Source: Gemmatimonadota bacterium
GTDB taxonomy: Bacteria; Latescibacterota; UBA2968; UBA8231
Direction: 5' to 3'
NCBI GenBank assembly: GCA_038153405.1
Contig: JAYOYH010000021.1
Coordinates: 1-31,539, forward strand
Length of the DNA stretch: 31,539 bases
The position numbers were made by a program, and so were the translations under genes. Positions 1 to 31,539 of the stretch are shown here, one piece after another. The notes beneath the pieces were generated by a model. That model saw nothing but the letters and a program-made list of their open reading frames with translations, searched no databases and had not been told where the DNA came from. Numbering within the stretch: the first letter of the stretch is position 1; the number at the start of each line of letters is the position of its first letter.

Positions 1-595
1 CGCGGATGCGCGCTAGCGTGCGGTCGACGAGAAAGGCCGGCACGCTGGCCTCAGTCGGTATGTCGAGCAGGCCGGCGCGAATATTGGTCGTCGGTTCGCT
101 CCACGGCGCGATCGCGTATTCGATGCCTTGGTCGGCCAGCCACTGGCGGTAGATGGCGTAATTGTGTCCATCGCCGCCGTGTCCGCCGAAGTCTTCCCCT
201 TCAAATCCTACGCTGGAGGGCAGTGAGGGCGTTTGCTGTCCGTAGAAACTCTGGCCGTGCTCCGTGCCCAGATGCCACTTTCCGGTATAGCCCGTGCTGT
301 AGCCGGCCGTCTGCAGACGGCGCGGCAGCAGGTGATCGCCGTCGGGTAGTTCGTGTACCGAGCAAGCAATTTCGTGGATATTGGCGGTGACGCCGTGCGC
401 GTGTGGGTAAAGGCCCGTCAGAACGGAGGCACGGGCCGGACTGCTAACAGGAAAGGTCGTATAGGCATTTTCAAAGAGCGTCCCCTCGGCGGCTAAGCGG
501 TCGATGTGGGGCGTGTGGCAGGGCGTCTGGCCATAGGCGCTAACGGCCGAGAGGCGCTGCTGGTCGGTCATGATAAAGAGAATATTGGGTTTCAT
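1..595 (-). CDS. Sulfatase (S1 family), Ser-type; 3' end runs off the window
   Basis: Not in the ORF track. Manual translation from ATG 595: MKPNILFIMTDQQR...TPHIDRLAAEGTLFENAYTTFPVSSPARASVLTGLYPH...GYTGKWHLG, which matches sulfatase signatures with SxPxR in place of CxPxR. Confidence 0.93.
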   Translation of the reverse strand, partial: MKPNILFIMTDQQRLSAVSAYGQTPCHTPHIDRLAAEGTLFENAYTTFPVSSPARASVLTGLYPHAHGVTANIHEIACSVHELPDGDHLLPRRLQTAGYSTGYTGKWHLGTEHGQSFYGQQTPSLPSSVGFEGEDFGGHGGDGHNYAIYRQWLADQGIEYAIAPWSEPTTNIRAGLLDIPTEASVPAFLVDRTLARIR

Positions 596-775
596 TATTT
601 GGACCGAATTTCAGGACAAATAGACGTTGGTTGGGTGTGCTATATGTGCGGTTGTATGATGAAACATAGAAAAGATCGCCGATGGGTTAAAGCGCCCGTA
701 ACTGGGTGCCCCGTTGACCTCGTTCACACGGACGCGTTTTTTCACCATCTCGTATATACAGCCTGGAGACTTGCT

Positions 776-1723
776 ATGAAACTGCTCGTGCGGACGAAGT
801 GCTTTCGTCCCAACAACTACTTTGCCGACATCGACGGCGTAGAATACGTCGTTGCTCCCACGCCCGAAGAGGCGCTCCAACGCGCTGCCGAAGTAGACGC
901 GGCCATTGACGTGTGCACGGCGGAGTTTATCCATGCCGCGCCCCGTTTGCGCTGGATTCAGATGCTCAGCACGGGCGTGAACAATGCACCCTTTGATCTG
1001 CTGCGCCAGCGCGGTATCGCGCTGACCAATGCTGGAGCCTACGGGCCGAATATGGCCGACCACACCATGGCCTTTATCCTCATGCTGTGCCGACACATTC
1101 CACAGATTATGCGGCGGCAGGCCGAGGAACGCTGGCTGCGCAAGGACAAGCCGGTGCCCGATCCCGGCGAGCTCGACGGACAGACGCTGCTGATTGTCGG
1201 TTTGGGCGGCATCGGAATTGAGACGGCCAAGCGAGCCGCTGCTTTCGGCATGCGCGTGATCGCCACCCGTCACCACGTCGATCGTCCGGTGCCCGACTAT
1301 GTCCACGAAGTGCACCCACCCGAATCGCTGCACGCGCTGCTGCCGCAGGCCGACTGGATCAACGTCAGCGTGCCCTATACGGCGGCGACGGTCGACCTGA
1401 TCAGCGATCGCGAGTTTGCCCTGATGAAGCATGGTGCGCACATCATTTGTCTAGCGCGCGGGGGCATTATCAACACCGAGGCGCTGATGCGCGCGCTGGA
1501 CGACGGCACGGTCGCCGGCGCGGGGCTCGACGTGACGGACCCGGAACCGCTGCCCGACGACCATCCGCTGTGGGACTATCCCAACGTAATTATTACCCCG
1601 CATGCCTCGGGGCAGTCGGAAGCGGCACACCGGCGCTTAGGCGCGCTCGTCGAAGACAACGCGCGGCGCTTTTTGGCGTGTCAGCCGCTGCGCAATCTCG
1701 TCGATCTTGCGTTGCGCTACTAA
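776..1723 (+). CDS. D-2-hydroxyacid dehydrogenase (NAD(P)-binding)
   Basis: GLGGIG Rossmann motif, ARG, LDVTDPEPL and ITPH catalytic motifs. Start placed at ATG 776 after a GGAGA RBS. Confidence 0.92.
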   Translation: MKLLVRTKCFRPNNYFADIDGVEYVVAPTPEEALQRAAEVDAAIDVCTAEFIHAAPRLRWIQMLSTGVNNAPFDLLRQRGIALTNAGAYGPNMADHTMAFILMLCRHIPQIMRRQAEERWLRKDKPVPDPGELDGQTLLIVGLGGIGIETAKRAAAFGMRVIATRHHVDRPVPDYVHEVHPPESLHALLPQADWINVSVPYTAATVDLISDREFALMKHGAHIICLARGGIINTEALMRALDDGTVAGAGLDVTDPEPLPDDHPLWDYPNVIITPHASGQSEAAHRRLGALVEDNARRFLACQPLRNLVDLALRY

Positions 1724-2943
1724 GCACCTGTGCTGCGCAGGCGCAGGACCATCAGCATCAGTGCGAGCATGGTGGCCGTAAGCAGCGCCAGCGCCAGAGA
1801 AAATCCGCCCGTCAGGTCGAAGAGGACTCCCAGCGACAGTGGCCCCAGCACGCCGCCGATCTCGGCAGCGGAAAAAAAGAGCCCGCCCGCCGTGCCCGCG
1901 CGCGCCGCGCCCACCTGCGGCTGTTCGACCAAGATGAGCATGGCTACCGCCATCATAGAGCTCTGCGCTATCCCCTGTAGGACGAGACCACCGGCGATCC
2001 ACGGCAGCGTTGTGCTCTGCAGCAGCAGGCTGGCACATGCCCCGCAGCAGAGCAGGGCAAGCATCACGCCGTGGCGACGCGGTGCAATGGCCAGGCGCGG
2101 AATGGTCAGCGCCGAGACAATGCCGACGGCGACGGGCAGCGCGGCCCAGCGGCTGGCTTCCTGCACGGACAGGCCGGTCGCGCGCAACATTTCCGGCAGC
2201 CAGTTGCCCAATCCGTGACTGAAGAAAAATAGCCCGATGCTCATCAGCAGAATCAGACGGACGGCGCGTTCGCCGAGCAGCGCGCGGAAAACTTGGCGCT
2301 GCGGCGGTCGTTTGGCTGACATGATCAGCGCTTCGCTGGCGCGAAACGCCGGGTGTGCACTGATCAGTATCCACACGGCGCTGGCCGCAACGACAAAGCC
2401 GGCATAGGTGAGGTAGACCAATCGCCAATCGCCATCGACCATCGGCATAGCAACGCTATTGGTTAGCGTCAGCGCCGCGATACCGCCCAGCGCCGGCCCC
2501 GTAGTATAGCACCCTATGGCCAGCCCGCGCTCACGCCCCTCAAACCACAGGGCGACCAGTTTGGGCGCGCCAATGCTAATGAGCGGACCGCCGGTGCCAA
2601 AGACAGCGACGGCCAGGAAGAGCGAAAGATGGCCCTCGGCCGTTGCGCGCAGTGCGCCCGACAGGGCGATGAGCAGCGCTGCTGCCAGCAGTGCCCGGCG
2701 CGGTCCGATGCGATCCAACGCCATACCCAGGGGAATGGCCGAGCCGATGTAGACCAGCTGCCAAGCGCCGAGAATGCTGCCCATAGCCGAAGCGGAGAGG
2801 GAAAGGTCGGCGCGGATAGCCGATACGAGCGGCGGCAGCGCGCCCGACGTTAAGCCAAAGCAGAAGTAGACTAGCCAGACACCGGCCAGCACGGCCCAGC
2901 GATAGGGAGCATGTCCGTTCAGATCGGCGGTAGAATCGGTCAA
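1720..2943 (-). CDS. MFS transporter (CynX/NimT-like)
   Basis: About 12 hydrophobic segments, motif-A-like GMALDRIGPRR, WFEGRERGLAIG. TTG start at 2943 overlaps the upstream TGA. Confidence 0.88.
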   Translation of the reverse strand: MTDSTADLNGHAPYRWAVLAGVWLVYFCFGLTSGALPPLVSAIRADLSLSASAMGSILGAWQLVYIGSAIPLGMALDRIGPRRALLAAALLIALSGALRATAEGHLSLFLAVAVFGTGGPLISIGAPKLVALWFEGRERGLAIGCYTTGPALGGIAALTLTNSVAMPMVDGDWRLVYLTYAGFVVAASAVWILISAHPAFRASEALIMSAKRPPQRQVFRALLGERAVRLILLMSIGLFFFSHGLGNWLPEMLRATGLSVQEASRWAALPVAVGIVSALTIPRLAIAPRRHGVMLALLCCGACASLLLQSTTLPWIAGGLVLQGIAQSSMMAVAMLILVEQPQVGAARAGTAGGLFFSAAEIGGVLGPLSLGVLFDLTGGFSLALALLTATMLALMLMVLRLRSTGA

Positions 2944-4043
2944 CGGGCAAAGAGGCGGCGCGCGTTGCCGCCCAGCAGGTCCCGCCGTTCGTCGTCGCCC
3001 AGAAAATCGCAGTAGTCGAGGTAGCTGCGCGCCTGGCGATAGGTGCAGTAGCGCTCGACGTTGGGCATGTCCGATCCCCAGATCAGCCGCTGGCAGTCCA
3101 TTTGGTCGTAGAGCTGGCGGATGTGCTGCCGCGCCCGCTCGTAGGGGTAGTCGGTGCGCCCGCCCCAGGCAATGGGGTAGAGCACCTCCGAGTAGACGGG
3201 ATACTGATCCAAGATATCGCGCAGGTAGTCGGGCAGGACGACGCCGTCGCTCGCATCGGCAAAGAGCGCGGTCGGCACGCCGTGCACTAGCGCAGAGCGC
3301 ACCTGTCCGTAGCGTTCCAGCCACGTGCGAAATAGCGCCATTTCCTCGCGAAAGCCACCGGCCGGCGAATCGCCCAAAAAGACCCAGAATACCGGAATAT
3401 CTAACGCGGCCACCGCATCCCAAAACGGGTAGTAGAGCGGTGCGCTAAATGGCTCGGCATAGCCGTTGCGAAAAAAGCCGGAGAGCGTGTAGTAGAGGCC
3501 GTGCATAGATAAATCGTTAACGGCGTGGTGCAGGCGGGCGATCTGCTCGTCGCGGTAGGCAAAGGCTTCTTCGACGTTGGCCAGCCCAACAAAGCGCTCT
3601 GGGTAGCGCGCTGCGGCTTCCGAAAAATAGTCGGATAGATCGCCGTAGATGTGATCGTTGTGCAGCACAGCCGTCTGGACGCCGACGTAGTCCATCTGGG
3701 CAACGAGCGCGTCGGCGCTGAAGTGCATGTCCTGCAGGCTGGGGGGCAGAAACTGCACGTAGTAGTCTTCGCCGTCGACGTTCCACTCAAAGCGGCCGAA
3801 GCTCCCGATGCGAAACGCGACTTCCCTTCGACCGGCTTCCGAAGCATCGACTGCATCCCACAGGTGCTTTTCATGCACGAGGGCGTGATCGCGCGCGCGG
3901 CGCACGGGTTGATTGCCGTGTGTGTGCATAGCCCGCTGCTGAAAGAGGCGGTGCGTAGCCGCATCGGGCAGGCCGCAGGCCCCGTCCAGCGGCGGGAAGA
4001 TATGGGCGTGGCAGTCGACAATATCGATCGCGGGCGTGTTCAC
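2940..4043 (-). CDS. Amidohydrolase family protein (Amidohydro_2 type)
   Basis: N-terminal IVDCHAH metal motif, YPERFVG, C-terminal LIWGSDMP and GGNARRLF. GTG start overlaps the upstream TGA. Confidence 0.88.
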   Translation of the reverse strand: MNTPAIDIVDCHAHIFPPLDGACGLPDAATHRLFQQRAMHTHGNQPVRRARDHALVHEKHLWDAVDASEAGRREVAFRIGSFGRFEWNVDGEDYYVQFLPPSLQDMHFSADALVAQMDYVGVQTAVLHNDHIYGDLSDYFSEAAARYPERFVGLANVEEAFAYRDEQIARLHHAVNDLSMHGLYYTLSGFFRNGYAEPFSAPLYYPFWDAVAALDIPVFWVFLGDSPAGGFREEMALFRTWLERYGQVRSALVHGVPTALFADASDGVVLPDYLRDILDQYPVYSEVLYPIAWGGRTDYPYERARQHIRQLYDQMDCQRLIWGSDMPNVERYCTYRQARSYLDYCDFLGDDERRDLLGGNARRLFAR

Positions 4044-4819
4044 GGGTGCACTTTCTCTGATAGGGGCGCTGCGCGTATAGCCGCTTGCGGATCGTCGGGC
4101 AAACGCGCGTCTTCGCGCCGCCACATGCGCAGCGTTAGGGGTAGGAGGACCAGCAGGTACGTCGCCCAGCCAATCAGCAGCGCGGTGGGCAGGCCGAGCG
4201 AGGGTTGGGTCATATAGGCTGCCGTCAGTAGCGCGCACATGCCCATAGCGAAGACCGGTGCCTGCCGACACACGCTCCACAGGCCTTTGCGCGCTTCGTA
4301 GAGGCCGACGACGCCGACCAACGGAAAGAGGGTGGCAAAGCCCTGCAGCGCGCTCTTGATGTAGATCAATAGGCCAACCACGGCGGCGACCGTTGGCAGC
4401 TTGAGGTAGACGGGCAGCGGTGTGCGGTGATGCGGCTCGCTGCGCGGCGGCTGCCACGCAAAAAGTGCTAGGGCCAATAAACTGACGGCACCGACGCAGA
4501 TCCAAAACGATTCGGATTGGATGGGAACGAGGGCGAGTAGCGTGCGGCTGCTGCCGATATAGAGGACTAGTCCCAGCGCGATAGATGGAACAATGGGCCA
4601 ATAGTGGTGCAGCAGGCGAATGGCGTGGTAGTAGATCAGCAGGACGAGTAGAGCCAGCACGTGCGTCGCGTCAATCGGCTGTGCCTGGCCGAGGGCAATG
4701 GTGGTAAAGGGAAAGGGCAGCGCTAGGGCGAGTGCTTTCCAGCGTGGATGCGGCAGATAGGCCATAGCCGTTACCTGCAGAGAGACGACGGCCAGCAGCG
4801 CGAAGTCCGCGATCTGCAC
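4040..4819 (-). CDS. Hypothetical integral membrane protein (about 8 TM segments)
   Basis: Strongly hydrophobic 259 aa ORF packed tightly between co-oriented neighbours. Confidence 0.75.
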   Translation of the reverse strand: MQIADFALLAVVSLQVTAMAYLPHPRWKALALALPFPFTTIALGQAQPIDATHVLALLVLLIYYHAIRLLHHYWPIVPSIALGLVLYIGSSRTLLALVPIQSESFWICVGAVSLLALALFAWQPPRSEPHHRTPLPVYLKLPTVAAVVGLLIYIKSALQGFATLFPLVGVVGLYEARKGLWSVCRQAPVFAMGMCALLTAAYMTQPSLGLPTALLIGWATYLLVLLPLTLRMWRREDARLPDDPQAAIRAAPLSEKVHP

Positions 4820-4821
4820 GG

Positions 4822-5619
4822 CTAGCGGCGAATGGGCAGCGGTCGCCCGGCTAGCTTGTTGGCCAGCGCAAAAACGATGAGATTGACGCCGAACTGCAGG
4901 TTGCGCTCGCGTCCTTCGGCTTTGAGGTTGGCCCAGAGCCAGCTGATGTTGAGGTCGCTAAAGACGACGGCGGTGCGGCCGCGAACTTCGATAGCTTCCA
5001 GATCGCGCACGTCGCCGTTGGGCACACCGCTTAGGGGTGGGCCGTCGAGAAAGGGGAAATAGGCGGTGTAGATGGGGTGGTTTTTGGGCAAGCGCTTCCA
5101 GTTGCGCCCCTGGCTGCCGAGCACGAGCGGATCCTGAATTAGCGCCTTGAGCTGGCGGTCAAATGGCGTGCCGATGCGCCCAACGCCGACGGGCAGGCGC
5201 ATATCGTCATCGCTGCCCAAGGGGGCTATGTCTTCGGCGTAGAGCAGTCCGCCCTGGCGCAGGTACTGGCCTAGGGCCCTCTTTTCCTCGTCGTTGAGGC
5301 GCACGACCGCGTCGTGACCCGTCATGTAGAGCATCGTCGACTCGGAAAGACGCTGGCTGTAGAGGGTGTGTTTGTTCCAGGCGATGCGCGCTTCGAGCTG
5401 CACTTCTTCGGAGAGAAACGCGATCAACTCGGGCAGGGCCTGACCCAGGTAGTCGCGCTGCTTGACGGCGTCGTTATACTCGATGGCGGTGATGTAAAAA
5501 AAACCGGTTGGGGCTGGTCCACTCGCCCGCGCAGGCTCGGGCACGGACAGATCGGGCCGTTCGTCTTGGGCGCACAGCGGTGCAGCGACGGCCAGCGCCA
5601 AGCAGGCCAGCCAGTGCAT
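4822..5619 (-). CDS. DUF4159-like exported protein
   Basis: Signal-peptide-like start MHWLACLALAVAAPLCAQ. LYMTGH...EEKRALGQYLRQGGLLYAED, HPIY and FGVNLIVFAL resemble DUF4159. Confidence 0.75.
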   Translation of the reverse strand: MHWLACLALAVAAPLCAQDERPDLSVPEPARASGPAPTGFFYITAIEYNDAVKQRDYLGQALPELIAFLSEEVQLEARIAWNKHTLYSQRLSESTMLYMTGHDAVVRLNDEEKRALGQYLRQGGLLYAEDIAPLGSDDDMRLPVGVGRIGTPFDRQLKALIQDPLVLGSQGRNWKRLPKNHPIYTAYFPFLDGPPLSGVPNGDVRDLEAIEVRGRTAVVFSDLNISWLWANLKAEGRERNLQFGVNLIVFALANKLAGRPLPIRR

Positions 5620-5641
5620 TGGGTGTGCGACAGCGCGTGGG

Positions 5642-6271
5642 CTAGACAATATCGTCTCGGCCGGTCGTCTGCAAATGACTGGTATCGCCCAGCACGTGCA
5701 GCATCCAGCCATCGGCCTGGCGGCTGATCAGATTGTAGCTGGTATTGGCCGTGGTGAAGCGGCGCTCGGCTGCTAGGTCGAGCGCCAGCACGTATTTGAT
5801 GACCATCGCGATGGTGCCGCCGTGCGTTACGGCGGCGATGTGTTGACCTGCGTGGCGCTCGGCCAGCTCCTCTATACACTCGACGACGCGCTCGTAAAAC
5901 TGACGCGTGCTCTCGCCTTCGGGAATTTGGTAGTCGGGATCGCCTGCTGTATAGGCGGCGTGGGCCTCGGGGTGACGTCCTTCGACGTCTCCCCTGGCCA
6001 ATCCCTGAAAAATGCCGTAGTGCCGTTCGCCCAGACGAGGATCGATGCGCAAATCGAGCCCGCTCACCTCGACTAGGGGAGCCGCCGTTTCCTGCGTGCG
6101 CTCGAGGTTGCTGGCGTAGAGCGCGTCGAGCGGTTCGTCGCGCAGGCGTTCGGCCAGTGCCATCGCCTGTTGCCGCCCCTCTGCCGTGAGCGGACTATTC
6201 TTTTGCCCCTGATAGAGTCCCAGCGCATTCCACTCCGTCTCGCCGTGGCGAATGAGGACGATGTGCGTCAA
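5642..6271 (-). CDS. Histidine phosphatase (phosphoglycerate mutase family)
   Basis: LIRHGETEWN, LERTQET, LGERHYG and VTHGG motifs. Confidence 0.93.
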   Translation of the reverse strand: MTHIVLIRHGETEWNALGLYQGQKNSPLTAEGRQQAMALAERLRDEPLDALYASNLERTQETAAPLVEVSGLDLRIDPRLGERHYGIFQGLARGDVEGRHPEAHAAYTAGDPDYQIPEGESTRQFYERVVECIEELAERHAGQHIAAVTHGGTIAMVIKYVLALDLAAERRFTTANTSYNLISRQADGWMLHVLGDTSHLQTTGRDDIV

Positions 6272-7248
6272 GGATAGAGCTTTTCAACGACCTGAATAAG
6301 GGCCTGCATAAAACCGATGCAGTGGGCGCGGCCGCGATGGCCCCAAGGCGTATCGCCGGCTACGTGCGGCACGTGGTCGGTGATCATAAAGCCCTCAAAG
6401 CCGACCTTGCGCAGCGTCTTAACGACTTCAAAGGTGTCGACCTGGCCGCAGTCGATAAAGGTTTCATGGAAGTTTTCCACCGGGCCGATGACGTCGCGGA
6501 AATGGATATAGATGATTTTGTCGCGTCCGCCAAAGTGCTTGACGGCGCGGATGACGTTGTCGTGGCCACCCATTTCCGACCAGCAGCCCATGCAGAAGTC
6601 GAGTCCGTGGTGGTCGCTATCAAAAGTATCCATATTGCGCTTAAAGTCGTCAAAGCTGCTGCAGATGCGCGCGATGCCGCCCAGCGCGTTGCCCGTGGGT
6701 GGATCGTCTGGGTGCAGCGCCAAGCGCACGTTGGACTCTTCGGCAACGGGCAGCAGGCGCTCCAAATACCAGCAGTAGTTTTCCCACATTTCTTCGTGCG
6801 TATAGACCCGTCCGTGCGTCAGCTGCTCGGGATCGTGCTCGGCTAGGTTAAAACGCGTGGCGCGCGCCCCGCCGCGCAGCGTCGCTAGCTCGGGCGTGCG
6901 CCAGACGCTGTTGGGCATCCAGTGGTAGCCGAGGATGGGAATGCCGGCCTTGCCCATATTGCGCACGGTGTTGATCATGTGCTGAAGCTGTTCTTCGCGC
7001 CCATCCTGTCCGAGCATAATCTTGTCGTAGAAGGGGACGGGCACGTTTTCCAGCGCCATCAATCGCAGCTCAGCCGCGTCGGCTTTGGCCTTGATAGCGG
7101 CTAAGTCTTCGTATTCCCACTGTTGATCACCGGGGAGTTTGGGCGTATTCATGAGAAAATCGTCAACGCCGATCTGCTTGATAAAGGCCAGCAACTCATC
7201 GCTGATCTCGTTAAACTGCCCTAAGCCGACGCGCATCTTGAGTGACAT
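6268..7248 (-). CDS. uxuA: Mannonate dehydratase (UxuA) family, paralog 1
   Basis: LALHPDDPP, FCMGCW, IHFRD, FHETF and ITDHVP motifs. Substrate not established. Confidence 0.85.
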   Translation of the reverse strand: MSLKMRVGLGQFNEISDELLAFIKQIGVDDFLMNTPKLPGDQQWEYEDLAAIKAKADAAELRLMALENVPVPFYDKIMLGQDGREEQLQHMINTVRNMGKAGIPILGYHWMPNSVWRTPELATLRGGARATRFNLAEHDPEQLTHGRVYTHEEMWENYCWYLERLLPVAEESNVRLALHPDDPPTGNALGGIARICSSFDDFKRNMDTFDSDHHGLDFCMGCWSEMGGHDNVIRAVKHFGGRDKIIYIHFRDVIGPVENFHETFIDCGQVDTFEVVKTLRKVGFEGFMITDHVPHVAGDTPWGHRGRAHCIGFMQALIQVVEKLYP

Positions 7249-7317
7249 GATCGAAGGTCTCCTATAGTGGGGATAGCTTGGGTGGCGACGGGAATGTGGA
7301 AAAAAGCAATTTGGGCG

Positions 7318-8259
7318 TCAAGCGCACTGCCCTAGGCGCTCTCCGGCGCGCACGTGCACTTCGATACCGGCGGCCGAATCCTCGAGCAAATCGCCGTCAA
7401 AGACGACGCTATTGGCGGTGAAGAGCAGTACCAGCGTCGATCCACCAAACTGGAAATAGCCCTTTTCCTGGCCGCGCTCAACGGAGCCGGGCGCGTAGGT
7501 CTGCACGATGCTAGACACGTTGAGCGCACCGACTTCAATACAGCAGACTTCGCCGAAATTGGCGCTGTCTATCGCGGTAATGGCGCGCTTGTTGAGAGCG
7601 AAGATGGTTGGTTTGCGCTCGAGCGCCATTGGGTTTACCGAGTGGTATTGACCGCTCATGAGGTCTGCTGAGCGAGCGCTGCCCGCGTCGAAGAAGTGGA
7701 AGCGGTGATAGTCGTAGGGGGCGAGGCGAACGACCAGCGCGCTGCCCTGTGCGAAGCGTGCGGCGGCTCCATCGCTGGCCAGTAGGGCGCCGATCGAGAC
7801 CTGTTGTCCCTTGATCGGCAGCAGCGCATCGGCGCCTAAGTGCGGATAGACCAACGCCTTGCCGTCGGCCGGTGAACAGAGCGCTTCCGCTTGGCCGACA
7901 AAGGGACGCGCCTCCCTTTTGAGCTGGCGGGTGAAGAAATCGTTGAAGTTGCGATAGGTGCCAGCGGGATGTTGCGCTTCGCTCATGTCGACGCCGTAGC
8001 GCTGGACAAAAGTGCGTATATCGCGCCGCGTAAACGATTGCTTTTGCCACCAGCCGCACAGGTTGGAGGCCAGCGGGTAGTGCGCCAGCAGGCGCAAGCA
8101 CTGACGGCCCATCAGGGTACTGTAGAGCCAGCGCACAATGCCGGTACCCGGAGCGTGCTCTGTGACGAGCTGGCCGCTCTGGCGGTCGCGGTAGCGCACG
8201 ACGCCACCGGGCGAATCGGCGATAGTAGCTTCGGGTAGATGGTCTGGCGCAGTAGGCAT
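7318..8259 (-). CDS. psd: Phosphatidylserine decarboxylase proenzyme
   Basis: FNDFFTRQLK, SPADGK, RLAPYDYHRFH, SVNP and the autocleavage motif FGGST. Start is approximate. Confidence 0.92.
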   Translation of the reverse strand: MPTAPDHLPEATIADSPGGVVRYRDRQSGQLVTEHAPGTGIVRWLYSTLMGRQCLRLLAHYPLASNLCGWWQKQSFTRRDIRTFVQRYGVDMSEAQHPAGTYRNFNDFFTRQLKREARPFVGQAEALCSPADGKALVYPHLGADALLPIKGQQVSIGALLASDGAAARFAQGSALVVRLAPYDYHRFHFFDAGSARSADLMSGQYHSVNPMALERKPTIFALNKRAITAIDSANFGEVCCIEVGALNVSSIVQTYAPGSVERGQEKGYFQFGGSTLVLLFTANSVVFDGDLLEDSAAGIEVHVRAGERLGQCA

Positions 8260-8397
8260 AGGCGGCAAAATAAGGGGTGAACTACACACTGCGCAAGCGC
8301 ATGGAGCGCCGTCTGTATCGGTTAGCTGTGGCCAGATTGACAAGGCAACCCACACCCGTGATCTTTCCCTGCTCAGCAACGCGCAACAGATGACTAG

Positions 8398-9321
<924 letters not shown>

Positions 9322-9361
9322 GCTAGGCCCGTTCGCCGTTCCAGCGGAAAAGGGTTGATCA

Positions 9362-9712
9362 CTAACCCAACAGCGCCTGCCATTCGTCCTCTTTAAATCC
9401 CACCGCACCTCCATGGTCGCTCAGCAGGAACGGTCGCTTGATTAGCTTGCCGTGCTGAGCCAAGAGGCGCACGGCCTCGGCGGGTTTCATGGCGCCCATT
9501 TTATCTTTAAGTCCTAGCTCGCGGTACATCTCACCCGACGTGTTAAATAGCTTTTTGACCTCTCCATTTACATGGCCGAGCATGTGCTTTAGCTCGGCCT
9601 GTGAGGGCGGCGTTTCAACGATGTCGACGAGTTCGTAGGATACGCCCTTCGCATCTAAATACTGGATTGCCTTGCGGCAGGTAGAGCACTTGGGATAGTG
9701 ATAGAGCTTCAT
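9362..9712 (-). CDS. ArsC/Spx-family thioredoxin-fold protein
   Basis: MKLYHYPKCSTCRKA (CxxC), LFNTSG..YREL and LIKRPFL...VGF. Confidence 0.9.
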   Translation of the reverse strand: MKLYHYPKCSTCRKAIQYLDAKGVSYELVDIVETPPSQAELKHMLGHVNGEVKKLFNTSGEMYRELGLKDKMGAMKPAEAVRLLAQHGKLIKRPFLLSDHGGAVGFKEDEWQALLG

Positions 9713-9713
9713 C

Positions 9714-10616
9714 TCAGATGTTCTCCAGAGACAGGGTGCATTCGGCGGCCAGTTCGTCGCCGGGATGTAGTGCGGCCGTTCCACAGGTCGGATCGTCTTG
9801 GGCGAGCAAGTTGACGCCGTTGTTGGCATTAGTCACCGGCTCGACGGCGAAGTAGGGCTTGCCGGCTGGGTTGTAAACAATCAGGTGCTTGCACGCATTG
9901 GACGCATCAACGCGGAGCTGCACGCCGCTTTCGGGCCATGCGATCGAACCGCCCCGAAAACCGTAGTAGCAGGTGTCGAGGAAGTTGTCCGGCTCCAGCG
10001 GGCGCGCTTGGGCAAAGTCTTGGTGGGGCGCCAACGCCTGCAGCGGGCCGGAGGGAATGCGCGTGTCGTTGGCATCCGGGTAGGCGCCATCGAGGGGAAA
10101 GTGCAGCTGCACGGGCTCGCCGGCGCGGGTTAGCGTGCGGTTAAAGTAGGGATGCCAGCCAAAGCCGGCCGGCATGGGCATATCGCCCTCGTTGCGGAGC
10201 GACAGATGCATGGTCAGCTGCGCGCCGTCGAGCGCGAAATCGGCGGCAACGGCAAAGGGCCAAGGCCAGTTGACGTTTTCGTGCTCGGTGGACGAGAACG
10301 TGCAGCGCAGTCGCGTAGTGCTCTGCTCAGCGATTTCCCACGGGCGGCCGCGCACGTCGCCGTGGATGGCGTGCTGTGCGCCGTTTTCCAACTGGTAGTG
10401 CTGTTGGCCAAAGGCAAACGCCCCGTTCGCAATGCGGTTGGAATAGGGCACCATCAGAAAGTTGGCGCAGGAAAGATCGCAGTCTTCGCGCTCGGCATCG
10501 GGCATCAGCGGTAGCCACTGATCGCCGCTGTGTCCGTAAAGGGACAGGGTGCCGGTGCCGCGCTGTGGGTCGATTATGAGGCGCAGGTCGTCGTTTTCCA
10601 GTAGCACGCTCGACAT
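9714..10616 (-). CDS. Aldose 1-epimerase family protein
   Basis: PYSNRI, HAIHG, GFGWHPYF and FAVEPVT motifs. Confidence 0.92.
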   Translation of the reverse strand: MSSVLLENDDLRLIIDPQRGTGTLSLYGHSGDQWLPLMPDAEREDCDLSCANFLMVPYSNRIANGAFAFGQQHYQLENGAQHAIHGDVRGRPWEIAEQSTTRLRCTFSSTEHENVNWPWPFAVAADFALDGAQLTMHLSLRNEGDMPMPAGFGWHPYFNRTLTRAGEPVQLHFPLDGAYPDANDTRIPSGPLQALAPHQDFAQARPLEPDNFLDTCYYGFRGGSIAWPESGVQLRVDASNACKHLIVYNPAGKPYFAVEPVTNANNGVNLLAQDDPTCGTAALHPGDELAAECTLSLENI

Positions 10617-10656
10617 AGTTTTCCGCTCTGAGAAAGGGTGTACGCGCAGTTGGCCG

Positions 10657-11184
10657 CTAAATAAAGAGGCTATCCTCCGACGCGTAAAACAATTTTTCCA
10701 CGTCGCCCTCGTCGAGTTCGCCCGCCTGAAATTTGCGGCGCACGTCCGCTAAGGACCAGCGTGGGTCAAAGGGCCAGGGCGTGCGCTGCGTGCGGGTCAG
10801 GCCCACGGCACCGGAAACGGCATCGCGGATGCGCTCCCTGTGCCAGCCGACTATGGGCTGGGGCAAGTCGTCGGGATCGAACAGGCCAATGGCCGATACC
10901 TCCTCGCTTTCGCCGATAAACTGTCCACTGGTCGGGTGGGCGACATACAGAGCATCGGTATCGCCGCCGTTGCACCAGTCGGGCCGCGAGTAGAAACCGA
11001 CTAAGCGGGATAGAGCCACGACTAGACCGGTTTCCTCGCGCGCTTCGCGCATGGCGGCTTGGGACAGCGATTCGCCGGTATCCACCGCGCCGCCGGGCAG
11101 CGCCCACACGCGGAAGTCCCGGCGCAGGATCAGCAACACGCGCTGATCTACGAAGATGGCTAGTTCGACGCCTAGGCTGGCCAT
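10657..11184 (-). CDS. NUDIX hydrolase
   Basis: Nudix box WALPGGAVDTGESLSQAAMREAREETGL. Confidence 0.92.
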   Translation of the reverse strand: MASLGVELAIFVDQRVLLILRRDFRVWALPGGAVDTGESLSQAAMREAREETGLVVALSRLVGFYSRPDWCNGGDTDALYVAHPTSGQFIGESEEVSAIGLFDPDDLPQPIVGWHRERIRDAVSGAVGLTRTQRTPWPFDPRWSLADVRRKFQAGELDEGDVEKLFYASEDSLFI

Positions 11185-11185
11185 A

Positions 11186-11548
11186 TCAGCAAATGGAGAA
11201 CACGATAACGCGCAGATCTTCGTCGCCGTTATTGACTAATCCGTGTACCCCTCCCGGATAAACGGCGGTGATATCGCCAGCCGATACGGGGTGCTCTACG
11301 CCATCCAAGTGCATCGTGCCGCTGCCGGAGAGAATGTAGTAGTACTCTTCGTCCTCCCGGTGGGCGTGCACGCCAATGGAGACGCCGGGGGCCAGCACGT
11401 CGTCGTGTACAAAGCGGAGGCGGCGCGCTGGCAAATCGCCGGGCGCTAGTACTTCGCGCCAGCGGAGCGTTCCCCGGCCGTCATGACAGTTGGGCAGCGG
11501 CTGTTGGCGCATCGCTTGGCGCTTTTTGAGCAGGGTGGTATCGGTCAT
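11186..11548 (-). CDS. Cupin domain protein
   Basis: GVHAH...EEYYYILSGSG and GD...GGVHGLVN cupin motifs. Confidence 0.9.
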   Translation of the reverse strand: MTDTTLLKKRQAMRQQPLPNCHDGRGTLRWREVLAPGDLPARRLRFVHDDVLAPGVSIGVHAHREDEEYYYILSGSGTMHLDGVEHPVSAGDITAVYPGGVHGLVNNGDEDLRVIVFSIC

Positions 11549-11688
11549 AGGAATCCCAGTGAGCGTGTGGGGTTGGGGCGTCTACTGTTGGCTAATGACA
11601 ACGCCTTTTTCGCGGGCTCGTCGAACGAGCCGTTCGATATCCGCAGCAGGTTATTCGGACATGGCGTGCGGGAAGCCGGCGGGGTGAT

Positions 11689-13107
11689 TTATTGGTCGCC
11701 CCGCGCTTGCCACTGCGGGTTGGGTTGGGGTATCTTGGCCTCGACGCGCTGGCGCCAGGCCACCAGAAGCGCGTGCAGGCGGTCGCGCGTTTCCGGTTCG
11801 CTTTCAGACAGGTCGTCGTCTTCGCCTATATCGTCGCGCAGATTGTAGAGTTCCAAGCGGCTGTCTTCAAAAAATTCGATGAGCTTATAGTCGCCGCAGC
11901 GCACGGATGAGCCCGGCGTGCCGCCCTGGTTCCCGTAGTGCGGATAGTGCCAAAAAATGGCTTCGCGCTCAATCGACGGCGCTCCGCGTAGGAGCGGCGC
12001 AATACTCGCCCCGTCGCAGTGCTGCTCCGGTATGGGGTCGAGCCCGGCCAGCTCGAGTAGCGTCGGATAGAAATCGGGGCTGGTAACCGGCACCGAGCAG
12101 GTGCTGCCGGCCTCGATCTGCCCGGGCCAGCGCACTAGCAGCGGTTCGCGCGTGCCGCCCTCATACATCCAACCCTTGCCCTCGGCCAGCGGCGCGTTGC
12201 AGGTGGGCGAGCCTTCCGAGGTCGCCAGACCGCCGTTGTCGGAGGTGAAAAAAATGAGCGTATCGTCGGTCAGGCCGTGCTCGTCGAGATAGGCTAAAAT
12301 GCGGCCGACGCTCTCGTCGAGGCTCTCTATCATGCCGGCGTAGACGGGGTCAGACTGCACGAGGCGGCGCTTGACGCGCTGGTCGCGCTTGTGATCGCAG
12401 GGAAAGAACTCGTCTTCGGAAAAGGTTTGCACGGCATCGAGACCGAGCGCTTTGGCCTTGGCTTCGTATTTGCGGACCTTCTCTTCTTTTGCCTGCAGCG
12501 GCGTATGGACCTGATAGTAGCAGAGGTTGAGGTAAAAGGGCCGTTCGTCGCGCGCGTCGAACAGTTCGATTATCCGGTCGGTCAGATAGTCGGTCAGATA
12601 GGTGCCCTCAGGCACGTCGGCCCCTTCCAGCGGAGGAATGGTCCACGGGCTGAAATAGCCGCCGCGTCCAGGTGAGCCCTGATGGGCACCGCCAACGTTT
12701 TTCTCAAATCCGTGGTCTTCGGGCAGATGGCCTTCACCGCCCATGTGCCATTTACCCACGTGCCAGGTTTGGTAGCCCCCTTCGCCCAGCGCGCGGGCCA
12801 GCGAGTGCTCGGAGATCGGTAGGTTTTTTAAGTAGGGCACGTCGACGACGCGGCCACGCGCTGGATGGATATGGCCGTGCACATCGATCCAGTCGGTAAT
12901 GCCAACGGTGGCCGGGTACTTGCCGGTGAGCATGCTGGCACGGGTCGGCGAGCACACCGGACAGGCGGCGTAGGCATCGGTAAAACGCATGCCTTCGCGC
13001 GCCAGCCGGTCGATGTGGGGCGTTTCGTAAAACGTACTGCCGTAGCAGACCAGGTCCTTCCATCCCATGTCGTCGATGAGGATAAAGAGGATGTTGGGGC
13101 GCTTCAT
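11689..13107 (-). CDS. Sulfatase (S1 family), Cys-type
   Basis: PNILFILIDDMG, CPVCSPTRASMLTGKYP (CxPxR), GKWH, TSDNGG and YEGG motifs. Confidence 0.97.
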   Translation of the reverse strand: MKRPNILFILIDDMGWKDLVCYGSTFYETPHIDRLAREGMRFTDAYAACPVCSPTRASMLTGKYPATVGITDWIDVHGHIHPARGRVVDVPYLKNLPISEHSLARALGEGGYQTWHVGKWHMGGEGHLPEDHGFEKNVGGAHQGSPGRGGYFSPWTIPPLEGADVPEGTYLTDYLTDRIIELFDARDERPFYLNLCYYQVHTPLQAKEEKVRKYEAKAKALGLDAVQTFSEDEFFPCDHKRDQRVKRRLVQSDPVYAGMIESLDESVGRILAYLDEHGLTDDTLIFFTSDNGGLATSEGSPTCNAPLAEGKGWMYEGGTREPLLVRWPGQIEAGSTCSVPVTSPDFYPTLLELAGLDPIPEQHCDGASIAPLLRGAPSIEREAIFWHYPHYGNQGGTPGSSVRCGDYKLIEFFEDSRLELYNLRDDIGEDDDLSESEPETRDRLHALLVAWRQRVEAKIPQPNPQWQARGDQ

Positions 13108-13578
13108 TTAGCCGAGTGCCCGCTCAATCGCTCCAACCAGTTCGGGATCGTCCGGTGCGGTGCGCGGCGAGAAGCGGGCGATGGTCTGGCCTTCCCCGTC
13201 GATGAGAAACTTCTCGAAGTTCCAGCTGATGTCTTCGCCGTCGCCAACGAGAAATTGATACAGCGGATGGCGCCCCTGGCCGTTGACTTCGATTTTGGAA
13301 AAGAGGGGAAACTCGACGCCGTAGCGGTTGCTGCAAAACTGCTGAATTTCCTCTTCGCTGCCCGGTTCCTGTGCGCCGAACTGGTTGCAGGGAAAGCCGA
13401 GCACGGCCAGGCCCCGTTCGGCATATCGGTCGTGCAGGGCCTGCAGGTCCGCGTACTGCGGCGTCAGACCGCACGCGCTGGCGACGTTGACAACGAGCAG
13501 GGTCTTGCCCTTAAACTGGGCGAGCGGAGTGTCCTGTCCGGTAATGGAAGGGGCAGAAAAATCGTGGGCGCTGGTCAT
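13108..13578 (-). CDS. Glutathione peroxidase family (Cys-type)
   Basis: VNVASACGLTPQY, LGFPCNQFGAQEPG and WNFEKFLI. Confidence 0.96.
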   Translation of the reverse strand: MTSAHDFSAPSITGQDTPLAQFKGKTLLVVNVASACGLTPQYADLQALHDRYAERGLAVLGFPCNQFGAQEPGSEEEIQQFCSNRYGVEFPLFSKIEVNGQGRHPLYQFLVGDGEDISWNFEKFLIDGEGQTIARFSPRTAPDDPELVGAIERALG

Positions 13579-13794
13579 GGGGTACGGCTCCTCGTGGCAA
13601 AGTACATGTGGTCTACATGATGCGGTTTTGCATAGGGTAGCGCTCGGCGCCCATACCGTCAAATCGCGTCGGTCGGCGAAAATATGCGTTAAAAGCGATT
13701 CGCCCTTTCCGGTGGACTTTTCGCCGCGTGCCAATATTGGTATTGTTCTCGGCGCGCAGTGCGCGATGCCCCTCATTGCAGCGGAGTAGAAGAC

Positions 13795-14574
13795 ATGAGA
13801 TTGGAAGGTAGAGTGGCCCTAGTGGCCGGCGGTGCCGGTTCGATGGGCAGCGCCGTAGCGCGGCTGTTTGCCCGGGAGGGTGCGGCCGTATGCGTGGCTG
13901 ATCGAGATACGGAACGGGCCGAAGGCGTAGCGCACGAGATTGCGGAAGCGGGCGGGCGCGCCGTAGCCACAGCGCTCGACGTATGCGATGCGGCGCAGTG
14001 GGACGCGGCGGTCGATGCGACGGAGGCGGCGTTTGGCCATCTCGACTTGATGGCCAATCTATCGGGTAGCAACGTGCGCGTCGGTTTTGACGAGCAGACC
14101 GAGGCGATGTGGCGAACCATTATCGACGTCAACCTGACGGCCTGCTTTATTGGCATCAAGGCCGTCGCACCAGCCATGCGGCGAGCAGGTCGGGGCGTAA
14201 TGTTGTTGGTCGGTTCGCTCGCCTCCATTCGCCAGGGTGCTGGCAGCCCGGCCTACGGCGTCAGCAAGGCAGGGCTGGTCGCGCTGACGCGCAGTGCGGC
14301 GGCAGCCTATGCCCAAGACGGTATTCGCTGCGTGCTGGTATCTCCCGGGCACGTCGACACGAACTTTATTCGCGGCGATGCCGAGCACAGTCCCAATAGC
14401 TGGGCGACCAGCATCGACAATCCGGAAAACTACGAGCGCAGAAAGCGCGCCACGCCGCTGGGACGCCTGTGCGAAGCGGAGGACGTCGCCAAGACCTTCC
14501 TATTTGCCGCTTCGGACGAGGCGTCAATGATTACGGGGTCGATGATCACTGTAGACGGCGGCGCTGGCATCTAA
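13795..14574 (+). CDS. Short-chain dehydrogenase/reductase
   Basis: AGGAGSMG, YGVSK (YxxxK) and ITGSMITVDGG. GGAG RBS before ATG 13795. Confidence 0.93.
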   Translation: MRLEGRVALVAGGAGSMGSAVARLFAREGAAVCVADRDTERAEGVAHEIAEAGGRAVATALDVCDAAQWDAAVDATEAAFGHLDLMANLSGSNVRVGFDEQTEAMWRTIIDVNLTACFIGIKAVAPAMRRAGRGVMLLVGSLASIRQGAGSPAYGVSKAGLVALTRSAAAAYAQDGIRCVLVSPGHVDTNFIRGDAEHSPNSWATSIDNPENYERRKRATPLGRLCEAEDVAKTFLFAASDEASMITGSMITVDGGAGI

Positions 14575-14618
14575 CGCGCGTATGTGTGCACAGGTAGACT
14601 ACCTACTGAGGAGAGCGC

Positions 14619-15428
14619 ATGAACCACTTACCTGCTATAGAACTGTATTCCATCGGCACTGAGCTGTTAAATGGCCAGATCCAGGACAGCAATGCGTTTT
14701 GGATGGCGCAGCAGATTGCCGCCTTAGGCGGTTATGTGCGCCGCATTTGCATTCTCGACGACCAGATGGACGAGCTGACTAGCGTGTTTGAAGACGCCTG
14801 CCAGCGCGGGGCGAAAATAATCATTACGACGGGCGGTTTGGGACCGACGCCAGACGATATGACGGTGCAGGCCATCGCAAAGATCAAGGGCGAAAAAGTC
14901 GTAGTAGACGAAGCGCTGGTGGAGCGTTTTATGGCCAATCGCAAGATTGAAAAGCGCGAGGACGTCAGCGAAGGATTGCTGAAGATGGCAACGCGCCCGG
15001 CCAACTCCAAGGTCCATCCTAACCCGGCCGGCGTGGCCCCTTGCGTGGAGACGCAATTGGGCGATTCGGTGATCTACAACCTGCCCGGTCCGCCGCGCGA
15101 AGTGGAAGCGCTGTTTCGCGAGGTGTTGGAGGGGCCTATTGCCGCCTTATACAGCGGCACGCGCGCCTTGCTGCGCGTAGCCGTGAACCTGCCCGAATCG
15201 CAGTGCGGTCCCATTTTGCACAGCGTTATGCAGCAGCATCCCAATACGTATTTGAAGGCTTTTGTCGCCCTGAGCGAGCGCACGGCTAACGGCCAGCGCC
15301 TGCCGGTCGATATTGTTGCCTGGGGCAAAGACGAAGACGAGGCGCAGGCGCTGTTGGATCGAGCGCTACGGGCCTTTACCGAGCAGGCGGCCGAAAAGGG
15401 CAGCAGCGTAGAGCGGGTGGATGGCTGA
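14619..15428 (+). CDS. CinA N-terminal-like (COG1058) molybdopterin-binding-fold protein
   Basis: IGTELLNGQIQDSN, TTGGLGPTPDDMT, NPAGVAP and LPGPPRE. No C-terminal PncC domain. Confidence 0.88.
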   Translation: MNHLPAIELYSIGTELLNGQIQDSNAFWMAQQIAALGGYVRRICILDDQMDELTSVFEDACQRGAKIIITTGGLGPTPDDMTVQAIAKIKGEKVVVDEALVERFMANRKIEKREDVSEGLLKMATRPANSKVHPNPAGVAPCVETQLGDSVIYNLPGPPREVEALFREVLEGPIAALYSGTRALLRVAVNLPESQCGPILHSVMQQHPNTYLKAFVALSERTANGQRLPVDIVAWGKDEDEAQALLDRALRAFTEQAAEKGSSVERVDG

Positions 15429-15486
15429 GCCAGAGGCTCGCGTGCCGGCAGGATGGGCGAGTGGGCGTTTGCTCGGCTCTCCTCTT

Positions 15487-16314
15487 TTACAGGGTGCGCC
15501 GCGCTGCGTCTAAGGCGTCGTAGCAACGCTGTGCAGTTGCCCACGCATCGTACTCGTCGCGCTTCCAAATCTGCGCGGTGACTTCCGGGCAGATATAGCG
15601 ATCCCAGCCGGCAGCGTGCACGGCGCGCACGTACTCGGCGATGTCGAGTTGGCCGTCGCCCGGCAGCAAGTAACGCACACCGCCTTCGTCGTCGATATAC
15701 CCGTCTTTGATGTGGTTGTGTGCCGCGTAGGGCAAGTTGAGCGCAATGCAGTGCGCCAGGTCCATACCCTCGACCCAGAAATGGCTGTAGTCGAAGTTGA
15801 GCTTGAGGTGCGGATGATCCGTTTGCTGCATGAGCCAGACGGCTTTTTCCGGCGTCTCAAAATCGCCGCCAGCGTGCGGTTCGATCGCCAGTATGACATC
15901 GCGCTGGGCCGCCATGTCGGCCACTTCGTTGACCAGCGCTACAATGGCTTCTTTATCGCTGTCCCAGGCCGGCTTGGGGTGGCCGAGGGTCGTGGTGACA
16001 ACGGCCGGTGCATCGCTTATGCGCAGCTGCTGCGCCATATCGAACGTGGCGGCAAACTGGGCCAACATCGCCGCTCGCACCTCCCCTGTTACGCAGGGCG
16101 ATAGCAGCGCCATGAGCGGCGGCGTGGGGAAGTCGAGGTCGCGTAGCAAGGCGGCCAGGCGCGTGCGCTGGTCGTTGGCAAAGTGCATCGGATCGGTGGA
16201 CCAGCCGGGCGTTACGGCAATTTCCATGCCCTCGTAGCCCATGTCGCGCAGGCGCGGCAGTGCGGAAAAGACGTCCTCTTGCTGCATGCCGTAGGTGCTA
16301 TAGTAGAGTTTCAT
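15487..16314 (-). CDS. Sugar phosphate isomerase/epimerase (xylose isomerase-like TIM barrel)
   Basis: GYEGMEI, LAIEPH, NFDYSHF, HNHIKD and ICPE metal-binding motifs. Confidence 0.9.
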   Translation of the reverse strand: MKLYYSTYGMQQEDVFSALPRLRDMGYEGMEIAVTPGWSTDPMHFANDQRTRLAALLRDLDFPTPPLMALLSPCVTGEVRAAMLAQFAATFDMAQQLRISDAPAVVTTTLGHPKPAWDSDKEAIVALVNEVADMAAQRDVILAIEPHAGGDFETPEKAVWLMQQTDHPHLKLNFDYSHFWVEGMDLAHCIALNLPYAAHNHIKDGYIDDEGGVRYLLPGDGQLDIAEYVRAVHAAGWDRYICPEVTAQIWKRDEYDAWATAQRCYDALDAARRTL

Positions 16315-16399
16315 AGGTGCGTCCTATACGGTTTTGGTGCGGCGGGCAAAGATAGGCTGTGCTCGGACGCATGCAAGGTAGCGGCCCGTGCACGCACGG

Positions 16400-16435
16400 C
16401 AGCGCCCCGATCGAGCACAGCCGATCGGGGCGCTG
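16400..16435. repeat. Perfect 14-bp inverted repeat (stem-loop) with an adjacent 6-bp hairpin at 16386-16399
   Basis: CAGCGCCCCGATCG-agcacagc-CGATCGGGGCGCTG and CCGTGC-ac-GCACGG. No U-tract. Confidence 0.85.
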
Positions 16436-16452
16436 TCTGAGCTATGGGCGGT

Positions 16453-17445
16453 CTAGTGCTCGCCCTTCTCTTCGTAGATGGCCTCGCGCAGGCCCTTGAT
16501 ATAGCCGATGGCAAAGAGGCGGCCGATCGACGAGTAGCCGGGATTGTTGTTGTCGTCGCCGGTCATGGTCGGCACGTGGTCGGGGCGCAGAACGCCCTCA
16601 AAGCCAATGTCCTTGTAGGCCTGCATACAGGCGCGCATATCCGTCTTGCCCTCGTCGTGAAAGGTCTCGACGAATTTCTCCGGCGTGCCCCGCACATCGC
16701 GAAAGTGCACAAAGTGGATCTTGTCCTGTTCGCCAAAGTGGCGAATGACGCCCGGAAGGTCATCGGTCATCAGCGTGAAGTTGCCCTGGCAAAGGCAGAC
16801 GCCGTTGGAAGGACTAGGCGCCATATCGATCAGGCGCTGGTAGTTTTCGACGCTGCGCATAATGCGGCCCATGCCGCGAATGGGCGATAGGGGCGGATCG
16901 TCGGGGTGCATGGCCAGCTTGACGCCGGCTTCCTCGGCGACGGGCAGCACCTTGTTGAGAAAGTACTGCAGGTTGTCCCACAGCTGCTCCTCCGTCACTT
17001 CGCCGGCGTAGGTCAGCGGCGCGTTCTTAATCAGCTCGTTGTCAAAGCCGGTCACGACGGCACCGCCCCGCGCTGGGGCCGCTGTCGAGGTGCGCATCCA
17101 GTTGAGCACCGGCATCCACTCGTAGCACCATACCTCAATGCCCAGCTTGCCCATGGCGCGGATCAGGTCACAGGCGTGCTCGATTTCCTCGTCGCGATCG
17201 GATAGCCCGAGCTTGGCCTTGTTCAACGGAGGCCGGCTCTCGATGACGTCGAGCTGAAAGCCGCCGTCGGCGTAGGCGGTCTTCATGCGCATAACAGAGG
17301 TATAGCTCCACGGCAGGTCATCGCGCGGCACGTCGTGGCCGCGGCGTCCGTCAAAGGAGCCGACGACGTAGTTGACGCCACACTGTTTAACCATGTCCCA
17401 CAGCGGTGTGCGATAGGGGGGCATGACTTCGGCGATTTTAATCAC
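16453..17445 (-). CDS. uxuA: Mannonate dehydratase (UxuA) family, paralog 2
   Basis: LAMHPDDPP, LCQGNF, IHFVHFRDV, FVETFHDEG and LRPDHVP. GTG start at 17445 after AAAGGA. Confidence 0.88.
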   Translation of the reverse strand: MIKIAEVMPPYRTPLWDMVKQCGVNYVVGSFDGRRGHDVPRDDLPWSYTSVMRMKTAYADGGFQLDVIESRPPLNKAKLGLSDRDEEIEHACDLIRAMGKLGIEVWCYEWMPVLNWMRTSTAAPARGGAVVTGFDNELIKNAPLTYAGEVTEEQLWDNLQYFLNKVLPVAEEAGVKLAMHPDDPPLSPIRGMGRIMRSVENYQRLIDMAPSPSNGVCLCQGNFTLMTDDLPGVIRHFGEQDKIHFVHFRDVRGTPEKFVETFHDEGKTDMRACMQAYKDIGFEGVLRPDHVPTMTGDDNNNPGYSSIGRLFAIGYIKGLREAIYEEKGEH

Positions 17446-17502
17446 GGTTGAATCCTTTCCGATGGGATGCGGTCGGCGCAGCATGCGCCGGCTCGTAGTA
17501 GC

Positions 17503-18006
17503 TTACGCGTTTGTCCAGTAGTCGTTGATACCGCCTGTATTCCCGCTCACTGGATCGAGCGGCGGCAGGGCAACTGCGGCGATGTGCGCCAGCTCTTTTT
17601 GGCTGCGCGCGTGGCGGCACAGGTCCCAGTCTTCGCCCTGCGGATAGGCGCCGACGACGAGCAGGTCCGCGCTGGCGCCCATGTTCTGATGGCCGACGCC
17701 GGCCGGCAGCAATACGGCGTCTCCCGCGCTGACCTCGAGCACGACGCCCGCATCGCCGCCCAAGCGCACCCGCGCCGAGCCGCAGGCGATGCCGAGCACT
17801 TCGTGCGCGGTACTGTGATAGTGGGGAAACGAATAGATGCCGTTGCGCCAGGAATGGCCCCAACCGTTTTGGGCAAAGAGCTGCTCAAACGCGTTAGCCC
17901 GGTCGGCTATCGCATCGTCTATCGCAGCTGGGTAGACGAGCATAGGCAGGGCATTGTTGGGAATGGTGCCATCGTCTTTAAGGTAGTAGGGTTGTGCGTT
18001 GGCCAT
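17503..18006 (-). CDS. Cupin protein (YjlB-like)
   Basis: IPNN.LP, WRNGIYSFPHYHSTAHEVLG, GD..LLPAGVGH, VVGAYP and DPV.G. Confidence 0.88.
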   Translation of the reverse strand: MANAQPYYLKDDGTIPNNALPMLVYPAAIDDAIADRANAFEQLFAQNGWGHSWRNGIYSFPHYHSTAHEVLGIACGSARVRLGGDAGVVLEVSAGDAVLLPAGVGHQNMGASADLLVVGAYPQGEDWDLCRHARSQKELAHIAAVALPPLDPVSGNTGGINDYWTNA

Positions 18007-18089
18007 GCGTTTGCGCCCGGGTCGGTTTGCGAGGGCCAAATGTAGGCAAGGGGATGCATGCGAGCAATATGTGAGGAGACCGGGTATCG

Positions 18090-18875
18090 CTAGTGGGGTT
18101 CGCCGGGCGGTAAGAGCGGCGGTAGCGGCTGCACAATGCGGCGGCGCGCCGGCGTTAGGCGCGCCAGAAGCTCGGTCGAGGGCTGGTAGCCATAGCGATC
18201 GTTGCCCCAGTGCGGGCCGTAGCGGATGATGAGCACGCGCCGCTGTCCCGCGTTGGTGCGGCGCGCCGAACCGTGTGCCAGACAGTCGACGAAAAGGGCC
18301 GCATCGCCCGCTTTGAGCAGCACTTCAACGGCTGCTTCCACTTCGTCGAGTGACTCGACCGGTTGGCGAAAGGCCGGATGCAGTAAGTTGGACTTGTGGC
18401 TTCCCGGCACGATCATGGTTGGTCCATCCCCTGGGCCCACGTCGTCGAGGGCGAGCAGAATATTGATCTGCCCACAGCGGAACTGGCCGTCGTGGTAGCG
18501 AAACTGCGTGCGAATGCGCCGCTTGTGGGCGCCGGAGTGCATGCGCGTGGCGACGCCTTGGCCGCGCACATCGGCAAAGGACTCGTCGATGAAGAGGCCA
18601 TCGTCCCCGCCGACGTAGCGCTCCATATGGTCCAACCAGGCCGGATGGTCGATAAGGCGCTCAAAGGGCTCGCCCATTTCAAAGAGATTGTGCAGGTGCA
18701 CGGCGTTGGCCGGTTTGGCCGGGCGGTGCACGCGTCGTCGCCACGCGTCGAGTTGCATATCCAGGTAGGTGTCGAGCAGGGCGTTGAGTTCGTTCAGATG
18801 GGCGCCATCTACGGCATTTCTAAGCAACACATACCCCTGCAGGTCAAATAAGTAGTCTTCCATTTCGCTAGGCAT
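18090..18875 (-). CDS. PhyH-family Fe(II)/2-oxoglutarate enzyme with an HxG motif
   Basis: YLFDLQGY, LIDHP, DGPTMIVPGSHKS, AGDAALF...H201 and RR. Proximal motif is H113-S-G. Confidence 0.88.
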   Translation of the reverse strand: MPSEMEDYLFDLQGYVLLRNAVDGAHLNELNALLDTYLDMQLDAWRRRVHRPAKPANAVHLHNLFEMGEPFERLIDHPAWLDHMERYVGGDDGLFIDESFADVRGQGVATRMHSGAHKRRIRTQFRYHDGQFRCGQINILLALDDVGPGDGPTMIVPGSHKSNLLHPAFRQPVESLDEVEAAVEVLLKAGDAALFVDCLAHGSARRTNAGQRRVLIIRYGPHWGNDRYGYQPSTELLARLTPARRRIVQPLPPLLPPGEPH

Positions 18876-18881
18876 GTCGGT

Positions 18882-18956
18882 CTATTCTCCGCAGGCAGGC
18901 AGGCTGGCTGTATAACCGCACAGGTCAAAGAGGTCGTCTTGTATTTGGCTGGTCAT
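18882..18956 (-). pseudogene. 5' stub of a PhyH paralog (24 aa)
   Basis: MTSQIQDDLFDLCGY aligns with MPSEMEDYLFDLQGY of the adjacent PhyH gene, then stops. Confidence 0.6.
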
Positions 18957-19171
18957 GCTGCGCAGCGCTCCGTGGATGTCGGGTGGGCGATGTATGTGCA
19001 CAATAAAGCCTTGCTACCGTCGCCTCGGATGGTACCCAGCAGCGTGTTATGAACCATCCGTGTTGAGACGTCGTTGTGCACCAGGCGTGAGGTCCATTCG
19101 ATGTGGCCTATTGCGTTACGCGCCATAGAGTTCTACGGGTTGTGAGGCAATAAAATACTTTTCGGCAACGC

Positions 19172-19202
19172 TTGACAAGTACACTGAATTTCGTGTTATT
19201 TT
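19172..19202 (+). promoter_or_regulatory. Candidate sigma70 promoter for the riboswitch-methyltransferase transcript
   Basis: TTGACA (19172-19177) and TG-t-TATTTT (19194-19202). The 19-nt spacer is long, but the predicted start falls near the P1 5' strand. Confidence 0.45.
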
Positions 19203-19207
19203 CCGCG

Positions 19208-19316
19208 TCTTCGTTTGGAAAAGGCAAACCGCGTGAAAGCGTGGGACGCGAAGGAACGGGTCCTCATCTCAAGGGGTTTCCTACCCCTTACCTAAGGATA
19301 GCCGCACTGTCGAAGA
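19208..19316 (+). ncRNA. c-di-GMP-I (GEMM-I)-fold riboswitch aptamer, variant with G20/G47/U92
   Basis: P1 TCTTCG/CGAAGA. GGCAAA-CCGCGT-GAAA-GCGTGG-GACGC forms P2 with a GNRA loop and the conserved internal loop. P3 CGGGTCCT/AGGAT-AG-CCG has the AG bulge. Located in a 5' leader. Confidence 0.85.
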
Positions 19317-19341
19317 GTATTGAACAGTGGCGGCTATTTTT
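19298..19341 (+). terminator. Intrinsic terminator (riboswitch expression platform)
   Basis: ATAGCCGCACTGT pairs with ACAGT-G-GCGGCTAT (13 bp, one bulge) and ends in a T-run. It overlaps the 3' strands of P3 and P1. Confidence 0.8.
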
Positions 19342-19404
19342 GTAGTCGCCTCAATGTCCATTGAAGCGACTCCCTCGCTTCGCTTTTTCCCATTGGAGTG
19401 TACT

Positions 19405-20190
19405 ATGGCACAGCACACCGCGATTTATCAGCAGGCAATCTACTACGATACCGTCTTTCGCCGCGACGTTGGGCGCGACGTGGAATTTATGCGGCAGGTC
19501 TATTGCCAGCATACCCACGGCGCGCTGCAATCGGTCCTCGACGTAGCCTGTGGACCTGGATATCACGCGCGCGCCTGCGCTCAGCGCGGTCTGCGCGGCG
19601 TCGGCTTGGACCTGCGCCCCGAAATGATCGCCTATGCGCGCGACCAAGCCGAAAGCGAAGGTATCGACGTCGAGTGGGTGATTGGCGATATGCGCGATTT
19701 TAGCCTAGCCGAGCCAGTAGACATGGCCATTTGCCCCTATGATGGCATAGATGCCCTAGTGGACAACGACGATCTCGTGGCGCATTTTCGCGCCATGGCA
19801 ACCAACCTGACACCGGGTGGACTCTATATAATCGAGAATATCCATCCGCGCTCCTGCTCCTATTACCACTACGGCAGACATACCTACCGAGGCGAGCGCG
19901 ACGGCATTGAGGTAGAGGTCACGCTCGGAGCCAACGAACCGCAATTCGATCCGATCACCGGCATTGCCGAAGTGGCCGTCGAGATGGTCGTGCGCAACGG
20001 CGTCGAAATTGCCCGTATTAAAGATACGGCGCACGAGCGCCTGTACACGCCGCAGGAAATTCGTCTCTTGGCAGAAAAGTCGGCTGCGCTGCAGGTCGTG
20101 GCCTGGTACGGCGAAATGAACATAGCGCAGCCGTTGGACAATTCACAGGGCGCGCAGAGCATGATAGCGCTATTGCAAAAAATCGGCTGA
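19405..20190 (+). CDS. Class I SAM-dependent methyltransferase
   Basis: VLDVACGPG motif I, GLDLRPEMI, GDMRDF and LTPGGLYII. GGAG RBS before ATG 19405. Confidence 0.93.
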   Translation: MAQHTAIYQQAIYYDTVFRRDVGRDVEFMRQVYCQHTHGALQSVLDVACGPGYHARACAQRGLRGVGLDLRPEMIAYARDQAESEGIDVEWVIGDMRDFSLAEPVDMAICPYDGIDALVDNDDLVAHFRAMATNLTPGGLYIIENIHPRSCSYYHYGRHTYRGERDGIEVEVTLGANEPQFDPITGIAEVAVEMVVRNGVEIARIKDTAHERLYTPQEIRLLAEKSAALQVVAWYGEMNIAQPLDNSQGAQSMIALLQKIG

Positions 20191-20217
20191 CGTCGCTCCG
20201 TCTGACCCGTGGACGGC

Positions 20218-21162
20218 TCAGTGCCGCTGTGCGCTGCGTTCGGCGCTGTCGAAATGCGAGCGCAGTTCGGGGTTTTCGCGAATGTAGTCGACCACTTCCA
20301 TGACGATGTTCTCCTGCAGCTGAATGCTCATGCCGCCATCGACTGGTAGCAGCACGCCGTTGATAAAGGCCGCCTGCGGCGAGCAGAGAAAGGCCACGGC
20401 GTGGGCGATGTCGTCGGGCGATCCCGTGCGGCGCACCGGATACTGCAGCTCAAAGAGGCGGTAGCCTTTTTCGTTGCCCTGCTCGCGCCACAGGCGCTGC
20501 ATGTTCTCCGTCATAATATGGCCGGGCGCAATGGCGTTGACGGTGATGCCCAGCGGCCCGAAGTCGATGGCCATCTGCCGCGTTAGGCCAATCACAGCGG
20601 CTTTTCCCGTTTCGTAGGTGAGCATGCGCGCGGCCTGTAAGAGGCCGTGCACCGACGAGATATTGACGATGCGACCGATTTCGGTCGGTGGTGCCTCGCC
20701 GCTACTAAAGCCTGCGCCCGGCCACGCCGGTGGGTCAAAGCCGGGCGGCGGTCCCGAGTCGCGCATGGCCGGTACGGCGTAGCGCGGTCCTAGGTAGAGG
20801 GCGTCGACCAGCTGCGTCATGCTCTGGCGATAGCCCTCGCGGTCCACTTCCAACGCGCTGCCGCGCGAGCCGGGTGCACCGCCGTAGGCATTTTGCACGA
20901 GGATGTCGAGGCGACCGAAGTGGTCGACGGCACGCTCGACCATTTCTCTGGCGACGGACTCCTCGGCCACGTTGCCGATCAGCGTGTGCACCTGCCCCCC
21001 CTGTGCCGCAATGCGCGCCGCGTTATCAACGGCATTTTCCTCGTTGATATCGACGATGAGCACCTGGGCGCCAGCCGCGGCTAGCTGGCGCGCCGTAGCG
21101 CCGCCAATGCCAGCAGCACCTCCCGTGACGATGGCAACCTTATTGGCCAGTGCATCGGCCAT
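20218..21162 (-). CDS. Short-chain dehydrogenase/reductase with a Pro/Gly-rich insertion
   Basis: TGGAAGIG, IVNISS, YETGK and VNAIAPG, PVDGG. Confidence 0.93.
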   Translation of the reverse strand: MADALANKVAIVTGGAAGIGGATARQLAAAGAQVLIVDINEENAVDNAARIAAQGGQVHTLIGNVAEESVAREMVERAVDHFGRLDILVQNAYGGAPGSRGSALEVDREGYRQSMTQLVDALYLGPRYAVPAMRDSGPPPGFDPPAWPGAGFSSGEAPPTEIGRIVNISSVHGLLQAARMLTYETGKAAVIGLTRQMAIDFGPLGITVNAIAPGHIMTENMQRLWREQGNEKGYRLFELQYPVRRTGSPDDIAHAVAFLCSPQAAFINGVLLPVDGGMSIQLQENIVMEVVDYIRENPELRSHFDSAERSAQRH

Positions 21163-21214
21163 GGTCTGTTCTCCTCGGCCCTATAACGGCCGCGTAGTGT
21201 TTATGGTGAAAGGC

Positions 21215-22192
21215 CTAGCTGCCGACTTCTTCGTTGGCGCGCTCGAGCAGCGCGCGGATATAGCCTATGGCAAAGGCGGCACCGGTATGCCGGCCGCCGA
21301 CCATATCGGGGCTGTGGTCGAGGATGAGCACGCAGTCGTTATTGACTTCGCGCAGCGCCTTCATCAGCGGGTACATATCGCAGTAGCCGTCGTCGACAAA
21401 GGATTCGACAAAGTGCGGCAGCGGCTGGCTGACGTTGCGAAAGTGCACTTTGAAAATCTTGTTCTGTGCGCCGAAGTGGTGGATCGTCTCGACGGGCGTG
21501 GCGCCCCAGGCCCCGCCCGCTTCTAACACGCAGCCCAGGCACAGGCACAGGCCGACGTTGGGGCTGTCGGCGATTTCCAGTGCGCGCTGATAGCCGGCAA
21601 AGCTACTGCCGACTACGCGCGGCACGTTGCCCAGCGTGACTCCGGGCGGATCTTCCGGATGAATCCCAATGCGCACACCGCTCTCTTCGGCAACGGGGGC
21701 AACAGCGCGGATAAAGTAGGCGTAGTTATCCCACAGCTCTTCTTCGCTGTAGGTGCGGTCAAAGGAGAAGTTTTTAAAGCTATAGCTCTCTTCGGGCAGG
21801 CGATGGCCGTCTCGGTAGGCGCGCGCGCTGGCGCCGCCGCGCGCCGCTTCGCGCGCCGAACTCGTTACGCCGGTGGCCATAAAAGAGACGGTGCGGTAGG
21901 TCAGTCCGGCGCGGCCCATGGCGCGCAGGCTATTCTGGTAGCGTTCGATTATCTCGTCGCGTCCTTCGAGGGCCAGCACTACCCGCTCGTCGTTGCTGAT
22001 GCTGCTGCATGTGGCCACCTGTAGGCCCACCTCGGCGGCCCTGTCGACGATGGCTTTGTACTCGTCGTAGGTCTCGGCCCCCGACCACATAGCTAGGTGC
22101 TCGACGCCGAGTTGTTTGGCCAACTGCACGCCCTCTTCGCTATCGGGCGAGGTTTGCAGAGCAATTTTGATATTGGATGTATTTTTTTTCAC
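21215..22192 (-). CDS. Mannonate dehydratase (UxuA) family, divergent paralog 3
   Basis: LWDNYAYF...PVAEESGVRIGIHPEDPP, LCLGC, VHFRNV, FVESFVDDG and LDHSP. Confidence 0.83.
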   Translation of the reverse strand: MKKNTSNIKIALQTSPDSEEGVQLAKQLGVEHLAMWSGAETYDEYKAIVDRAAEVGLQVATCSSISNDERVVLALEGRDEIIERYQNSLRAMGRAGLTYRTVSFMATGVTSSAREAARGGASARAYRDGHRLPEESYSFKNFSFDRTYSEEELWDNYAYFIRAVAPVAEESGVRIGIHPEDPPGVTLGNVPRVVGSSFAGYQRALEIADSPNVGLCLCLGCVLEAGGAWGATPVETIHHFGAQNKIFKVHFRNVSQPLPHFVESFVDDGYCDMYPLMKALREVNNDCVLILDHSPDMVGGRHTGAAFAIGYIRALLERANEEVGS

Positions 22193-22204
22193 GTCAGTTT
22201 CCCA

Positions 22205-23233
22205 TTAATCCAGCGTGGTGGCCATGACCCAGAACGGCTTATGCCCAACTTCGATTTCGTCGAATTCCTCTAGGGCGCCGCTGCTCGCATCGATGCGGAA
22301 GCACTTCATGCGGTCGGCCGCCTCGCCGGCGCAGTAGAGAAAGCGCCCGCTGGGGTCGATGTTAAACGAGCGCGGACTGGCCGGGACGGAGTAGTGGCCA
22401 AAGGGCGTCAGCGCCCCGTCGTCGGCGATGGTAAGCCCGACGATGCTGTCGTGGCCGCGGTTGGACCCGTAGGCCCAGCGCCCGTTGGGATGCACTTCTA
22501 CGTGTGCGGTGGACCCGCCTTCTTGCTCCCAGCCGTCGGGCAGCGTCGACAGATGCTGAAAGCGCTCCAGCGTGCCCGTGCCTGCGTCGTAGCGGTGCGC
22601 CGAAACCGTCTTGCCCTGCTCGTTAATGATGTAGGCGACGTCGCCAGCCGGACGAAAGCAGATGTGGCGTGGGCCGGTGTTATCGTCGGGGGGGAGCAGC
22701 TCGGCCGGGTCGTTTTCGGATAGCAGGCCGGTGTCGGTGTCAAAGCGGAATTGGCAGGTTTTGTTGGTGGGGCAGACGTGCGGCACAATGACGGCGCGAT
22801 CGTCGGGAGAGATGTGCACGGCATGGGCTTTAGGGCCGGTTTGCACGTGCTGAATTTGTTCTCCGATGGCTCCGTCTGCTCCCAAGCGGTGGACCGTGAT
22901 ACCGCCGCCGCCGTAGTAGGCCGTCAGCAGGTAGCGTCCCCCGCTGTCGGTGACGGAGTGGGCTGGGATATCAATGCCGGTGTCGACCTGGTTGAGCAGC
23001 GTGAGCTGTCCGCTGGACTTGTCGATATGGAAGCTGGCCAACGTCGTCGACTCGACGTGCGCGTCGTAGAGCACGTCCAACTGCGGGTGCAAAAAGAGCG
23101 CACCGGAGGGGCCATGAGCCGGACTCGTGGCGCGCAGACTCAGCGCGCCGTTAGATGCATCGAGGTCGTATACATTGATTTTCTCGTCGCCGGTCAGCGA
23201 GACGAAGACGACGGTGGAAGGCGTTTGTGTCAT
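22205..23233 (-). CDS. Lactonase family beta-propeller (6-phosphogluconolactonase-like)
   Basis: YLLTAYYGGG, AHAV, GPRHI.F, YIINE, YGSNRGHDSI and PRSFNIDPSGRFL. Confidence 0.92.
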   Translation of the reverse strand: MTQTPSTVVFVSLTGDEKINVYDLDASNGALSLRATSPAHGPSGALFLHPQLDVLYDAHVESTTLASFHIDKSSGQLTLLNQVDTGIDIPAHSVTDSGGRYLLTAYYGGGGITVHRLGADGAIGEQIQHVQTGPKAHAVHISPDDRAVIVPHVCPTNKTCQFRFDTDTGLLSENDPAELLPPDDNTGPRHICFRPAGDVAYIINEQGKTVSAHRYDAGTGTLERFQHLSTLPDGWEQEGGSTAHVEVHPNGRWAYGSNRGHDSIVGLTIADDGALTPFGHYSVPASPRSFNIDPSGRFLYCAGEAADRMKCFRIDASSGALEEFDEIEVGHKPFWVMATTLD

Positions 23234-23351
23234 GGTGGGCGTTCTCCTGGTGTGTGCTGGACGGAAGGCAATGTATGCCAATTCTATGGGTGCGCCAAAT
23301 CGATAGGGAAGCAGCGGTATTTAGTAGTTTATACGGCTTCTACTGGATACC

Positions 23352-24683
23352 TCATTTAAACTTCGGCAACCACGCGCCATGCGCTTTGATCAGGTCGTCG
23401 CAGAGCTTGCGAATGTCGTCGATTGATAGCTCGGCTGAGGTATGCGGATCGAGCATCGCGGCATGGTAGATGTGCTCTTTCTTGCCGGTGAATGCGGCTT
23501 CTAACGTGAGCAACTGCGTGTTGATATTGGTGCGATTGAGGGCGGCACACTGCTCGGGCAGGTCGCCGACGTAAGTGCCCTGCACGCCGTTTTTGTCGAC
23601 TAGGCACGACACTTCAACGCAGGCGTTGCCCGGTAGGTTGGTAATTAGGCCGTTGTTGAGCACGTTGCCGCCGATGACGATGGGCTGCCCGGTGGTGATG
23701 GCTTCCATGATATGCGAACCGTACTCGTGCGTGCGTCGGTGCGTCAAGCTCGCGCCGCGCAGCGATTGCTTCTGGTCTTTCCAGCGCGCGATCTGGTTGA
23801 CGCAGCGGCGCGGATACTCGTCGAGGGGAATGTTGAATTCATCGACTAAGTGCGGGTAGGTCGACTTGATAAAGTAGGGCACGTACTCGGAGAGGTGCTC
23901 AGACGACTCGGTTATGTAGTAGCCGAAGTTGAGCATCATATAGAGGCGCACCATATCAAAATTTTTGTCGGGCCCTTTGCGCCAAGCCGCCAGCTTTTTC
24001 CGCGCGCGCTTTTTGATTTCCGGATAGAGGTCCTTGCCGCCGTCAGTGATCTCTAGCAGCCACGCCATGTGGTTGATGCCGGCGATCTTCCACTGCAGAT
24101 CTTTGACGTCATCTAACATATCTAAGTTGCGCAGCAGCGTCGTGGCGCAGACCTGCACGGAATGGCAGAGGCCGACGGCTTTGACGCTGGTTTGGCGCAG
24201 GATACCGCCGGTCAGCGCACACATGGGGTTGGTGTAATTGAGCAGCCAGGCGTCGGGACAGACCTTTTCCATATCGCGCGCAAAGTCGAGCATGACGGGA
24301 AAGGTGCGCAGCACGCGAAAGATGCCGCCGATGCCGATGGTGTCGGCGATGGTTTGGCGCAGGCCGTACTTTTTGGGAATCTCAAAGTCGGTGATGGTGC
24401 ACGGATCGTAGCCGCCGACTTGAATGGCATTGACGACAAAGTCAGCACCCTGTAAGGCGCTGCGGCGCTGGCGAGGGCCCAAGTGCGTCTTAACCTTAGC
24501 GCGCCCGCCGTTGATATTCCTGTTCAGTGCGCGCATGACGGCCGCCGACTCTTTTAAACGCGTCTCGTCGATGTCGTAGAGAGCAATTTCGGCATCCTGC
24601 AGCGCGGGGGTGCACATGCTGTCGCCGAGAATGTTTTTGGCGAACACGGTGCTGCCGGCGCCGATAAAGGTAATCTTGGGCAT
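23352..24683 (-). CDS. melA: NAD-dependent alpha-galactosidase/glucosidase, GH4
   Basis: KITFIGAGSTVF, DFEIPKKYGLRQTIADTIGIGGIFR, LNYTNPM, GLCHSV, AGINHMAW and TESSEH. Confidence 0.93.
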   Translation of the reverse strand: MPKITFIGAGSTVFAKNILGDSMCTPALQDAEIALYDIDETRLKESAAVMRALNRNINGGRAKVKTHLGPRQRRSALQGADFVVNAIQVGGYDPCTITDFEIPKKYGLRQTIADTIGIGGIFRVLRTFPVMLDFARDMEKVCPDAWLLNYTNPMCALTGGILRQTSVKAVGLCHSVQVCATTLLRNLDMLDDVKDLQWKIAGINHMAWLLEITDGGKDLYPEIKKRARKKLAAWRKGPDKNFDMVRLYMMLNFGYYITESSEHLSEYVPYFIKSTYPHLVDEFNIPLDEYPRRCVNQIARWKDQKQSLRGASLTHRRTHEYGSHIMEAITTGQPIVIGGNVLNNGLITNLPGNACVEVSCLVDKNGVQGTYVGDLPEQCAALNRTNINTQLLTLEAAFTGKKEHIYHAAMLDPHTSAELSIDDIRKLCDDLIKAHGAWLPKFK

Positions 24684-24787
24684 GGGGTGCTCCTATGTGT
24701 AGAGATCGTGCATAGCGATAGAAAGAGCTATGCACAGAATTTATGTGTGATATGAGATGTCGGTACTAATCTGAATCGGTGGGTTAT

Positions 24788-27262
24788 TCACGGCGCATTT
24801 TGATCAGAATAAGTATGTGGCGTTTCTCCAGTGTGATTGCCTGCCTCTATGAGGTGTGCTTGCTTAGAGTAGAATTGCGCAGCTTCGTGCGGGCCATATT
24901 CTTCCGCAATGGCTTCTCCTAGCGCACGACAAACTGTGGCTTGGTTTGGATTAAATTGCAGAGAGTCTTTCCAGTGAGCGATTGCCTGTTTTCTGTTGCC
25001 TGTTTCCCACTCTAGAGAGGCGAGATTGTTAAATGCCAGTTCGTGTGGTGCGATCTGGAGGGCAAATTCCAGAACATCTCTTTTTTGGTCGCTGTGCTTA
25101 TCGAGAAAAGATAGGGAAAAGTATGTATAGTTTTCAGCTAAGGTTAAACGATCGACTGGTGGTAAGTCGGAATACTCTTCGGGTTCCAAGTTTAGCAGAA
25201 CGTGTACGGCGATATCAATGTGTCCGAGAGTGGCATAAGTAACCGCTGTCGTTGCAGGGGCTGACTTTCTCGTATTTGTGCTCTTAAGATACGATACGAT
25301 ACTGTGTGCATTCAGTGGTCTATAGGCATCGTAGAGCGATTTTGACTTTTCTTCTTCGCCTAGGTGAAGAAAGCTCTGTGATGCGATGGGATATGCTATT
25401 TTCGTGTGGGGCAGACGGTTGATTAATGAACCAGCTTGCTCCGCAGCTCGTTGATAATCTCCCGACTTAAAATGAGTAGATACATTCAAGAAGTCCTTGT
25501 CCGGGCAGTCTGCGTTGACAACAATCGAGCGAAACCACTTTTCGACGGCTGTGTGGAATTTCTCCGTATCTTTTTTTAGTAAAACTACAGTAGGGTGATC
25601 ATAGCCCAGAAAAGAGGGTTCGGCATTGCCATCTATAAAAGATAATTTCCATAGGTTAGGTTCAATCTTGAGCTGACTGATGGATTCAAAGCCGAGCTCC
25701 TCGCTTAATAGCCGTATATAGAAATCAGCTGCGACGGGAAAAAGAGATGGCATCGCGGTAAATTGCCTAAAACGATTTTCCTTAATAAGGGCGATGTAGT
25801 CGATGTTGCTAAGGGACTTCTGTAGCATACCGATCTGTCCTGAACACAGCATGTATGGGCTGGAGTAGAAATACTCAGAAAGTCCCAAGTGATGAGTGCT
25901 ATATCGGGTGGTGTCTAAAAGCGGCAACATAGAAAATCCACCTCTTTCAATACCAATACGACTCCCTGCTGGTATGTGCCGTGCTATGGTACGCGCTGCT
26001 GTAAGACGGCTGTCTTCTTCCGAATAGATAGACGCGAACGCCACCCCGTAAACGCTGATATGGAGCAGCAGAGCAACAGCTAACAGTGCATGCGCTATTT
26101 CTTGCAGGCGCCCCACGACATGTTCTTTGACCGATATAAAAAAATGGCCAATAAACAGAACTATAAAAGGCAAAAAAGAAACGGTATAGCGCACGTGTTG
26201 CGTTTTTAAACTGCCGACAAGCAGGAATTGCAAACCGCACCAAAGCAGCATGGCGCGGGCGGGCCACGGTCCTTTCCAAAAGGCGTAGGCGATAGCGATC
26301 GGCGTCACTAGCGAAAAGGGCCACCCCATGCTGAGCGGTAGTAGTTGGGTCCAAGTGTCGAGATAGGGAACGGTATTGTAATATGCGAGAGTCCATGGTT
26401 GTAGAATGCTACCGTTGGCAATTTGAACCGAGAGTCCAAAGTCGTGTGTGCTAATGGCCTGCTGAAACCACAGTGGGCTCGATACCATATACGGGTGCAG
26501 GATCAACAGCGTAGCTAAAGCCGTCGTGCCGGCAGCCGACAGATGGTGGCTGCGAATTAGACGCTTTGGCTGCCAGCCGTTTCGACCGGCATCGAGTGCG
26601 ACTAGCAAGATACCCAGCAGTATGCCGTTGAGCCGGCAGGCGCTAGCACCGCCAATAAGTAGACCTGTATATGCGTAGTGGAGGAGGGATCCTCGTTCGA
26701 CAGCGCGTGCGCCAAGGTACATAGCTGCGAGAGCGAACGCGAGAAACACGCCATCCACGATATAGAAATGGGCTTGCTGAACGGCGCCAGGGGCAACGGA
26801 TAATAGAAGGAGTGCGAAGAGTGCTGTCTGAGGCGAGAAGTAGCGCATGCCGAGTAGCCAGGTAAATAGCAGGCATGCCGTGCTCAGGCAGATGGCTAGG
26901 AAACGCGCTGTTAGATAGACGCTGCGCATACCTTCTGTGTCCTGCGCTATAACGTCTGCCAGACCGGTGAGCGTTAGGGCTCCGCGCAAGATGTAGACGG
27001 GCAGTAGGCCGTATGCAGTAAAGGGTGGAGCTAATGGATCGATGGGCTGTAGGCTAGCCCGTACGATAGTGGATTCATCGGGGTGGAAGGTGTAGAACGC
27101 CCTCTGCCCATCGGCTGCGCCGGCCGGCTGAACAATGTAGTCACTGGTGCCGCGTTCAAAGCCGGTACAGCGGAGCAGAATCCCCACGAGAAGAATGGCT
27201 GCGGCGCACGCGTGATAGAAACGCAGGCTGCTGTTTTCACGGCGCTCAGTGTGCACAGTCAA
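24788..27262 (-). CDS. GT-C-fold (PMT/ArnT-like) membrane glycosyltransferase with a C-terminal TPR region
   Basis: Short N-terminal TM, FHPDE loop, multiple TMs, QAHFYIVD and RY..SFLP. C-terminal AFNNLA...AIAHWKDSLQFNPNQATVCRALG is TPR-like. Confidence 0.8.
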   Translation of the reverse strand: MTVHTERRENSSLRFYHACAAAILLVGILLRCTGFERGTSDYIVQPAGAADGQRAFYTFHPDESTIVRASLQPIDPLAPPFTAYGLLPVYILRGALTLTGLADVIAQDTEGMRSVYLTARFLAICLSTACLLFTWLLGMRYFSPQTALFALLLLSVAPGAVQQAHFYIVDGVFLAFALAAMYLGARAVERGSLLHYAYTGLLIGGASACRLNGILLGILLVALDAGRNGWQPKRLIRSHHLSAAGTTALATLLILHPYMVSSPLWFQQAISTHDFGLSVQIANGSILQPWTLAYYNTVPYLDTWTQLLPLSMGWPFSLVTPIAIAYAFWKGPWPARAMLLWCGLQFLLVGSLKTQHVRYTVSFLPFIVLFIGHFFISVKEHVVGRLQEIAHALLAVALLLHISVYGVAFASIYSEEDSRLTAARTIARHIPAGSRIGIERGGFSMLPLLDTTRYSTHHLGLSEYFYSSPYMLCSGQIGMLQKSLSNIDYIALIKENRFRQFTAMPSLFPVAADFYIRLLSEELGFESISQLKIEPNLWKLSFIDGNAEPSFLGYDHPTVVLLKKDTEKFHTAVEKWFRSIVVNADCPDKDFLNVSTHFKSGDYQRAAEQAGSLINRLPHTKIAYPIASQSFLHLGEEEKSKSLYDAYRPLNAHSIVSYLKSTNTRKSAPATTAVTYATLGHIDIAVHVLLNLEPEEYSDLPPVDRLTLAENYTYFSLSFLDKHSDQKRDVLEFALQIAPHELAFNNLASLEWETGNRKQAIAHWKDSLQFNPNQATVCRALGEAIAEEYGPHEAAQFYSKQAHLIEAGNHTGETPHTYSDQNAP

Positions 27263-27312
27263 ATAGTATCATACCCTGTTTGATGCATGTGGTGCTGCAG
27301 TCGCATAGTGCC

Positions 27313-28659
27313 TTAAAACGAGCTGCCGATACCCGTGTGCGGACACCAGCGCAGCGTCTGCAGTATATCGAACGCCGCCTCGGTAGCGGCCGGCGTGCCC
27401 ATGCGCTGCAGTGCTTCAAGCGACTTGGCCTGCACGTAGCGATTAGGATCCGAAAGGGCGGCCCGTTTCAGTTGAGGCACGGCATCGGCCGCGTCGCTTC
27501 CCAGACGCAGCAAGCTCAGCGCGACGTAGCGCCGCACCCACTCGTCCTCTTCACTCTCGAGCGCCTCGGCCAGCGCGCCCGCGCGCAGTCCGTTGCCGTC
27601 AATAGTGCCGAGGGCATGCGCGGCGTTGAGACGCACCACTTGCTCCTTGTCGTGCAGGGCGTTGATGAGCATCGCCTCGCTGTCTCCTGCTGCGCGACCG
27701 ATATCGCCGAGCACATCGGCGGCTGCAGCCCGTCTCGTCGTATCCGTATCGCTCAGTGCTTCCATGAGCGCTGGAACAGCTTGTCTGTCCATTGCCGACA
27801 GCGCGTAGCCGGCGTTGCGCCGCACGTAGGCCGATTCGTCGCCCAGCAGATTGCTCAGGTCTGCAGTGACATCCCGTCCACCGCGCGCCAGTCCGTAAGC
27901 GGCCTGCAGCGCTTTCGTTTCGTCTTCCGATTTCAGCGTCTCCAAGAGCATGCTCCGGTCACCCACAATGCCGCCGTTGGCCGGAGGGGCGCCTCGGTGC
28001 CAATCCCACACGCTATTCCACATCAGATTACCGGTATCCCACGCCTCGCCCTGACCATCCCACGTTGGCGCTGTGGGCTCTTCCACGCGCACAAAGAGAA
28101 ACTTTACCATATAGCGCGGCAGCTCGACTAGGTTGGGCGTGGCGCGATGCCACAGGTCGTAGTGGACGATGGTCACGCTGCCGGCCTCGCCCCACAGGGG
28201 TATTTCTTCGCCCACGTCGGCGCTGGGCTGGTTGTTGTAGTAGTGCGAACCCGGCACGATGCCCGTGGGGCCGCGCTCGACGGGCGTGTCCTGCGGATAG
28301 TAGAAGGCCATGGTCCAGCGCGTGCGGTGCTGAAAGCGGGACCAGCTGTCTTTGTGCAGGTTTTGCCCCTCGCTGCTCGGCTTGTTGAAATGGCAGTGGC
28401 GGTGCGGATGCAGGTAGTATTTTTCGCCGAGTATGCTAGTCAGCGCGCCGCTGATCTGCGGATGGTCGAACACCTGCTGCAGTTGCGGCACCATCGGCAG
28501 GATGTTGTTGCCCGGATTGCCGACGCGCTCAAAGGCCTTTTCTGTCGTCTCGTAGACTTCGCGGTGGAACGATTCGGGCAGGTCTGGCTTGAGGCTGATA
28601 TAGCCGTTGGCGACGAAGTCGCGCATCTGCGCTTCGCTGAGTTTTATCGCGTTGCTCAT
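27313..28659 (-). CDS. PhyH-family dioxygenase fused to HEAT repeats
   Basis: FVANGY, LHKD, GPTGIVPGSH and LWHRA. C-terminal repeats VRRNAGYAL, VRLNAAHALG and VRRYVALSL. Confidence 0.9.
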   Translation of the reverse strand: MSNAIKLSEAQMRDFVANGYISLKPDLPESFHREVYETTEKAFERVGNPGNNILPMVPQLQQVFDHPQISGALTSILGEKYYLHPHRHCHFNKPSSEGQNLHKDSWSRFQHRTRWTMAFYYPQDTPVERGPTGIVPGSHYYNNQPSADVGEEIPLWGEAGSVTIVHYDLWHRATPNLVELPRYMVKFLFVRVEEPTAPTWDGQGEAWDTGNLMWNSVWDWHRGAPPANGGIVGDRSMLLETLKSEDETKALQAAYGLARGGRDVTADLSNLLGDESAYVRRNAGYALSAMDRQAVPALMEALSDTDTTRRAAAADVLGDIGRAAGDSEAMLINALHDKEQVVRLNAAHALGTIDGNGLRAGALAEALESEEDEWVRRYVALSLLRLGSDAADAVPQLKRAALSDPNRYVQAKSLEALQRMGTPAATEAAFDILQTLRWCPHTGIGSSF

Positions 28660-28671
28660 GCTAAGTACTCC
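28487..28671 (-). repeat. Direct repeat copy 1 (5' end and RBS of the intact PhyH-HEAT gene)
   Basis: Matches 29684-29871. Hand count is 9 mismatches over the 156-bp core. Confidence 0.92.
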
Positions 28672-28683
28672 TGTGCGGACGTT

Positions 28684-28702
28684 TTTATAACGCCGTTATA
28701 AA
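28684..28702. promoter_or_regulatory. Perfect palindrome, candidate operator
   Basis: TTTATAACG-C-CGTTATAAA, about 25 bp upstream of the PhyH-HEAT start. Confidence 0.5.
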
Positions 28703-28859
28703 TGCCTGATTAAAATTCATGGTGCGTCATTGTGAATAGAATGCGATACCTTTCTCCAGCGCCTCAAAATACAAAAACCCAATCGCTGCGACCAAGACCC
28801 AAGAACGGTGCCACAAAAGTGAGCCCACTGTGATTTCCGTGAGACAGTTGATCAAACGC

Positions 28860-28886
28860 AAAAAAGCCAGTCCATTTATGGACTGG
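28860..28886 (-). terminator. Intrinsic terminator downstream of the toxin gene
   Basis: Minus strand reads CCAGTCCA-taaa-TGGACTGG-C-TTTTTT. Confidence 0.75.
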
Positions 28887-28968
28887 TCAGGTCTACGGCG
28901 TATCCAATTTTTGATGTGCTGGATGTCTTGTCAGTAGGAGAGTGGTCGCGAAAGATTGAATGACGACT

Positions 28969-29304
28969 TTACTCCCCGTACATCTCTGTGACAATACGCC
29001 GGAGTTGGTTTGCATCATCAGCAGATAATTTGTCGATCTTATTTTTTAGTCTTTCTTTGCTGATAGTGCGAATCTGATCTACGGCGATTTCAGCCTCTTT
29101 CCCCGCACATTCTATCTGCAACCGACTGCGCCATTGAGGATGCAATGTCGAGGTGAGAGGGCATGCAACCACTGTATTTAGGAATTGGTTCATTTCGTTT
29201 TGGCTGACGACCACTACCGGCCGCACTTTGCGTATCTCTCCACCGATAGTGGGATTTAGATCGGCAAAGTAAATCTCGTACCGTTGGGGGTAATCCGCCA
29301 TCAT
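28969..29304 (-). CDS. mazF: Type II toxin, PemK/MazF family endoribonuclease
   Basis: IYFADLNPTIGGEIRKVRPVVVVS...VVACPLTS...DQIRTISKERL. ATGA overlap with the antitoxin. Confidence 0.95.
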   Translation of the reverse strand: MMADYPQRYEIYFADLNPTIGGEIRKVRPVVVVSQNEMNQFLNTVVACPLTSTLHPQWRSRLQIECAGKEAEIAVDQIRTISKERLKNKIDKLSADDANQLRRIVTEMYGE

Positions 29305-29555
29305 TCCAGCCCGTCTGCCACAGTCATATCCAAATCGCTCCAATCCTCATCTTCGTCAGCCATAGCGCGATAGGTATCTTGCCAGGACAGCTTATTTTTT
29401 TCTTTGCTATATAGGTAAATTCCCGTGTCTGTTTCCTCTAGGACAAGAGAATCACTCCAGCCATATTTCTGTAGCAACGCTTTCGGTAGACGAAGGCCTT
29501 TAGAGTTGCCGATCGAGATGAGTTTGATGTCCCTAGTATTGGCCGCGTTATTCAT
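29301..29555 (-). CDS. mazE: Type II antitoxin, AbrB/MazE family
   Basis: IKLISIGNSKGLRLPKALL N-terminus and an acidic C-terminal tail. Directly upstream of the toxin. Confidence 0.93.
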   Translation of the reverse strand: MNNAANTRDIKLISIGNSKGLRLPKALLQKYGWSDSLVLEETDTGIYLYSKEKNKLSWQDTYRAMADEDEDWSDLDMTVADGLE

Positions 29556-29582
29556 TTTTTAAGTTCCTTTAAAGGGCCGCTT

Positions 29583-29617
29583 TGTAATTACTGTAATTAC
29601 ATTTTGACTTTTGTCAA
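29583..29617 (-). promoter_or_regulatory. TA promoter with overlapping operator palindrome
   Basis: Minus strand TTGACA (29617-29612), 16 nt, TACAGT (29595-29590). TGTAATTAC-T-GTAATTACA (29583-29601) covers the -10. Confidence 0.75.
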
Positions 29618-29683
29618 GTATCATTGCCTTCTGAACACATCGGAAGTTCTGAGGTCGCCCAAAGACCAAACCGGCATATTTCA

Positions 29684-29871
29684 GGTACCATCGGCAGGAC
29701 GTTGTTGCCCGGATTGCCGACGCGCTCAACAGCGTTCTCCGTCGTCTCGTAGACTTCGCGGTGGAACGATTCGGGCAGGTCTGGCTTGAGGCTGATATAG
29801 CCGTTGGCGATGAAGTCGCGCATCTGCGCTTGGCTGAGTAATTGTGCTGGTGTGCTCAGGCTACCTACTCC
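29684..29871 (-). pseudogene. Direct repeat copy 2: truncated 5' copy of the PhyH-HEAT gene
   Basis: Encodes LSQAQMRDFIANGYISLKPDLPESFHREVYETT...NNVLPMVP. The RBS is kept (GGAGTAGGTAGC vs GGAGTACTTAGC) but the ATG position reads CTG. Confidence 0.88.
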
Positions 29872-30022
29872 CGAACGTTGGAATGCTACAGAGTGCATTG
29901 CCGTATAGGTTATGACCCACTCCTCCAAAGATAAAGAGACCGAAGAGACTTTAGTCGCGGCAGAGTCTATACAAGGTTTGCGCTCTACACCGGTTAATCA
30001 AAAAGGATAGCTCACCTGAGGA

Positions 30023-31180
30023 TTAGCGTGTAATTCGATGCTCGTCGATGTAGTCCCAGTTAAGATCGTAGCCCAAACCTGGCCCGTCGGGCAGTAGGAC
30101 ATTTCCGTCGTCATCCATCGGATCGCACGGCGATTGTAGATAGGGTGGCGTTGATGTGTGGACTTTGTCCAGCTGCAACAGTCCACGTTCAAAGTACTCA
30201 CAAGTGTCTTCGGTCGTTGCTGCGAGAATCTGGGCGTTGCCGAATCCTCCAACGTGCATCTCGCACTTCATGCCGAGGGCTTCATACATATCAACCGTCT
30301 TGCGAACCCCGGTAATGCCGCCGAAGTTGATGTCCGTGCGCCCGATATCTGTCGCGTGTTGCAGCGCCCATTCAGCGCGGCTGAATACTCCGCCCGGTGC
30401 AAGTTCGGGGCCGCACACCGGTATCTGCAGCTCGCTACACAGCTTGCGGTAGGGCTCGATGAGGCGCTCGTGCATCGGGTGTTCTAGGAAGTAGTAATCC
30501 AACTCTTCTATTCGCCGACCGACCCAAATGGCCTCCTCGAGCGTGTAGATGCCCCAAGGATCGAGCATCAGAACCATTTCATCCCCTACGGCCTCGCGCA
30601 CGGCTCGGCAGACCTCCACGTCTTCCTTCGGGAAGGCCGGTCGCCCGGGGGCGGCTTCTTGTTTTATCGGATTCCAGTAGATATTGGCGTGCACTTTGTA
30701 CGCCTTGTAACCGGCTTCTTTGCAGTCTAATGCGTGCTGCGCGTATTGCTCTGGCGACCCGAGGTTGGGTGCCGTGCTCGCATACGCCTTGACCTTTCCC
30801 CGGGCGCGGCCGAGCAGCCTTGATACGGACAGGTTGGTCATTCTACCCGCCAGGTCCCATAGGGCACAGTCGATATTGCCTATCAAACCCTCCGTAAAAC
30901 CCATATGGCGCGACATAAGCTGCCACAGTCTCTCTCTGTCTAGAGGGTCCTCACCGATCAGCAACGGCTTGACGAGATTGTCCATTTCATCCTGCCGAGG
31001 TGTATAGAAGTAGCCGGGCCAACCTTGCTCTGAATAACCCTCCAGCCCGTCGTCGGTCGCGATGCGCGTGATGCTATGCGGCACTTCTCGCTCTGGTCCC
31101 GGCTCTCCGTAACCCCACTTGGTCCTGATGCCACTGCTAGTGACTGTAAACGCAATGAGCTCAATTTCAGTGATGTTCAT
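30023..31180 (-). CDS. Enolase superfamily enzyme (mandelate racemase/MLE-like)
   Basis: IDCALWDLAG..LLG, AYAST, KVH, metal ligands in MLDP/LEHP/GPE, GGITG and CEMH. AGGAG RBS. Confidence 0.93.
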   Translation of the reverse strand: MNITEIELIAFTVTSSGIRTKWGYGEPGPEREVPHSITRIATDDGLEGYSEQGWPGYFYTPRQDEMDNLVKPLLIGEDPLDRERLWQLMSRHMGFTEGLIGNIDCALWDLAGRMTNLSVSRLLGRARGKVKAYASTAPNLGSPEQYAQHALDCKEAGYKAYKVHANIYWNPIKQEAAPGRPAFPKEDVEVCRAVREAVGDEMVLMLDPWGIYTLEEAIWVGRRIEELDYYFLEHPMHERLIEPYRKLCSELQIPVCGPELAPGGVFSRAEWALQHATDIGRTDINFGGITGVRKTVDMYEALGMKCEMHVGGFGNAQILAATTEDTCEYFERGLLQLDKVHTSTPPYLQSPCDPMDDDGNVLLPDGPGLGYDLNWDYIDEHRITR

Positions 31181-31316
31181 TATGTCTCCTGTGTTTTCCT
31201 GAGCGGGGTGCTGTCAGAAGGTCATCGATGGATACAGAAGCGATACCCAACTTCGGTGCTAACGCACATCCTAACGTTGTCTTGCCGACGCCAGGTGCGC
31301 CGCCAATCAAAAACAC
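31167..31316 (-). pseudogene. 5' stub of a P-loop kinase gene
   Basis: Manual translation VFLIGGAPGVGKTTLGCALAPKLGIASVSIDDLL..., with Walker A at 31278-31301, then a stop after about 49 codons. Confidence 0.7.
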
Positions 31317-31401
31317 GTCGTTCAGTTTTCTATTGACTCGCGCTTCGCTGCGTAATGGTATCGATGCATGGATAGGAATCTCCTGCGCGGAAGCTGGGTT
31401 G

Positions 31402-31539
31402 CTATGGGCGCAGCGCGGCGCGGTCTTCGGCGATCATCGCCCGCCACGCCGCCTGTTCGCGCTCGGCAAAGAGCGGATCTTCTCCGAACAGCCGCAGCGT
31501 GCGGCGGTCGTTGCGCGCGCGGGCCGCTCGGCAGATCGC
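31402..31539 (-). CDS. C-terminal end of an unidentified protein (starts beyond the window)
   Basis: Open frame AICRAARARNDRRTLRLFGEDPLFAEREQAAWRAMIAEDRAALRP* with genome-typical GC-rich codons. Confidence 0.6.
   Translation of the reverse strand, partial: AICRAARARNDRRTLRLFGEDPLFAEREQAAWRAMIAEDRAALRP

Follow-up and report, generated by a model that had tools for sequence, protein, structure and literature searches.

A G20/G47/U92 variant of the c-di-GMP-I riboswitch, conserved within one bacterial lineage, in the leader of a methyltransferase gene

The stretch of DNA considered here, which we call the window, comprises the 31,539 nucleotides of contig JAYOYH010000021.1 (forward strand, positions 1 to 31,539) from assembly GCA_038153405.1, archived in GenBank as a Gemmatimonadota bacterium and placed by GTDB among the Latescibacterota (UBA2968; UBA8231). 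The part of the window at issue is a leader on the forward strand together with the gene that follows it, and its features are these:

19172..19199, + strand: possible sigma-70-type promoter proposed from the sequence, TTGACA at 19172-19177 and a -10-like TGTTAT at 19194-19199, spacing 16 nt
19213..19315, + strand: GEMM-I (c-di-GMP-I fold) aptamer, G20/G47/U92 variant, from the RF01051, RF03167 and R1 scores
19223, + strand: position 20 of the aptamer, G, as in canonical aptamers (CM alignments)
19229..19244, + strand: P2 hairpin with a GAAA tetraloop at 19235-19238 (Rfam alignment and fold)
19250, + strand: position 47, G, canonically A (CM alignments; invariant in 11 of 11 G/G/U sequences)
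19271..19290, + strand: distal P3 hairpin AAGGGGU...ACCCCUU, the variable tip of P3 (fold; other hairpins in relatives)
19298..19342, + strand: terminator 1, a hairpin at 19298-19337 followed by a U-tract at 19338-19342 (fold)
19310, + strand: position 92, U, canonically C (aligned with the consensus C at position 75 of the RF03167 model; U in all 11 G/G/U sequences)
19362..19388, + strand: second terminator-like hairpin, GAAGCGA/UCGCUUC at 19362-19382, with a U5 tract (terminator scan)
19395..19398, + strand: Shine-Dalgarno-like GGAG, 6 nt 5' of the ATG (sequence)
19405..20190, + strand: class I SAM-dependent methyltransferase, 261 aa, the predicted regulated gene (Pfam Methyltransf_25, E 4e-19)

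The methyltransferase gene is monocistronic. No NCBIfam model recognizes its product at cut-off, and the neighbours of the protein in the atlas are generic class I methyltransferases. The possible promoter was missed by a consensus scan because the scan's rule for the -10 hexamer demands an A at its second position. Contigs from RNA libraries (two runs of one study) cover parts of the open reading frame, X19 at 19841-20045 and X20 at 19664-19854, with their coverage lying within the ORF and not in the leader, and they lend weak support to its expression; another RNA-library contig, over 19235-19269, continues into a different copy of the aptamer. On the opposite strand the gene is flanked by a set of sugar-acid catabolism genes that are unrelated to the switch (16453-17484, 21215-22192, 22205-23281 and 23352-24683), namely two UxuA-like dehydratases, a lactonase and a GH4 glycosidase.

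The sole Rfam family matched in the window by cmscan was c-di-GMP-I (RF01051), at 19213-19314 on the forward strand, with 47.9 bits (E 1.4e-06) against a gathering score of 35 bits and with the alignment running through the whole model (1-87 of 87), so that the GEMM-I scaffold claimed in a preliminary description of this DNA is upheld. With clan competition lifted, in a permissive scan of 19100-19450 and in single-family searches of the genome, the best-scoring Rfam model for the aptamer is the variant family c-di-GMP-I-GGC (RF03167), at 54.9 bits (E 1.9e-12). This is below the cut-off of 59 bits, as are the 53.7 bits of a second copy in the same genome. The other variant family, c-di-GMP-I-UAU (RF03168), gave 41.7 bits against a cut-off of 65.9. 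The Rfam search that the preliminary description had proposed thus places the element above the threshold of the parent family and outside both of the characterised variant families. Our own model, R1, which was built from 18 sequences of the lineage, scores the window aptamer at 94.6 bits.

In canonical aptamers A47 intercalates between both bases of the ligand, and C92 recognises one of the guanines of c-di-GMP by Watson-Crick pairing. Both Rfam alignments agree on the corresponding bases in the window: G 19223 is the unpaired G lying 5' of the closing G-C pair of the GCAAA/GACGC loop, G 19250 stands immediately 3' of GACGC where the consensus is A, and U 19310 occupies an unpaired consensus C just 5' of the 3' strand of P1. 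This mapping agrees with the Vc2 numbering in PMC3764141, where G14-C93 is the apex of P1, A47-A49 lie in J2-3 and C92 lies in J3-1, and the triad and its coordinates were therefore correctly assigned in the preliminary description. The window element is a genuine GEMM-I-type aptamer in which two of the three ligand-contact bases are changed.

Set beside the named systems, the element shares with the c-di-GMP-I riboswitch of V. cholerae (Vc2; RF01051) the P1 helix, the GNRA-capped P2, the GCAAA/GACGC loop, the AG bulge of P3 and G20, as well as the placement in a 5' leader with a terminator and, for the other copy in this genome, an association with a motility-type gene (a FliG homologue); it differs in having G rather than A at position 47, U rather than C at position 92 and two non-canonical pairs in lower P3. 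Relative to the GGC family (triad G20/G47/C92) both G's are alike but position 92 is U, the score falls short of the cut-off and the sequence is nearer to the canonical switches of its own lineage, and with the UAU family only U92 is held in common, since that family has U at position 20 and A at position 47, both of which are G in the variant. The 3',3'-cGAMP riboswitch of Geobacter (GEMM-Ib) has the same scaffold with A20/A47/C92, whereas the window has G at 19223. The GGC and UAU variants were reportedly named by Weinberg and colleagues in PNAS in 2017. A full-text literature search, which did not extend to the paper that named them, turned up neither a description of a G/G/U variant nor a ligand for either of the GGC and UAU families, and a PNAS paper of October 2026 (PMC13715770) still lists four classes of cyclic-dinucleotide riboswitch.

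The three-helix junction, with its tetraloop-capped P2 and bulged P3, is supported by covariation. Across the alignment of 18 lineage sequences, 84.1% of the cells were paired, as compared to 26-40% when the pairing was slid, and compensatory changes are found at five of the six P2 pairs in the wider lineage and at three of the six within the G/G/U set. The GAAA-capped P2, the AG bulge of P3 (19300-19301) and the AAGGGG/CCCCTT hairpin given in the preliminary description are all present, but the hairpin (19271-19290) is not the extra element that it had been taken for, being the variable tip of P3, which is a different hairpin in each group of G/G/U sequences. Likewise, lower P3 was rightly described as poorly paired, with real mismatches at 19254/19306 and 19255/19305; these are invariant in all 18 lineage sequences, the canonical ones included, so they are a trait of the lineage and not a sign of decay. 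There is no insertion at J1/2 in the CM alignments, contrary to the statement that this junction is longer than in Vc2. P1 is weak in the Rfam register, its apical position being paired in only 1 of the 11 G/G/U sequences.

To find relatives, pattern scans with G20 and G47 fixed were run alongside the covariance models. The scans returned 44 loci in genomes and 84 in metagenomes, most of them chance or repeat matches; 23 of the 84 metagenome loci, those with at least four P2 pairs, were passed to R1, and the 80 model matches were used if they reached about 34 bits or more. RF03167 gave 22 matches in 14 genomes when searched against 101 relatives, and R1 matched in 13 of the family's 76 genomes, the order-level search covering the same 76 without adding to these. 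Nine low-scoring rows that read as "GGT" (L051, L106, L055, L047, L043, L033, L049, L039 and L031) come from truncated alignments and were left uncounted, and a Dehalococcoidia copy, L066, which a regular expression had read as G/G/U, is G/G/C by CM alignment.

There are 11 distinct G/G/U sequences, of which two are in the genome of the window (the second at G000:C5:43464-43558, or L002 1501-1594) and the rest in five further genomes and in metagenome contigs. Among the 168 genomes searched from the phylum, 6 contain the variant core, GACGCGAAGGAACGGGTC, at seven places in all, in the genera g1 and g7 of one family (f1) and g28 of another (f2); the six G/G/U genomes, from three genera, are G000, G001, G002, G027, G167 and G168. 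In the alignment of the 11 sequences, 62 columns show no variation, G47, U92 and the entire junction among them. Positions 47 and 92 are coupled in the lineage alignment, where G47 goes with U92 in 9 of 9 sequences and A47 with C92 in 9 of 9; as the G/G/U sequences seem to form a single clade, the coupling may record one ancestral double change, kept ever since, and not nine independent events. The preliminary description had proposed a maintained switch and had named, as what would count against it, a singleton triad lacking covariation. With 11 distinct sequences in three gene contexts, compensatory changes at three of six P2 pairs, invariant G47 and U92 and a second copy in the genome, the proposal stands, and the G/G/U element is a real, conserved and lineage-restricted variant of a known riboswitch class.

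This conservation weighs against the reading in which ligand binding has been lost and the aptamer persists as a relic in decay or as a leader fold that is constitutive, for example with the pocket closed by G47-U92 or by A(19219)-U92. The two non-canonical contact positions, together with the weak P1 and its apical pair in 1 of 11 sequences, speak for such a loss, and either a G47-U92 wobble or a pair between the invariant A 19219 and U92 is conceivable. The neighbourhood of the pocket is nevertheless invariant over 11 sequences, two families and three gene contexts, the helices change by compensation, and the terminators complementary to the aptamer strand have been kept, which together argue that the element is not a relic and make the loss of binding very improbable.

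A variety of other triads is carried by the same scaffold. Outside the lineage, G47 is found with C92 in L041, L066, L087, L096, L100, L101 and L121 and with A92 in L071, and U92 occurs with A47 (G/A/U) in L213 and L217, from a gammaproteobacterial MAG with 25 GEMM-I hits. In the gammaproteobacterial MAG G119, the genome of L041, the 16 of 25 hits that were aligned comprise 10 G/A/C, two G/A/U, two A/A/C, one G/G/C and one A/A/U. In the metagenome contigs L121, L122 and L135, GEMM-I aptamers are clustered, three of them lying inside roughly 1 kb, with G/G/C once and G/A/C twice. In a Dehalococcoidia MAG (G118), the near-identical GEMM-I paralogues L212 and L214 differ at position 47, being G/A/C and G/G/C, which suggests that the A47G change arises repeatedly. 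Closer to the window, the family that holds G/G/U aptamers also includes A/A/C aptamers (L019 and L029) and an A/A/U aptamer (L020). The A/A/C aptamers, which are of the cGAMP type, lie in genomes G030 and G035, where the active GGDEFs are all of the Asp type and there is no SMODS hit. The A/A/U aptamer (L020 1501-1602; G029:C81:19636-19737) is a single instance, with the GGAACGG and CUGUCG context of the G/G/U set and a triad that matches the engineered Vc2 G20A/C92U, a binder of c-di-AMP. A pairing of positions 47 and 92 with each other would be conceivable, as G-U in G/G/U, as G-C in GGC and as A-U in UAU and A/A/U; A47/U92 in a G/A/U triad and G47/A92 also occur.

Against this background the element could be an ordinary member of c-di-GMP-I-GGC in which C92 has drifted neutrally to U. 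RF03167 is after all its best-scoring Rfam model, G20 and G47 both match, and G47 with C92 recurs in other lineages. The 54.9 bits are below the curated cut-off of 59, however, and position 92 is not drifting, because it is U in 11 of 11 sequences. The sequence itself also points elsewhere: CGGGUCCUC...AGCCGCACUG is common to the G/G/U set and its lineage's canonical G/A/C switches, where GGC members of other phyla have GAAGCCAUGGGU...CGCCAGGYUACCG instead, and from this closer likeness G47 has probably arisen independently here. We consider simple membership of the GGC family unlikely.

The G/G/U aptamers precede three kinds of gene. The methyltransferase of the window has an orthologue 3' of a G/G/U aptamer in the metagenome contig L123, and a hairpin lies in that leader at the same relative place as the second hairpin of the window. 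A FliG homologue follows the aptamer in L004, L012, L013 and L090, and a small peptide with an ATP-grasp protein follows it in L056, L058, L117 and L120. FliG-type genes are a classic second-messenger target. The second copy in the genome of the window and three relatives precede such a homologue (at L002 1681-2715 in this genome), which passes TIGR00207, and the placement of this sister copy weakens the argument, made in the preliminary description, that the regulated gene is atypical for c-di-GMP. The same genome has four full-length FliG homologues (100, 83, 70 and 42% identity), with a riboswitch at only one of them, and it has one FlhA and nine flagellin-type genes, so that the riboswitch-linked FliG is a paralogue in a flagellated organism. 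In the four peptide leaders, two or three successive terminator-like hairpins are followed by an ORF for a conserved peptide of about 22 aa (...LLDYGG..) and by the ATP-grasp ligase, an arrangement that looks like a small RiPP-type operon. The genes downstream of G/G/U aptamers are signalling- and motility-type targets. Other genes lie downstream of the lineage's canonical G/A/C switches: those for surface or secreted proteins, for a response regulator and for a TonB-type receptor. Both types are present in G027 (G/G/U in L024 versus G/A/C in L015 and L028), and in the sample examined no downstream gene is common to the two.

In the predicted folds, the leader of the window has the layout of a switch that is turned on by its ligand. 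The 3' strand of P3 together with U92 (19298-19313) pairs with 19321-19337 to make the hairpin of terminator 1, which has a predicted energy of -19.7 kcal/mol on its own and which is followed by the U-tract; the same 19298-19313 segment is common to aptamer and terminator, which are mutually exclusive. Within the hairpin U 19310 is predicted to pair with A 19324, as the preliminary description had it. The minimum free energy fold of the leader, at -53.5 kcal/mol, contains terminator 1, as compared to -26.0 kcal/mol with the aptamer enforced. Since the 3' strand of the aptamer overlaps an intrinsic terminator, the model predicts that transcription terminates when no ligand is present and continues when ligand is bound. 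The overlap is a design shared by canonical members of the lineage, and by eye a complementary strand and then a U-run can be found in 9 of 11 G/G/U leaders, the GC-rich leaders L024 and L090 being without an obvious U-run.

This ON logic is, on the folding model, complicated by the second terminator-like hairpin. Its behaviour in the predictions is the opposite of that of terminator 1, in that it forms when the aptamer is enforced and has its 5' arm sequestered in the unconstrained fold. Enforcing the aptamer also leads to a predicted pairing of 19329-19337 with 19342-19350. In the FliG leader a strong second terminator is present in both folds, unconstrained and with the aptamer enforced. 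A relay in that leader, with segments b and c acting as an antiterminator, was considered and was not chosen by minimum free energy folding with the aptamer enforced; it would be a kinetic possibility only.

With respect to the ligand, the genome of the window offers one active-type GGDEF (GGEEF), three degenerate GGDEFs, five PilZ hits and two DAC domains, and domain searches of it gave no EAL hit and no SMODS cyclase. Its sole active-type diguanylate cyclase (G000:C17:50682-51695; L075) has an N-terminal Rossmann-like GxGxxG domain. As stated in PMC6456294, the Hypr GGDEFs that make cGAMP have Ser where the canonical, GTP-specific enzymes have Asp, nine residues after a conserved Asn. Asp follows GHxxG in every active-type GGDEF that was read, from G000, G001, G002, G027, G167, G168, G029, G030 and G035, and the Hypr signature, sought as this one residue in genomes 84-98% complete, was not found in the six G/G/U genomes; a SMODS cyclase, sought with one Pfam model at the same completeness, was found in 0 of the 9 genomes searched. 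The partner enzymes of GEMM-Ib, a Hypr GGDEF or a DncV/CD-NTase (for which one CD-NTase model was used), thus did not turn up in the genomes that carry the variant, which have PilZ-type signalling alongside the canonical Asp-type GGDEF in all six cases and in 5 of 6 the G/G/U variant as the only GEMM-I element found. The presence of the cyclase does not in itself discriminate, because all 8 genomes of the genus have an orthologue of it, whereas 3 of the 8 have the riboswitch.

Work on Vc2 gives some idea of what the changed bases may do. In V. cholerae, according to a bioRxiv preprint (10.1101/617340), a C92U change in Vc2 abolished most of the response, which was partly rescued by overexpression of a diguanylate cyclase, and this partial rescue fits a weaker but retained binding of c-di-GMP. 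As listed in PMC7288161, engineered Vc2 with G20A binds cGAMP and with G20A/C92U binds c-di-AMP (PDB 3MUV). The laboratory mutants C92U and G20A/C92U (PDB 3MUR and 3MUT/3MUV) are like the natural variant in having U92, but they keep A47, where the natural variant adds G47.

The possibility has to be weighed here that the G/G/U pocket marks a riboswitch class of its own, with another ligand. The most plausible candidate would be an adenine-containing dinucleotide with a G at the G20 site and an A paired to U92; 3',3'-cGAMP bound opposite to the GEMM-Ib orientation, a linear pGpA-type product or another nucleotide signal are possible options. For GEMM-Ib a single pocket change re-targeted the ligand on the GEMM-I scaffold, which is a precedent (PMC7266159). 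Two of the three contacts have changed here and then stayed invariant in 11 of 11 sequences, U92 is the Watson-Crick complement of adenine, positions 20 and 92 reprogramme the specificity of engineered Vc2 (PMC7288161), the A/A/C and A/A/U siblings in the family resemble a combinatorial use of these positions, and G/G/U and G/A/C coexist in G027 before different genes. What this possibility leaves wanting is a source for such a ligand, since the six G/G/U genomes show no known type of cGAMP synthase (the active GGDEFs being Asp-type and SMODS 0 of 9), a place for it in the five of six genomes where the variant is the sole GEMM-I element and c-di-GMP machinery is present, and a need for G47, given that A47 only stacks on the ligand bases in known structures. 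We regard a different ligand as possible on a tentative footing. A more specific form of it is a shade more doubtful still, in which G/G/U would be a distinct class that reads an adenine-containing dinucleotide and no longer c-di-GMP, forming a two-position code with its G/A/C, A/A/C and A/A/U siblings.

The canonical diguanylate cyclases, with neither Hypr GGDEF nor SMODS found in the searches described, favour c-di-GMP at altered affinity over a new ligand. The conclusion of the preliminary description that the switch senses a different molecule is not established, the FliG sister copy, the Asp-type GGDEFs, the PilZ proteins and the negative Hypr and SMODS searches tending to favour c-di-GMP. 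The best explanation, to which we would give about an even chance (roughly 0.5) from the sequence data, is that the window holds a conserved G/G/U variant of GEMM-I which, with its terminator, turns the methyltransferase on when ligand is present, the ligand most likely being c-di-GMP bound at altered affinity. In such a switch the far more stable terminator 1 would form without ligand, and transcription would stop near 19342; with ligand bound, 19300-19310 would be held in the aptamer and the polymerase would pass. The c-di-GMP would come from the genome's single canonical diguanylate cyclase, U92 would form a wobble pair with one of its guanines and G47 would stack between both ligand bases, and the result would be a sensor whose threshold lies above that of the canonical G/A/C switches in sister genera. 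Several points sit uneasily with retained c-di-GMP binding: U92 would pair better with adenine, the coexistence of G/G/U and G/A/C before different genes of G027 is explained as well by a separate ligand, and the ON logic is unclean, given the alternative pairing and the second hairpin that are predicted with the aptamer enforced.

GEMM-I is the textbook scaffold for a riboswitch whose ligand is changed, from c-di-GMP to cGAMP, by one mutation of the pocket. What has been found here is a natural and conserved variant in which two of three contacts are changed, with a small regulon consisting of a FliG paralogue, a methyltransferase and a peptide/ATP-grasp operon, and with canonical switches in sister genomes. 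If c-di-GMP is still bound, the variant would represent the tuning of thresholds within one signalling network, and it would show a second change accompanying C92U. If another ligand is bound, it would add a riboswitch class and point to a new dinucleotide signal in a poorly studied phylum. Should the reading of an adenine-containing dinucleotide prove true, a natural two-position code would distinguish cyclic dinucleotides on one RNA scaffold, and an unrecognised source of the signal would exist in a phylum without known cGAMP synthases.
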